From sequence record PQ818761.1: a DNA stretch of 64,000 nt. One strand, given 5' to 3'. The number at the start of each line of letters is the position of its first letter. The first letter of the stretch is position 1. A program made the translations under genes and the position numbers. The DNA comes from Escherichia phage EcoM2. Below, piece after piece: positions 1-64,000 of the stretch. The notes under the pieces are model-generated. The model worked only from the letters and a program-made list of their open reading frames with translations. It was not told the DNA's origin and searched no databases.

Positions 1-843
1 AATCAAGAAGTATGAACGGTGACAACACTCATAGAAGGAGTCTTCAGAGATTGAACGGTACATTGCACCTTCAAACTTAGCTTCAACCCACTTATCATGA
101 GCTTCATCAAACTCTTCCCAAGAATTTACACGACGAGACTTAACAGGAACAACTTTACAGCCGTCTCTAAAGTCATTCAATGGTGAAGTCTCAATAATAT
201 CTCTACGCTCAGGCCACGTCTTAGTACTGTCACAGATATCGTACCAGTAAAACTTGAGCAAGTGTCTGTCAGGATTGTCTTCATTTTTAATCATGGAGAC
301 AATATCCTCTAAGTCCCAGCCATGAGCATAAATCTCACCATCAAATTCATCAACATCTTTGTGGAGCCTTAACATTGCCATAATGTCAGGTATTAGTTCG
401 GTAGGGATTTTGTAAACAGTATTTTCACGAGAGTATGCTGTGAATACACTGCCAATACTTAAGTGCCTTGAAATCCTACAACGGACACCATCAAGTTTCG
501 GTTGAGCATCAGCAGGGAACTTCAGATACTTTGCATGACTAACCTTTGCAGCATCATGAGCAAGCTGCACACCTACCTTCTCAGTATTCTGTGCAGACTC
601 TTTTGTGTAAGCATAACCTTTGCGGTCAACCTGCTTTTTATACTTAGCAGCAACTTCAAAGAGAGCTTGCTGTTCAGCGTTACGCTCATTCTTTTTACCG
701 ATGTTTTTAGGTTCTGCTGTATACTCTTCAAACATCATCTTGCCATTTTCTTTACCGTAGGTTGTAATAACTTTGTCACCTACAGCAACGCATGACCAGA
801 CGTTAAAAGAGCCATCTTTATTTTGTTTGTACAGAATTGTCAT
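1..843 (-). CDS. ATP-dependent DNA ligase (partial, runs off window start)
   Basis: Minus-strand reading frame starting at rc-ATG 841-843 and still open at position 1. My manual translation reads MTILYKQNKDGSFNVWSCVAV... and, around 481-543, ...VSHAKYLKFPADAQPKLDGVR, i.e. a KxDGxR nucleotidyltransferase motif I. Absent from ORF track because no stop lies in the window. Confidence 0.55.
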   Translation of the reverse strand, partial: MTILYKQNKDGSFNVWSCVAVGDKVITTYGKENGKMMFEEYTAEPKNIGKKNERNAEQQALFEVAAKYKKQVDRKGYAYTKESAQNTEKVGVQLAHDAAKVSHAKYLKFPADAQPKLDGVRCRISRHLSIGSVFTAYSRENTVYKIPTELIPDIMAMLRLHKDVDEFDGEIYAHGWDLEDIVSMIKNEDNPDRHLLKFYWYDICDSTKTWPERRDIIETSPLNDFRDGCKVVPVKSRRVNSWEEFDEAHDKWVEAKFEGAMYRSISEDSFYECCHRSYFLI

Positions 844-1036
844 TTTTAACCTCTGAGTGATACCAAGTGTAACAAGCATTACATGCGTAAAGCTCTAAGT
901 CATTTTTATCTGGTTTATGGAAACAGTTTGACCCACAACGACACCGGAATAGTTTACCATCAACACGAAGAATGAATGTTTCAAGCTCACCATCTTCTGT
1001 AAGAACTGCGTTCTTAAATTTATCTTCTACAGTCAT
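818..1036 (-). CDS. small Cys-rich (zinc-ribbon-like) protein
   Basis: 72 aa ORF with CRCGSNC...CNAC cysteine pairs; same strand as neighbours. Confidence 0.4.
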   Translation of the reverse strand: MTVEDKFKNAVLTEDGELETFILRVDGKLFRCRCGSNCFHKPDKNDLELYACNACYTWYHSEVKNDNSVQTK

Positions 1037-1239
1037 TTTCTCTTACCACCAATCTCTACGTCAATCACTTGAACATCACCAGCAACATCAAACTTATGAA
1101 TGATGCTTTCCACAGTGTAAGTCCAACCCTCGATTCGAACCAACTCACCTTCTCGTGGGACGATTGGGTTACGTTGAGCTACGGTTGTAGTGGAGTGAAC
1201 AACATCATAACAGTAGATATAGTTTACTAGGACTTCCAT
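1033..1239 (-). CDS. hypothetical protein
   Basis: ORF-track ORF 1033..1338 trimmed to internal ATG at 1239, which has a GAGG RBS upstream and avoids overlap with the lipoprotein gene. Confidence 0.35.
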   Translation of the reverse strand: MEVLVNYIYCYDVVHSTTTVAQRNPIVPREGELVRIEGWTYTVESIIHKFDVAGDVQVIDVEIGGKRK

Positions 1240-1249
1240 CTTGAAAACC

Positions 1250-1510
1250 TCACTCAATAACAGTAGTGTGTGATTGACCATTTTTGCCATAGCTATAAGA
1301 TGTTGTTGTTTGAGAGTTTGGGCATCTGACAACAACAATATCTCTGCTTATGGCATCACCATGTAACTTATAGACTCTGCAATCTTGCATCTCTGGTGGG
1401 AGGCTATAAGAAGCATTTTTGTCCTCGTAAGAGGGATTACAGCCAGATAGAAGGATAACACTAAGCACAATTACTGCTTTCCACATAATACTTCTCCTAT
1501 TACTGTTCAC
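1250..1510 (-). CDS. putative lipoprotein
   Basis: 86 aa; N-terminal signal peptide ending in lipobox LLSGC. Confidence 0.5.
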   Translation of the reverse strand: MNSNRRSIMWKAVIVLSVILLSGCNPSYEDKNASYSLPPEMQDCRVYKLHGDAISRDIVVVRCPNSQTTTSYSYGKNGQSHTTVIE

Positions 1511-1672
1511 GATGTTCTACTTCTCTGTACGTTCGTCGATAGTTTATAATAAGCTGTGCTAACTCGTTGCTTTTAACATCTGAACGTAGAAGTTGCCAAT
1601 CAAAACCTTTACCGACTCTTCCATACAAACTAAAGAATTTTACTTTGCGTTTCATTTTGGTATCTCCAATAC

Positions 1673-1885
1673 TCAGATGTCAATGCTAATACGTTCACCC
1701 TTAAGGACTCCTGTACGGTCCCTTGCAATCTTACCGTCAACAATAAGGATATGTGCAGACCTTAAAGATTCGCCATTAAAAGCTTTTACGAACTTACAAG
1801 GCATTACCACAATAGACATCTCCTGAATCAACTCTGGAGTATAGCAATTGTCGTGAAGTTGCTGAATAACGTCTGCAAGTGTCAT
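1673..1885 (-). CDS. hypothetical small protein (paralog A of tandem pair)
   Basis: MTLADVIQQL...DGKIARDRTGVLKGERISIDI aligns with the 2088..2306 product (MTL...GGKIAKDKTGYLKGERVNIE). Confidence 0.45.
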   Translation of the reverse strand: MTLADVIQQLHDNCYTPELIQEMSIVVMPCKFVKAFNGESLRSAHILIVDGKIARDRTGVLKGERISIDI

Positions 1886-2091
1886 TTTTGATGTCTCCAA
1901 TACTCAATGTCAATAAGTTCTTGTGTAATGCTTTTCAGATTACCTTTCAAGAAAACCTTCTCAGAACCTGAAAGAGATGAATTGTCAATTAACCTGTTCA
2001 TTCTCTCAAACAACTTCTGCTTACGATTCTTGATAGTTTCCTTTGAAGCACCTTTCATCATCGCTGCATGGGTTCTTCCACGGTGGCTCAT
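1882..2091 (-). CDS. hypothetical basic small protein
   Basis: 69 aa ORF sandwiched between the two paralogs; 4-nt overlaps suggest translational coupling. Confidence 0.4.
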   Translation of the reverse strand: MSHRGRTHAAMMKGASKETIKNRKQKLFERMNRLIDNSSLSGSEKVFLKGNLKSITQELIDIEYWRHQK

Positions 2092-2306
2092 ACTAAAGTC
2101 TCAATGTTTACACGCTCACCTTTTAAGTAGCCTGTCTTGTCTTTTGCGATTTTGCCTCCAGCAATAAAGATATCGACTCTACGTAGAACTTCAGGGTTTA
2201 CCTTCAAATTCCTACAGCTACTGCAAAGAACAATAAACATCCCTTCAATCTCTTTTTGAGAGTAACCAGCACATTGCAACTGAACTTCAATCTCTGAAAG
2301 TGTCAT
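2088..2306 (-). CDS. hypothetical small protein (paralog B of tandem pair)
   Basis: 72 aa; paralogous to 1673..1885 with shared C-terminal GKIA-D-TG-LKGER motif. Confidence 0.45.
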   Translation of the reverse strand: MTLSEIEVQLQCAGYSQKEIEGMFIVLCSSCRNLKVNPEVLRRVDIFIAGGKIAKDKTGYLKGERVNIETLV

Positions 2307-2367
2307 GTGACCTCCTATATAAGATATTGTATAAGGTACTCTTCCATGAGCACCTTGTCAATACTAA

Positions 2368-5067
2368 TTAGTGTACTTCAAGCCAGCTTTTGCCAACCTT
2401 ACCAGTACCTGTGACAAGTGTTTCTTTCTTAAGACCTAAGTTCTTAGAAGCTTGTCCATAATACCAGTCAGTAACTGCTTTCACCTCTGCCGTCATACTT
2501 TCTGGACATTCCCAACTTGTTTCATCGTGATATGCACAGAGTAAACGAGCACCAATAGCTGGTTTGCGACCATTCAACTTCATCAAGCCTTCGTCAATCA
2601 TACGACGACAAGCAAGGTTAATCGCCTCATTTTGAATCTGAGCCTCTGAACCCATCAAAAGATAGTTCAATAATTTGTGTGGAGATTTACACCACAACCA
2701 AGCTCCAGCAACCTTTACAAAACCACCTTTAGAGATTGCAGCGGTCTTACCAAACACCTCTTCAAGTGCCTTTTTAGTTGCTTTGTAGTCAGCTTCCAAG
2801 TTATCTAATAGCTTCTTAATTTTAGGCAAACGGATAAAGTAAGTCTGTTTAGTCAGCGCACCTTCCTGAGTAGTCGCAGCTTTAATCGTCTTAGCAAACT
2901 TCTCATCACCTGCACCGAATAGCAGTGCATAGATACCATTCTTAGCTTTCTTACGACCTTTGCTAATCTCATGAAGAAGATTCTCATCCTGAGTAGCTCG
3001 ACAAGTCAAGATGTCCTGCTCATCGTTCAAGCTAAAGTAGATACTGTTCAGTGTATGTGCATCAGTCCCTGAATAGACAACGTACAGGTCATTCTCAGAG
3101 TCATAGCGAAGGTACTTATCAATCTCTGGGTTTAGGTACTCATCAAAATGTTTGCAGTAATAGCGTCCATCTTCTTGACGAATGAACTCAATCTCTTCTT
3201 TACCTTGCGTTACCGCTTTGGTGAAGTCTTTGTCACCCATAAAGTTACAAAGGAGAACTAGCTGGGCTGAGTTCATGTCTACAGAGACAACGTTAGTACC
3301 TTCTTCACAAATCCACACTGCCCTCATTGGTTCCCCATAGACAGCAGCACCAGATGGTACGTTTACAATACCATATTGTGTCATACGTCCAGTTGAAGTA
3401 CCAAACACCATTGCACCAGCACTAAGGCGACCATCGGGACGAATCTGGTTCAACCAACCTTTTTCATCATCCTTTGAGTTCTCAATAGTTCTGCGTCGGT
3501 GCATCAAAGTATAGTACTTAGCAATCTTCTGTCCAAGTTCACCTTCAATCGTATCATAAGATGATTCAGTAAGTTTTGGTGAAGTACGGATTAAGCAAGG
3601 CTCAAGCAAATCTGTGTATTTCTTCACAGACCAGTTATGCTCAATGTACTGGACACCTTCATGTTCAACATAACTTAAACCACATCGTTCCACCATTTCC
3701 TGCCACTTAGGATGTTTTGTAATCATCTTTTTATTGTCTTTGAAACGACAAACTTTGACAGGGCGACCGTCTGAGTCTTTCTTGTAGTTCCAGTCATCTG
3801 GAATCCAACCAACTGATTTCAAGTAGTCTTTAACAACTGCTACCTGAGTCATACGAGAAACTTCAAACTCAATTGGTGTATATGGTGCATCAATCAAACC
3901 TGTGTAGCGACTTGACTCAAGTTCAAAGTGGTTAACAACGTGGCTGTTATAGTACTTCACAGTTTTGACTGTTTTTACTGGCTTCCAGTCTTTGCACTTC
4001 TTACCAATCTTTGCATTCAACTCATTGCAAATTGCACGAGCATCCTTCATTGCTACAAAACCTTCCTTGTACTCTTCACCAGTTACAGAGTTGGTTGGTG
4101 TATAGCAATTTCTCTTTTCAATGTTAAAAATCTTCGTAGTTGGCTTACCAAATGGTTTGATTTCGTATGTCTGCATCTCACCATTACGTACCTGCTGACG
4201 ATACTTTGTCTTAGGGTACTTGGTAATTCTTTTCAGTCCATCTGCATGACCAAATGTTTCAACATACTCATTCCAAGCTTTTGCAAACTCTTCTCCAGTG
4301 ACTTTACCTTTGGTCTTAATAGTTGGAGGTAGATGTGGTTCAACCTCTGAAGCAAGCTCATTAGTCAACTTGTCAAGTTCCTTTACATGGAACTCCATAA
4401 GCTCTTTATCAGCTTTCCAACCATTGATAGCTTGCTGGCTCATCCAGAAAGATGTCTCTTTAGCTCGCATGTAGGTTTCATAAGTGTCTATGCCACACTT
4501 CTTAAGCTTGAGATACTCGTTATCAAGTGCCCGTTTAGTTTTGGCGTTAATACGGATATCTTCTACAACACGAGTGAAGATTTCTGCATTCCACACACCC
4601 CAATGCTCAATCTCTGGCTTACGAACACCAACACGAGCACCCCATGCAGCCAAGCCATGAGCACCTTTATAACCCTTTGGAGTTGGTCTATCCATCCACT
4701 GAACACGAGACTGGATAAGAGAATCCTGAAAGAAATTACTCCACGGCTTACACTTTGGATTATCAAAGTTCCATAAATCAGGTGCAATGTGATTAAAAAC
4801 CCACCAGTCATAACCGAGACCGTTATGGATGCAAAGACGTTTCGCCTTTAATGCAAACTCAATACCTTCACGCAAACCACCCTTAATGTACTTGGTGTAC
4901 TTGTGACCGAGGATAGGCTCATCTGTAAAAACCCATACAGGTGGCTCTTCATCATCAGATTTATAGTCTGCGAAAGCCATTACGTGCACTTTAGTGAACT
5001 CAAGGAGTAAACCATCAGTTTCTGTATCACCAACTAAATGTAAGTTTTTAAAATCTACGTTTTCCAT
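2368..5067 (-). CDS. DNA polymerase, family A, with 3'-5' exonuclease domain
   Basis: 909 aa ORF (track 2368..5097). N-terminus has VGDTETDG (exo I-like); C-terminal region has YALLFGAGDEKFAKT and AYHDETSWECP, matching Pol A motifs B and C. GAGGGAG RBS precedes the third ATG at 5067. Confidence 0.9.
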   Translation of the reverse strand: MENVDFKNLHLVGDTETDGLLLEFTKVHVMAFADYKSDDEEPPVWVFTDEPILGHKYTKYIKGGLREGIEFALKAKRLCIHNGLGYDWWVFNHIAPDLWNFDNPKCKPWSNFFQDSLIQSRVQWMDRPTPKGYKGAHGLAAWGARVGVRKPEIEHWGVWNAEIFTRVVEDIRINAKTKRALDNEYLKLKKCGIDTYETYMRAKETSFWMSQQAINGWKADKELMEFHVKELDKLTNELASEVEPHLPPTIKTKGKVTGEEFAKAWNEYVETFGHADGLKRITKYPKTKYRQQVRNGEMQTYEIKPFGKPTTKIFNIEKRNCYTPTNSVTGEEYKEGFVAMKDARAICNELNAKIGKKCKDWKPVKTVKTVKYYNSHVVNHFELESSRYTGLIDAPYTPIEFEVSRMTQVAVVKDYLKSVGWIPDDWNYKKDSDGRPVKVCRFKDNKKMITKHPKWQEMVERCGLSYVEHEGVQYIEHNWSVKKYTDLLEPCLIRTSPKLTESSYDTIEGELGQKIAKYYTLMHRRRTIENSKDDEKGWLNQIRPDGRLSAGAMVFGTSTGRMTQYGIVNVPSGAAVYGEPMRAVWICEEGTNVVSVDMNSAQLVLLCNFMGDKDFTKAVTQGKEEIEFIRQEDGRYYCKHFDEYLNPEIDKYLRYDSENDLYVVYSGTDAHTLNSIYFSLNDEQDILTCRATQDENLLHEISKGRKKAKNGIYALLFGAGDEKFAKTIKAATTQEGALTKQTYFIRLPKIKKLLDNLEADYKATKKALEEVFGKTAAISKGGFVKVAGAWLWCKSPHKLLNYLLMGSEAQIQNEAINLACRRMIDEGLMKLNGRKPAIGARLLCAYHDETSWECPESMTAEVKAVTDWYYGQASKNLGLKKETLVTGTGKVGKSWLEVH

Positions 5068-5324
5068 TTTTACTCCCTCTAAAATCATTAACCTCATACA
5101 TTACTGCAAAAAATTATAAAAAGCAAGTTGACAATGTACTTGACAAGGTGTTAATCTTTGCGAAGTGGGTTTTTACTTAAAAGGTTACTTAACAGTTTAA
5201 CTATACAGATACTTTAAAACTCTTAAAAGATTATTTAATAGCTTTTAAAAAGCTTTAAAGTATAACGTATAGAATACGTTAAGATAAAAGATTAAAACTT
5301 AATAGTTACTTAAAAGAGGCTTAC

Positions 5325-5747
5325 ATGCAGAAAATGTTTGTTCACCCAGACATAGCTGACTTTGTTAGAGCTTTGCAGAAGTTGGAAGAACTTGACATTG
5401 CTGCTCAACGGGAATATGCTCACCATCACAGGAGAATGGTTGATATACAACATGAAATAGAGTTGTCTGAAAACTATGAAGATGACTTAAAATGCTCTGT
5501 ATTTGAGCATATGAAAGATGTTGCTACAGCTAGACGTAAAGCTAAAGACACAGTTGCTTTACTAGATTCTCTTAAAAAGAGGTTGCAAAGTGGTACAGAC
5601 CTGTGTAATCTAGCGTCACTGATTAATGATGTTGAAACTTCTTGGGATAGACATTACTATCCACGTTCTGAAAAGACACTTGACTTTTCTTCATCCGAAA
5701 ACTTAAAATGTTCTAGAAAGAAACTTAACCAACTGAGAGAGAAATAA
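5325..5747 (+). CDS. hypothetical protein
   Basis: 140 aa ORF; first gene of rightward block diverging from the polymerase gene; RBS AGAGG upstream. Confidence 0.5.
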   Translation: MQKMFVHPDIADFVRALQKLEELDIAAQREYAHHHRRMVDIQHEIELSENYEDDLKCSVFEHMKDVATARRKAKDTVALLDSLKKRLQSGTDLCNLASLINDVETSWDRHYYPRSEKTLDFSSSENLKCSRKKLNQLREK

Positions 5748-5748
5748 T

Positions 5749-6549
5749 ATGAATATCGATGTAGAAAAGATGCTTGAAGAAAAAGGTATTGACGAAGCTT
5801 TCTTAATCAATGCCGTAGAAAGCATGGCTATGATTCTTCGTGGGAACAACTACACAGAACGGTTTATGCCTGCAAGCTATAACTTGCCTGAAGACAAGTC
5901 TGATAACGGTGCTTTTGTAGAACAGGTTAACATGATGCTTTGCGACAAAACACTTGCTCTGGCATCTATTGCGGTTGGTGTTGATGCTCTTGCAGAGTTC
6001 ATTTTTTATGAGATGCAGAGAAATGACTATATCAGGATGTCAGACGAAGATAAGGAACTGTTGCTGACTAAGGACACTGATTTCATTATTGATACACTTA
6101 TCTCATCAACAAGTGCTGTTATGGCTGTTCTTGAGAAGCGTATGGAAGAGAAACTTTCACGATATGAAAAACTTGAATGGGGCGTAGAAGAATTAAGCCC
6201 ACGAATCAAAGAAATTATCCAGCAAACTAAAGAGTCTTTGGAAGAAGCTGTTGAAAATGACTCTGTAGCTGATATAGAACCTCTTCAGGTGAAAGTTGCA
6301 CTGATGATTCCAGCTATCTCTACGATGATGAATATCGTTGCACTAATCCAACTTTCACAGATGATGGGTGTGAGTATTGAGTTCATTGAAGAGATGACTG
6401 GTGGCGTCAGTATGCAAGCAATCAATGATGTTTTGGTGAACATTGGTGCTTCCATCATTGAAGAGAAACTACGCATTAACTTCGGTGATGATTTTGTGAA
6501 GCAACTCTCAGCTATGGCTGAAAAAGAGTCTGCTGTGCAACTGAACTAA
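5749..6549 (+). CDS. hypothetical protein
   Basis: 266 aa ORF tightly following the previous gene; followed by a hairpin plus T-run. Confidence 0.55.
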   Translation: MNIDVEKMLEEKGIDEAFLINAVESMAMILRGNNYTERFMPASYNLPEDKSDNGAFVEQVNMMLCDKTLALASIAVGVDALAEFIFYEMQRNDYIRMSDEDKELLLTKDTDFIIDTLISSTSAVMAVLEKRMEEKLSRYEKLEWGVEELSPRIKEIIQQTKESLEEAVENDSVADIEPLQVKVALMIPAISTMMNIVALIQLSQMMGVSIEFIEEMTGGVSMQAINDVLVNIGASIIEEKLRINFGDDFVKQLSAMAEKESAVQLN

Positions 6550-6566
6550 GTCTTTATAAATCTTAC

Positions 6567-6595
6567 AAGCCTCCTTAGTTGGGGGCTTTTTAGTA
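6567..6595 (+). terminator. putative rho-independent terminator
   Basis: AGCCTCC-ttagtt-GGGGGCT stem-loop followed by TTTTT. Confidence 0.45.
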
Positions 6596-6610
6596 ATTAA
6601 TGGAGATAAA

Positions 6611-7354
6611 ATGAGTAATATTATCGCATTTACTGGAAAGGCACGTTCTGGAAAAGACACCTCATGTTCTATTGTGAAGAACATCTTAGAGGATGAGTAT
6701 GGCTACAATGTTGAAGTAATGGCCTTTGCAGACAACCTTAAACTATCTGCATCAAAGATATTTGACTTGACTTGGAATGACCTGTACGGTGAAACTAAAG
6801 AGACTCCACAGGTTTTTGACTTATCATATCCTGAACTGATGTTTAAAGTTACGGAAGCTATGGAGTTCACCTTCAGAGATGAACGTTACCATATGGACTT
6901 CAAGCTTATGTCAGAGTTAACCGGACGATTAATCATGGAGCTTAAGAAGGTTGCTAAACCTACCCTATTAACACGTCTGGGATTTAGTAAAAAGTATAAA
7001 TTCTCATCAAGACAAATTCAACAGATTTGGGGTACTGAAGTTGTCCGTAAAGTAATGGGCGACAAGTTCTGGTCTAAAGACCTTGAAAAAAGAATGGTTA
7101 GATTCCATGAAATGTGCTCACTTAGAAATCAATATGGTTTTGTCTTAATCAGTGATTTAAGATTTGACTCTGAAGCTGAATGGCTGAGTAGATTTGCACA
7201 CCAAACTATTGAAGTAAAAAGAGACAATGTGGACAAAGTTTCATCACATGTTTCAGAAAATGGGATTTCTACAAAATATGAGCGTGACATTATTCATAAT
7301 AATGGTACTCTTGCAGACCTTGAGAACAAGCTAAGAGCCATCATTAAAGTTTAA
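6611..7354 (+). CDS. deoxynucleoside monophosphate kinase
   Basis: N-terminus MSNIIAFTGKARSGKDTS is a P-loop closely resembling the T4 gp1 dNMP kinase N-terminus as I recall it; 247 aa. Confidence 0.75.
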   Translation: MSNIIAFTGKARSGKDTSCSIVKNILEDEYGYNVEVMAFADNLKLSASKIFDLTWNDLYGETKETPQVFDLSYPELMFKVTEAMEFTFRDERYHMDFKLMSELTGRLIMELKKVAKPTLLTRLGFSKKYKFSSRQIQQIWGTEVVRKVMGDKFWSKDLEKRMVRFHEMCSLRNQYGFVLISDLRFDSEAEWLSRFAHQTIEVKRDNVDKVSSHVSENGISTKYERDIIHNNGTLADLENKLRAIIKV

Positions 7355-7362
7355 AAGAGAGA

Positions 7363-7563
7363 ATGAAGATGAGAGTAAAAGACAATTTTAAAGTTATTGA
7401 CCACCGTTTAGTGGAACTCTCATCTCTTTCCAATGAGGTAATGATTGAACGTCTTAAGAGAGTTGAATCACGAAGGAAAGAGATTGCAGATGAAATTCAT
7501 GAACTGGACAAGATTGAAAATGGATTGAAGGCAGAACTACAACGAAGAGGTGCTAATGTCTAA
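7363..7563 (+). CDS. hypothetical coiled-coil protein
   Basis: 66 aa ORF. Confidence 0.4.
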   Translation: MKMRVKDNFKVIDHRLVELSSLSNEVMIERLKRVESRRKEIADEIHELDKIENGLKAELQRRGANV

Positions 7564-9541
7564 AGGTCGTAAATTGAAAGAGGCTGGTCAGTTTATTGGT
7601 CATTGTGCATGTCCACGTTGTGGTTCATCAGATGCTGGTTCAATCTATCATCATGACGATGATTCTTATTCGATGACTTGCTTTAGTTGTAACAAAGGTT
7701 TCCCAGAGTGGGATTTTGATAAAGGACAAATCGTGAGCACTTATTCTACTGGTTCAGACAATAAAAACCGTACTTTCCGTGGAATGGATTTAGACGATGT
7801 AAAAGAAAACCTTGAAGCAATGGACTTGAAAGACAGGAAGATTCCTGCAAAAGTTCTTGAGCGTTTGGGTATTAAGGTTGACATTGACAGTGATGGTGAA
7901 ATTGACGCGCATTTCTACCCAACTTACAAACGCAATGAAGATGGCAAGCTAGAGCATGTTGGCTACCGTGTTCGTCACCGTTACCCAGAAGACCATCCAA
8001 AAGAGCACCTACGAGGTAAGTTAAAAGACTTTTCTGGTGGTGTTGGAGACATTAAAGGTGAACTGGCAATGTTCGGTTCATGGATTGCTCCAGAAGGTGG
8101 TAACCGTCTATTCATCTGGGAAGGTGAGATGGAATGTGCGACAGCAATCTACATGACTTCTCTTGCGATTAAGGACAAATCTCGTCGTAAGAATTACTGT
8201 CACGTATCTGTTCCATCAGGTGCAAACATCAAGTCTATCAAAGATAACTATCAGTACATTACATCATTTGATGAGATTTACTTGTGCTTTGATAACGATG
8301 AAGCAGGTGCTAAAGCCACTAAAGAGGCTGCTGGTATCCTACCTATTGAGAAGGTTCGTTTATTCCAGTATCCAGAAGGCGTAAAAGACCTTAACGAGTG
8401 GTGGACAAAGTTCTATAAAGAGAAAGATACAGTTCTGGAAGGATTTAAGCAGCGTATCTACAATGCACCTCGTTACTGTCCTGCTGGTATCAAGAACTTT
8501 GCAGATGGTTTTGAGGCAATGAAGAATCGTGGTCAGATTCCATTGATTCCTTTCCCAGAATCTTTCGGAGATTTGAACAGGCTGACTTATGGTGGTTACG
8601 GTTTAGGTGAGATTACAACTATTGCAGCACCATCTTCAGTAGGTAAGTCAGCTTACACTCGTGAGATGATTTACTCAGCTTGGAAAGAAACTGATTATAA
8701 TATCGGTGTAATTCCTGTAGAAGATACCTATGAAGAGTTGATGGAGATGCTCTGTGCAATCCACCTGAGCAAGCAGATTTCTGAGATTCCTTATGATGAA
8801 CGGGATTGGGATGAATTAAAAGGAGCACACGCAGAACTATCTAAAGGCCGTCGTATCCATATCGTTGACCATCAAGGGGCAATTGACCAAGATAACCTGC
8901 TAGAGTTTGTTGACTATCTTGTTAACAGTTTAGACTGTAAGATTATCATTCTTGACCCTATCACGTTAGCCCTGTCACGTTCTGATACGGATGAAGAAGA
9001 AGTTTTGTCTGAGCTATTGCGTCGTTGCAAACGCTACCAGTATGCGCAGGTAAACGTATGTCACGTTCGTAAGAGTGCAGGTGGTCAGAAAGCTAACTCT
9101 GAAGGTGGAGATATCTCTGAAGAGGATATCAAAGGTTCTGGTGCGTATTTTCAGATTTCTATGAATAACATTCTGTTAATGCGTAACAAGGTTGACCCAG
9201 ACCCTGTTAAGAAAAACTTGACAAAAATTAAGTTAACTAAGTGTCGTCGTCATGGCAAGTCAACAGGTATTGCTGGTCATACTTGGTACAATCCAGACAC
9301 AGGACGTCTTATCAAAGCTTCTGGATGTGGTGTTGACATTGATGGTGCAGCAGAAAATATTCGTCAACAGTTTGGTATTGGTGAAGCCGAAGACCATTAT
9401 GACGACTCTTTGCCTCATTATGAGGATGAAGTGTTTGACCGTGAAACTGGTGAAGTCTATACTGAAGAACAGCGTCAAAGCTCAACGATTCCACCTGTAT
9501 TAAGTGAGGATGCAGATGACTGCCCGTTCGAAACTGAGTGA
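7556..9541 (+). CDS. DNA primase-helicase (T7 gp4-like)
   Basis: N-terminal zinc ribbon (CPRCGSSD...CFSCNKG), TOPRIM-like IWEGEMECATAIY, and DnaB-type Walker A APSSVGKSAYTREM. ORF track starts at GTG 7550; ATG at 7556 has a GAAGAGG RBS. Confidence 0.85.
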   Translation: MSKGRKLKEAGQFIGHCACPRCGSSDAGSIYHHDDDSYSMTCFSCNKGFPEWDFDKGQIVSTYSTGSDNKNRTFRGMDLDDVKENLEAMDLKDRKIPAKVLERLGIKVDIDSDGEIDAHFYPTYKRNEDGKLEHVGYRVRHRYPEDHPKEHLRGKLKDFSGGVGDIKGELAMFGSWIAPEGGNRLFIWEGEMECATAIYMTSLAIKDKSRRKNYCHVSVPSGANIKSIKDNYQYITSFDEIYLCFDNDEAGAKATKEAAGILPIEKVRLFQYPEGVKDLNEWWTKFYKEKDTVLEGFKQRIYNAPRYCPAGIKNFADGFEAMKNRGQIPLIPFPESFGDLNRLTYGGYGLGEITTIAAPSSVGKSAYTREMIYSAWKETDYNIGVIPVEDTYEELMEMLCAIHLSKQISEIPYDERDWDELKGAHAELSKGRRIHIVDHQGAIDQDNLLEFVDYLVNSLDCKIIILDPITLALSRSDTDEEEVLSELLRRCKRYQYAQVNVCHVRKSAGGQKANSEGGDISEEDIKGSGAYFQISMNNILLMRNKVDPDPVKKNLTKIKLTKCRRHGKSTGIAGHTWYNPDTGRLIKASGCGVDIDGAAENIRQQFGIGEAEDHYDDSLPHYEDEVFDRETGEVYTEEQRQSSTIPPVLSEDADDCPFETE

Positions 9542-9797
9542 TAGCTATAAAAGAGAGGGGTTCATACCCTTCTTTGAAGAAAAAAGTTTAAATAAATTTC
9601 AGGAAGAGTGTTTGACAAAGGTTGATAGGTTCTATAGAATGCTCTACATGAAATGTGATGGGGATATCGAAGTAGAGAAAAAGTCCTATCACAATACTGT
9701 CACAGTCATCATCACTATACCTGAACATAATATTGGTTGGCTGTTTGTAATAAAAGAAAATGTGTTTGAATATCAAGTATATCGGAGAATATCATGA
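9504..9797 (+). CDS. hypothetical protein
   Basis: 97 aa ORF overlapping the primase-helicase 3' end; true start uncertain. Confidence 0.3.
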   Translation: MRMQMTARSKLSDSYKREGFIPFFEEKSLNKFQEECLTKVDRFYRMLYMKCDGDIEVEKKSYHNTVTVIITIPEHNIGWLFVIKENVFEYQVYRRIS

Positions 9798-9943
9798 AAC
9801 ACTCTAAAGCATTTGAAAAAGTTTTTGGGGATTCCTTAAAAGCCACTGCTGGAAAACCAGCAAAATACTATGAAGAGAAGCGTGTAAGAACTGGAAAAAC
9901 TGCACGTAAAGCAGCTTCTAAAGATAAGCACAACTTCCAGTAA
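9794..9943 (+). CDS. hypothetical small basic protein
   Basis: 49-codon ORF (below ORF-track cutoff) with GGAGAA RBS and ATGA stop/start overlap with the preceding ORF. Confidence 0.3.
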   Translation: MKHSKAFEKVFGDSLKATAGKPAKYYEEKRVRTGKTARKAASKDKHNFQ

Positions 9944-10015
9944 TTAATATTTGACAATAGAGTATCAACAAATTAGAATTGGTACTCTTCATAAATTGAG
10001 ATAGAGGTTTAAATA

Positions 10016-10873
10016 ATGTCTAAAGTTGTTAAAATGAAAGCTCCGGTAGAGAAGTACAATGGTACTGAACGTCAAACTCTGCGTTACCTGCTGAAAGATG
10101 TCTGGTTTTATTACCTGAACACTTCACCACGTCCGGGAAAAGGTAAATCCATTGACAAGAAATTCCCAGGCAAAGACTGCAACTACAGTGTTTCAATTCT
10201 GGCAGAAGATGGTAACAAACTGTTTAAAGAGTTTACTAAGTCTAAGAAAAACCCAGAAGGTTGGGATAAAGTTACTACTGAAGCGGTTGATGCAGATGAC
10301 TTCGAAGAGAAGTTTGGTTGCAAACCACCTTTTGAAGCAGACACTTACTACATCTTGAAAGTAAGTCGTGCAGCCGCTTATAAAGACGGTGCTGTGTGGA
10401 CAGCTAAACAGTCATTCCCTGTAATGCTGATTGAAGAAGTAAATGGTAAGCGTGTAGCTGTTAAACAGCCGATGAAGAAAATCAAAGCTCAAGCATCTGA
10501 CAAACACGAAGATGACAAGAACTATGATGTAATTCATCCAGATATTGCAGTCGGTAACGGTTCTTTTGGTAGTGTGATTCTTTCTACTCACTTCTACACT
10601 TTTGAGAACAATGTTCTGACAAAACCTATTCAGGAACAGTTTATCATTGATACTCTTGTGCCTTACACTGGTGGTAACGGTGCTAACGGTGAACCTGAAC
10701 TGGATGAAGACGAACTGGCTATGCTTGGTCTTGATGGTGTTGAAGATAACGGTGAAATCACTGAAGAAGACGCAAAAGACCACAAACCTTCGAATGATTC
10801 TGATGATGGTGACGATGAAGACTTGCCAGACCCAGATGACGAAGAAGATGAAGACTTCGATACAGAAGACTAA
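10016..10873 (+). CDS. putative single-stranded DNA-binding protein
   Basis: 285 aa with a strongly acidic C-terminal tail (DDGDDEDLPDPDDEEDEDFDTED) as in T7 gp2.5 / T4 gp32; sits between primase-helicase and exonuclease. Confidence 0.5.
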   Translation: MSKVVKMKAPVEKYNGTERQTLRYLLKDVWFYYLNTSPRPGKGKSIDKKFPGKDCNYSVSILAEDGNKLFKEFTKSKKNPEGWDKVTTEAVDADDFEEKFGCKPPFEADTYYILKVSRAAAYKDGAVWTAKQSFPVMLIEEVNGKRVAVKQPMKKIKAQASDKHEDDKNYDVIHPDIAVGNGSFGSVILSTHFYTFENNVLTKPIQEQFIIDTLVPYTGGNGANGEPELDEDELAMLGLDGVEDNGEITEEDAKDHKPSNDSDDGDDEDLPDPDDEEDEDFDTED

Positions 10874-10892
10874 TCTCTAAAAGTTACTTTAA

Positions 10893-10920
10893 AGCCCTGT
10901 ACTTAGTATGGGGCTTTTTC
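10893..10920 (+). terminator. putative terminator
   Basis: AGCCC...GGGGCT hairpin followed by TTTTT. Confidence 0.4.
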
Positions 10921-10935
10921 ATATGGAGAGTCACA

Positions 10936-11976
10936 ATGGAGAAGTACACATTAAAAAAACTTCCCGATTCAGTTACACATGTCTTTATTGACTCTGACAG
11001 TATTGCCTATAAAGGTGCTTGTGTAGTTGAGAAAGCAAAATATAAATATGTCAATAAACTCACAGCAGAAGAATCTGAACCATTTGATAATGCAAAAGAT
11101 GCTTCAAGATGGTTAGCAGACCAGAGAATCCTTGTGGAAGAGCTTGGCCTAGCATTTGATGAAGATGAATGGGAAAGACAGACTTGGAAAGAAGCTAAGA
11201 GTGAAAAAGAAGCTATCATGGCTACTCAGCAGGTTCTTCAGGAATGGCTTAAGGTTGTTGGTAAAGAAAGAACTTGGGTAGGCTACTTAACAGAGAAAGG
11301 TGTACATAAACATAAAGACGTTAAAGGTCTTGAGCACCAATATCAAGGTAACCGTAAAGATGCTGTTACACCAACACATTTAGTCGCTTGTCGTGAATAT
11401 CTTTTATCCAGACCAGAGTTCAAGCTCTTAAAAGGTGGCTTCGAAGCTGACTCAATCGTAATTGCTAAAGCTGAAAAGATGGGTAAGAAAGCTGCTCTTA
11501 TGAGTATTGACAAAGACCTTCGACAAGCTGAAGGGACTTATTGTATTGATATGACTTATGAAAAGTCACCACTAATTTTTATTGCTGACAATAATGTTGG
11601 TGATATCTGGGATTGTCCTATCAAATCAAAACCAAAAGCTGCAAAAACAGTTGGTGTAGGTTTTAAATTCTTGTGTTATCAGGCTGTTGCTGGAGATAAT
11701 GCAGACAACTACTTCGGCCTTAAAGGTGCTGGCAAAGTAGCTGTAATGAATGCTTTAGATGGTAAAGAGACATATAAAGAGTGCCTTGATGCTATCTATG
11801 AACTCTATGCTAAAAAAGACTCTTATACCTATGTGTCATGGGATGGACAGACTGTTACCAAAACGCCATTAGAGTTAATGGAACAGCATTTCTGGATAGC
11901 ATATCAAGAGAGAAATCCAAAAGATAATTTCTCTTTTAAGAAATATAATTGGGAGCCGTGTATGAATGAAGATTAA
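10936..11976 (+). CDS. 5'-3' exonuclease / flap endonuclease
   Basis: N-terminal FIDSDSIAYKGA and later VAGDNADNYFGLKGAGKVAV resemble FEN / Pol I 5'-nuclease motifs; position next to replication genes. Confidence 0.6.
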   Translation: MEKYTLKKLPDSVTHVFIDSDSIAYKGACVVEKAKYKYVNKLTAEESEPFDNAKDASRWLADQRILVEELGLAFDEDEWERQTWKEAKSEKEAIMATQQVLQEWLKVVGKERTWVGYLTEKGVHKHKDVKGLEHQYQGNRKDAVTPTHLVACREYLLSRPEFKLLKGGFEADSIVIAKAEKMGKKAALMSIDKDLRQAEGTYCIDMTYEKSPLIFIADNNVGDIWDCPIKSKPKAAKTVGVGFKFLCYQAVAGDNADNYFGLKGAGKVAVMNALDGKETYKECLDAIYELYAKKDSYTYVSWDGQTVTKTPLELMEQHFWIAYQERNPKDNFSFKKYNWEPCMNED

Positions 11977-12463
11977 AGGATTTGGCAATTGTCCTACCTA
12001 TGGTCATTGGATATCTTTATGCGGGGAAGTTGACCCCGCTAAACATTTTGGTTTTGTCTATTTAGTATACTGTAAGAAAACCGGACAATATTATATTGGA
12101 AAGAAACAGCTTAATAGCGTGACCAAAAGAAAAGTTGCTGGTAAGACCCGGAAGAAGGTAGTCACTAAGGAGAGTGATTGGCTGACTTATGAGACATCTT
12201 CTGAGTATATTAAAAAAGATATTGAGAGCTTTGGAAAAGAATTTTTTGACTTTTACATTATCCAAACCTACTACACGAAAGGTGGCCTAGTTTATGGTGA
12301 AGCAAACCTCCAACATAAATTCGATGTAATGACAAAAAGGATTGACTCTAAGCTCAGACTCTTCTACAATGCCAATATTGCAGCAATTAAGTTTATTACT
12401 AAAGAAACTTATGAAGATGCTGAAAAAAGAATCCATAAGGTAATGAAAGCAAACTGTGCTTGA
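11966..12463 (+). CDS. hypothetical protein, possible GIY-YIG-like nuclease domain
   Basis: FVYLVYCKKTGQYYIGKK resembles a GIY...YIG motif pair; weak. Confidence 0.35.
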   Translation: MKIKGFGNCPTYGHWISLCGEVDPAKHFGFVYLVYCKKTGQYYIGKKQLNSVTKRKVAGKTRKKVVTKESDWLTYETSSEYIKKDIESFGKEFFDFYIIQTYYTKGGLVYGEANLQHKFDVMTKRIDSKLRLFYNANIAAIKFITKETYEDAEKRIHKVMKANCA

Positions 12464-12469
12464 TAACTA

Positions 12470-12733
12470 TTGAGAGAGAATAAAATGTTTAACAAAAGTA
12501 AAGCTGTGAGTCATGTAGCAAAAGTTGACAGCAAGATTGAAGAACTTGAGCGCATTCTTGCAAATGCCAGAGAGTCAATAATTAAAGAAGTTGAAGCTGT
12601 TGAATCTCAAATGCAGCACCTAATGCTTAAACGTCAAGAGCTACGTGAGCATCTGGAATATATTGAAACGCGAGAGCTAAAGGTTAACAAATATTTTAAG
12701 GAGTCCGAATGTTTAACTCAAGAGAATCAGTAA
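12470..12733 (+). CDS. hypothetical coiled-coil protein
   Basis: 87 aa ORF. Confidence 0.4.
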   Translation: MRENKMFNKSKAVSHVAKVDSKIEELERILANARESIIKEVEAVESQMQHLMLKRQELREHLEYIETRELKVNKYFKESECLTQENQ

Positions 12734-13464
12734 AAAACTGGAACCTTCGTTGTGGAAACACTCAAAAGCAACCTTACAGTGACGAGTATTGGGAATCTTT
12801 AAAGTCCCAATCTCTGTGTATGCTTGAAGAAGCAAAAGAGCTTGTAAAAGCAATTGAAGAGAAAGACCCCATTGAGACACTGGATGCTCAGGCAGATTTG
12901 CAATATGTCCTTGATGGTCTTATTTATCTGTCACAACATGACCATAACGGTGCTATGAAAGCTGTTTGTCATAATAATGACCTGAAGTACACAGATGACT
13001 ATGAAGAAGCTTTAAAACGTCTTGCAGATATTGAGAAGCGTACTGGTCAAGAGTGTATTATCAGAATGTCAGTGGTTGATGGTAAAGAGTGGTATGCGAT
13101 TGTCCGTGCAGCCGATGGGAAGATTATGAAGCAATCAAATCTCCCTAAAGTACAGCTTGGTGAATACATTGTAGAACTTGAAAGCCAAGAACTTTTTGTG
13201 GTAGTATCTGAGACATGCGTTATCTGCAAAGGTATTGTATGTAGCTTAAAGGATTTGGGTGTAGATGGTTTTGTAGAAGTTAATCCAATTACCTCTAAAG
13301 CAGATAAAGATTTCTGTAAAGAGAATGGACTATGGATTGCAGATATTGTCTACTATGATGGTGAGCAGTTCCATGTAACCTCATACCCAAAACTGAATTA
13401 TGATGCTAATAACCTGAAGTGCTGGTTAAAAGGGGTTGGTTATAATGGATTCACAGAACATTAA
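12709..13464 (+). CDS. hypothetical protein
   Basis: 251 aa ORF. Confidence 0.5.
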   Translation: MFNSRESVKNWNLRCGNTQKQPYSDEYWESLKSQSLCMLEEAKELVKAIEEKDPIETLDAQADLQYVLDGLIYLSQHDHNGAMKAVCHNNDLKYTDDYEEALKRLADIEKRTGQECIIRMSVVDGKEWYAIVRAADGKIMKQSNLPKVQLGEYIVELESQELFVVVSETCVICKGIVCSLKDLGVDGFVEVNPITSKADKDFCKENGLWIADIVYYDGEQFHVTSYPKLNYDANNLKCWLKGVGYNGFTEH

Positions 13465-13768
13465 TAAAGAAGGTGTGGCTCAGAAGAGCCACTTCTCAAA
13501 CTACAATATCTCTATGACGGTGTTTATGAATGACCCGTTACTTGAGAAGTATGGTGAGACTCCAGATACACTTCTGGATAATGAACAAGTTTTAAAAGCA
13601 GTTCTGTACAAATACGGGATTGATATTGAGAAAGAGTATTCTTTTGAAATCTGTCAACACAGGAATACTTTTGGTAAAGTTGTAATGGCTCCACTCTTCA
13701 TGGGTGTAGAAAGAACTGACTATGGTTGGTTATATCTAAAAAGAAACTTGGAGAAATACCGTGTCTAA
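13436..13768 (+). CDS. hypothetical protein
   Basis: 110 aa ORF. Confidence 0.4.
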   Translation: MVIMDSQNINKEGVAQKSHFSNYNISMTVFMNDPLLEKYGETPDTLLDNEQVLKAVLYKYGIDIEKEYSFEICQHRNTFGKVVMAPLFMGVERTDYGWLYLKRNLEKYRV

Positions 13769-14093
13769 AGCAAAAAAGCTATCTTATGATGACATTATCT
13801 CAGGTGCTAAATTAGGTGTTGATAGTATCGGACAAGATGTTAAGCACGGGGACACAGTCATGTACTGTGACGACAGAAGAGGCAGAAGTGCAATCTTGTT
13901 TGGAAGAGTTGTGTGCAAGATGCGAGGTAATTACGTTGTTGAAGACATGAATGTGGATGTCACAAAACAGCTTGAAATAATTATGAATAGTAATATATCA
14001 TGGTTCGTGAATTGTATGCACACCTCTTCAGTCACAAAGGTAAGTGATAAGTTTTACGATATGTGGCAGAATGAGCAAATTTTCAAGATTTAA
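13761..14093 (+). CDS. hypothetical protein
   Basis: 110 aa ORF. Confidence 0.4.
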   Translation: MSKAKKLSYDDIISGAKLGVDSIGQDVKHGDTVMYCDDRRGRSAILFGRVVCKMRGNYVVEDMNVDVTKQLEIIMNSNISWFVNCMHTSSVTKVSDKFYDMWQNEQIFKI

Positions 14094-14096
14094 ACT

Positions 14097-14126
14097 AGGG
14101 AGCCTCTTCGGAGGCTCTTTTCATCT
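14097..14126 (+). terminator. rho-independent terminator
   Basis: GGGAGCCTC-TTCG-GAGGCTC hairpin followed by TTTT. Confidence 0.6.
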
Positions 14127-14139
14127 GTAGGATTCAAAA

Positions 14140-16374
14140 ATGATTAAGACAATTAAAAAATCAAATGGTACAGTAGTAAGCTTTGACCCAGAAAGACTGA
14201 ATAAGTGGGCATCATGGGCAGATAAGCGTGGAATCATCTGGTCAGAAGTCACTATGGAAGCCATGAAACGTGTCTATGAAGGTTGCACTACAAAAGAGAT
14301 GCACCAAGCTATGATTGATGTTTGTGTTGATAAACAAACTCAAGAGTACTCAGACATGGCTGGGCGGCTACTTCTGGGGATTATCTACAAAGAAGCCTTT
14401 GGGGGCTTTACTAAGGTTCCTACGCTGATTACCTTCGTTAAAAATATGGAGAGAGCAGGACTTTGGGAGAAGATGGATTATTCACAGGAAGAGCTTGAAT
14501 ACCTGCAAGGTTACATCGTGCACTCAAAAGATATCTCTTACGGTTATGCAGTCTTGAAACAGTTCAGAGACAAGTACGGCATCCGTGATATTAAAACGGG
14601 AAGACTGTTTGAGTCACCACAATTTATGTTTATGGGTATGGCTATGAAAGCCTTTGAGAAGCAACCAAAGCACCGTAGACTGCAAGATGTTATCAAGCTG
14701 TACACTTACCTATCTGACCTGAAGATTAACGCTCCTACGCCTTATTTAAACGGTTTAAGAGCCACCAAGTCAGGCTATGCGTCATGCTGTTTGATTAAGG
14801 CAAATGATACTGCTGAATCACTTGGTATTGCTGCAAAGGTTGCTTATGATATGACTACAAAGCAAGCTGGTATTGGTATGCTGATGGAGACTCGCACTAT
14901 TGGTGATGGTATCCGTCAAAATACTATTGAGCACATGGGTAAACTACCTTATTACAAGCTTGTACGTTCATCTGTAGAGGCAAACAAACAGAAGAGTCGT
15001 GGTGGTTCAGCTAATAACTTCTACACTGCTCTAGACCCGCAGATTGAAGATTTACTGCGTTTGAAGCACCCTACAACGGTTCCTTCTAAACGTATTAATG
15101 AGATGGACTACTCATTCGGCACAAACGATTATTTCTGGCAGTGTGTTCAGTATGATACAGATTGGTTGCTATTCTCTTACAAAGATGCACCAAAACTCTA
15201 TGACATGTTCTACACAGCATCTGCTGATGAGTTTGCTATGGCAGTTGGTCACGCAGTACATTCAGGAGTTAAGCACAGACGAGTCAAGGCTCGTGAAATT
15301 GCTAAGCTGTTTATTCAACAGCGTTATGCTACAGGTCGTGTGTATCCATTCTTCACTAACAACGCAAACACACATACACCATTTAAAGAACCATTGAAGA
15401 TGTCAAATCTTTGTATGGAAATTGTATTGCCAGTGTATGGTTTTGAGAAAGAGACAGACCTTTACAGAGACGATGCTGTGAAAGAGGATGGTGAGGTGGC
15501 TCTTTGCTTCCTAGCTAGTTTGGTTGCAGGGAGAATTTCAGAAGATGAATACGCTGACGTTGCTTATTATGCTCTTGCAATGGTTGACTCCGTTATTGAC
15601 CTTATGGATTACCCGTATCCGTCGATGCGTAACCATGTTCAGAAGCGTCGTTCTGTTGGGATTGGCCTTACAAATGTGGCTCATTACCTTGCAAAGAACT
15701 ACGTGAACTACTCTTCACGAGCAGGTAAAACGAAACTTCATGAACTTGCAGAGATGCACTCTTACTATCTGCATGAAGCCTCGCTGAGACTTGCTAAAGA
15801 ACGTGGCGTGCCAGAGTACATGAAGTTCACTAAGTATCCTGAAGGCTGGGTTCCTCCAAAGACAGCTAACAAGAAGATTGATGAAAAGCATGATGCAAAA
15901 CTACGATATGATTGGGATGACTTAGCACAACGTATCAAAGAAAATGGTGGAATCCGAAACTCTGTATTAGAAGCTTACATGCCTAATGAGAGTTCTTCAC
16001 TAGCAACTAATACGACAAATGGCTTGTACCCAATTCGTGACTTTATTTTAACTAAAAAGTCTGCAACTGGTAACGTGCTGTTTATTGTTCCAGATTATGA
16101 AGAGTTGAAGTATGTCTATGAAATTGCTTGGGGTATTGACACCTTTGACCTGATTGATTGTTATGCAATTGTTCAAAAGTTCACTGGTCAAGCTATCTCT
16201 TCAGATTTCTATGTTGACTACGCAAAAGCTAAGAAGGTATCATTGGCTCAAGCTTTGAAGTACATGATTTATGCCAACTCGGTAGGTATGAAAACCATGT
16301 ACTACCTTAACAGTCGCATTGGTGTAGGTAAATCTGCACTGCAAGATGCTTATTGCGAGGGTTGTGGTGTTTAG
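14140..16374 (+). CDS. nrdA: ribonucleotide reductase class I large subunit
   Basis: 744 aa; N-terminal ATP-cone-like VVSFDPERLNKW and active-site region NLCMEIVLP typical of class I RNR alpha. Confidence 0.9.
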   Translation: MIKTIKKSNGTVVSFDPERLNKWASWADKRGIIWSEVTMEAMKRVYEGCTTKEMHQAMIDVCVDKQTQEYSDMAGRLLLGIIYKEAFGGFTKVPTLITFVKNMERAGLWEKMDYSQEELEYLQGYIVHSKDISYGYAVLKQFRDKYGIRDIKTGRLFESPQFMFMGMAMKAFEKQPKHRRLQDVIKLYTYLSDLKINAPTPYLNGLRATKSGYASCCLIKANDTAESLGIAAKVAYDMTTKQAGIGMLMETRTIGDGIRQNTIEHMGKLPYYKLVRSSVEANKQKSRGGSANNFYTALDPQIEDLLRLKHPTTVPSKRINEMDYSFGTNDYFWQCVQYDTDWLLFSYKDAPKLYDMFYTASADEFAMAVGHAVHSGVKHRRVKAREIAKLFIQQRYATGRVYPFFTNNANTHTPFKEPLKMSNLCMEIVLPVYGFEKETDLYRDDAVKEDGEVALCFLASLVAGRISEDEYADVAYYALAMVDSVIDLMDYPYPSMRNHVQKRRSVGIGLTNVAHYLAKNYVNYSSRAGKTKLHELAEMHSYYLHEASLRLAKERGVPEYMKFTKYPEGWVPPKTANKKIDEKHDAKLRYDWDDLAQRIKENGGIRNSVLEAYMPNESSSLATNTTNGLYPIRDFILTKKSATGNVLFIVPDYEELKYVYEIAWGIDTFDLIDCYAIVQKFTGQAISSDFYVDYAKAKKVSLAQALKYMIYANSVGMKTMYYLNSRIGVGKSALQDAYCEGCGV

Positions 16375-16429
16375 TTTTAACAACTATGAGGGTCGTAAAA
16401 GACCCTCTAAAAATAACTTTGGAGAGACC

Positions 16430-16687
16430 ATGAAAGATTTAATAGAAAAACATGAGCGACCAATATACTTGCTCTACAAACCCCGCAAAACATTGTACTA
16501 TGTGAGCAGCACAGGTATCATGATAAAGCAGAATGATGACTTATGGGTCACTGGAGCCTCTTACATCTCTACAGCAGATGGTAAAATCTACGCAAGACCT
16601 TATGAGATGTTTAACAAAGAGAATTGGGAAGTTTTAGACAGAAAACAAGCCTTAGAAATGATAAAGAAAGGAGAAATCACGCTATGA
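16430..16687 (+). CDS. hypothetical protein
   Basis: ORF-track ORF 16346..16687 trimmed to ATG 16430 (MKDLIEKHERP...) with GGAGAG RBS. Confidence 0.35.
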   Translation: MKDLIEKHERPIYLLYKPRKTLYYVSSTGIMIKQNDDLWVTGASYISTADGKIYARPYEMFNKENWEVLDRKQALEMIKKGEITL

Positions 16688-17757
16688 TTAACCAGCACCC
16701 AATCTTTTTAGGTGGTGAGAGAAAAACTTTTGACTCACTTAATAAGCACTACCCAAAAATCTTCGAACTTTATAAACAACAAAAAGCACAAGACTGGTCA
16801 GAAGATGAGTTCCCTTTTGAACAATCACGTCTTGATTTTGAGAGTGTCCCAGCATCAATGTCAGGTGTAATGCTTGAGATTCTTAAGTGGCAGTGGGAAG
16901 CAGACACTCAAGTTGCTAAGAGCTTGGCATTTGCCTTTGCACCCTTTATCTCTGATGACATCTATGCAACTGCAATTATGAAGCAGTCTGAGATTGAAAA
17001 CCTACACGCTCTTACTTACTCAGAGATTGTAAGACAATGTATTAAAAACCCTGAAACAATCTTAGATGAGATTAACCAGAATGTTGCTGTACAAGACCGA
17101 TTAAAAACTGTGAATCGTGTTCTTGAAGAATTACTGGATGAAGGTATAAACTATCGTCTGAGTTATGTGCGTGACTCACTTCTGGACAAAGACCCTTTAC
17201 ACTTCCATAAAGTGATTCTAAAAGGTCTATTTGCAGTGACTGCACTTGAAGGTATTTCTTTTATGGCATCTTTTGCATGTACTTTTGCACTTGATGCTCA
17301 AGATAAATTTCAAGGTATTGCTCAAGCTGTCCAGAAAATTATGCTTGACGAAATCCTTCACACTAAAATTGATATTGAAGTTTTAAAAGAAACTTTAAGA
17401 GATGATGAGTGGCAAAAAGCTTTCCAACAAATTCTTCCAGAGATTAAAGTAATCTTAGATGAAGTAGTTGAAAGTGAAGAGAAATGGTCGTATTATATCT
17501 TCTCCGAAGGACGTGCTGTAGTTGGGTTAAATACAAAGCTTCTTCATGAGTGGGTTTACTATAATGCTGCCCCACTGTATGATATGTTTGGCATTCCCAG
17601 AGATTTTGTAGCTCCTAAAGAACCACCTTTGAAGTATATGATTAAGAAGATGGAAATTGATAAAGAGCAGAATGCTAATCAGGAGCAACAGAACGGTGCG
17701 TATTTATTGAATACTGTTGTAGATGATTTGAATAGTGGATTTTTAGAGGTTCCTTAA
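16684..17757 (+). CDS. nrdB: ribonucleotide reductase class I small subunit
   Basis: Immediately follows nrdA; start ATG 16684 (MINQHPIF) has AGGAG RBS and ATGA overlap; about 357 aa, typical size for R2. Motif-level confirmation not done. Confidence 0.75.
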   Translation: MINQHPIFLGGERKTFDSLNKHYPKIFELYKQQKAQDWSEDEFPFEQSRLDFESVPASMSGVMLEILKWQWEADTQVAKSLAFAFAPFISDDIYATAIMKQSEIENLHALTYSEIVRQCIKNPETILDEINQNVAVQDRLKTVNRVLEELLDEGINYRLSYVRDSLLDKDPLHFHKVILKGLFAVTALEGISFMASFACTFALDAQDKFQGIAQAVQKIMLDEILHTKIDIEVLKETLRDDEWQKAFQQILPEIKVILDEVVESEEKWSYYIFSEGRAVVGLNTKLLHEWVYYNAAPLYDMFGIPRDFVAPKEPPLKYMIKKMEIDKEQNANQEQQNGAYLLNTVVDDLNSGFLEVP

Positions 17758-17999
17758 TGACTTATGTAATTTACTCCAAAACTGGATGCCCTCAGTGTGA
17801 GACTGCAAAGAATTTTGCGAAAGCTCGTGGTATTGACCATGTTGTGAGAATGTTAGGGCAGGATTATGAACTGCCAGACCTGATGGATATTGCACAGATG
17901 CCAGTTCGTCAGATGCCATTCATCATGAAAACTGACGGTCAAAACCTAAAACCTGTTGGGACGCTACAGAATTTTATGGCAGAGGTGAATAATGCTTAA
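17757..17999 (+). CDS. glutaredoxin-like protein (NrdH-type)
   Basis: 80 aa with CPQC redox motif near the N-terminus; TAATG overlap with nrdB. Confidence 0.7.
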   Translation: MTYVIYSKTGCPQCETAKNFAKARGIDHVVRMLGQDYELPDLMDIAQMPVRQMPFIMKTDGQNLKPVGTLQNFMAEVNNA

Positions 18000-18198
18000 A
18001 CGCATTTGGGAAGGTTTGGTTGTTGATGCACCAGCTATTGTGATTGGTATGCTGATTGTTAACCTATTTACTGACTTTGAACAAGGTTCATTGTTTGGAG
18101 CCATGTTACTATGGGTTATCTTCGAAATATTAGAGATACAGCTAGGCATCACTGAAAAACTAAGAAAACTCGTTTCAAAGTTTTCTAAAAAGATTTAA
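17992..18198 (+). CDS. hypothetical small membrane protein
   Basis: 68 aa, hydrophobic. Confidence 0.35.
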   Translation: MLKRIWEGLVVDAPAIVIGMLIVNLFTDFEQGSLFGAMLLWVIFEILEIQLGITEKLRKLVSKFSKKI

Positions 18199-18204
18199 AA
18201 TGAA

Positions 18205-18226
18205 AGGGTCTCTTCGGAGACCTTTT
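18205..18226 (+). terminator. rho-independent terminator
   Basis: GGGTCTC-TTCG-GAGACC hairpin followed by TTTTT. Confidence 0.6.
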
Positions 18227-18246
18227 TAGCATGTAAAGGGGCAATA

Positions 18247-20391
18247 ATGAACAAAGTACAGATTATTAAAAAGAATGGCTCACTTGAAGAACCTGATATC
18301 AAAAAAGTATTAGCAGCAGTAACTAAGTCAGCTAACAGGGTTGGATATAAAGAACTCCCACCAGATGTTACCCAAGCTCTTGAGTCAGCATTCATGAGGA
18401 TTCTGGTAAAGTCCACTAAGCAGAATAATTTACTCATCTCAGTCAATGATATTCACAGCATTGTTGAGGGTGCTTTGGCAGAAGTCAATCACGAGATTTA
18501 TGAGTCTTACTCAACATACAGAAATTACCGTAAAGAAGTTGCTCAAAATTGGGATGAACTCTATCAGAAGACTAAAGACACACTCTTCTTAGGTGACCGT
18601 GAAAATGCTAACTTTGACAGTAGTTTAATTTCTACAAAAGGTTCAATTATTCGTGGTTATCTGACTAAAGAAATCTTTAAACAGTACCATTTAACACCAG
18701 AGGAACTCGAAGCCATTGAGAAAGGGTTTATCTATATCCATGATTTAAGAGACCTAATTTTTGGTGGTATCAACTGTTGCCTGTTTGACATTGGTAAAGT
18801 GCTGAAAGGTGGCTTTGAAATGTCTGGCATCGAATACTGTGAACCAAAGTCTGTGCTGTCAGCCTTACAGGTTATCGGTGATGTAGTTCTTTCAGCAACT
18901 GCACAGCAATTTGGTGGTTTTACTTTAGCAGAGATTGATAAGGTGCTTGTACCGTATGCTAAGAAGTCTCTACGCTATCATGCTGAGAAAGCAGCATCTT
19001 ACGGTATTCCTAAAGAACATTACCATAATTATGTCATGGAGCAGCTACAGATTGAATTAACTCAAGGTTTCCAGTCACTAGAGATGAAGCTAAACACTGT
19101 GCCTTGTAGCCGTGGTGATTTTGCATTCACAACTTTAACATTTGGTTTACTTGACTCAGACATGTCTAATGAAGACAACCGACTACAATACATGATTGCA
19201 AGTACTCTCCTAGATGTTCGTATGAATGGGCAAGGTAAGAGCAAAAAACCTGTTGTATTCCCTAAACTGGTTTATATCTACGACCAGAAGAGACATGATG
19301 AAAATATCTGTCAAGGCCACTTGTACAGTAAAGCTATTGAGTGTTGCTCTAAAGCGATGTATCCAGATTTCTTAAGCGTATCTGGTCATGGTGCTGTAGC
19401 AGAAGCTTTTGAGCGTTCTGGCAAGGTAATTTCACCGATGGGTTGCAGAGCTTTCTTATCCCCATATCTTAACGAGAATGGAGAAGAGTTCTACGTTGGA
19501 CGTGCTAACATTGGTGCTGTGTCTTTGAACTTGCCAATGATTTACCAGTATTCTAAAGAGAATGGTTTAGATTTCTGGAAAGAGCTTGATAAGTACCTAG
19601 AGATGATTCGCAGCTTCCACAAGAAACGCTACGAAATGATTGCTAATATGCCAGCAAGTTCTAACCCTCTTGCATTCACACAAGGTGGTCTGTACAAAGG
19701 GACTAAGAAACCTACTGACAAGGTTGGTTGGGATATCGTGAAGTCCTTCACAGCTTCTTTTGGGGTTACTGCTCTTGATGAGCTGTCTGTTCTTGCTGAA
19801 GGTAAACGACTTCATGAAGTTGGAAGCTATAGTTTTGCATACGATGTTCTGGCATACATTAACATGAAAACTGAAGAGTTTAAGAACGAAGATGGCTTCT
19901 TGTATGCGGTATATGGCACTCCAGCAGAATCACTTTGTGGAACTCAGTTAAAACAGTTCAGGGATATGTTTGGCGTTATTAAAGGTGTCTCTGACAAGGA
20001 ATATTTTACAAACAGTTTCCATATGAATGTTGCAGCAGATATCTCACCATTTGAGAAGCAGGACTTAGAAGAGCCATTCTTCCATATCTGTAGAGGCGGC
20101 AGAATCCAGTATGTGAGAGTAGCTAACCCAGAAAACTTACCAGCACTTAAAAGTTGTATTACAAGAGGGATGTTGAAGGGTTTTTATCAGGGACTTAACT
20201 TTGACTTAGCAATCTGTGAACATTGTGGTAACAGACCAAAGGCTGATGTTGAAGAGTGTGAGGTTTGCCATTCACATGACATCTCTGTGATTAACAGGGT
20301 GTGCGGATATCTGGGATGGACTAAGATTAAAGGTGAATCCCGAATGAATGATGCAAAAATCGCTGAGATTCGTGACAGGATTTCTATGTAA
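18247..20391 (+). CDS. nrdD: anaerobic ribonucleoside-triphosphate reductase (class III)
   Basis: 714 aa; C-terminal Cys cluster CEHCGN...CEVCH followed by glycyl-radical motif RVCGYLG. Confidence 0.85.
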   Translation: MNKVQIIKKNGSLEEPDIKKVLAAVTKSANRVGYKELPPDVTQALESAFMRILVKSTKQNNLLISVNDIHSIVEGALAEVNHEIYESYSTYRNYRKEVAQNWDELYQKTKDTLFLGDRENANFDSSLISTKGSIIRGYLTKEIFKQYHLTPEELEAIEKGFIYIHDLRDLIFGGINCCLFDIGKVLKGGFEMSGIEYCEPKSVLSALQVIGDVVLSATAQQFGGFTLAEIDKVLVPYAKKSLRYHAEKAASYGIPKEHYHNYVMEQLQIELTQGFQSLEMKLNTVPCSRGDFAFTTLTFGLLDSDMSNEDNRLQYMIASTLLDVRMNGQGKSKKPVVFPKLVYIYDQKRHDENICQGHLYSKAIECCSKAMYPDFLSVSGHGAVAEAFERSGKVISPMGCRAFLSPYLNENGEEFYVGRANIGAVSLNLPMIYQYSKENGLDFWKELDKYLEMIRSFHKKRYEMIANMPASSNPLAFTQGGLYKGTKKPTDKVGWDIVKSFTASFGVTALDELSVLAEGKRLHEVGSYSFAYDVLAYINMKTEEFKNEDGFLYAVYGTPAESLCGTQLKQFRDMFGVIKGVSDKEYFTNSFHMNVAADISPFEKQDLEEPFFHICRGGRIQYVRVANPENLPALKSCITRGMLKGFYQGLNFDLAICEHCGNRPKADVEECEVCHSHDISVINRVCGYLGWTKIKGESRMNDAKIAEIRDRISM

Positions 20392-20407
20392 AACTTGACA
20401 AGGTGAT

Positions 20408-20445
20408 GTGGGTCTTGATAGGCTTACATCACCTTTTTTATTGGA
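20408..20445 (+). terminator. putative terminator
   Basis: GGTGATGT...ACATCACC inverted repeat followed by TTTTTT. Confidence 0.5.
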
Positions 20446-20545
20446 TGTTAGATATGGCAGAGAGTATTATTGGGTTGTTCATAGGTTCTGTCTTACTAGG
20501 GTTCTTTTTAGGACTCTCTTATTGTGAATTGAGAGATAAGCTAAA

Positions 20546-20746
20546 ATGTTTAAGATATCAAAAACGATGATATACATACTCCACATTCTAATCTTCTTCT
20601 TTGGGGTTAGTGTTATGGTATGGGGTTTTTCAGACCCACAATGGGGTTTCTCATATCATGGTCAGATGGATTTATGGTCATGCTTCAAACCATTTTTAGG
20701 GTTAGCTATAGCATTCAGTGCATTACCAACTAAGGTGAAATTATGA
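20546..20746 (+). CDS. hypothetical small membrane protein
   Basis: 66 aa, two hydrophobic segments. Confidence 0.35.
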   Translation: MFKISKTMIYILHILIFFFGVSVMVWGFSDPQWGFSYHGQMDLWSCFKPFLGLAIAFSALPTKVKL

Positions 20747-21138
20747 TTAAGTTAAACCAAAAACAGTTAGAGTGGCTTAAAGATTACGCCTCAGAGTGTG
20801 GCTCTTGCGAAAAGAATCACGTCAGGTACTCAACATTCCACACGGTTTTCACGTTGTACATCAGTGACAACGTTCTAAGTGATTCCGTAGAAGATGGTGT
20901 AGCGTTGCCTAATGAATTGCTTGACAAATTGGCTGTAGTCACTGGAACTTGGTCTGAAGAAGACGGTCATGAATTATCTGACAATGTTGTCTTCTACAGT
21001 CTTGAAAATATTATGAATCCAGAGTACATTATGTTAATGACTTGTGCACAAGACTGTGTGCCATTACAAAACTTCATTAAAGAGCACTGTGAAGAGTTTA
21101 TTACTAAACAGGTTCCCTGTCAGGTAGTATTTGAATGA
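20743..21138 (+). CDS. hypothetical protein
   Basis: 131 aa ORF. Confidence 0.45.
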   Translation: MIKLNQKQLEWLKDYASECGSCEKNHVRYSTFHTVFTLYISDNVLSDSVEDGVALPNELLDKLAVVTGTWSEEDGHELSDNVVFYSLENIMNPEYIMLMTCAQDCVPLQNFIKEHCEEFITKQVPCQVVFE

Positions 21139-21172
21139 GTAAAGCAATTAAATAAATTGGTGAGGTAACTAG

Positions 21173-21658
21173 ATGAACTACATGGAGATTCGACCATTTG
21201 ATACAGCTAATGGTGAAGGGGTTCGTGTAAGCCTCTTCGTAGCTGGTTGTAAACATCACTGTGAAGGCTGCTTTAACAGGGAGTCTTGGAAGTTTAATGC
21301 TGGTAAGGTATTTACTTATGCAAACCTCTACGGAATCATCCAGCTAATGGGTGATAATGCTGTCAGTGGTTTGTCAATACTTGGTGGAGAACCTCTGGAT
21401 GATAGAAATATTCAAGAGGTTACAGACATATGCAAACGTGTTAAAACTGTTTACCCAGAGAAGACTATATGGCTCTGGACAGGTTTTCAACTGCACGAAA
21501 AAATCCACTTAGATGTGATGAAATATGTTGACGTGGTGATTGATGGTAAGTATGATGCTTCTAAACCAACGAATAAACCATATCGTGGTTCAGGCAACCA
21601 AAACTTGTGGAGAAAAGAATATGGCTGGCAAGGTGACTGTCAATGGAGAGCAGAATGA
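21173..21658 (+). CDS. nrdG: anaerobic RNR activating protein (radical SAM)
   Basis: 161 aa with CKHHCEGC (CxxxCxxC) radical-SAM cluster motif near the N-terminus. Confidence 0.8.
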   Translation: MNYMEIRPFDTANGEGVRVSLFVAGCKHHCEGCFNRESWKFNAGKVFTYANLYGIIQLMGDNAVSGLSILGGEPLDDRNIQEVTDICKRVKTVYPEKTIWLWTGFQLHEKIHLDVMKYVDVVIDGKYDASKPTNKPYRGSGNQNLWRKEYGWQGDCQWRAE

Positions 21659-21754
21659 TTATTCTGGCAAATGGACTAAGGTGTAACTCCAATTGGTATC
21701 ACTGAAGAAGAACTTCATAAGTTCTGTATTAAACTTTAATGAGAGAGACTAAAA

Positions 21755-22021
21755 ATGGGAATTTTAGGTAATATGAAAGCTGGATTCTTGAAGGCACTGG
21801 CAAAAGCAGCAGCAATTGTTTCTATGACTGGAAAGCAGGTAGGTGTAGATGCTTCAGCGGTTGCACAGGTTCTTACAAGCCAAATTGAACAGCAGCCTTA
21901 CATATATGTAGGCCGTGGCAAAGGTGGTAAGAAACAAGCCCACCGTCCGTCTGGTGCAGCAGCTATTAAACGAGCAGCTAAGAAAGCTCGTAACCGTAAA
22001 CGTAATAAGAAGGTTAAATAA
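21755..22021 (+). CDS. hypothetical highly basic protein
   Basis: 88 aa, Lys/Arg-rich C-terminus (KKARNRKRNKKVK). Confidence 0.4.
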   Translation: MGILGNMKAGFLKALAKAAAIVSMTGKQVGVDASAVAQVLTSQIEQQPYIYVGRGKGGKKQAHRPSGAAAIKRAAKKARNRKRNKKVK

Positions 22022-22023
22022 TC

Positions 22024-22344
22024 ATGAGCAAAGTTTATAACACTCGTAAATTACAGATTTTCTTACTGTGCCAGTTTATGGCTATAGAGCATAACTCCTA
22101 CTATTGTGGTACAGGATTCATTAGTGATAATGATGGCTCATATCTCCCATTCAAAGAGGCTGTAAAACTCTTCAATGAAGAGAAAAGCTCTGAGAAAGAT
22201 ATTGAAAAGGTTAAATTAACCTATAGTAAGAAAGATAAGAAGATTATCTGCCTAGATAACTTTGTGAAAGTTACCAAAGAGACTAGAGAGTTAATGGAAG
22301 AAAGTGAAATTCCATTCACAAGAATCTTGAAAGTAGCTCAGTAA
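22024..22344 (+). CDS. hypothetical protein
   Basis: 106 aa ORF. Confidence 0.4.
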   Translation: MSKVYNTRKLQIFLLCQFMAIEHNSYYCGTGFISDNDGSYLPFKEAVKLFNEEKSSEKDIEKVKLTYSKKDKKIICLDNFVKVTKETRELMEESEIPFTRILKVAQ

Positions 22345-22356
22345 GCAGATACTATA

Positions 22357-22382
22357 AGGGAACTGTAAAGGTTCCCTTTTTA
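22357..22382 (+). terminator. rho-independent terminator
   Basis: GGGAAC-tgtaaag-GTTCCC hairpin followed by TTTTT. Confidence 0.55.
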
Positions 22383-22395
22383 TTTTGGAGATAAT

Positions 22396-22911
22396 ATGTA
22401 TCTGTCAAATCTGAAACGTTCTGCTGCAATGTCAGTGTTAAGACTCAGTTTTGAGGAACGTCAAGAGTTCATTGACTCCCACCAATACGACCCTTCCAAC
22501 TCCAATCACATGATTCTCTGGAATCGTGAGAGTACTCGTGAAAGAGCATTATTTCGATATTATCCACACTACACCATAGACAACCTGTATGAATGTTTTG
22601 TTGTGAAGAACACCATTACAGTACTCAATAAACTTTGCAGATATACAGGTAGTCAATCCTTCACATTAGGCCACCACAAACCTGTTACAAAAGGTGGTGA
22701 ACATCACTGTGCAAACTGGTTTATTCAGACTAAAGCTGATAACCAGAAGCAAGGAGATAGCCTTTTAAGTACCCCTAAGATGACCTATGAAGAGCAAGAG
22801 AGATATATCAAAAATAATATGCCAGATGTGCTTGACAACAACTATACAGATTTGGCAATATCTCTCCTGTTGAAGTTCGAGATAGTTTATAGGGCAACTT
22901 ACAATGGCTAA
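22396..22911 (+). CDS. HNH endonuclease
   Basis: LGHHKPVTKGGEHHCANW matches the HNH core (His-His...Asn). Confidence 0.6.
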   Translation: MYLSNLKRSAAMSVLRLSFEERQEFIDSHQYDPSNSNHMILWNRESTRERALFRYYPHYTIDNLYECFVVKNTITVLNKLCRYTGSQSFTLGHHKPVTKGGEHHCANWFIQTKADNQKQGDSLLSTPKMTYEEQERYIKNNMPDVLDNNYTDLAISLLLKFEIVYRATYNG

Positions 22912-23182
22912 AGAAAAGTGGGAGATTTTACCACTAGTCAGCGAGGGTGGTAATGGTTGTGAAATGTACATGATACGTGGTCATGTCCCAGAACCAATTG
23001 CACTTGAGATGGTAAACAATTTTACAGATGGCTCTTACAAAGACTTAGGAGAACCAACTGTCAAGCAACAATGGGTTAAACCTGTACCAGACAGCACAGG
23101 TAACTGTAGTGTACTTTATCACGTTGTAGACCCTGCAAAATGCAAATCTGCAATGGCAGTAACAAACGTAACTTTTGATTGA
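22904..23182 (+). CDS. hypothetical protein
   Basis: 92 aa ORF. Confidence 0.4.
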   Translation: MAKEKWEILPLVSEGGNGCEMYMIRGHVPEPIALEMVNNFTDGSYKDLGEPTVKQQWVKPVPDSTGNCSVLYHVVDPAKCKSAMAVTNVTFD

Positions 23183-23194
23183 GAGAGAAAAACT

Positions 23195-24076
23195 ATGAAA
23201 ACATCTATCCGTGTTACAGTTCATTCACCAACTAAAGGAACTCATGAAGAAGAGTTTAACATCACCCAATTTCCTTCTGGTGAGATTGGTGGACACTTTT
23301 CGCCAGAGTTTGTTGATTTTACTGCTTATGCAGCATCATCTATCAACAATGTGATTATGATTGTAAAAGGTTATGATAAAGACACATTGTTTGCTGTGGC
23401 ACTTGCTAAAGAAGCAATTGATAATTTAGTACCTCATAAGTTTGCTATGAAGACCATTATCTTTTACTATTTGCCAAATGCACGTTATGACCGTCACATG
23501 TTTAAAGGTGATGCAGCAGCTTTGAAAGTGTTTGCACAACAGGTTAATGCAATGGGTTTTGATGCAGTCTGTGCAGTTGACTCTCACAGTTATGTACCAG
23601 ATAACCTGTTTAACTGCTTCCAGAGTATCCCCCAAAAGGAGATTGCAGTCCACTATGCGAATGACCCTCTGGTTGATTACTTAGTAGCCCCAGATGCAGG
23701 TGCTTCTAAGAAGATTGCAGAGACTGCTAAAGAGGTGGATAAACCATACATCACAATGTCTAAAGTGCGTAACCTTAAGACTGGTGAAATTACTGGTATG
23801 CGAATCCTTGATGATGTTGATTTGACCGATAAAACTGTTATGATTCTCGATGATATCTGTGATGGCGGTCGAACCTTCATAGAAGCAGCTAAACATCTTC
23901 GTGAAGCAGGTGCAAAACGTGTGGAACTCTATGTAACACATGGTATCTTCTCTAAAGGTGTTGAAAACCTTCTTGACAATGGTATTGACCACATCTACAC
24001 TACAAACTCTTTAGGGGAAGCTAAAGACCGTGGATTAACACATTATGGTCAAGTTACTGTAGCAAACCTTGATTAA
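23195..24076 (+). CDS. ribose-phosphate pyrophosphokinase-like phosphoribosyltransferase
   Basis: PRPP-binding motif VMILDDICDGGRTF; N-terminal FPSGEIGG resembles the Prs FxDGE region; 293 aa. Confidence 0.65.
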   Translation: MKTSIRVTVHSPTKGTHEEEFNITQFPSGEIGGHFSPEFVDFTAYAASSINNVIMIVKGYDKDTLFAVALAKEAIDNLVPHKFAMKTIIFYYLPNARYDRHMFKGDAAALKVFAQQVNAMGFDAVCAVDSHSYVPDNLFNCFQSIPQKEIAVHYANDPLVDYLVAPDAGASKKIAETAKEVDKPYITMSKVRNLKTGEITGMRILDDVDLTDKTVMILDDICDGGRTFIEAAKHLREAGAKRVELYVTHGIFSKGVENLLDNGIDHIYTTNSLGEAKDRGLTHYGQVTVANLD

Positions 24077-24086
24077 AAACTTTATA

Positions 24087-24108
24087 GGGGGCTTTTAAGC
24101 CCCATTTT
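24087..24108 (+). terminator. putative terminator
   Basis: GGGGGCTTTTAAGCCCC hairpin followed by ATTTT. Confidence 0.5.
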
Positions 24109-24123
24109 GAGAGAGATTAAAAG

Positions 24124-25905
24124 ATGACTAAATCACTTTATGCAGTACCAGCAGGTTTAAACGCAGATGCTTACAAATCTGGTCACATTTATCAGTACCC
24201 TAGTGCAACAGAGTACTTGATGTTTAACCTGACACCACGTAGTGATAAATGGTTTAACAGTCCTTTGGCAATTGACGGTGTAGTGGCTTTTGGTATTCAG
24301 CGTTTTGTTAAAGATTACTTGATAGACCACTGGAACGCCACCTTCTTTGAACGTGATAAAAAAGAAGCAATTGATGAAATCTTAGAAGTCATGAATGGTG
24401 TTCTGGGTAAAGATGCTATTGGTCGAGAGCATTGGGAAGCACTTCATGATTTGGGTTATCTACCAGTTGAAGTATACGCTGTAGAAGAAGGCACAGTTGT
24501 ACCTATGCGTGTGCCAATGATTGTCTTCCAGAATACTGTTTCAGGTTTCCATTGGGTAGCGGGGTATCTGGAAGATGCTTTCTCTGCTGAGATTTGGAAG
24601 GCTTGTACCATTGCAACTATTGCATTGCACTACAAACGTATCTGTAAGAAGTGGGCTGACCTTACTTGTGACAACGACTTGCATTTACCTTATCAGTGCC
24701 ATGACTTTGCTATGCGTGGTATGTCCGGCTTTACTGATGACGCATTTAACGCTGTAGGCCACTTAACCAGCTTTAAAGGAACTGATAGCTTCCCTGCTGT
24801 ATATACAGCTAAACGCATCTACGGTCAGTCCTACCCAATCTCTGATATTGGTAGCTCTGTACCCGCCACTGAACACTCTGTAATGTGTGCAAACATTGCT
24901 TGGGAAGGTGGTAATGAGTTGATTGAAGAAGAAAGACGCTTCAAAGGTGAGTTACAAACCTTCCGTCGCTTCTTAACAGAAACTTACCCAACTGGTATTG
25001 CAAGTGTTGTTTCAGACACTTATAATTTCTGGAGAACTGTATCAGTAATACTACCAGAACTCCGTAAAGAGATTATGGAACGTGATGGCAAACTGGTAAT
25101 TCGTCCTGACTCTGGAGACCCTGTACATATTGTCACAGGTTATAAAGCAATTCACTTAGAGTGTGCTAAAAAGGCTTATTACGAACACCTAAGCAAGCTG
25201 GAAGCCAGCGACACAATGTTGAATACTGTTCTGAACATGAAGCTTGAAAACATCAACTATGGTATTGCTGGATGGCTACTGTCAGAAGGCTACGAAATGG
25301 TTGTTGACAGAGAAGACTTTGAAGTTGCTGATACAGTGATGTTGAAAAATGCTTATATGGTTGGTTCTGCAAACGTTGTAACACGTCCTGTAGCAGAGAT
25401 TGATGGGGCTATTAAGACACTGTATAACATCTTTGGAGGGACTATCAACTCTAAAGGTTTTAAGGTACTGGATGAGCACATTGGCCTTATCTATGGTGAC
25501 TCTATCACGTTGGAACGTGCAAACGAAATCCTGAAGCGTTTGTATGAAATGGGTTTTGCAAGCTCTAACGTAGTGTTTGGTGTAGGTTCTTACACTTACC
25601 AGTACATGACTCGTGACACCTTTGCATTTGCTGTCAAAGCAACTCTTGCAAGCATTGGTGGTAAAGAGATTATGCTTGCAAAAGACCCTAAAACAGATAG
25701 TGGTGTTAAGAAGTCTGCTTTTGGTGGTGTAGCACCTATGTGGGATGGCGATAAGCTGAAAGCTGTAGATGGCTATGGATTCCAGAGCTTTGCAGATGTG
25801 CTTGAACATCCAGCTTGTGCTTTACGTTTAGTCTTTAGTGACTCTGAGCAGTTCGGTTACACAACTCTTGGTGATATTCGAAATAATATTGACAAGCAGC
25901 TTTAA
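24124..25905 (+). CDS. nicotinamide phosphoribosyltransferase
   Basis: ADAYKSGHIYQYP, LPVEVYAVEEGTVVP, HDFAMRGM and FKGTDS follow the NAMPT motif pattern (DSYK..H..QYP, LP..I.AV.EG, HDFG.RG, FKGTDT) as I recall it from the human enzyme. Confidence 0.8.
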   Translation: MTKSLYAVPAGLNADAYKSGHIYQYPSATEYLMFNLTPRSDKWFNSPLAIDGVVAFGIQRFVKDYLIDHWNATFFERDKKEAIDEILEVMNGVLGKDAIGREHWEALHDLGYLPVEVYAVEEGTVVPMRVPMIVFQNTVSGFHWVAGYLEDAFSAEIWKACTIATIALHYKRICKKWADLTCDNDLHLPYQCHDFAMRGMSGFTDDAFNAVGHLTSFKGTDSFPAVYTAKRIYGQSYPISDIGSSVPATEHSVMCANIAWEGGNELIEEERRFKGELQTFRRFLTETYPTGIASVVSDTYNFWRTVSVILPELRKEIMERDGKLVIRPDSGDPVHIVTGYKAIHLECAKKAYYEHLSKLEASDTMLNTVLNMKLENINYGIAGWLLSEGYEMVVDREDFEVADTVMLKNAYMVGSANVVTRPVAEIDGAIKTLYNIFGGTINSKGFKVLDEHIGLIYGDSITLERANEILKRLYEMGFASSNVVFGVGSYTYQYMTRDTFAFAVKATLASIGGKEIMLAKDPKTDSGVKKSAFGGVAPMWDGDKLKAVDGYGFQSFADVLEHPACALRLVFSDSEQFGYTTLGDIRNNIDKQL

Positions 25906-25918
25906 AAGTATATGATAA

Positions 25919-25942
25919 GAGGCTCCTACGGGAGCCTTTTTA
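25919..25942 (+). terminator. rho-independent terminator
   Basis: GGCTCC-TACG-GGAGCC hairpin followed by TTTTT. Confidence 0.65.
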
Positions 25943-25958
25943 ACTTCTGGAGAAGATT

Positions 25959-26294
25959 ATGAAAATCAAAGAAATGAACATCAATATTGTCTTAGAAGAA
26001 CGCTGGGAGAACATCAAGAAGCCTGAAAATGGTCATAAGTTCCTCAACAAAATCTTAGTAGCAGCTAAAGAAGAACTGACTGGCAAGGTTGCAGCAGCAA
26101 TCACAATAAAGGTCTGTGTAAAAGGTCTTCCAGACAATCACCAATTTGCACTTGACGAGTTTAAAGAAAGCTTCTACAATCCAAACAAACAGATGCTTGA
26201 AAGTAACTTTGCAGTATCTACAAGTATCGTCCATGACAGAAGCTTTATCCTTTACAAGAATATGAGAGGTGAGTCATGCAAGCATATTGGATAG
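25959..26294 (+). CDS. hypothetical protein
   Basis: 111 aa ORF. Confidence 0.4.
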   Translation: MKIKEMNINIVLEERWENIKKPENGHKFLNKILVAAKEELTGKVAAAITIKVCVKGLPDNHQFALDEFKESFYNPNKQMLESNFAVSTSIVHDRSFILYKNMRGESCKHIG

Positions 26295-26452
26295 AAATTT
26301 TGCTGTCACTTGGTAGTGTAGCAGTGTTTGTTTACCTTCTTTGCAAGTACTATGCAGAGCACAAAAAATGTGACTTCTGTAACGGAGAAGGTTATACAAG
26401 GGCAGGTTGTTGCCCTATGTGTGGTGGTTCTGGTAAAATGTTTAATAAGTAA
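26276..26452 (+). CDS. small membrane-anchored zinc-finger protein
   Basis: 58 aa (below ORF-track cutoff): hydrophobic helix then two CxxCxGxG motifs (CDFCNGEG, CPMCGGSG), DnaJ-type zinc-finger-like. Confidence 0.35.
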   Translation: MQAYWIEILLSLGSVAVFVYLLCKYYAEHKKCDFCNGEGYTRAGCCPMCGGSGKMFNK

Positions 26453-26480
26453 TTTAACAGTAAACTAAGAGGAAAGTATT

Positions 26481-28847
26481 ATGCGCATGGTAAACGACCA
26501 CGCAGAAGTGATTAAGAGTTCAACTTCTTTAGAGACGTCTCAAGCACAGATTACAATGACACCTGAAATGTTCAGCCTTTTGAGTTCTGGTGTATATACC
26601 TTTAAAGAAAGGGCAGTGATTCGTGAACTGTCATGTAACGCAGTAGATGCTCAGAAAGAAGCTGGAAAAGAGAATATCCCGTTCCATGTGCATTTACCTA
26701 CTCGTTTTGAGCCTTACTTTGAAGTTCGTGATTTTGGAACTGGATTGACTCATGATAAAGTTATGAGTTTGTATCTAAATTACGGGGCTTCTACGAAGAA
26801 TGACTCTAATGACTACATTGGTGCAATGGGTATCGGCTCAAAATCCCCATTTGCAATTGCTCAGTCATTCACAGTGTCTAGCTATGTTGACGGTGTTGTT
26901 AATAAGTACTCTGTTTATCTTGAGAATGGTATCCCTCAAGTAACTAAGCTGACCACTAACCCAACAAAAGAACCTAATGGTTTAGCTGTACGTGTGGCAG
27001 TTGCTGACCACCGTATTTCAAAGTTCTTTGAAGAGGCTGGTAATGTATACTCATACTTTGCTGTAAAACCAGAGAGTAATGTGGAGTATAATGATATATT
27101 AGCAGATATGGATGTGATTGCTCGTGAAGAAGGTGTCTATGATGCCATGACTCATAAGCATAGCTGGCGTTCAAGCAGCAATAGAACAGAGTTTAACGTG
27201 GTTATGGGTAATATTGCCTACCCAGTTAATATGGAGGCATTACTTGGTGATGATTTCTTCAAAGTCTTGCCAGAATTTTTCCGTAGGAGCGTAGACCTTG
27301 TAAACATCTACATGCCTATTGGTTCAGTTGCTATCGCAGCTTCTCGTGAAGCATTGCAGATGAATGACACGACAAAAAATGTTATCATTGAGGCTACTAA
27401 AAAGATAACTGAAGCAATTACAAAGGATGTTATCAAGAAAGTTAATAGCCAACCTACACTCATGGATGCTGCACAGGCTTATGCTGAGTTACGTTTGAAC
27501 TCACGAGAGATGTTTAATGCTGTGTGTCCAAAGCTAGAGTGGGGTGGTGTTAAGCTTGATTCTCTGGAAGAAGAATTACTAAACATTCGTCGTGGAATTA
27601 TCTACGCAGAAGACGGCTCAGTCATTTATGAACGTGACGGCAAAGGTAATATTAAGGTTGATAGGAACGGGAACAATATCCCTAAAGTAGATTATCTTTA
27701 TGACCCAGTTGCTTATGTCAAGTTCAACTCTTTAGAGAGTAAGATTCGTGCAACATCGCTTTCCTACACTCAAGAGGCAAGTATGTTCAATATCTTTGGT
27801 GCAATGCGTAAAAGCCAAATTGAACAGTTTTTGTTTGTTATAAATGACCGTCGCAATAAAAACGGTACTGAGAAGACTGTAGGACGCAATCAAATCTTGC
27901 GTGGTGCATGTCGAGACTATGCCAGTGAGTCTAGTCTGTTTCACAGATACAATGGTATTGTCTTTGTATTCTCGACTGAAAAAGAGCTAGATGACTTAAT
28001 CAATCTACACAAACTTGACAAAAGCTTGTTAAAGATTGTGAAGATGTCTGATAAGGAACACCATTATCAGCGTAAAGAAGCTGTAAGAGGTGTTGTAAAA
28101 CTCTGGAAAGCTGTTCCAGCAGAAGGTGTAGCTTCCTATAAAGAGGTTTCAGAGGACTTAGACACAATTGAAGAGCCTCAACTTTATATCAAGGCAGTCG
28201 GTGACACAGTTGATGGCGAATGTTTTTGCTCATCTCCAGAAGATGTAGCTAAGTCAGTTGCCAATGTCATTGGAAAGACAGTCTATGTTTTCCGAAAAGC
28301 AAATTGGAAAAAGATACCAGAAGACTGGATTGAAGTAGATGAGAAGCTCTTGAACGACAGCTTAACTGATGTTCACTGGATTAACCATAACAGGTATATG
28401 ACACGTATCTATATGAATGGTGTTCTTGACCTTACAAGCAGTTGGATTATTGCCAGAAACTTTACGTTCAATAACAGGAAGATTTCTCGTGGCTATTGCT
28501 ATTCACGAGACACAAACAAAACTATCTTCTTAGAAGGCAATGAAGATGCTGTAGAGGCAATGTTCGGTAAAATCCAATACGTTGCTGCACCGTTTGCATA
28601 CACTTACACTATTAGCAGATTGCAAACTTTGAAAGAATGCCTTGACAATGATACAAAGCTATACAAGAAAATTAAGAAAGCTGGTGACCGTATGGTTATT
28701 AAGGTGACAAACTATCTTTCAAAAAGAAAACAAGAAAACTTCTTGCTTTCTCATTTAGATTGGAATAAAGTGTCACCCATCGAAGTGAGTAAGTTCTTAG
28801 GCTTTGATGTGAAGTGTGTTCCAGAAGGGACTACAATTTACGATTAA
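26481..28847 (+). CDS. rIIA: rIIA-like protein (GHKL-type ATPase fold)
   Basis: N-terminal RAVIRELSCNAVDA, RDFGTGL and SNDYIGAMGIGSKSPF match the pattern of the T4 rIIA N-terminus as I recall it; 788 aa. Confidence 0.75.
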   Translation: MRMVNDHAEVIKSSTSLETSQAQITMTPEMFSLLSSGVYTFKERAVIRELSCNAVDAQKEAGKENIPFHVHLPTRFEPYFEVRDFGTGLTHDKVMSLYLNYGASTKNDSNDYIGAMGIGSKSPFAIAQSFTVSSYVDGVVNKYSVYLENGIPQVTKLTTNPTKEPNGLAVRVAVADHRISKFFEEAGNVYSYFAVKPESNVEYNDILADMDVIAREEGVYDAMTHKHSWRSSSNRTEFNVVMGNIAYPVNMEALLGDDFFKVLPEFFRRSVDLVNIYMPIGSVAIAASREALQMNDTTKNVIIEATKKITEAITKDVIKKVNSQPTLMDAAQAYAELRLNSREMFNAVCPKLEWGGVKLDSLEEELLNIRRGIIYAEDGSVIYERDGKGNIKVDRNGNNIPKVDYLYDPVAYVKFNSLESKIRATSLSYTQEASMFNIFGAMRKSQIEQFLFVINDRRNKNGTEKTVGRNQILRGACRDYASESSLFHRYNGIVFVFSTEKELDDLINLHKLDKSLLKIVKMSDKEHHYQRKEAVRGVVKLWKAVPAEGVASYKEVSEDLDTIEEPQLYIKAVGDTVDGECFCSSPEDVAKSVANVIGKTVYVFRKANWKKIPEDWIEVDEKLLNDSLTDVHWINHNRYMTRIYMNGVLDLTSSWIIARNFTFNNRKISRGYCYSRDTNKTIFLEGNEDAVEAMFGKIQYVAAPFAYTYTISRLQTLKECLDNDTKLYKKIKKAGDRMVIKVTNYLSKRKQENFLLSHLDWNKVSPIEVSKFLGFDVKCVPEGTTIYD

Positions 28848-28852
28848 AGTGT

Positions 28853-28882
28853 TTGACAAGGGGCTTCAAAGCCCCTTAGAAT
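28853..28882 (+). promoter_or_regulatory. sigma70-like promoter with hairpin in spacer
   Basis: TTGACA - 18 nt (aGGGGCTTcaaaGCCCCt) - TAGAAT upstream of 28927 gene. Confidence 0.4.
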
Positions 28883-28926
28883 AGCCTCACAAAATGATTT
28901 ATTAACTAACAAGAGAGAGTAATAAG

Positions 28927-30036
28927 ATGACTACTAAAACTAAAGCACAGATTGACGCAGAAATTTATGAACTGGTTAAAGAAGGTAAGCTGACTAAAAC
29001 AGCTATTGCACAGAAGTTCAATACTTCAACCCGTTCAGTTGGTCGTGCTGTAGAGCGTCATGAAGCAACCTTAAAAGGCAAGAAAAAGGCAACTTCTAAG
29101 CCAGCTACAAAGACTTTGAAGCAAGTTGCTAAGTCAGTTAAAAAGAAAGCTGGCAAACCAGTTGAAAAGGTTGTTAAAGACACTGTACAGAAAGCTCCAG
29201 TAAATAAACTGCACGAAGCTATGCAGAAAGATGATAAGATTGAGTACATGATTACTGGTGACTCTGTAATTATGACTTACGGTTCAGAATCTGAAATTGT
29301 TGAGTCTACTCATCCGAACTATCAAGAGATTGTAGTTCATGTTGTGAAAGGTGAGTTCAAGAAAGCATTTGAACTGATGAACATTCGTAAGTCTATCGAA
29401 AACTTCACTCAGGGTGCTATCACAATCAAAGGTGACAAGTTATTCTACGGTGCTGTTGAGATGCGTTCTACTCTGGTTGACCGTATTCTTCACATGATGA
29501 AGACTGGTGATAAAGGTTTTGAACGACTTGTAATGTTCTTCGAAAAACTGATGGAAAACCCATCTAAAGACTCTGTAGAACAACTTTGGGGCTTCGTATC
29601 TCACCTTGATGTCGAAATTGATGAAGAAGGCTACATCATTGGTTGGAAGAAAGTATCCACTCGTGAAGGCAAGCTGGTTGACTCCCACACCTACAAAGTA
29701 CCTAATGATTTGGGTAACGTTGTAGAAATGCCACGTTGGATGGTTGATAATAACCGTAACGTAACTTGCTCTCAGGGTCTTCATGTTGGTGCTTGGGATT
29801 ATGTTCGTTGCTTCTCAGGTGATACAATCCTGAAGGTTCGTGTCCATCCACGAGATGTTGTATCTGTTCCGACTGATTACAACGATATGAAGATGCGTTC
29901 ATCCCGTTATGAAGTTGCAGCAATCGTTGATAATCAACGTAAAGTGTTGAAAGCATGGGACGGTAAGACTGAAGCTTTGCATGTCATCGTTGGCACTGCT
30001 GGTGAACTCATCTCCCAACGTAAACGTGAAATCTAA
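28927..30036 (+). CDS. candidate rIIB-like protein
   Basis: 369 aa ORF immediately downstream of rIIA, the conserved rIIA-rIIB order; no motif-level confirmation. Confidence 0.45.
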   Translation: MTTKTKAQIDAEIYELVKEGKLTKTAIAQKFNTSTRSVGRAVERHEATLKGKKKATSKPATKTLKQVAKSVKKKAGKPVEKVVKDTVQKAPVNKLHEAMQKDDKIEYMITGDSVIMTYGSESEIVESTHPNYQEIVVHVVKGEFKKAFELMNIRKSIENFTQGAITIKGDKLFYGAVEMRSTLVDRILHMMKTGDKGFERLVMFFEKLMENPSKDSVEQLWGFVSHLDVEIDEEGYIIGWKKVSTREGKLVDSHTYKVPNDLGNVVEMPRWMVDNNRNVTCSQGLHVGAWDYVRCFSGDTILKVRVHPRDVVSVPTDYNDMKMRSSRYEVAAIVDNQRKVLKAWDGKTEALHVIVGTAGELISQRKREI

Positions 30037-30051
30037 TAAGTAATTTCTTAA

Positions 30052-30076
30052 AAGGCTGCTTCGGCGGCCTTTTTTA
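30052..30076 (+). terminator. rho-independent terminator
   Basis: AGGCTGC-TTCG-GCGGCCT hairpin followed by TTTTTT. Confidence 0.55.
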
Positions 30077-30136
30077 TTTGTATTTTGTGCAGAGTACTGT
30101 ATAATTGTTGTCACGATAAACTAAACAGGAGAACCA

Positions 30137-30685
30137 ATGAAGAAATTGATTCTAAGTTTGTGCTTAATGTTTACAGCACACTTATCTTATGCAGTTGACT
30201 GCCCAGAGCTATCAATTAGCCAAAAAGTAAACATGTTAAAAGCTTACCAGTATGGTGAGAATAATATGGGTAAAGGTTGGGGTATTACTCTAGCTGCTAT
30301 AGCCTTACAAGAGTCAGAGTTAGGTCTGAAGGTAGAGAATAAAAAGACACATGATTATGGTATTTTCCAGAATCACTTGAAGACTGTTGTAAAGCGTAAC
30401 AAAATTAGTCCTAATGTGGCTAAAAAGAAACTCTTAAGAGACTTTGATTATGCTGCGAAGGAAACTCACAAAGAACTTGAGTTTTGGACAAAGGTGCATG
30501 GCCAGCCAAAGTCAAAGAAGACTTTACAAAAAGTTTTAGCATCATATAATGCTGGGTATTCGTACAAAATCCCTAAAGCTAAGAAATATTCTCAAGATGT
30601 CTATAACAACATGAAAGTTATTGCTCAATGTGAATTTGCAACAAACATTTCTAAGGTAAATCATGAAAAAATTAAGAAAGTCTGA
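30137..30685 (+). CDS. secreted lytic transglycosylase-like protein (candidate endolysin)
   Basis: N-terminal signal peptide MKKLILSLCLMFTAHLSYA; SLT-family motifs ALQESELG, YGIFQ and SYNAGYS. Confidence 0.6.
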   Translation: MKKLILSLCLMFTAHLSYAVDCPELSISQKVNMLKAYQYGENNMGKGWGITLAAIALQESELGLKVENKKTHDYGIFQNHLKTVVKRNKISPNVAKKKLLRDFDYAAKETHKELEFWTKVHGQPKSKKTLQKVLASYNAGYSYKIPKAKKYSQDVYNNMKVIAQCEFATNISKVNHEKIKKV

Positions 30686-31358
30686 TGAAGTACTGTGTCA
30701 TGCTTATGACTTACATCCTCATGAGTTAGGTCTTGATTCCTGTGTATGGACTCCAGAACAGTGTAGGGATTTTGAAGACACCGCAAGAGAAGTTGTATGT
30801 TCACTCGAAGAGTTTCACACATCAGAGACAATTGTGAATGTTGTAGATAAAGAGACTGGACAAGCTATAGGTGTAAGGCGTGACAGCTTAGTCATAGTCA
30901 ATAAAGACCTTGTAGAAAAAGGTAACCTTATCTTAGCAGACATTGATGGTGTTCTTACAAATTTTAATCACGAAGATTGCTCAACGGAATTGATTGATGG
31001 GTCATTTTCACAGTACACTAATTTGCTTGACTCTGTAAGAGCAAAACCAACGTATGTTTTCAATATTATTGATGCAATTGCTAATCATGCCGCCATTGGA
31101 CTCTTGACAGCGAGAGGTGAATCTCAGAGAATACCTACTGAGATGTTTTTAAGGCATTACATAGAGCATGATTACATACTTTTTATGCGTGGTTTTGGGA
31201 CTAACTCTATAAGTGCAGAAAGTTTGAAAGTGAGGATGATTCAGTCTTGCATTCTGCCTTACTTTAATATAGTATGTTTTATAGAAGATACAGAGAAGAA
31301 TGTGCAGAAGGTGAACAGAATCCTTCCACACATTAAAACCATGTTAGTTAAACATTGA
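30663..31358 (+). CDS. hypothetical protein
   Basis: 231 aa ORF. Confidence 0.45.
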   Translation: MKKLRKSDEVLCHAYDLHPHELGLDSCVWTPEQCRDFEDTAREVVCSLEEFHTSETIVNVVDKETGQAIGVRRDSLVIVNKDLVEKGNLILADIDGVLTNFNHEDCSTELIDGSFSQYTNLLDSVRAKPTYVFNIIDAIANHAAIGLLTARGESQRIPTEMFLRHYIEHDYILFMRGFGTNSISAESLKVRMIQSCILPYFNIVCFIEDTEKNVQKVNRILPHIKTMLVKH

Positions 31359-31368
31359 GAGAAAACTT

Positions 31369-31833
31369 ATGAATAATATCATTACGGTAGCACTGGACGA
31401 TACGGCAAACAAATCTGAAGTAGTTCGTAAAATGATTCAAGGTAACTTTGAAGGTAAAATTTTCCGTGCTGTTAATGTAAAAGCTGATGGTAGCATTCGT
31501 GAATATCGTGCATTGTTGAACGTTAAGAAGCACGTAAAAGGTGTTGGTTCAACGACTGCACACAAAGAAAACCTGATGACTATCTATGATATGGGCAAGG
31601 CTTCAGAGTTAGGTGCTGAAGGTATCGTTAAAGAAGGTGCTCCGTATCGCTCTTTCAATCTGGAAACTACTCTTATGCTTTCCTTTACAAGTGGTTCTAA
31701 AACAATCACTTACCTCTTTACTGATGCTGCAACGGTATCTGCTATTAAGGATAGCACTGTCAAAGCTGGCGTAGTTGCTGCTGCAAAAGCTTCTTCGATG
31801 GCTGCAAATATCCTTGCTAAAGTTCTCGGTTAA
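31369..31833 (+). CDS. hypothetical protein
   Basis: 154 aa ORF. Confidence 0.45.
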   Translation: MNNIITVALDDTANKSEVVRKMIQGNFEGKIFRAVNVKADGSIREYRALLNVKKHVKGVGSTTAHKENLMTIYDMGKASELGAEGIVKEGAPYRSFNLETTLMLSFTSGSKTITYLFTDAATVSAIKDSTVKAGVVAAAKASSMAANILAKVLG

Positions 31834-31844
31834 GGTTAAGATAC

Positions 31845-31866
31845 AGGCTCCTTCGGGAGCCTTTTT
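31845..31866 (+). terminator. rho-independent terminator
   Basis: AGGCTCC-TTCG-GGAGCCT hairpin followed by TTTTT. Confidence 0.65.
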
Positions 31867-31885
31867 CATTTCAGGAGATTGTTAA

Positions 31886-32233
31886 ATGACATTTAAAGAG
31901 TTCTGTCAAGCTACTTTCATAATTGTTTTCTTAGTTGGGACAGGTGTCTGGGGAGGATACTCTTACAGAGGCTACCAAGTTGCTGAAGCTGAGTTAAGCA
32001 ATGAGAAACTAATAAGTGTTGCTAAAGATGCTTATCAGGAAGGTTTAGCCACACTCAGCACCAATTACAAAAATGATTTGAAAGATGTGCTTGCTAAGAA
32101 TAAGCACACAAAAGAGGTACTAACATATGAAAAAACTAAGCCAGAGTTTTATAATGTTTGTGTTACTGACAATTATGTCAGGGTGTTCAACGAACAAAGT
32201 GAACAGTACATTCAAAAACTCCCAAGTAAGTGA
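31886..32233 (+). CDS. candidate i-spanin (Rz-like)
   Basis: 115 aa with one N-terminal transmembrane segment and a charged, predicted-helical periplasmic part; sits after the transglycosylase gene. Confidence 0.45.
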   Translation: MTFKEFCQATFIIVFLVGTGVWGGYSYRGYQVAEAELSNEKLISVAKDAYQEGLATLSTNYKNDLKDVLAKNKHTKEVLTYEKTKPEFYNVCVTDNYVRVFNEQSEQYIQKLPSK

Positions 32234-32396
32234 GAGTGACAAGTACACACAAGAAGAGTCAAGATTCACTGTCAAAGGTAATACTGGTAGTGATGTGGCA
32301 GCAGCCCTTGAGTTTTATCGTGATGGTTTTTACCAGTGCACAATTAAAGCTAATAACCTTATTGATATGATTTTATTAGGAAATAAACAGCAATGA
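32127..32396 (+). CDS. candidate o-spanin (Rz1-like lipoprotein)
   Basis: 89 aa in a different frame overlapping the 3' end of the i-spanin candidate; signal peptide ending in lipobox-like MSGC. Confidence 0.45.
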   Translation: MKKLSQSFIMFVLLTIMSGCSTNKVNSTFKNSQVSESDKYTQEESRFTVKGNTGSDVAAALEFYRDGFYQCTIKANNLIDMILLGNKQQ

Positions 32397-32662
32397 CAGA
32401 GAATGAAGATACTTTTTACGTAGAAGGTTACTTACTGTTACCACGACCAAAAGAAACTTATATGCGAATTGACTTCTTGCCAACCATTATGGATAATGTG
32501 ATGTGTCATATCTTTATGCAAGGTGTCACAGCACAGCTTAAGCACGTTGGTAAAGAGTGCAAAATAAAGGTTGACACTCATCCAGAAATCAAAGAGAATC
32601 ACTACACATGGTTCTTACCAGATTCTAAAGAAATCTTAGCAGTTCTTAAAACGAGGAAATGA
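32393..32662 (+). CDS. hypothetical protein
   Basis: 89 aa ORF; ATGA overlap. Confidence 0.4.
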   Translation: MTENEDTFYVEGYLLLPRPKETYMRIDFLPTIMDNVMCHIFMQGVTAQLKHVGKECKIKVDTHPEIKENHYTWFLPDSKEILAVLKTRK

Positions 32663-32973
32663 TTATGCAATTCCAGCCAACCAATCGTGGATTTTCTTAT
32701 GCAGAATTTAAAGATGCTAAAGGGGAAATTTGTACTTTACAAGAGAGTTCATCATATGAACCATGTATCTGGTTAGGTGCTAAAGAGGTCTCTGTTCAGT
32801 ATCTAGATGGTGGCTGGAAAACACTTGATATCCCAGCATTAGTAGGCAAAGATTTTGTAGGTAACCAAAGAATGAAACTCAACCAAGAACAGGTGAAAGA
32901 GCTATTGCCATACCTTCAGTACTTTGCTGAAAATGGTGAATTACCAACAGAGGAACTTACAAATGCAGATTAA
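32659..32973 (+). CDS. hypothetical protein
   Basis: 104 aa ORF. Confidence 0.4.
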   Translation: MIMQFQPTNRGFSYAEFKDAKGEICTLQESSSYEPCIWLGAKEVSVQYLDGGWKTLDIPALVGKDFVGNQRMKLNQEQVKELLPYLQYFAENGELPTEELTNAD

Positions 32974-33289
32974 CGGAAGAGACTTTGTAGCCGTTTACTA
33001 TGAGAAAGATAAAGAAGTTGGTGTAGCACAAGTATCTTATGGTAATGGTAAGTGGTTGTATGGGACAATCGCAGTAGTCGGAACAAGAAGTGATACAAAA
33101 ACTTTTAAAGACTGTGTTGACCTTCTTGAAGAATCCATCCATAATCATTGGTGTCTGATATGGATGACTGACAACGAAGTGATAGAACGCTTCAAAAAGA
33201 TTGGTATCAACATTGATAGCATTGAACATGTTGATTTATATGAGCTAACTGAGAAGGTAAACTATGAAAGTAATACTAGCCAGAGATAA
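32963..33289 (+). CDS. hypothetical protein
   Basis: ORF-track ORF 32924..33289 trimmed to ATG 32963 to limit overlap. Confidence 0.35.
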   Translation: MQINGRDFVAVYYEKDKEVGVAQVSYGNGKWLYGTIAVVGTRSDTKTFKDCVDLLEESIHNHWCLIWMTDNEVIERFKKIGINIDSIEHVDLYELTEKVNYESNTSQR

Positions 33290-33491
33290 AAAGACACGGA
33301 AACTTATCAGGTCAGCGGTGTTCATTGGACGAAATGAGGTCATACCATTTACAGCAAATGATGTGATAGCTTACCGGAAGAACTTAGTATTCACTGACTG
33401 TTTACGTGGCTTCATCTCTGAACCATTAGAACACTTTAAAAGCCGTTGTGGTAAAGGAATCATCATTCAAGAGGCAATTATTCATGGCTGA
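33264..33491 (+). CDS. hypothetical protein
   Basis: 75 aa ORF. Confidence 0.35.
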   Translation: MKVILARDKKTRKLIRSAVFIGRNEVIPFTANDVIAYRKNLVFTDCLRGFISEPLEHFKSRCGKGIIIQEAIIHG

Positions 33492-33684
33492 CTTCTGCAA
33501 AGACTGTTCTATAGAAATGTTTGGACGTGATACAGGTGACTTAAAAGGTCTTATCACTGAAGATGACTTTAAAGCTGGCTATGCAATGCCAGTAATCTGT
33601 GAAGGTTGCGGGTGTATCTGGGTAGACCACGAAGGACAACGTGTAAAACCTTCAGAAGATAAAGAGTCTTGGGAGAGATGTTAA
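33484..33684 (+). CDS. hypothetical Cys-rich small protein
   Basis: ORF-track ORF 33448..33684 trimmed to ATG 33484; CKDCS...CEGCGC cysteine motifs. Confidence 0.4.
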   Translation: MADFCKDCSIEMFGRDTGDLKGLITEDDFKAGYAMPVICEGCGCIWVDHEGQRVKPSEDKESWERC

Positions 33685-34464
33685 ATGGGTATTGTAAAAG
33701 TTGTGAAAGGTAACTTACTGGCTGCCTTCAAAAACACAGATATCGAGTTAATTGCTCATGGTTGCAACTGTCGTAACCTCATGGGTGCTGGAATCGCTCA
33801 AAAAATTGCTAAGATTTTCCCAAAAGCTGAAGAAGCTGACAGGAAATTCCATAAGAAGTTTGGCTACAATGCTCACGATATAGGATACCAGATGATTGGT
33901 GAGGTGTCACATGCTCGAACAGAGTATGGTTACATTTTTAACCTATATACACAGTTGGATGTTGGAAAGTGTGCATCATACCGATACTTAGTGGAGTCAC
34001 TAGAAAAACTCCGTAAGTTTTGCTGGATGCACAACATTCGTAAGATTGGTTTACCCATGATTGGGGCAGGTATCGGTGGGTTAGACGCACAAGCCGTGAA
34101 AAGCCTCATTAATAGCATTATGTACAACGTTGATGTGTACCTATACGTCTATGATGAAGCAATGGCAACTGTAGTTACCCCTAAGTATGCCACCTCAGCA
34201 CCACAATTCTATGATGGTGTTGTTCTCAGTGACGGTAAGTCTAACCATGTTACCCTCTATCAACTTGTTGAAGGTAAGGTAGAGGTTAGTTACCCTCTGG
34301 TTAGTGAGATGGGTATGTGTAACAGTGAAATGTTCTCAGTTGACCCGTTTGGTAGATACGAAGGGGTATTCTTTGATAACTACCCAGCAGCATACATCTA
34401 CACAACAAATCAGGATGAAGTTCACTACTTGCTGTATTCTAAAAAGTTCAAATTCATAAGCTGA
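33685..34464 (+). CDS. macro-domain (ADP-ribose binding/processing) protein
   Basis: N-terminal region ELIAHGCNCRNLMGAGIAQKIAK fits the macro-domain N...G-x-G-(V/I)-A signature; about 100 aa C-terminal extension of unknown function. Confidence 0.6.
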   Translation: MGIVKVVKGNLLAAFKNTDIELIAHGCNCRNLMGAGIAQKIAKIFPKAEEADRKFHKKFGYNAHDIGYQMIGEVSHARTEYGYIFNLYTQLDVGKCASYRYLVESLEKLRKFCWMHNIRKIGLPMIGAGIGGLDAQAVKSLINSIMYNVDVYLYVYDEAMATVVTPKYATSAPQFYDGVVLSDGKSNHVTLYQLVEGKVEVSYPLVSEMGMCNSEMFSVDPFGRYEGVFFDNYPAAYIYTTNQDEVHYLLYSKKFKFIS

Positions 34465-34708
34465 TTAGCACTTCACATTATCTACAAATCATCCAAGAAG
34501 GCTGCCTAACCAATTGAAAAATTTAAGGTAAGGCGGCCTTTTTCATTTCCAATTTGTGCAGGTATCTGTAGAGGTCTGCACAAATACCTCAAAAAATCTC
34601 ACCTCCAGATAGAAAAATCATTTTCAAAACGTGCAGACCCCGCTCAGGTCGGGCAAGAAAAATCATTTTAGAATTGTGCAGGTAGGATTTTATAGAGAGC
34701 CAGACCAG

Positions 34709-34739
34709 CCCCTCTCCCCCTCTTACTCCCCCTCTCCCC
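34709..34739 (-). other. G-quadruplex-forming G-run tract (C-rich on + strand)
   Basis: + strand CCCC-TCT-CCCCC-TCTTACT-CCCCC-TCT-CCCC, i.e. four G-runs of at least 4 on the - strand. Confidence 0.5.
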
Positions 34740-34860
34740 AAAAGTCAAGAGAAAAATTTGTAGCGGATTGAAAAATAATTCTTGATTTGTGTTCTGTTTT
34801 GTGGTAGTCGTGTGCGCCCGTTTCATTACAGTTTTGCTAAAAATATTTTTAAAATTTTTC

Positions 34861-34889
34861 TTGACTCTTTGAACGTGGTTATCTAGTAT
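34861..34889 (+). promoter_or_regulatory. sigma70-like promoter
   Basis: TTGACT - 17 nt - TAGTAT upstream of the first small-gene cassette. Confidence 0.5.
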
Positions 34890-34895
34890 TTGCAT

Positions 34896-34952
34896 CAACA
34901 GGGAGGGAATGTCCTTCCCCACTAAATAAAGTCCTAAACTGGAGATTCAAAA
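34896..34952 (+). repeat. type A hairpin/leader cassette, copy 1
   Basis: caacaGGGAGGGaatgTCCTTCCCC hairpin then conserved leader ACTAAATAAAGTCCTAAACTGGAGATTCAAAA before ATG. Confidence 0.7.
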
Positions 34953-35336
34953 ATGAAATACCGTGCACCTAAATTCATCAACAAAGACAACTTTCGCAAC
35001 GCACTGGAGAAGTCACTTGATGAAAGTTTTAAAGGTAACATTATCGTTGTTCACGCATTCAATTTTAAGTATGATGTAAACGGGAATAGAATCAACCATT
35101 ACACGGCAACCATGTTAGATGGTACACTTTCAAGTGAAAAAGCCGTACTAAATGCACTGGCAGGACGTGGAAAGGTATTAGTAAGATGTGATAAGAGACG
35201 TTATCAGGGCGGCGCATATGGTTATGATGATGCTGTTTACCATCTTGAAAATATGGGCTATCAAGTAGAAAAAGCTGGAGCATCACAAATCATCGGCAGC
35301 GATGGTTATGTAACTATCTTCAAAATTAACAAATAA
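34953..35336 (+). CDS. hypothetical protein (small-gene array 1)
   Basis: 127 aa ORF preceded by type A cassette with GGAG RBS. Confidence 0.55.
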   Translation: MKYRAPKFINKDNFRNALEKSLDESFKGNIIVVHAFNFKYDVNGNRINHYTATMLDGTLSSEKAVLNALAGRGKVLVRCDKRRYQGGAYGYDDAVYHLENMGYQVEKAGASQIIGSDGYVTIFKINK

Positions 35337-35337
35337 A

Positions 35338-35422
35338 GTGCTTTACAGGGGGCTTATAGTTCGATAAAGTAAGCCCCAGATAAAGAGCTTTACCACTAAA
35401 TCCTAAATTGGAGAACTTAAAA
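35338..35422 (+). repeat. type B hairpin/leader cassette, copy 1
   Basis: GTgCTTTACAgGGGGCTTAtag...TAAGCCCC hairpin, AGATAAAGAGCTTTACCACTAAATCCTAAAtTGGAGA leader. Confidence 0.7.
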
Positions 35423-35716
35423 ATGGCTATTATCAAAAACGTTGTAATTGCTGCAAAAACTCGTGATGACGCTCGCGTTATGGCTAAAAAGTTATGCGGG
35501 AAAGTGGTTGACAACGGAAAACAATCTGCTGTAAGGTGGGGCGTGAAGGTTGATAAACAGTTGAAGTTAAAAAATTCACCGATAAACCTTTTTACATGTG
35601 TAAACACTATCGGTAAGACAAATGTATACACGAAAAAGGCATACATTAGACGCGTAGCATTAACATCCCCCATTCGTACAATGAGAAGTTATGCAAAGCT
35701 GAAAATTAACAAATAA
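35423..35716 (+). CDS. hypothetical protein (small-gene array 2)
   Basis: ORF-track ORF 35408..35716 trimmed to the ATG positioned by the conserved leader (MAIIKN...). Confidence 0.5.
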   Translation: MAIIKNVVIAAKTRDDARVMAKKLCGKVVDNGKQSAVRWGVKVDKQLKLKNSPINLFTCVNTIGKTNVYTKKAYIRRVALTSPIRTMRSYAKLKINK

Positions 35717-35717
35717 A

Positions 35718-35801
35718 GTACTTTACAAGGGGCTTAAAAGCTGATACCTTAAGCCCCAGATAAAGAGCTTTACCACTAAATCCTAAACTGGAGATTCTAA
35801 A
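35718..35801 (+). repeat. type B hairpin/leader cassette, copy 2
   Basis: GTACTTTACAAGGGGCTTAAAAG...CTTAAGCCCC then conserved leader. Confidence 0.7.
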
Positions 35802-36314
35802 ATGAAAACTGTAGACGCTACCTTTGAAGTTGTAAAAGAAAAATTTTCCATCATCTACGAAGCGGTAAATTGCTACGAAGCAAGCCATAATCTCGTTAAT
35901 TGGGAGTTTACAAACGACCATCAAGGCGGTGTGACTGTTAAAAATCCTAACTGTCAGCATAATGATTTTAAATATGCAAACCCTTTGCATTACAGCCTTA
36001 AACAGCTTTCAAGTGACTATGCAAAACAAGGCCGGGAAAATCCATCAAAAGAGGCTTACGCAAGCTTACAAAAAGAACTAGAAAGAGATTTAGAGGCTTC
36101 AGAGTACAACCTTGCCGCGAAAGTTGTGGATGCAAACGGTAACACGGTTTTAGAAAGTTTTTATCTTGGTTATGCTTTCGATTGGTGCTATCGTGACGGC
36201 GATGATTTAGAGGATAGACTAAAAGAAGAGGTGAACAATTCAGACGCAGAAACTGAAGTATTAGAACGTTTGGAATCGTTGAAAGATTCAGTGATGAATA
36301 TCTTTAAGAACTAA
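35802..36314 (+). CDS. hypothetical protein (small-gene array 3)
   Basis: 170 aa ORF after type B cassette. Confidence 0.55.
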   Translation: MKTVDATFEVVKEKFSIIYEAVNCYEASHNLVNWEFTNDHQGGVTVKNPNCQHNDFKYANPLHYSLKQLSSDYAKQGRENPSKEAYASLQKELERDLEASEYNLAAKVVDANGNTVLESFYLGYAFDWCYRDGDDLEDRLKEEVNNSDAETEVLERLESLKDSVMNIFKN

Positions 36315-36315
36315 A

Positions 36316-36406
36316 TAGACCTCTTTACACGGGGTTATCAAGTTGGTATGATAGCCCCAGATAAAGAGATTTATCAAATAAAGCCCTTAAACTAGGAGAT
36401 TCTAAA
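36316..36406 (+). repeat. type B-variant hairpin/leader cassette
   Basis: CTCTTTACACGGGGTTATCAAG...GATAGCCCC then AGATAAAGA...CTAGGAGATTCTAAA. Confidence 0.6.
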
Positions 36407-36703
36407 ATGAAATTATCAAATCAAGTGCGTGAAAATTTGAGCAAATTACTCAACAAAATTGATTTTATCGAGACATCAAGGAATAGGCATGATGTTATGG
36501 AATGGTTACACGGCAAAATAAAAGGTCGTCGTGTAGTGATTTGCTTATGGAACAGTTGCAGGGAGTATAAAAAACCTGTATTACAAGTTAATATATACGA
36601 TAATACTTTTAAAAGTCCTGTAAAGTCTAAAAGCGATTTATTAGAATCCTATGAGATAACTGTAAATGGCAAAGTATCACGTAAAGAGGAAACACCATGT
36701 TAA
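36407..36703 (+). CDS. hypothetical protein (small-gene array 4)
   Basis: 98 aa ORF. Confidence 0.5.
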   Translation: MKLSNQVRENLSKLLNKIDFIETSRNRHDVMEWLHGKIKGRRVVICLWNSCREYKKPVLQVNIYDNTFKSPVKSKSDLLESYEITVNGKVSRKEETPC

Positions 36704-37029
36704 TGACTGGTATCACTGCAATCATTGCCATTTTCGCGCTATATAAGGCATATAAAGCCTATAATCTAGCAAGTAAGGCAATTACGCAGCAGGTTAGCAA
36801 TAACCTTGTAGAAAGCTTTCTAGGGCGTCTCAGTGATGAGCAAATAAAGCGGCTAGAGATGAGCTTCAGATATAAAGCGAAAACCTATCAGATAAGTGAC
36901 ATCTTTAAAGATGATTTTCAGTTAGTTGATGATTATAATTCTCTGATAAATGCTTTAAACATCAATGACTTGAAAGAATATCACGCTGTAATTGTTCAAG
37001 AATTGAGCAAACGAAAACAAATCTGTTGA
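36697..37029 (+). CDS. hypothetical membrane protein (small-gene array 5)
   Basis: 110 aa with N-terminal hydrophobic helix; overlaps upstream gene by 7 nt. Confidence 0.45.
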   Translation: MLMTGITAIIAIFALYKAYKAYNLASKAITQQVSNNLVESFLGRLSDEQIKRLEMSFRYKAKTYQISDIFKDDFQLVDDYNSLINALNINDLKEYHAVIVQELSKRKQIC

Positions 37030-37054
37030 CACTGGTTTTTAGATAGATTAAATT
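37026..37054 (+). promoter_or_regulatory. sigma70-like promoter
   Basis: TTGACA - 17 nt - TAAATT; 29-mer identical to the copy at 38078. Confidence 0.55.
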
Positions 37055-37060
37055 ACACAT

Positions 37061-37121
37061 CAACGGGGAGGGAATGACCTCCCCCCCCACTAAATAAAGT
37101 CCTAAACTGGAGATTCAAAAA
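37061..37121 (+). repeat. type A hairpin/leader cassette, copy 2
   Basis: caacGGGGAGGGaatgaCCTCCCC hairpin plus conserved leader. Confidence 0.7.
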
Positions 37122-37280
37122 ATGTTTTGTGCAGGTGATAAAGTTGTCTGGAATGATATAGATGACGGTTTATGTACGAAAGTTGTTGTTATCTTAGAAA
37201 TTGATTATATCACTGGTGTTGCAACTGTAGCAGATAATGATATAATCTTTGATGTCTTAATTAGTGAACTGTCAAAATAA
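37122..37280 (+). CDS. hypothetical small protein (small-gene array 6)
   Basis: 52 aa ORF (below ORF-track cutoff) starting exactly at the ATG positioned by the cassette leader. Confidence 0.4.
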   Translation: MFCAGDKVVWNDIDDGLCTKVVVILEIDYITGVATVADNDIIFDVLISELSK

Positions 37281-37305
37281 AGTCCTTAAACTAGGAGATT
37301 CAAAA

Positions 37306-37578
37306 ATGTACACTACTAACAACGGTCGCACCTTAAACGTAACCCTACGCCACTATGTGAACGGTGTAATGCACTTCGAGGATTTACAAGCTGAACAGCA
37401 CATTTTGGATTGGCAACTTGCAGGATTCCAAAAAACTGCTACCGGATACGGGAAAAAGATTCCAACTAGCTGGAAAGTATACTACGAAGGCCGTTTGCGT
37501 AGAATTTATCAAGATGTATGCGGCAATAGCGCATCAAGTTACATCATAGTAAAAGGCAAAAAGCTGCATTTAGCATAA
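37306..37578 (+). CDS. hypothetical protein (small-gene array 7)
   Basis: ORF-track ORF 37264..37578 trimmed to ATG 37306, which follows a copy of the leader (AAGTCCTTAAACTAGGAGATTCAAAA) without hairpin. Confidence 0.5.
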   Translation: MYTTNNGRTLNVTLRHYVNGVMHFEDLQAEQHILDWQLAGFQKTATGYGKKIPTSWKVYYEGRLRRIYQDVCGNSASSYIIVKGKKLHLA

Positions 37579-37663
37579 AGTACTTTACAAGGGGCTTATA
37601 AGTCTGTACAGTAAGCCCCAGATAAAGAGCTTTACCACTAAATCCTAAATTGGAGATTCAAAA
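37579..37663 (+). repeat. type B hairpin/leader cassette, copy 3
   Basis: GTACTTTACAAGGGGCTTATAAG...GTAAGCCCC plus leader. Confidence 0.7.
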
Positions 37664-38068
37664 ATGGCTATTAATAATCGTGAGTTATCTATCTTAAAAG
37701 CACGTTTGACCGTTAACCGGATTAATGTTATCACATCAGCAGCACCGGATGAAACACTGCAAAACATTATTGGGAAGATTCAAAGTGTTATCTTAGACGT
37801 TGAAAGCGTAAAAAACTCATTGGCTGACGTTGCAGCCGGTATCACGCTAGACGGTGCACAACATGAGATGGCCGACATGTTAGGCAAATCAAAGGTAATG
37901 AATAAAGAATTAGACTTGAAAATGTTTCGATTTGCTGTTAAAGTGTGGCTATCCGTCGAGTATGACGCTAACTTTGCAATCGCTGACTTTTTCGCCACTT
38001 GGTTGCAGCGTAATTTGTCAAATCATGATTTTCGTAATATCTGTGATGCAATTTATGCAGAACTCTAA
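37664..38068 (+). CDS. hypothetical protein (small-gene array 8)
   Basis: 134 aa ORF. Confidence 0.55.
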   Translation: MAINNRELSILKARLTVNRINVITSAAPDETLQNIIGKIQSVILDVESVKNSLADVAAGITLDGAQHEMADMLGKSKVMNKELDLKMFRFAVKVWLSVEYDANFAIADFFATWLQRNLSNHDFRNICDAIYAEL

Positions 38069-38077
38069 AAAATTTTG

Positions 38078-38106
38078 TTGACACTGGTTTTTAGATAGAT
38101 TAAATT
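38078..38106 (+). promoter_or_regulatory. sigma70-like promoter
   Basis: TTGACA - 17 nt - TAAATT, identical to 37026 copy. Confidence 0.55.
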
Positions 38107-38112
38107 ACACAT

Positions 38113-38171
38113 CAACGGGGAGGGGATGACCTTCCCCACTAAATAAAGTCCTTAAACTAGGAGATTCTAAA
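38113..38171 (+). repeat. type A hairpin/leader cassette, copy 3
   Basis: caacGGGGAGGGgatgaCCTTCCCC plus leader. Confidence 0.7.
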
Positions 38172-38369
38172 ATGGCTATTATTAACGGCTTAACCATTGA
38201 AACAACACACATCAAAGATATCAAAGTTGGTGATGTAGTCCTTTCCCACGGCGTAGAAAAAACTGTCACTGTAAAGGATATCAAAGAGGATTCTTTCATG
38301 GGTAGAACTCTCTTCGGTGATTCTTATTGCTTAGGTTATCTTGCAGTTTTAAAAGTTGTCAAAAATTAA
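38172..38369 (+). CDS. hypothetical protein (small-gene array 9)
   Basis: 65 aa ORF. Confidence 0.45.
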   Translation: MAIINGLTIETTHIKDIKVGDVVLSHGVEKTVTVKDIKEDSFMGRTLFGDSYCLGYLAVLKVVKN

Positions 38370-38377
38370 GTAATAAA

Positions 38378-38461
38378 GTACTTTACAAGGGGCTTAAAAA
38401 GTTGGTATCTTAAGCCCCAGATAAAGAGCTTTACACAGTCCTTAAACTAGGAGATTAAAGA
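38378..38461 (+). repeat. type B hairpin/leader cassette, copy 4
   Basis: GTACTTTACAAGGGGCTTAAAAAG...CTTAAGCCCC plus leader. Confidence 0.7.
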
Positions 38462-38710
38462 ATGATGAATTATTTAAACATTCCCGACACTTGCAGACTG
38501 TTAACGCAACCAGAAAATTTAGGTAAGGCTTACCTATACCATATGCCAAATAATACGGCAAAAACTTATAGTTACACTGTTAACCGATTCACGGCATACG
38601 CTGCAAAAAACGGTTACAAGGTTGTTACTCAAAAAGTAACACTGTTTACAACTGTTGAGGAACTCCCCACGGTTGCAGTTAAACTGATTTTTTCAAAGAA
38701 AACTAAATAG
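38462..38710 (+). CDS. hypothetical protein (small-gene array 10)
   Basis: 82 aa ORF. Confidence 0.5.
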   Translation: MMNYLNIPDTCRLLTQPENLGKAYLYHMPNNTAKTYSYTVNRFTAYAAKNGYKVVTQKVTLFTTVEELPTVAVKLIFSKKTK

Positions 38711-38795
38711 ATTTCTTTACACGGGGTTATCAAGCTGATAAGATAGCCCCAGATAAAGAAATTTATCAAATAAATCCTAAACTGGAGATTCAAAA
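38711..38795 (+). repeat. type B-variant hairpin/leader cassette, copy 2
   Basis: TTTCTTTACACGGGGTTATCAAG...GATAGCCCC, near-identical to 36316 copy. Confidence 0.6.
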
Positions 38796-39338
38796 ATGAA
38801 ATGTTTTCACGGTACTACTCAAGAAAACTTTATCAACCTGATTAATAACGGTGATAAACCATCAGGCGCATGGAATTGTTCTGATATGGATGGGAATTTT
38901 TACGTTTACCCAGAGAATAAAATCTATGGCGACGATGAGGAAGAAATAATCTTTGAAGGTATCCAGCAAGCTCTGGGCAATGCCACTATCACCGCAGCTT
39001 TTCAGATGAAAACTCAAAACATTGTTATCTTGGAACTTGAGATTCCAGAAGATGAGCTAAACGATGATTATTCTTGTGATAATATGTCGAGCGTGGCAAG
39101 TTTTACAGAATATTTCGATTTAAATTGGATTAAAAAGGTTTACATCACTGAATTTAATGCTATGTATTCGCCTTTTTGTCTTCCTTCACTGGATAACCCA
39201 AATATGAATTATCTTGATGAGACATTAGAACTACTTGCTAAAAGTGTTCAACAATCGGACAGTATTCAGGTTTTTTGTGACATCATGGACACACTAACGG
39301 AAAACATCGCAGAAGAGGATTTAAAGAGCTTTTTCTAA
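38796..39338 (+). CDS. hypothetical acidic protein (small-gene array 11)
   Basis: 180 aa ORF. Confidence 0.55.
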   Translation: MKCFHGTTQENFINLINNGDKPSGAWNCSDMDGNFYVYPENKIYGDDEEEIIFEGIQQALGNATITAAFQMKTQNIVILELEIPEDELNDDYSCDNMSSVASFTEYFDLNWIKKVYITEFNAMYSPFCLPSLDNPNMNYLDETLELLAKSVQQSDSIQVFCDIMDTLTENIAEEDLKSFF

Positions 39339-39404
39339 AACCCTATGCAATCACATTATAAACACTATTCAGCCCCTTGTAGGGGCTTTTAAGAGGCTTA
39401 AATC

Positions 39405-39638
39405 ATGCTTACAACCGTTTATCTTATCCTTTCTATATGTAATGGTCATTCATGCGATTTTAAAGGGCTTGAAGAGTTTACAGGAAGTAAAGAAAATGCT
39501 ATTCAAGTTTGCCAGATAGCGAGACAAGACTATCCCGCAAGTGATGATATTCAGTGTTACTTTAAGACAGAAGATGAAGACGGTATCTATTTTGACAGTG
39601 TAGATGGTCAGTATGAAATTATCATTGAAAAAGACTAG
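39405..39638 (+). CDS. hypothetical protein (small-gene array 12)
   Basis: 77 aa ORF preceded by a CAGCCCCTTGTAGGGGCTTTT hairpin. Confidence 0.45.
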   Translation: MLTTVYLILSICNGHSCDFKGLEEFTGSKENAIQVCQIARQDYPASDDIQCYFKTEDEDGIYFDSVDGQYEIIIEKD

Positions 39639-39670
39639 ACAAGCCTGATAAAAATCTGTAAATTGTCAAT

Positions 39671-39729
39671 CAACGGGGAGGGAATGACCTTCCCCACTAA
39701 ATAAAGTCCTTAAACTAGGAGATTCAAAA
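39671..39729 (+). repeat. type A hairpin/leader cassette, copy 4
   Basis: caacGGGGAGGGaatgaCCTTCCCC plus leader. Confidence 0.7.
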
Positions 39730-40071
39730 ATGGCTTATGTAACCGTAATTACCGATAAAGCTGGCGCATCTTGGTCAACTCAAGTAAGCGATAAGATGTC
39801 ACCTATGCAGTGCCTAAAATACTTTGAACAGTGGAATAAAGGCGAGGACACAAGCCCCTTTCAAGTGATGCAGATTATCCATGTAGACAACGAAGGGAAT
39901 AAAACTGTTTTGAACAGTGAGTACTATGCAACCCGATTTGAAACGAGAAGTAAAACAATGAAACTTTTACGTGAATCCGGTTATTCCCATATCGCCGCGT
40001 TAATCTGGGATGACCTGCTAAAAAACCAACGTATCAGCTATGTAAAACCTGAAAAAATATTCATCAGTTAA
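39730..40071 (+). CDS. hypothetical protein (small-gene array 13)
   Basis: 113 aa ORF. Confidence 0.5.
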   Translation: MAYVTVITDKAGASWSTQVSDKMSPMQCLKYFEQWNKGEDTSPFQVMQIIHVDNEGNKTVLNSEYYATRFETRSKTMKLLRESGYSHIAALIWDDLLKNQRISYVKPEKIFIS

Positions 40072-40235
40072 TCAATAACTTACAAAAAACTTTCAAAAAA
40101 GTATTGACAAAGCCCCTTGACATTGGTAGATTTGTTCGAGGGGGTTTATCTAAAAGGGATTAACTTAAAAGATTCTTTATAGATAAGCTCAAAAAATTAC
40201 TTGCAATCAACTATCAAAACAAGTAAATTACTAAT

Positions 40236-40291
40236 CAACGGGAAGGCAATAACCTCCCCACTAAATAAAGTCCTAAACTGGAGATTCTAAA
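40236..40291 (+). repeat. type A hairpin/leader cassette, copy 5
   Basis: caacGGGAAGGcaataaCCTCCCC plus leader. Confidence 0.65.
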
Positions 40292-40822
40292 ATGAACAAA
40301 TTTCAAGCTATCAACTTCATTCGTTCAAATGCTGTAATGTCAAAGCCTGTTAAAGACACCTATGAATTTCGTTGTAATGGTGTACATTTTGCAACAATCA
40401 CCAAATCAGAAAACGGGGCTTATTACGTCCATCGTCGTAATGTTTCTACTGTTGTAGTTTCTCACTTTATGCAAGCTGTCGCGGAACTTCTCCCGATGTT
40501 TTTAGGTCTTTACTTAGATGAGTGTAAAAACGTTCACAATCACGTTAAAAACCTTTTAAACAGTTATAAAATGGCTTATGAACGTTCTATCAAGTCCTTA
40601 AACAAGTTTTACAACGCACCTGAAAATACTGTGTCAATGGCCTATGCTGTAAATGGTGATGCGGTGAGTCTCTTTGAAGTGGAAGAAATCAAGCTGCATG
40701 ATTTACGCACTAGCGGTTACTCTAAGACTCTCGGTGAAGGTTTAACGTTCAATATCAAGAACTTAGAAAAAACTTTAAAAGATATTGAAAAAGATATTGA
40801 CGAGACAATCAAAAGTCTGTAA
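40292..40822 (+). CDS. hypothetical protein (small-gene array 14)
   Basis: 176 aa ORF. Confidence 0.55.
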   Translation: MNKFQAINFIRSNAVMSKPVKDTYEFRCNGVHFATITKSENGAYYVHRRNVSTVVVSHFMQAVAELLPMFLGLYLDECKNVHNHVKNLLNSYKMAYERSIKSLNKFYNAPENTVSMAYAVNGDAVSLFEVEEIKLHDLRTSGYSKTLGEGLTFNIKNLEKTLKDIEKDIDETIKSL

Positions 40823-40831
40823 ATTGTCAAT

Positions 40832-40888
40832 CAACGGGGAGGGAATGACCTTCCCCACTAAGTAAAATCCTAAACTGGAGTTATCAAG
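40832..40888 (+). repeat. type A hairpin/leader cassette, copy 6
   Basis: caacGGGGAGGGaatgaCCTTCCCC plus divergent leader. Confidence 0.65.
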
Positions 40889-41152
40889 ATGGAAAACGTA
40901 GAATTAACCACACTTTTACAAATTGCAACCGACAAAGAAGACGTAGCATTATTTCACCGTATCGAAAGCGATTTATTCAATGGTGAAATCATCAAAGAAT
41001 CTTATGAAGTTGTCGGATTCAAAGATGGTAAAGCATTTGGCTTTTTTGACCTCGACAAAGGCAACGCGGTTACAAAATACGATGTTTTATCTTGTGAGAT
41101 TCTGACAAAATACAACGAAAAAAGGCTTGCAACATACGCCAACATGCAGTAA
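40889..41152 (+). CDS. hypothetical protein (small-gene array 15)
   Basis: 87 aa ORF. Confidence 0.5.
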   Translation: MENVELTTLLQIATDKEDVALFHRIESDLFNGEIIKESYEVVGFKDGKAFGFFDLDKGNAVTKYDVLSCEILTKYNEKRLATYANMQ

Positions 41153-41161
41153 ATTATCAAT

Positions 41162-41218
41162 CAACGGGAGGCGATAACCTCCCCACTAAATAAAACCCTT
41201 AAACTAGGAGATTCAAAA
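41162..41218 (+). repeat. type A hairpin/leader cassette, copy 7
   Basis: caacGGGAGGcgataaCCTCCCC plus leader. Confidence 0.65.
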
Positions 41219-41467
41219 ATGGCAACTATCCGCGCAACTGTCAATGCTTATGGCTGTTATACTCTGGACGTTAAATTTGATATTGGTGGAACTGATGAGT
41301 GTTTTTCATTAGTGAAGACAGTTATCAAGCAAGTTATCCCAGATTATAACCCTACTGATGACTTCTGGAAAGACGCTGTAAAAGAGGCATTAAACGACGA
41401 GCATCACTATCATTACTGGGGTGACTTGATTATCTCACTGTACTACAATAAACAAGGTTACAACTAA
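41219..41467 (+). CDS. hypothetical protein (small-gene array 16)
   Basis: 82 aa ORF. Confidence 0.5.
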   Translation: MATIRATVNAYGCYTLDVKFDIGGTDECFSLVKTVIKQVIPDYNPTDDFWKDAVKEALNDEHHYHYWGDLIISLYYNKQGYN

Positions 41468-41505
41468 TCGACGCAACGGGGCTAAATAGCCCCAGATACC
41501 TTCAC

Positions 41506-41528
41506 AGCCCCATTTAAGGGGCTTTTTT
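41506..41528 (+). terminator. rho-independent terminator
   Basis: AGCCCC-atttaa-GGGGCT hairpin followed by TTTTTT; ends the rightward small-gene array. Confidence 0.6.
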
Positions 41529-41529
41529 A

Positions 41530-43128
41530 CGTCTATGTAATAGCCCCTATACAATCCTTTCCCTTTCCTTTCCAGAATCTTACTAGACCTTAAAAGCAAT
41601 AACTCTATAGCTTACTCTATAACCCCTTATCAAATCAACTTAAATATAAGCCCATAACCCGAAAGGGAAGGGCAACCGTTTAAACGCTCTATAAAGCTCT
41701 ATAACAGCCTTATCAACCTAACTTAAGGGATTGCATTACCTCACCCTTAAAAGCCCTTTATAAAGCTTCTCAGAGCCTTAAAAGAATCTTATAAGGGTGT
41801 AAGCTTTATTATCTCGTTAGTTCCTTGTGAATATCTAGAAAGGGCTATGAGATAGGAATCTATCGAATCCTATTGTTAGTGTCTTAAAAGTGTGTTATAG
41901 GGGCTATGAAGTTACTTCAAAGTTGCTTAAAAGTTACGTAAATGCTAGCCCCCTTAACATTTTCTTAACAATTTCTTAACAAACCCTACATAGTTATGCT
42001 TTTAAGGCACTTGTTAGCAACTTGTTAGCCCCTTGTTAAATCTCTGTTAAAACCACGTAAAAGCCTTGTAAGAGTCTTTGACATAGCCTTAAAAGCTCCT
42101 GTAAAGCTCTATAAAAAGGTGTCTGTACAGTTGGGGTGTAATTACTAGGAAGAGACTTAAAAGAGCTTACAAAGAGCTATAGAGAGCTTTTAAGAGGTAT
42201 GTTTAAGGAATCACTAAGAAAGGAAAGGGAATGATAAGAAAAGGGATAGTGACCATGTTAATAGCTTGTTAAAAAGATTAGACACTTGTTAGGAACTTGT
42301 TAATTATCTTAACAAAATAACTCTTAAAAATTAACTTGTTAGCTCTTGTTAGTCACTGTTAAGACTCTGTAAAGACCATGTATCGACTGTTAAGAACTTG
42401 TTACAGCCTTGTTAGTTCTGTTAAGAGTCTGTTAAGACCTCTGAAGAGATGTTAAGAGCTTGAGAGAGTTGTTAAGAGATTGTTAAGGATATTTTAAAAT
42501 TCTGCAAAGGGGATGTTACAGGGATGTTAAGGGCTACCAAGCAGATATACATCCTAGACAGATATTTTTCAGTTCCTTCAAAAACCCTAAAAAATGACTT
42601 GATAGCCCTATTTTATAAAAATTTTAAAAATCTGAATAATTACCTAGACAGTCTTTCAAAAATACAGGTAGAAACAGGCTTATAAGATACCTTGTTAGTA
42701 CCGTGTTAGACCTTGTGAGATAAGGTCTGTAAAGATATTCCTGTTAAGTTTGTTAAAACAGTCTATATAGAGGCTTAGTAATACCTAGTGAACACCTATA
42801 GAGGGTCATCTATGTGACATAGAGATTAAGAGGTGTATAGGAGCTTCTAAGAATGTGTAGAGAGATGGTTAAGGTGATTGTATAGGTTGTTAAGAATGCT
42901 TGTTAGAAGAGTGTTTAGAAGGGCTATACAGATGGGCTATTAAGACCACTAGATAGATACTAAGATACTATATAGTACTATATAACTGTATATAGAGAGT
43001 AAGCTTAAGAAGGGTGTTAAGAAGGATAGATATTTTATTCACATATGATGGTGACCCAGAGGTTGGGACAACCGATAAAATTTTATAAAAATTAAAAAGC
43101 CCCCAATTAAGGAGGCTCTTAAGATATT
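41530..43128. repeat. ORF-free repeat-rich region with iteron-like short direct repeats
   Basis: About 1.6 kb with no ORF of 60 aa or more on either strand; more than 20 copies of TGTTAAG / CTTGTTAG, locally at about 11-bp spacing (42330-42540), plus CTTAAAAG and GCTCTATAA repeats. Confidence 0.6.
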
Positions 43129-43722
43129 TTAAATCAGTGTTTCCAGAACTGTCTTCAGTGATGACTTGGTTGTCTGATAAAAATGAGTAAATCCATTGTT
43201 GTTATCGAATACCTGCATCATGATATCATCTCCCTTGATTGGGTACACTCGAATATCATAGTGAAACCCATTAAAGACAGCAGAACCATTACAGAATGAA
43301 CTGAAATCATCCACTGAGATATACTCTTCATGACCTGTGATTTTTATACAAACACCTTTACTCGGTCTCTTAGGGTTGATATCTTCCATCACAGACATAC
43401 TCTGTCCACCAAGAGATACCATAGTGACCACTTTACGGTTCTTCTGTCTAAAGTACATCTTAACTTTCTGCAAAGTGTCTTCATAGAACGGATAAGACTT
43501 CTCTACAAAGATTCCTTCTAACGGCTCTTTACCATTTTCAACTTCTCTGTTATGCCGTACTGCAAAGATAATTTGTTGGAACCAGTCAAAATTTTCTTCG
43601 GAGAGTCCTTCCCGAATATCATTCCAGTCAAGGACTAGGTAGTTACCTTCAACTTCTTTTAAGTTATCTTTTTCCATATCTATCACACCATTATCGTAAA
43701 ACTTGGTACTCTGGAACTGCAA
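43129..43722 (-). CDS. hypothetical protein
   Basis: 197 aa ORF; first of the leftward block converging on the repeat region. Confidence 0.5.
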   Translation of the reverse strand: MQFQSTKFYDNGVIDMEKDNLKEVEGNYLVLDWNDIREGLSEENFDWFQQIIFAVRHNREVENGKEPLEGIFVEKSYPFYEDTLQKVKMYFRQKNRKVVTMVSLGGQSMSVMEDINPKRPSKGVCIKITGHEEYISVDDFSSFCNGSAVFNGFHYDIRVYPIKGDDIMMQVFDNNNGFTHFYQTTKSSLKTVLETLI

Positions 43723-44158
43723 ACTTGTTGTTGTTGTTCTTCTTAATGAGGTCTTCTTCTGTTACTAAAAATGTAAGACCACACAAGTGTGTATATCTGC
43801 TATCATACTCAAATATTTTAAGTAAGTATTTACCATCATGATAAACAGACTCTACTACACCTTTTGCAACAATCTTTCCAGTCTTGAAATCTTTAAGAGG
43901 GTATACATTACCAACTTTAGGGACTGTTTTCATCTCAGGTTCTTTTAGTTTCTCACCAACTTCTACATCACCTAGTAAGTTAGAACTTTCAAAAGCTACA
44001 TATTGCATATAAGCCTCTGAGCATTCCCAGATAAAGCAACTTACAAGAACCTTAGCAGCATGTCTTGAACAATTCAGCTTATCACAAATCTCTATGTACA
44101 TTTCATGTTTAGTTGAATTGTTAAGCATGGCTTTTTGAACGACTTCTTTAATTTTCAT
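43691..44158 (-). CDS. hypothetical protein
   Basis: 155 aa ORF. Confidence 0.45.
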   Translation of the reverse strand: MKIKEVVQKAMLNNSTKHEMYIEICDKLNCSRHAAKVLVSCFIWECSEAYMQYVAFESSNLLGDVEVGEKLKEPEMKTVPKVGNVYPLKDFKTGKIVAKGVVESVYHDGKYLLKIFEYDSRYTHLCGLTFLVTEEDLIKKNNNNKFAVPEYQVLR

Positions 44159-44570
44159 AAGCTCTCCGAATAACCCTATTAAGCATCTCTAAAGTCAGCT
44201 TTCCAGATTCTAAATGCGGCATAATAAGCTTTAAAGCTTCTTCAACATCATGCACAACATCTATTATACCTTCTTCATAGGCTTCTACAAGGATATCTTT
44301 TACACCGATATAGCCTTCATTGATGAGGATTTGCATATCAAAATCTTTCGATTGCTTGTTTAACTTACCTCTCCAATACCCATCAGCATTAAAAGATATC
44401 ACTTCGCACTCTTTAAAACCCATATCATCTGCATTGAATGGAGTAATTATTGTGCATTGGATTGGATACTCTACACCAGTGTAGTCAACATCAAAGACCT
44501 TCACAGAAGTGAGTGGTTTCTTTGTTTTAGAGCAATAAACTGTCAATCTTTTACCAATAAGCTCTTTCAT
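44148..44570 (-). CDS. hypothetical protein
   Basis: 140 aa ORF. Confidence 0.45.
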   Translation of the reverse strand: MKELIGKRLTVYCSKTKKPLTSVKVFDVDYTGVEYPIQCTIITPFNADDMGFKECEVISFNADGYWRGKLNKQSKDFDMQILINEGYIGVKDILVEAYEEGIIDVVHDVEEALKLIMPHLESGKLTLEMLNRVIRRAYEN

Positions 44571-44623
44571 TTCGCTACCTTCTAAGTTCCTACAAAGGGG
44601 CTATCAAGTAACCCCTCAAGTTA

Positions 44624-44848
44624 TTACTCAGACTTTTCAGCCTTCTTATCGGATTTCTTACTAGTCTTCTTCTCAGCTTTCTGCTCAGGTTCCTTCTCAG
44701 AAGTTGCCTTGATAACCATATCAAGAAGCTCTGATAAGTCACTCTTCAGTAGTGTAACAGGCTGCTCGTTGTAGAAGTTTTTGTCAAGATAAACTTTGAA
44801 CTCTTCTATAGAAGGAAATCCAAAAATTGGTACAGGTGTCTTAATCAT
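44624..44848 (-). CDS. hypothetical protein
   Basis: 74 aa ORF with Lys-rich C-terminus. Confidence 0.4.
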   Translation of the reverse strand: MIKTPVPIFGFPSIEEFKVYLDKNFYNEQPVTLLKSDLSELLDMVIKATSEKEPEQKAEKKTSKKSDKKAEKSE

Positions 44849-44924
44849 TACTTAGTCTCTCCATAGGCATCTTTCAAGATTGCCTTGTTAATCATTTCAG
44901 CGATTGCAAAACGAACACATACAG

Positions 44925-45458
44925 CTATAATTGTAGGTTGCATTCTTTACTTACCTCTTCAAGTTTAACCTCAGAGTCCTTGAGTCGTTTCTTATGAACT
45001 CTGAATCTTAGTAGTGAGATGATGATACCAACTAAAGGAACAGCATACAAGTACCAAACATCATATACCTTTGCAGTAATCTGTGTAATGGTCAAGTCTT
45101 GAGCTATGGAACTGATTGCTGATACTGCAAGTAATGTTGCTAGGAAAAATGCCAGTACCATGACAATACTTAAACAACCTCTGGCATGGTGTTCATGCTT
45201 AATGCACTTATTCTTTTCGTCAACAACCCTGTTGTAGTCGTTTGTAAAGTCTCTGTAGAAAGCTTTCAAGTATTCTTTATTGTAGCCTTCAAAGCAACCT
45301 GTACCGTACCAATAATCACCACCAAAATGTGCTATGATACCAGTATCTCCATTTGGTTTTGTTACTCTTAGGGAAGTATGATGGCGAGTATCCTGATAAT
45401 CTATCTTGTATCTTTCTTCGTAAATCATTTTCCAACCCCTCTCAATCGTTTGTTCCAC
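44925..45458 (-). CDS. hypothetical membrane protein
   Basis: 177 aa with a central hydrophobic segment (LSIVMVLAFFLATLLAVSAISSIA). Confidence 0.45.
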   Translation of the reverse strand: MEQTIERGWKMIYEERYKIDYQDTRHHTSLRVTKPNGDTGIIAHFGGDYWYGTGCFEGYNKEYLKAFYRDFTNDYNRVVDEKNKCIKHEHHARGCLSIVMVLAFFLATLLAVSAISSIAQDLTITQITAKVYDVWYLYAVPLVGIIISLLRFRVHKKRLKDSEVKLEEVSKECNLQL

Positions 45459-45658
45459 TCAAGGTCAACAAGTCTTTGCAGGACTTTCCCTCTAGGTGTT
45501 ACACCTTTTAAGTCTGCATCGTAGCAACGGTAAAAGTCACCTTCAGCGTGTTTACCATAGCATTTCCTGATATTCTGACTTCTACGGTATTGTTCTAATA
45601 GAGACAGCCTGTAGTAATCTTCAACTGTAGTTAGTTTTTTCATTCTTCCACCACGCAT
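45425..45658 (-). CDS. hypothetical protein
   Basis: 77 aa ORF. Confidence 0.35.
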   Translation of the reverse strand: MRGGRMKKLTTVEDYYRLSLLEQYRRSQNIRKCYGKHAEGDFYRCYDADLKGVTPRGKVLQRLVDLEWNKRLRGVGK

Positions 45659-45726
45659 CTTCTTAAGAAACTAAAAAGGGAACTACCTCTCGATAGCTCC
45701 CATCATAATCAGTGTTGTATACTCGG

Positions 45727-46308
45727 TCAAGAGTATTTTTTAGGCAGTAATGCACTACGCTTGTTACTCTCTTCACTCAATAGTGCAATGAAATCATCAC
45801 TTTTACCTTTCCACGGGCTGAATGAAGGGATATGTTCACGAATGGCTTCAATCACTGTCTTCAGTGCTGTATTCTTCATCCACCAATCAGAATCTGCTGA
45901 TGCTACAACATAGTACCCGCCATCATCAGTAAGGATTGGCTCTGAGATACATGGTGAAATCAGAGTGGTGATGATTGAACCATTATTCATGTAGTATGTG
46001 CGCTTCATAACCTTTTCAAGAAGCTTGTGAAGGTCACCAAACAATGTTACAAGCTCTTTGTGGTCAATATCTTTTTCGAGGCTTGCTCGATACTTCAATA
46101 GTGCAGCATCAACCTCTCTGTCATTGAACTTGAAATATTGAACTTCATCAACAAGGCAAACACTGATGTTGTTAACATTCATGGTCAACTTACAGACTTT
46201 TGCAGGAGAGTTGATGCTTGGTTGAAAAAGTGCAATACACCCTTCAATATTTCCAAAGTGTTGTACTAGTGTCACTTGTGGAGTGGTATTCTGTTGCTCT
46301 TCGGACAT
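45727..46308 (-). CDS. hypothetical protein
   Basis: 193 aa ORF. Confidence 0.5.
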   Translation of the reverse strand: MSEEQQNTTPQVTLVQHFGNIEGCIALFQPSINSPAKVCKLTMNVNNISVCLVDEVQYFKFNDREVDAALLKYRASLEKDIDHKELVTLFGDLHKLLEKVMKRTYYMNNGSIITTLISPCISEPILTDDGGYYVVASADSDWWMKNTALKTVIEAIREHIPSFSPWKGKSDDFIALLSEESNKRSALLPKKYS

Positions 46309-46652
46309 TACAGTTTCCTCATTAAATACTTTTTAAGTTGTGTGTTAGGTTTCTCAAAAACTTCTATAGAAGATATCTTGACAGATTCACCACGCATACC
46401 AGTATGTTTGAATATATAATACTCTAACATCCCTATGTACTTTGCTGGTAAGTCATATTTTACATATACCGTTACAGAATCTTCAAACTCAACAACCTTT
46501 GTACCATCTTTGTAGTTAAACTCTTTAGGGTGGTTGTAGTTGTCTATGTCGTACATTAAAAAGAGTCTTTTACGTTGTAAGTCAAGCTTATTTGTTAAAG
46601 ACTCTTTGATATCTGAGAAGTTTTTGTACACTGTGACATGGAGCTTACTCAT
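46308..46652 (-). CDS. hypothetical protein
   Basis: 114 aa ORF; 1-nt overlap with neighbour. Confidence 0.45.
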   Translation of the reverse strand: MSKLHVTVYKNFSDIKESLTNKLDLQRKRLFLMYDIDNYNHPKEFNYKDGTKVVEFEDSVTVYVKYDLPAKYIGMLEYYIFKHTGMRGESVKISSIEVFEKPNTQLKKYLMRKL

Positions 46653-46938
46653 CGTTAAACTCTCTGACGAAGAAATAGTTGACTTTGTTATTACCTACCA
46701 TAAGGTCAAAGCAGGTATTCTCAAAAGGTTTGTTGTAGGCATCATATGAAACATATGGGTCAGCTACTTGCTTAGTGCTTAACTTCTTACTTGATGGGTT
46801 TAAGAGGCCACCATATAGTTTCTTGATAGCCTCTTCTACAACAGACCAGATAATTTCGTCAGTAATTTCTTCGTACAGGTCAAGTTCACGCTCTAGTGAG
46901 AAGTCACAAATAGGGAAAACAACCTGTACTTTACTCAT
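46645..46938 (-). CDS. hypothetical protein
   Basis: 97 aa ORF. Confidence 0.45.
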   Translation of the reverse strand: MSKVQVVFPICDFSLERELDLYEEITDEIIWSVVEEAIKKLYGGLLNPSSKKLSTKQVADPYVSYDAYNKPFENTCFDLMVGNNKVNYFFVREFNDE

Positions 46939-47333
46939 TAACGAATAACCTGTGAGACTTGAATTGCTTCAGTTACTGACAAATCACCCACTTTCTCTTC
47001 TTTGATAAAAGTGAAGGTGAGTTCAACAGGCTCTTGCTCTTCTTGCTCAACTGGAACACCATTAAGCTCATCAAAGATTGATTGAGTTGTCCAGTCTTCT
47101 CCACCATCTGGGTAGTGGATTGCGTAAAGAGGGAACTCTAAATTATACCAAGCAAAAACAGGACAACCATCGGCATCATCTCGACATCTGTGGAGATATG
47201 TGTTTGTACCTTCAAAATGCAAATGCAGATTGCCATTCTTCTCAAATAGGAGAGCATCTTGCAGGTCTAATTCTTCATTTTCACTGTAACGACTGACATC
47301 AACTTTAACGTGGATATGACTGCTATTATTCAT
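46938..47333 (-). CDS. hypothetical protein
   Basis: 131 aa ORF. Confidence 0.45.
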   Translation of the reverse strand: MNNSSHIHVKVDVSRYSENEELDLQDALLFEKNGNLHLHFEGTNTYLHRCRDDADGCPVFAWYNLEFPLYAIHYPDGGEDWTTQSIFDELNGVPVEQEEQEPVELTFTFIKEEKVGDLSVTEAIQVSQVIR

Positions 47334-47724
47334 AAAAACCTCTCTCTGCTTGTTCGATTTTCGCTTTTAGGACTTCACACCGTTCAATGTGATATCTGGC
47401 TTCATTCTCATGTGTCGCCAAAGTTCTTTCAAGAATGGTTTTATAGTAACCTGCAAGTTGCTCTCTTGTCAAGGGGTGTTCTGAAATAATATCAAGACCA
47501 CTTTCCCCTAGAGTATTAAACTGCCCGTGTTCATTTACATGGTAAGTCTCAAACTTGAATAGTCCATTGTTAGCAGATTCAATAGGCGATAGCTCAGCTA
47601 ACTCAACAGTAAACCTTGTGTGTACCCTATCTCCAACTGTAACAACGTTACTCCCAATGATTCTCACCATTGAGCCATTACGAGTGTACTTAAAAGTCCC
47701 AAAGTCACTAGCCCAAAGTTTCAT
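47326..47724 (-). CDS. hypothetical protein
   Basis: 132 aa ORF. Confidence 0.45.
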   Translation of the reverse strand: MKLWASDFGTFKYTRNGSMVRIIGSNVVTVGDRVHTRFTVELAELSPIESANNGLFKFETYHVNEHGQFNTLGESGLDIISEHPLTREQLAGYYKTILERTLATHENEARYHIERCEVLKAKIEQAERGFYE

Positions 47725-47743
47725 AGTTTTCTCCTTAGAAAAT

Positions 47744-47767
47744 AAAAAAGGCTCCCGAAGGAGCCTA
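47744..47767 (-). terminator. rho-independent terminator (minus strand)
   Basis: Reverse complement reads GGCTCC-TTCG-GGAGCC followed by TTTTTT, just downstream of the lysozyme gene. Confidence 0.6.
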
Positions 47768-47775
47768 TGAAGATA

Positions 47776-48240
47776 TTACTTTGGATATACACTGTCAAGA
47801 TAAATGTCAGCTTCCATTCTACGTCTGTTTTTCAGTCCGTTTGAAGTGACCTTCTGACCTTTGACTGTAACCTTGTTCCACCACTGCATAGCTTCTGCAC
47901 AACCTACCTTATTACCAGCATTGTGGCGCTTGATAAATGTAGAATCCTGCATAGCTGTGATACCGATGTTGTATGTTTCACTTACAAGTGCATCGAACTC
48001 ATTCTGAGAGGTTGGAACCTTGATAGCTTTATTCACTGCTGCAACGAACTTCTCAACATCTGCAAGAAGATACTGTTCAGCTTGTTCAGCAGTAATTTTC
48101 ATACCCATCTTAACAGGTTTTCCGTCAATACGGATTGTACCATACCCAATTGTCGGGATTCCGGCAGAGTCTTCGTAAGCCTCTAACTTCAGACCTTCGA
48201 AGAACTTAATAGCTTCTAAACCTTTTCTTGAGAGTTGCAT
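47776..48240 (-). CDS. lysozyme (GH24, T4 e / lambda R-like)
   Basis: N-terminal FFEGLKLEAYEDSAGIPTIGYGT matches the phage lysozyme catalytic E...D...T region. Confidence 0.8.
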   Translation of the reverse strand: MQLSRKGLEAIKFFEGLKLEAYEDSAGIPTIGYGTIRIDGKPVKMGMKITAEQAEQYLLADVEKFVAAVNKAIKVPTSQNEFDALVSETYNIGITAMQDSTFIKRHNAGNKVGCAEAMQWWNKVTVKGQKVTSNGLKNRRRMEADIYLDSVYPK

Positions 48241-55641: not shown

Positions 55642-55716
55642 GCATCCATAGTTTAAACGGGAAAATTACAGTCTTCCAAACTGAGGTTGAGGGTTCGATT
55701 CCCTCTGGATGCTCCA
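55642..55716 (+). tRNA. tRNA-Gly (anticodon UCC)
   Basis: Acceptor GCATCCA/TGGATGC, anticodon loop CTTCCAA, T-arm GAGGGTTCGATTCCCTC, CCA. Confidence 0.75.
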
Positions 55717-55730
55717 AATTAAGGTGTGAT

Positions 55731-56144
55731 ATGAAAATATGCAGTACTTGCAGAATACCAAAAGATGAAAGCTTATTCCATAAGAATAAGAACAAAAAAG
55801 ATGGTCTTCAAAGTCAATGCAAAGACTGTGCAAGACTTCGTGATGCAAAGAGTTATCAAGCAAATGATAAAAGGAAAGAGGCTATTAAAAGCACTCGTAA
55901 CGTCAAGAGAGAGTATAACAAGGCTCTAGCTAGAAGGTACAAAGCTTTATGCAAATGTCATATATGTGGTGAGAAAGAACCAGTTGCACTGGATTTACAC
56001 CATACAGACCCTTCCCAGAAAGATTTGAATCCTGCATCACTTTATTCATACTCCACAAAAAGATTAAAAGATGAAATCAGAAAGTGCATTGTCTTGTGCG
56101 CTAACTGCCACAGAAAAGTACATGCTGGTATCATAAAAGTTTAA
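55731..56144 (+). CDS. HNH endonuclease (homing-endonuclease-like) inside tRNA cluster
   Basis: 137 aa with Cys pairs and LHHTDPSQKDLNPAS...CANCHRKVH, an HNH zinc-finger core. Confidence 0.6.
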   Translation: MKICSTCRIPKDESLFHKNKNKKDGLQSQCKDCARLRDAKSYQANDKRKEAIKSTRNVKREYNKALARRYKALCKCHICGEKEPVALDLHHTDPSQKDLNPASLYSYSTKRLKDEIRKCIVLCANCHRKVHAGIIKV

Positions 56145-56145
56145 T

Positions 56146-56222
56146 GCTGCTTTCGTATAATTGGCTATTACACATCCCTTGTAAGGATGGAAATGCAGGT
56201 TCGAGTCCTGTGAGCAGCACCA
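56146..56222 (+). tRNA. tRNA-Thr (anticodon UGU)
   Basis: Acceptor GCTGCTT/GAGCAGC, anticodon stem CATCC/GGATG with loop CTTGTAA, T-arm GCAGGTTCGAGTCCTGT, CCA. Confidence 0.75.
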
Positions 56223-56329
56223 ATTCAGAGGTCAAGTGAAAGACCGCTTTGAGTCAACTGAAGACCGTAACAAATTCCACGGAGTTGAGTTAGCGGCACA
56301 ACTCCAGACCTCTTCTCACACTCGCTTAG

Positions 56330-56394
56330 TTTATATGGTAAAACATCACCCTTACAAGATGAAGAAAAAGGTTCAAGTCCTTTAGTGAGTACCA
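56330..56394 (+). tRNA. tRNA-Val (anticodon UAC)
   Basis: Acceptor ACTCGCT/AGTGAGT, D-stem GTTT/AAAC, anticodon loop CTTACAA, T-arm AAAGGTTCAAGTCCTTT, CCA; only about 65 nt by my coordinates, so boundaries need software confirmation. Confidence 0.55.
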
Positions 56395-56395
56395 T

Positions 56396-56473
56396 GTTCC
56401 AGTATCCCAATTGGCAGAGGATGCAAGCTCAAACCTTGTACTAGTGACGGTTCGAATCCGTCTTGGAACACCA
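56396..56473 (+). tRNA. tRNA-Leu (anticodon CAA), short variable arm
   Basis: Acceptor GTTCCAG/TTGGAAC, anticodon stem GCAAG/CTTGT with loop CTCAAAC, T-arm GACGGTTCGAATCCGTC, CCA. Confidence 0.55.
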
Positions 56474-56478
56474 ATTTT

Positions 56479-56554
56479 GCAGGATTAGTTCAAATGGATA
56501 GAGCAACAGTCTACGAAGCTGTTAATAGGGGTTCGAATCCCTTATCCTGCGCCA
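56479..56554 (+). tRNA. tRNA-Arg (anticodon ACG)
   Basis: Acceptor GCAGGAT/ATCCTGC, D-stem GTTC/GAGC, anticodon stem ACAGT/GCTGT with loop CTACGAA, T-arm AGGGGTTCGAATCCCTT, CCA. Confidence 0.8.
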
Positions 56555-56573
56555 ATTTAAAGAGGCTATTTAG

Positions 56574-57131
56574 ATGAGATATTTGAAGTATGCTTCATGG
56601 ATTTTCTTAGCTTTGTTAGAGCCATTTGCAGCAATCTTAGCAGTTATCTTAGCACCCTTTGTAGTTCCATTCTACAGTGAGAAGAAAGGCCACTTACCTT
56701 TCGGATTCAGGTGGATGGAGACATATGACAACCCAATTGATGGTGATGAAGGTCACGTTAAAAGATGGGCTAAGATTAGAAAGATTGGTAAGCTTGGTGT
56801 CTATATGCAGAGAGTTGGTTGGCTCTGGAGAAACAAAGCTTATAACTTCTCTTACCATGTGTTAGGAAGAGATGTAAAAGATGTTACTAAGTGGAAAGGT
56901 AATATCAATGTAAGTTCTAACCCTGAAGATAATCAGACAGGTTATCTCCTAATGTGGAACAGTAATGCTTGGGGATTATTCGCTTTTATCCCGTCAATTA
57001 AAGTCTTTGGTAAGCAATTCTACTGGAGAATTTATGTTGGGTGGAAACTTAAAAGTGTTGTCCCAGAAGAAAGAGCATTCTCAAGGGGAAGAGTTATGTT
57101 GGCATTCTTTATTCATCCACTGAGAAAGTAA
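56574..57131 (+). CDS. hypothetical membrane protein inside tRNA cluster
   Basis: 185 aa; N-terminal hydrophobic region WIFLALLEPFAAILAVILAPFVVPF. Confidence 0.45.
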   Translation: MRYLKYASWIFLALLEPFAAILAVILAPFVVPFYSEKKGHLPFGFRWMETYDNPIDGDEGHVKRWAKIRKIGKLGVYMQRVGWLWRNKAYNFSYHVLGRDVKDVTKWKGNINVSSNPEDNQTGYLLMWNSNAWGLFAFIPSIKVFGKQFYWRIYVGWKLKSVVPEERAFSRGRVMLAFFIHPLRK

Positions 57132-57139
57132 AGATTTAA

Positions 57140-57215
57140 AGGGGATTAGTTTACAAGGTTAAAACCTCGGTCTTTGAAATCGAAGAAGTTGGTTCAATTC
57201 CAACATCCCCCGCCA
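57140..57215 (+). tRNA. tRNA-Gln (anticodon UUG)
   Basis: Acceptor AGGGGAT/ATCCCCC (A1-C72 unpaired), D-stem GTTT/AAAC, anticodon stem TCGGT/ATCGA with loop CTTTGAA, T-arm GTTGGTTCAATTCCAAC, CCA. Confidence 0.65.
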
Positions 57216-57217
57216 AT

Positions 57218-57296
57218 GCTCCATTACTCCAATTGGCAGAGAGGCCAGACTTAAAATCTGTGTTATGTATCGGTTCGAATCCGATATGGAGTACCA
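57218..57296 (+). tRNA. tRNA-Leu (anticodon UAA), short variable arm
   Basis: Acceptor GCTCCAT/ATGGAGT, anticodon stem CAGA/TCTG with loop CTTAAAA, 7-nt variable region, T-arm ATCGGTTCGAATCCGAT, CCA. Confidence 0.55.
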
Positions 57297-57301
57297 AATT
57301 T

Positions 57302-57377
57302 AGCGGTATAGCATAACTGGCAATGCAACAGTCTCTGAAGCTGTCTTATTAAGGTTCAAATCCTTATGCCGCTGCCA
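57302..57377 (+). tRNA. tRNA-Gln (anticodon CUG)
   Basis: Acceptor AGCGGTA/TGCCGCT, D-stem GCAT/ATGC, anticodon stem ACAGT/GCTGT with loop CTCTGAA, T-arm TAAGGTTCAAATCCTTA, CCA. Confidence 0.75.
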
Positions 57378-57408
57378 CTTCTAAGGGTTCTTACGAGAGT
57401 CCTTAAAT

Positions 57409-57484
57409 GTGGCCTTATCATAAAAGGTAATGACCCATGCTGTGAACATGGTCTATACGGGTTCAAATCCCGTAGGTCACCCCA
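57409..57484 (+). tRNA. tRNA-His (anticodon GUG)
   Basis: Acceptor GTGGCCT/AGGTCAC, D-stem TCAT/ATGA, anticodon stem CCATG/CATGG with loop CTGTGAA, T-arm ACGGGTTCAAATCCCGT, CCA. Confidence 0.8.
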
Positions 57485-57489
57485 ATTTA

Positions 57490-57566
57490 TAGTCCAAGTA
57501 GCTTATATGGTTAAAGCGCGTGTCTGAAAAACATGAGAAGAGGGTTCAAATCCCACTGGACTACCA
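57490..57566 (+). tRNA. tRNA-Phe (anticodon GAA)
   Basis: D-stem GCTT/AAGC, anticodon stem CGTGT/ACATG with loop CTGAAAA, T-loop GGGTTCAAATCCC; exact acceptor boundaries ambiguous by hand. Confidence 0.6.
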
Positions 57567-57582
57567 ATTTCAAAGGTGCTTA

Positions 57583-58317
57583 ATGAAAGAGATGACAGAA
57601 CAAGGTAAGGAGATTTTTAATCTCTTAAAAACCGGTAGAGGGTTTTCTAATCCCCTTATTACTGGTGCAGCAGTTCTAGGTGGAACCGTAGCTGCCTCTA
57701 CATCACTTGTAAGCTCTATTAGCTCTGTAACAGACCCTACAATAAAGGATAAGCTTGTTGCCGCTGGACTGACAACAGTTCTGCTTAACAGCTTTACAAC
57801 GAGTCTGACAAGCACTACATCAACTACTAAGACATTGACAGATTATGGTCAAAAGTCTATTGATGAGTTTTCCTCACGTATGCAGGTAGCAAAAGGCTAC
57901 TCCAATGTTATGGGTGCAGCAGGAGAGCAAGTTGGTTGTACACCATTTAGTGGTATTATGGGTGTTGCTACAGAGTATGGTCAAAAAGCTATTGACACAA
58001 TTAACAGTGCACTAGACGGTGTTAATGATGTATTAAGTGACTTACAAGATGCTATTGATAAAGGTCTTGATACTGTTTCTGATTTAGCTAACCAAGCTGT
58101 TAGTAAGATTAATGAAGGTATCTCGAAGATTACAGCTTATGCAGATGAAGTTGTGCAGATGATTGAAGAAGAAGCTGCCCTTATTGCAGAGTACCTTAAA
58201 ACGAATATCAATGGGTTCTTAGCAGGTATCTTACCAGACTGGTTTGATGATGCTTGTAAAACTGGTGTAATTGACACTATTGCAACACCAGAAATGAAGA
58301 ACGCATTACAGAAATAA
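57583..58317 (+). CDS. hypothetical Ser/Thr-rich protein
   Basis: ORF-track ORF 57520..58317 trimmed to ATG 57583 so it does not overlap tRNA-Phe; Ser/Thr-rich N-terminal half. Confidence 0.45.
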   Translation: MKEMTEQGKEIFNLLKTGRGFSNPLITGAAVLGGTVAASTSLVSSISSVTDPTIKDKLVAAGLTTVLLNSFTTSLTSTTSTTKTLTDYGQKSIDEFSSRMQVAKGYSNVMGAAGEQVGCTPFSGIMGVATEYGQKAIDTINSALDGVNDVLSDLQDAIDKGLDTVSDLANQAVSKINEGISKITAYADEVVQMIEEEAALIAEYLKTNINGFLAGILPDWFDDACKTGVIDTIATPEMKNALQK

Positions 58318-58318
58318 T

Positions 58319-58411
58319 GGAAGATTAACCCTAAAAGGTAAGGGAGCAGTTTGCTAAACTGCCAGTAGCTGAGAAATCGGTGTACCAGTTCAAGTCTGGT
58401 ATCTTCCTCCA
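58319..58411 (+). tRNA. tRNA-Ser (anticodon GCU)
   Basis: Acceptor GGAAGAT/ATCTTCC, anticodon stem GCAGT/ACTGC with loop TTGCTAA, long variable arm, T-arm ACCAGTTCAAGTCTGGT, CCA. Confidence 0.8.
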
Positions 58412-58415
58412 ATTT

Positions 58416-58491
58416 GAATCCGTGACAGAAATGGCTATGTGCCTGTCTGCAAAACAGGTTTATAAGGGTTCGAGTCCCTTCGGATTCTCCA
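58416..58491 (+). tRNA. tRNA-Cys (anticodon GCA)
   Basis: Acceptor GAATCCG/CGGATTC, anticodon stem CCTGT/ACAGG with loop CTGCAAA, T-arm AAGGGTTCGAGTCCCTT, CCA. Confidence 0.8.
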
Positions 58492-58528
58492 AGTTATTTT
58501 ACTCTCTCTCAATTAAAATAATAATAAT

Positions 58529-58588
58529 GCCCTGCTATAAGTATTCTTCCTTTCGCTACCGAAGAGTATTTTTAGACAGGGCTTTTTT
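58529..58588 (+). terminator. rho-independent terminator ending the tRNA cluster
   Basis: GCCCTG...CAGGGC long hairpin followed by TTTTTT. Confidence 0.55.
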
Positions 58589-58713
58589 ACAGAGTTATAC
58601 TTTATAAGAAGCCTTATACAGTATGTCTCTGACGTACATTGTGGTTTCTCCTTGACGGTCTCTGTACCGTCTTTTTTAAGGAGAAACATGGTTAATTATT
58701 TGGAGAAAACATA

Positions 58714-58914
58714 ATGAGCGAGACCGTTTATAAAGAACTTTATGAAGCTAACAAAAAGCTGGAATTTATGCAGAACACTATCATGGCAATTGCAGACAGA
58801 TTATCTGTAGCAACAGGTATTGATATTAAAGAGGCATCTATGGATGCACTTCTTGATGCTGTTGATGCTAAATTCGAAGTTAAGAAAGAAGAGACTGCTA
58901 CAGACTCTGAATAA
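58714..58914 (+). CDS. hypothetical small protein
   Basis: 66 aa ORF immediately upstream of the terminase gene. Confidence 0.4.
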   Translation: MSETVYKELYEANKKLEFMQNTIMAIADRLSVATGIDIKEASMDALLDAVDAKFEVKKEETATDSE

Positions 58915-58935
58915 TTCTATTTGCGGAGGTGCTTA

Positions 58936-60537
58936 ATGGATTTAAATGCTGTTAAGCAGAAGCGAGTGGAAGATGTTAGGAAAGTCCTAGCTGGAGAGTT
59001 GGGGCTTTCTGATGAAGTAAAAGAAATTATCAAATCATTCGGTAAAGACCCCTCTAAATTCCTTCCAACTCAAATTCTGACTTTATTAAGATACACACCA
59101 GACCAAGTTAGACTTATCTTCAAATTGATGACTGATAAGAATTATGTAGCCCCTCAACCGGGTTCTCAAGAGGTGTTTTTAAATACTAATGCTGACTTGG
59201 TTTTATATGGTGGTGCTGCTGGTGCTGGTAAAACTGCTGCATTGTTAATGGACTCTTTAAGGTTTATTGAAGACCCTAACTATAACGCTGTATATTTCCG
59301 TCGAAATACAACACAGTTACAAGGTGGTTTATGGCCTGCTGCAAAGAAACTATTTGGTAAGTTTGGTGGGGTTCCTCACGAGCAGAAGATGACTATCACA
59401 TTCCCTTCTGGGGCAACTATCAAGTTTACCTACCTAGAACTTGAAAAGCACGCTGAAGGTCATCAGGGTATTGAATACTCAGCTATCTACTTTGACGAAG
59501 GTACACACTTCTCTGCTTCACAGATTTCATACCTACAGACTCGTCTACGTTCTGGTGCTGAAGGCGATTCATACATGAAGATTTCCATGAACCCAGATAG
59601 AGACCATTTTATTTATGATTGGGTAGAACCATTCTTAGATAAAGAAGGTTATCCAGACCCTGAAAAGTGTGGTCGTATTCGTTGGTATGTAATGAATGAT
59701 GGTGTTATGGTTTCTGATTGGGAAAGAGACAAGATTCTTGAAATGTTCCCTCTTGAGATTCCTCAAACATACACCTTCATCTCTGGTACGATTGATGATA
59801 ACCCAATTCTTGACTTCTTAGAACCTAAATATCGTGGTAAGTTGGAAAACAACACACCTGTAAACGTTGCAAGACTTCGTTTCGGTAACTGGAAGGCTCG
59901 TGCAGAAGGTTCAAACTATTGGCAAAGACAATGGTGTGAGATTGTTGATTCACTCCCAGAAGATGTGTTTGATGTCAGAGCATGGGACTTAGCAGCAACT
60001 TTACCATCTGAGATTAACCCTAACCCAGACTGGACAGCGGGTGTTAAGATGGGTAAATCTAAAAAAGACGGTTGCTATTATATCATTGATGTAGTAAGAT
60101 TTAGAGATAGACCCTCTGGAGTCGAAACACAAATTAATTTGACTGCTGAAAGTGACGGTAAGCGAACTGGTATTTTTATCCCTCAAGACCCAGGCGCTGC
60201 TGGTAAATCCTATGCAACATCCCTCATCAGGAAACTTGCCGAGAAAGGTTATCGCGCAAGAGCTAAACCAACAAATAAAGATAAAGTTACCCGCTTTGCG
60301 GGATTTTCTGCTGCTTCTGAAGCTGGACTTGTAAAAGTTTTGAGAGGCAGTTGGAACGAAGCTTACTTTCAAGAACTTGAAGGTTTTTGTGGTGATGGTA
60401 AAACTAAAGATGACCAAGTGGATGCTACCAGTGATGCTTTCAACAGTCTTAACGAAGTTAAATTATTCAAGCCACCATCAATGGGTGCTCACACAGACTT
60501 AGTGAGAGGAAACCCATATGAGGGGCTTAGACGTTGA
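58936..60537 (+). CDS. terminase large subunit
   Basis: Walker A LVLYGGAAGAGKTAAL and Walker B-like IYFDEGTHF; ORF track begins at TTG 58921 but ATG 58936 has a GGAGG RBS. Confidence 0.75.
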   Translation: MDLNAVKQKRVEDVRKVLAGELGLSDEVKEIIKSFGKDPSKFLPTQILTLLRYTPDQVRLIFKLMTDKNYVAPQPGSQEVFLNTNADLVLYGGAAGAGKTAALLMDSLRFIEDPNYNAVYFRRNTTQLQGGLWPAAKKLFGKFGGVPHEQKMTITFPSGATIKFTYLELEKHAEGHQGIEYSAIYFDEGTHFSASQISYLQTRLRSGAEGDSYMKISMNPDRDHFIYDWVEPFLDKEGYPDPEKCGRIRWYVMNDGVMVSDWERDKILEMFPLEIPQTYTFISGTIDDNPILDFLEPKYRGKLENNTPVNVARLRFGNWKARAEGSNYWQRQWCEIVDSLPEDVFDVRAWDLAATLPSEINPNPDWTAGVKMGKSKKDGCYYIIDVVRFRDRPSGVETQINLTAESDGKRTGIFIPQDPGAAGKSYATSLIRKLAEKGYRARAKPTNKDKVTRFAGFSAASEAGLVKVLRGSWNEAYFQELEGFCGDGKTKDDQVDATSDAFNSLNEVKLFKPPSMGAHTDLVRGNPYEGLRR

Positions 60538-60553
60538 TAGCTAGGTGAGAAGA

Positions 60554-62020
60554 ATGGCAGAAATTACAGAAACACAAGAAAGCTTACCACCATTTAGAAT
60601 GGGTGAAGTAGGTTCTTTGGGTCTGAAGGTTAAGAATGGTAGAATCTATGAAGAACCTCGTCAGGCACTAAGGTTCCCTGAAAGTATTAAAACTTTCCAA
60701 TTAATGATGCGTGACCCTGCTGTAGCAGCATCTGTGAATATTATTAAGATGTTTGTCAGAAAAGTCAACTGGAGATTTGTACCTCCAAAGGGAAAAGAGC
60801 AAGACCCTAAAATGCTTGAAAGAGCAGACTTCTTTAATTCTTTAATGGATGACATGGAGCATGATTGGGCAGATTTTATTAACTCTGTAATGTCATTCTG
60901 CACTTATGGGTTCTGTGTTAACGAAAAAGTTTATAAGAAGCGACAGGGTAAAAAAGGAAAGTACCAGTCTAAGTTTGATGATGGTCTAATTGGGTGGGCT
61001 AAATTACCAATCAGAAACCAATCAACACTTGATAAGTGGTATTTTGACGAAGACTTTAGAAAAGTTACTGGTGTTAGACAGAATCTGAGAAATGTTTCAC
61101 ATATTGCTGGAGCAATTAATCTTGGGGAAAGACCTCTAACAAGAAAACTCCCACGAGCTAAATTCATGCTGTTTAAGTATGACGATGAATATGGAAATCC
61201 AGAAGGTCGTTCACCATTACTTAATGCTTATGTACCGTGGAAATATAAAGTACAGATTGAAGAGTACGAAGCTGTTGGTGTTTCAAGAGACTTGGTAGGT
61301 ATGCCAAAGATTGGTTTACCACCAGATTATCTGGATGAAAATGCAGAACCTGAAAAGAAAGCTTTCGTACAATACTGCAAAACTGTTGTTAACGATATGA
61401 TTGCTAATGACAGAGCAGGTTTAATCTGGCCTAGATATATCGACCCAGATACTAAAGAGGATATTTTTGAGTTCTCATTAGTTTCTAGACAGGGTGCTAA
61501 AGCGTATGATACAGGTTCTATTATTGACAGATATTCCAAGCAGATTATGATGGCATTTATGTCAGATGTTCTTGCTATGGGTCAGTCAAAATACGGTTCA
61601 TTCTCTCTTGCAGATTCTAAGACAAGCTTATTAGCAATGTCAGTAGATATTCTGCTGAAGCAAATTAAGAACGTAATTAACCGTGACTTAGTTGCACAGA
61701 CTTATGCTCTTAATATGTGGGATGATGAAGAACATGTGCAAATCACATATGATGATATCGAAACTCCAGACCTTGAAGCAATTGGTTCTTATATTCAGAA
61801 GACTGTTGCAGTAGGTGCTTTGGAAGTTGACAAAGAGCTATCTAACAAACTTAGAGAGCATATTGGTCTTCCTCCTGCTGATGAGTCTCAGCCAGTATCT
61901 GAAAAACTTTCTCCGAATAGCCAAAGCCGTTCAGGAGATGGTTATAAGACCGCTGGAGAAGGTACTGCAAAGACACCTTCAGCAAAAGACCCAAGCACAG
62001 CAAATAAGGCAAATAAATAA
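60554..62020 (+). CDS. candidate portal protein
   Basis: About 488 aa ORF directly downstream of terminase large subunit; assignment by position and size only. ORF track begins at GTG 60545. Confidence 0.45.
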   Translation: MAEITETQESLPPFRMGEVGSLGLKVKNGRIYEEPRQALRFPESIKTFQLMMRDPAVAASVNIIKMFVRKVNWRFVPPKGKEQDPKMLERADFFNSLMDDMEHDWADFINSVMSFCTYGFCVNEKVYKKRQGKKGKYQSKFDDGLIGWAKLPIRNQSTLDKWYFDEDFRKVTGVRQNLRNVSHIAGAINLGERPLTRKLPRAKFMLFKYDDEYGNPEGRSPLLNAYVPWKYKVQIEEYEAVGVSRDLVGMPKIGLPPDYLDENAEPEKKAFVQYCKTVVNDMIANDRAGLIWPRYIDPDTKEDIFEFSLVSRQGAKAYDTGSIIDRYSKQIMMAFMSDVLAMGQSKYGSFSLADSKTSLLAMSVDILLKQIKNVINRDLVAQTYALNMWDDEEHVQITYDDIETPDLEAIGSYIQKTVAVGALEVDKELSNKLREHIGLPPADESQPVSEKLSPNSQSRSGDGYKTAGEGTAKTPSAKDPSTANKANK

Positions 62021-62520
62021 TGGCTGAAGTTATCTCTATTTCAAATGCTACACGAGTGCATTCGTATAGGGGTGTCCTTATCATTACTGATAAGTTATCT
62101 GTAGAGGCTGGCTCAAGGGTCAGCCTTTCAGGTTATGTTAGTGATGGTGGAGTCTCTGACGTTTTCACTATTTGCAGGTTACTTGATGCACCAATGAGTG
62201 GAAAACCGTTTATTTCAGGAAATTGTAGTGAAATTGTTAAAATTCCATTTGACAGTTCATGCCTTTTGGGTGTAAAGTTATATAACTGCGAGAATAAACG
62301 TATCAATGTTAAAAGCATTGAAGCCGCTTTCATTACCCTCGACACTGCATTTCAATCTCCAATGACAGTTAATAAAGAAACAAACAGACTTGAATACATT
62401 TTTTCACAAAATGATTACAAAGTACTTGTCAAAGGTAAAGTATATGATATGATTGTAAATGTGGTAGATGAATCTGGTAACCATTCAACAGTCCTTAAAC
62501 AAAAAGTAAGGTTTAATTAA
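62020..62520 (+). CDS. hypothetical protein
   Basis: 166 aa ORF. Confidence 0.4.
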   Translation: MAEVISISNATRVHSYRGVLIITDKLSVEAGSRVSLSGYVSDGGVSDVFTICRLLDAPMSGKPFISGNCSEIVKIPFDSSCLLGVKLYNCENKRINVKSIEAAFITLDTAFQSPMTVNKETNRLEYIFSQNDYKVLVKGKVYDMIVNVVDESGNHSTVLKQKVRFN

Positions 62521-62852
62521 TGGGAACATTAACTATTGATGGTAAGAATAAAATCCTCGCCACGCTAACCCCAACGACTATTATTTTACACAATGTAGAC
62601 CCAACGGCAGACCCTACAGCAAATAAGGTTACTCAGCCAGTGGCTATTTATTTTTCTGAACCGGATAATGGCTTAATTGCCTCAGAAGACACAGTTAATA
62701 TTACTGTTCCAGCTTCTGCAACGGTCTCACACTATAGCTTGTGGGATGCTAACGATAAATGCGTGGCAACTGGTGCTCTTAGCAAACCTCAATTCTTTGC
62801 TGAAGAAGGTATATATGTTATCTCTTCAGTCTCTGTAGATTTAAACAAATAG
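62520..62852 (+). CDS. hypothetical protein
   Basis: 110 aa ORF. Confidence 0.4.
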   Translation: MGTLTIDGKNKILATLTPTTIILHNVDPTADPTANKVTQPVAIYFSEPDNGLIASEDTVNITVPASATVSHYSLWDANDKCVATGALSKPQFFAEEGIYVISSVSVDLNK

Positions 62853-62863
62853 GGTGAGTAAAA

Positions 62864-64000
62864 ATGAGTTCGAATATCTTCAGACTTGCTGATAGATTAT
62901 TCAACCAACCTTTACTAGCCACTGAATCATTAGCTCACTCAGCAGCAACTTATGTGAATAACAGATTGCTGGGTGATGTCCAAGCAGCAGTAAACTTTGA
63001 TAAACCCAAAGGTGAAGCAAGAAGTCTTTTAAAAGTAAAAGATGACATTGCTATTATCCCTATTATGGGTGGTTTAACCCATCGTATGACATTCATTGAT
63101 GCAATGTGTACAGGTGGATTAAGTTCTTATGAAGGTTTGCGTAGAGGCTTTGACGAAGCTTTAGCAGATGAGTCAATCAAGACTATTGTTCTGCACATCG
63201 ATTCCGGTGGTGGTGAAGCTTCAGGTTGCTTTGAATTAGCACGTCACATTATGGCTTCAAGAGGCCAAAAGAAAATTATTGCTTATGTAGATGAGTTCGC
63301 TTGTTCCGCTGCATACGCTCTTGCATCTTCTGCTGAAGAAATTATTGCATCACCAGATGCAGATGTTGGTTCTATCGGTGTAATCATGGTTCATCAGGAA
63401 TTAACTAAGGCATTTGAAAAGAATGGCGTAACAATTAACGTCATCAAAGCTGGTGAGTTTAAAGGTATGGGTTCACCATTCCAAGCACTCTCAGAAGAAA
63501 GCAAAGAAAGACTTCAAAAGAGAATTAATGATACCTACGCAACCTTTACAGGTTTTGTAGCCGAATCTCGTAATCTCTCTGAAGAAGCTGTAAAGAATAC
63601 TGAGGCGAATGTTTATTCTGCTCAGGAAGCTCTTGAACTTGGTTTAATTAACTCAATCATGTCTCAAGATGATTTCTTAAATTACTTACAAGGTTCTGAA
63701 GAGGCTCCTGTAAGTTTAAACGTTAACAATTCAGGTGAAGAAATGACTGAACAAGAAAAGCAAGAACTAGAAGCTTTGCGTCTTCAGGTTGCTCAAATGA
63801 AAGCTAAAGAACAGGAAGCTGCTTTGTCAGATTTGACTAATAAGATTTCTGCTTCTGCTGAAGCTTTTGGATTTGATGCAAAAGAAGCTGCAACGACTAT
63901 TTTAGGTGCTGGTCTTGATAACCCTCTGAGTGTTCTGTTTATGAATGCTATGGAAGGTGCTAACCAGAAACTTAATGAAACTATCGCATCCCACGCTTCT
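62864..64000 (+). CDS. prohead protease (S49/ClpP-like) with coiled-coil C-terminal region, partial
   Basis: Open frame from ATG 62864 to window end; contains IVLHIDSGGGEASG and AYVDEFACSAAYALAS, typical of SppA/ClpP-fold head-maturation proteases, then a helical Glu/Ala/Lys-rich region. Confidence 0.6.
   Translation, partial: MSSNIFRLADRLFNQPLLATESLAHSAATYVNNRLLGDVQAAVNFDKPKGEARSLLKVKDDIAIIPIMGGLTHRMTFIDAMCTGGLSSYEGLRRGFDEALADESIKTIVLHIDSGGGEASGCFELARHIMASRGQKKIIAYVDEFACSAAYALASSAEEIIASPDADVGSIGVIMVHQELTKAFEKNGVTINVIKAGEFKGMGSPFQALSEESKERLQKRINDTYATFTGFVAESRNLSEEAVKNTEANVYSAQEALELGLINSIMSQDDFLNYLQGSEEAPVSLNVNNSGEEMTEQEKQELEALRLQVAQMKAKEQEAALSDLTNKISASAEAFGFDAKEAATTILGAGLDNPLSVLFMNAMEGANQKLNETIASHAS

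Follow-up and report, generated by a model that had tools for sequence, protein, structure and literature searches.

The window analysed here is a 64,000-nucleotide (64-kb) stretch of Escherichia phage EcoM2 (PQ818761.1), which sequence searches identify as a Felixounavirus (Felix O1-like myovirus): positions 41530-43128 are 90-94% identical to Felixounavirus genomes, and 191 database records cover at least 80% of this region. An earlier note had described the region as free of open reading frames (ORFs) and as lying where rightward and leftward transcription converge, and both descriptions are borne out. There is no ORF of 60 aa or more within 41530-43128, the only ones of 30 aa or more being a 54-aa ORF on the - strand at 41435..41599 (TTG start) and a 53-aa ORF on the + strand at 42524..42685, the latter disrupted in relatives by 1-nt and 24-nt indels; + strand ORFs stop at 41467 and - strand ORFs at 43129. 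Six flanking ORFs were scanned against PHROGs, and these match only families with unknown function. Between the two gene blocks lie a pair of terminators, a predicted direct terminal repeat (DTR) and a series of short-repeat arrays, as follows.

41506..41523, + strand: intrinsic terminator of the rightward gene block, a stem-loop with a T-run; the homologous site is an annotated terminator in AYO145A and Mijalis.
41530..41947, unstranded: left flank of the DTR, with motifs in C-rich orientation; in the virion it would precede the right-end DTR copy.
41589, 41746, 41777, 41883, 41926: left-flank copies of CTTAAAAG.
41603, 41615, 41687, 41697: left-flank copies of CTCTATA.
41909..41942, + strand: 11-bp array of three copies of AAGTTNCTTAA (TRF period 11), adjoining the left cut site.
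41946..41959, + strand: left DTR boundary block, TA↓GCCCCCTTAACA (the arrow marks the boundary); the virion left end would start at 41946 or 41948.
41948..42538 (+/-2 bp), unstranded: predicted DTR of about 591 bp, on which the DTRs of relatives map end to end (41946/8-42538/40).
41953..41982, - strand: three CTTAACA units (reverse of TGTTAAG) at 11-bp spacing, inside the left end (TRF period 11, 94% matches).
42009..42074, + strand: six 11-bp units, ACTTGTTAGCA, ACTTGTTAGCC, CCTTGTTAAAT, CTCTGTTAAAA, CCACGTAAAAG and CCTTGTAAGAG, in exact 11.0-bp phase.
42088..42194, unstranded: central dyad, CTTAAAAGCTC / GAGCTTTTAAG and CTCTATA / TATAGAG, with inverted repeats I6 (11-nt, perfect), I3 and I10.
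42256..42303, + strand: four TGTTAA/TTGTTAG sites (42256, 42267, 42287, 42298), very AT-rich and highly conserved.
42333..42535, + strand: main array; its period is 10.4-10.5 bp, and its 12 TGTWAR sites share one helical face.
42525..42551, + strand: right boundary block of the DTR, TGTTAAGGGCTACC↓AAGCAGATATACA; on this side the virion would end at 42538 or 42540.
42555..42688, unstranded: AT-rich spacer without arrays, directly right of the DTR; 22.5% GC in 80-bp windows at 42560 and 42610.
42689..43022, + strand: right-flank arrays in G-rich orientation, GC skew +0.4 to +0.59, identity 0.84.
43095..43120, - strand: intrinsic terminator of the leftward gene block, a 10-bp stem with a T-run; the homologous site is an annotated terminator in AYO145A.

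The two convergent terminators would shield the region from transcription.

Short repeats had been claimed to exceed 20 copies in this region, and TGTTAR alone occurs 31 times between 41874 and 43020 (27 on the + strand, four on the -). The whole 64 kb holds 140 copies where shuffled sequence gives about 123, a rate of about 3 in every 1.6 kb, and motif density in the region is 6-7 times that elsewhere. Eight copies of CTTGTTAG are found here versus three in the other 62 kb, and four of CTCTATAA versus two elsewhere; CTTAAAAG is present in seven copies on the + strand and two on the -. Sites conforming to YTKTWAR number about 58 across both flanks and the DTR, and same-strand neighbours are spaced at 10-11 bp in 12 pairs, against a mean of 2.8 and a maximum of 11 in 5000 random placements.

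At 42330-42540, for which 11-bp phasing had been reported, 12 sites share a single phase with a period of 10.4-10.5 bp (R = 0.82-0.89, Rayleigh p ~3e-4), and the sites at 42012-42100 keep an exact 11.0-bp phase. The short arrays with a period of 10-11 found by a tandem repeat search of the kind the earlier note proposed (TRF) number more than 10. Phase is held only inside blocks some 60-200 bp long. When motif and dinucleotide indicators were subjected to Fourier analysis across the whole region, no single periodicity stood out over the 1.6 kb, so we claim phasing block by block only; the DTR sub-block taken alone exceeded all genomic control windows. The polarity of the motifs is bipolar, with the strand switch at about 41985-42180, inside the DTR.

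A packaging region was among the functions suggested for such repeats, and it gains support from relatives with known ends, homology to which puts the DTR, and hence both virion ends, inside the region. In the present assembly the DTR is a single, collapsed copy within the window, bordered by about 420 bp of non-coding DNA on the left and about 590 bp on the right, and the placement of its ends rests on homology to records with determined or deposited ends (UAB_69/UAB_Phi87, CRP22, HP1 and M7). For UAB_Phi87, a 608-bp DTR has been demonstrated by Bal31 digestion and run-off sequencing (PMC4837284). A 579-bp identical terminal duplication in CRP22 maps exactly onto 41948-42538, as does the 570-bp annotated repeat of HP1, identical at both record ends, and the 618-bp annotated DTR of UAB_69 maps onto 41946-42540. 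Erwinia phage M7 has a 444-bp DTR, identical at both record ends and with homologous boundaries. A check for unrelated coding sequence in relatives, and for termini elsewhere, found instead that relatives share the non-coding sequence and that their termini map here.

The boundary blocks are consistent with ends that are fixed by sequence and kept among relatives: they are shared by 12 sequences from two genera and recognisable in a third genus, and several independent records and one metagenomic contig start or stop exactly at the boundary bases. On the left, where the block is near-invariant across the 12 sequences, the records of CRP22, HP1, E9, ECP2307 and NBSal004 begin or finish at the homologue of 41948, the DTR annotation of UAB_69 begins at that of 41946, and M7 begins at the homologous TTAGCCAC. 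On the right, 12 sequences from Felixounavirus and Mooglevirus agree at all 27 nt; the DTR ends at 42538 in CRP22 and HP1 and at 42540 in UAB_69, while the right end of M7 lies at the homologous GGCCACTAA↓GTAGATATACA, the same base at which an IMG/VR contig (L104) ends. From these sequence comparisons, the region may well be a concatemer junction, consisting of one collapsed DTR copy and its non-coding flanks. A headful pac site, with permuted, terminally redundant ends that start from one cut region, does not fit the relatives, which have two fixed ends and an exact DTR. We also observed a terminal inverted repeat, TAGCCC(CC)TTAACAT, at both DTR boundaries, only weakly mirrored in M7, which we regard as a possible feature only.

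The left flank has a GC skew of -0.27 to -0.46 over 41450-41824, and its identity to 11 relatives is 0.79, rising to 0.92-0.94 in 41600-41700 and 41750-41800. A 34-nt imperfect inverted repeat (I1; 76% complementary) lies across the boundary, with the AAGTTNCTTAA array at 41909-41942 as its left arm and 41999-42032 as its right. Just inside the left end, the CTTAACA units lie at 41953, 41964 and 41975, with one additional unit in Alf5. Polarity turns to forward orientation at the six units of 42009..42074, and the degenerate units of this array are TGTTAAG or TTGTTAG in Mooglevirus. The central dyad is the symmetry centre of two motif families and has a DNA fold z of -3.05; we claim neither a hairpin nor a cruciform role there (window at 42080), its arms showing no compensatory change in Mooglevirus. 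The four sites at 42256..42303 sit in a stretch with 22.5% GC in the 80-bp window at 42260 and an identity of 0.90-0.93, and the main array includes a 62-bp higher-order duplication at 42333-42462. There are no forward YTKTWAR sites between 42492 and 42622. Beyond the spacer, the right flank carries TTGTTAG/TGTTAG at 42692 and 42704, TTGTTAG at 42900, TGTTAAG at 42742, 42888 and 43015, and TATAGAG at 42766, 42797 and 42991, plus many copies of TTAAGA.

Conservation of the region exceeds that of the genes beside it: identity is 0.83 for the non-coding DNA versus 0.71-0.74 for the flanking ORFs, and in Mooglevirus the adjacent 197-aa protein is 49-53% identical, versus about 77% for the non-coding DNA. 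Within the region, motif cores are more conserved than non-core positions (0.875 versus 0.816, p = 8e-4), a pattern seen in the main array, where cores are kept and spacers vary, and most indels among relatives keep the register, with lengths of 11, 21-22 or 32 bp. Alignment to Erwinia Kolesnikvirus is still possible only over 42450-42551, comprising array and right cut site. A non-coding convergent region of about 1.45 kb is nevertheless retained in Kolesnikvirus, PMBT37 and Arno18, with 9-12 copies of TGTTAAGA in one orientation in Kolesnikvirus (Rouille, M7) and PMBT37, and with the motif mostly reversed in Arno18 (TCTTAACA, five copies). The left-flank motif variant of Kolesnikvirus is TCTTCTAA, in contrast to CTTAAAAG/CTCTATAA in EcoM2.

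The DTR regions of Felix O1-like phages (UAB_Phi87/UAB_69, Felix O1) are homologous to that of EcoM2: across Felixounavirus and Mooglevirus the sequences are 77-94% identical, the convergent gene blocks on either side and the boundaries are shared, and the DTRs measure 570-618 bp (444 bp in M7). There is no essential difference between them: the phased arrays are present in those genomes too, and EcoM2 is a further member. Searches for repeat-related terms in the Felix O1 genome paper and the comparative Felixounavirus paper, and searches of the literature, found no description of repeat arrays. The location of the genome ends is already known for the Felix O1-like family, while the motif arrays are so far uncharacterised.

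Support for a functional cis-element comes from the motif excess, the 10-11-bp spacing, the conservation of cores, the register-keeping indels and the architecture kept in Erwinia phages, and the motifs most likely dock the machinery that cuts and packages DNA. What is demonstrated is where the termini lie (by homology), together with motif excess, phasing and conservation; we infer both the identity of the binding protein and packaging as the purpose of binding. Under the mechanism we propose, replication would give head-to-tail concatemers with one DTR per junction, and the small terminase or an accessory factor, as phage DNA-binding protein, would bind the 7-8-bp YTKTWAR motifs (TGTTAAG, TTGTTAG, CTTTTAAG). 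With the motifs of each block on one helical face, many protomers could align on or wrap the DNA, and the resulting nucleoprotein complex would position the large terminase to cut at the boundary blocks TA↓GCCCCCTTAAC and GGGCTACC↓AAGCAGATATACA. Strand-displacement synthesis, as proposed for T7, would then duplicate the DTR, leaving a copy at each virion end. The cutting and duplication steps are extrapolated, because the mechanism that generates DTRs is, according to a 2026 review, poorly understood (PMC13595956).

The large terminase (TerL) gene is at 58921-60537 (phrog_979, E = 2e-233 in the PHROGs scan), and the UAB_Phi87 terminase groups with DTR-type terminases (PMC4837284). No small terminase was recognised in the same PHROGs scan, whose ORFs included the two of 150 aa or more that lie upstream of TerL. 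Tentatively, we suggest that the roughly 50 phased YTKTWAR sites could be a dedicated bipolar nucleoprotein lattice for a sequence-specific protein conserved across Ounavirinae, and that this lattice, beyond the cut sites themselves, could be the recognition element with which a myovirus terminase makes exact short DTRs; it may double as an origin or an end cap. The lattice reaches about 500 bp past either cut site, which is beyond the needs of any characterised terminase recognition site and counts against a packaging role.

Among known systems, the T7 terminal repeat and its CCTAAAG arrays come closest as an analogue. These short-repeat arrays at the concatemer junction are the SRL and SRR arrays reported by Dunn and Studier in 1983. 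As computed here, the T7 junction has a 160-bp repeat that contains and is flanked by 13 CCTAAAG units at 13-bp spacing in one orientation. Common to both phages are a short exact DTR with many copies of an approximately 7-bp motif inside it and on both sides, and non-coding junction DNA. The T7 arrays, however, span about 0.5 kb and have early promoters and phiOL/phiOR among them, whereas those of EcoM2 are bipolar with a switch inside the DTR, are spaced at 10-11 bp and phased by helical turn, and extend over 1.6 kb (about 1 kb longer); no promoters are evident in EcoM2, transcription converges on the region, and, as far as tested, the two terminases belong to unrelated sequence families. 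The EcoM2 arrays are accordingly an analogue and not a member: we rejected membership of the T7 SRL/SRR type because polarity is bipolar and both motif and spacing differ. The role of the short-repeat arrays in T7 is itself unsettled, which weakens a packaging role argued by analogy. In T7, single insertions are tolerated at most loci of the genome ends (bioRxiv 10.1101/2024.10.10.617714).

The EcoM2 arrays can also be set beside other packaging sites. At P1 pac, lambda cosB and SPP1 pacL/pacR, short repeats either side of the terminase cut are bound by the small terminase, often with bending of the DNA; these sites comprise three to seven repeats over 100-300 bp and serve headful or cos packaging. 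In EcoM2, by contrast, about 50 sites are spread over 1.6 kb, and the DTR would result from two precise cuts separated by about 590 bp.

Could the arrays instead be iterons of the phage replication origin, or of one among several, with an initiator melting the AT-rich DNA at 42200-42350 or 42555-42690, and with the overlap with the DTR being secondary or the two signals combined? As in iteron-type origins, direct repeats in helical phase lie beside AT-rich DNA (stretches of 22-30% GC, with unwinding-type elements in the 22.5% GC windows at 42260, 42560 and 42610); the region is strongly conserved, and our literature searches found no origin for Felix O1-like phages. T7, moreover, has secondary origins at phiOL and phiOR beside its terminal repeat, and both positions are annotated in the T7 record. 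Set against this, the genome termini map inside the arrays, and the repeats consist of 7-8-bp cores in 10-11-bp units with variable spacer bases, whereas iterons typically have units of 17-22 bp. The region has no initiator gene next to it, the six flanking ORFs scanned matching only families of unknown function. Searches of the region with DnaA and IHF consensus sequences gave essentially nothing: in place of a DnaA-box cluster there is a single 8/9 match, which lies at 43035, at the far edge. The region also lies between convergent terminators, and a sigma-70 promoter scan of it returned matches of only 9/12, in a total number not clearly above that in shuffles. A check for a GC-skew inflection is uninformative on this point: the skew is dominated by transcription direction and motif strand polarity, which account for the turn, and is therefore silent on an origin. 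We consider an origin rather improbable. A partition site, which had also been suggested, is unlikely in a virulent phage (Ounavirinae) with no partition protein among the six flanking ORFs scanned against PHROGs.

A further, and still less probable, alternative is that the arrays act after injection, as sites near both chromosome ends that are bound by an early protein, a virion-borne protein or a host factor, in capping against exonuclease, control of DNA entry or recombination into concatemers. In its favour, the lattice takes in the last 0.6-1.2 kb of each virion end, beyond the needs of a cut site, and the bipolar polarity would give flank motifs at both ends in the same inward-reading orientation. 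The authors of PhageMaP raise the possibility that a RecBCD inhibitor is lacking in Bas63, a Felixounavirus (bioRxiv 10.1101/2024.10.10.617714), and Chi is absent near the ends: the one site in our search is distant and no more than expected by chance. Yet there is neither a candidate protein nor an experimental hint, and the deepest conservation is in the array beside the right cut site, which points to cutting rather than capping.

It is very unlikely that the repeats are non-functional by-products of replication slippage in a spacer where nothing but the cut sites and terminators has a function. Some of the observations do fit: the copy number of the AAGTTNCTTAA array, for one, shifts by whole 11-bp units between relatives, the main array contains the higher-order duplication, and the matches listed for phased TGTTAAGA in viral contigs include, besides Ounavirinae relatives, unrelated contigs in which a similar unit forms perfect 11-bp arrays. 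In the flanks fetched, these unrelated contigs have no proteins in common with the window, the one match being weak (E = 1e-4). Slippage does not, however, account for a spacer more conserved than neighbouring genes and cores more conserved than spacers, for a motif and architecture that persist in Kolesnikvirus where the remaining region is unalignable, or for the strictly organised strand polarity.

Expression of a non-coding RNA or of small peptides from the region is scarcely credible: high conservation without long ORFs, mildly negative sliding RNA-fold z-scores (mean -1.1) and a few 150-nt windows that fold better than shuffles (minimum z -4.25 at 42080) could be taken to favour it, but the low-z windows are accounted for by inverted copies of the DNA motifs, with arms that do not co-vary, the best Rfam match in a permissive E-value scan falls on a terminator (E = 0.18; 26 bits versus a gathering score of 55), no promoter is convincing, the terminators point inward and the 53-aa ORF is frameshifted in relatives, so that we see no sign of an RNA or protein product.

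If the arrays are indeed a bipolar lattice for packaging, they would be the first defined pac-like signal for packaging of the DTR type. Felix O1-like phages are abundant, easily grown and used in biocontrol of Salmonella and E. coli, and genome-wide engineering is now possible, as in the PhageMaP study of Bas63 (bioRxiv 10.1101/2024.10.10.617714). The region supplies mapped cut-site blocks, a conserved phased motif and natural variation in array copy number, and this material is a ready substrate for finding the recognition protein and for testing the role of the arrays, a question that is also open for T7. Felixounavirus genomes have been deposited with many different start points; the DTR boundaries show annotators where to open and close them.

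The window is a Felixounavirus genome, and its non-coding region at 41530-43128 belongs by direct homology to the Felix O1-type direct terminal repeat (DTR) region. It matches 256 phage records, whose hosts are Escherichia, Salmonella, Shigella and Citrobacter; in 191 of these the alignment spans 80% or more of the region, with 80-94% identity. A 618-bp DTR is annotated in the homologous non-coding stretch of the UAB_69 record; its sister phage UAB_Phi87 was shown to have one of 608 bp in experiments that combined run-off sequencing with Bal31 digestion (PMC4837284), and short terminal repeats were inferred in the Felix O1 genome paper (PMC3185647). Identical duplications lie at both ends of the CRP22 (579 bp) and HP1 (a Mooglevirus; 570 bp) records, and the DTRs of UAB_69, CRP22 and HP1 map end to end onto window 41946/41948-42538/42540. 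Start or end points of further records coincide exactly with bases 41946/41948 or 42538/42540, and a metagenomic contig breaks off precisely at the DTR end. Erwinia phage M7 (Kolesnikvirus) carries an identical 444-bp duplication with ends homologous to those of the window DTR: the start is TTAGCCAC in M7 versus TAGCCCCC in the window, the end GGCCACTAA|GTAGATATACA versus GGGCTACC(AA)|GCAGATATACA. Since the DTRs and ends of relatives map here, the region is a concatemer junction, comprising left flank, one collapsed DTR copy (the only one in the window) and right flank, and homology places the end positions of the window phage within it. This agrees with a packaging region, one option of the earlier note, whose interpretation as a whole is partly supported; the partition site it also offered is unlikely.

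That the region is ORF-free and lies between converging transcription units, as claimed previously, holds on inspection. Rightward genes stop with an ORF at 41219-41467 and leftward ones with an ORF at 43129-43722; the region between them has only two ORFs of at least 30 aa (54 and 53 aa), and terminator-like hairpins face into it from both sides. The right-edge terminator (43093-43125) has an inverted copy (33 nt, 91% identical) at 6560-6592, and the pair looks like a reused terminator module. Features of the region are as follows.

41506-41523, + strand: terminator-like hairpin pointing into the region from the left
42011: first copy of TTGTTAG
Up to 42156, one exception: C-rich forms CTTAAAAG, CTCTATA and CTTAACA
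From 42178, one exception: G-rich forms CTTTTAAG, TATAGAG and TGTTAAG
42555-42688: AT-rich stretch without arrays, right of block 42525-42551
43120-43095, - strand: terminator-like hairpin pointing into the region from the right

The short repeats are genuine and far above chance. TGTTAR occurs 31 times within 41874-43020 (27 on the + strand) against an expectation of about 3 per 1.6 kb, CTTGTTAG has 8 copies here versus 3 in the remaining 62 kb of the window, and CTTAAAAG and CTCTATAA are likewise enriched. These families represent versions of a single degenerate unit, YTKTWAR, set within 10-11-bp units, and degenerate window copies such as CACGTAAAAG appear as TATGTTAAGAG in relatives. Same-strand neighbours at 10-11 bp number 12 pairs versus 2.8 expected (random maximum 11 in 5000 placements). 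The helical-turn spacing reported earlier stands within blocks, phase being coherent at 42330-42540 (period 10.4-10.5 bp, R = 0.82-0.89) and exactly 11.0 bp at 42012-42100, but no common register was found over the entire region. Local GC skew flips from -0.45 to +0.59 because motif polarity is organised, C-rich forms left and G-rich forms right. Inside the main array, six ~10.3-bp units make up a 62-bp higher-order duplication at 42333-42462 (2.1 copies, 80% matches). The CTTAAAAG family also occurs outside the terminal region, with 24 further copies in the window. At 5098-5325, between a 909-aa leftward ORF and rightward genes, an AT-rich divergent intergenic region has TTGACA hexamers together with several motifs of CTTAAAAG/CTTTAAAG type, of which one overlaps a ribosome-binding site (CTTAAAAGAGG).

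The left cut site lies inside a 34-nt imperfect inverted repeat made of opposed 11-bp arrays. The right one follows the longest phased array, within a 27-nt block (42525-42551) that does not vary among 12 sequences of two genera. The evidence best fits arrays that serve the DNA maturation machinery as cis-acting protein-binding sites; end positions (by homology), motif statistics and conservation are shown, and we infer which kind of protein binds and what for. In this model, one DNA face in each array block would be coated by a sequence-specific protein, which would position terminase to make a pair of precise cuts, one at each boundary block; duplication of the DTR would then follow the scheme put forward for T7. 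The large terminase (TerL) gene is at 58921-60537; no small terminase was recognised among the ORFs scanned. The TerL ORF has a TTG start, and its match to the PHROG terminase profile begins only at profile position 82 of 642, so its true start or N-terminal part may be mis-called in the mechanical ORF list. A cluster of 25 tRNA genes (53033-58491, + strand) lies directly upstream, and the portal gene (60545-62020) follows.

A replication origin with iteron-like repeats is an unlikely alternative: AT-rich DNA is present, but no initiator gene was recognised among the six flanking ORFs scanned, the region has no DnaA-box cluster and the repeat units are too short. Somewhat less probable still is that the arrays act after injection, at chromosome ends. 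Neutral slippage is improbable and is contradicted by conservation, which also speaks for a function of the arrays. Among 11 relatives, five of them Mooglevirus, each compared with the window, mean identity is 0.83 in the non-coding region versus 0.71-0.74 in flanking ORFs, and 0.875 in motif cores versus 0.816 at other positions (p = 8e-4). Identity of the neighbouring 197-aa protein is down to 49-53% in Mooglevirus, against ~77% for the non-coding DNA, and indels in relatives mostly add or remove whole repeat units, with lengths of 11, 21-22 or 32 bp. An RNA or peptide product is very improbable: an Rfam search gave no useful match and a promoter search nothing convincing, relatives have frameshifts in the 53-aa ORF, and modest fold z-scores are accounted for by inverted copies of DNA motifs, whose arms show no co-variation.

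The architecture is kept in more distant relatives. Kolesnikvirus, PMBT37 and Arno18 align with the region over no more than ~100 bp, where the DTR ends on the right, yet in all three a non-coding stretch of ~1.45 kb separates convergent genes. TGTTAAGA is present in 9-12 copies of one orientation in Kolesnikvirus and PMBT37, whose left flank carries another motif, TCTTCTAA; Arno18 has TGTTAAGA mostly in reverse (TCTTAACA, 5 copies). Mechanistically, the T7 junction comes closest: by our computation, it has 13 CCTAAAG units within and on both sides of a 160-bp repeat, spaced 13 bp apart and all oriented alike; the window lattice, in contrast, is bipolar, helically spaced, about threefold longer and without evident promoters. 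The region is a further case of a known feature, a packaging/termini region, with a motif lattice, uncharacterised yet clearly delimited, that invites experiments; in the part of the literature covered, neither the Felix O1 genome paper (PMC3185647) nor a comparative Felixounavirus paper was found to describe these arrays.

A 22-bp palindromic insert, AATTGGTATTGTTACCAATCCC, lies inside the DTR of Salmonella phages UAB_69 and CECAV_041, at two positions ~25 bp apart homologous to window ~42310-42335, and is missing from the window and other relatives. Among the matches listed, four viral metagenome contigs carry 11-bp TGTTAAG-type arrays in non-coding DNA, as perfect tandems in L114 (8613-8725) and L066 (5709-5795), namely (AACTTGTTAAG) x10 and (TGTTAAGAARA) x8, and as looser phased copies in L035 (1212-1450) and L090 (870-975). 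They have no nucleotide similarity to the window, nor were common proteins detected in the fetched flanks, and the arrays could be chance because the scan pattern selected for them. GATC, a string that the Felix O1 genome paper (PMC3185647) nowhere mentions, is absent from the 64-kb window versus 187 +/- 12.5 in dinucleotide-preserving shuffles; the 6-bp palindromes ATGCAT, CAGCTG, CCATGG, AGGCCT and CACGTG are also missing (Markov expectations 6-15), so that restriction or Dam sites are strongly avoided.
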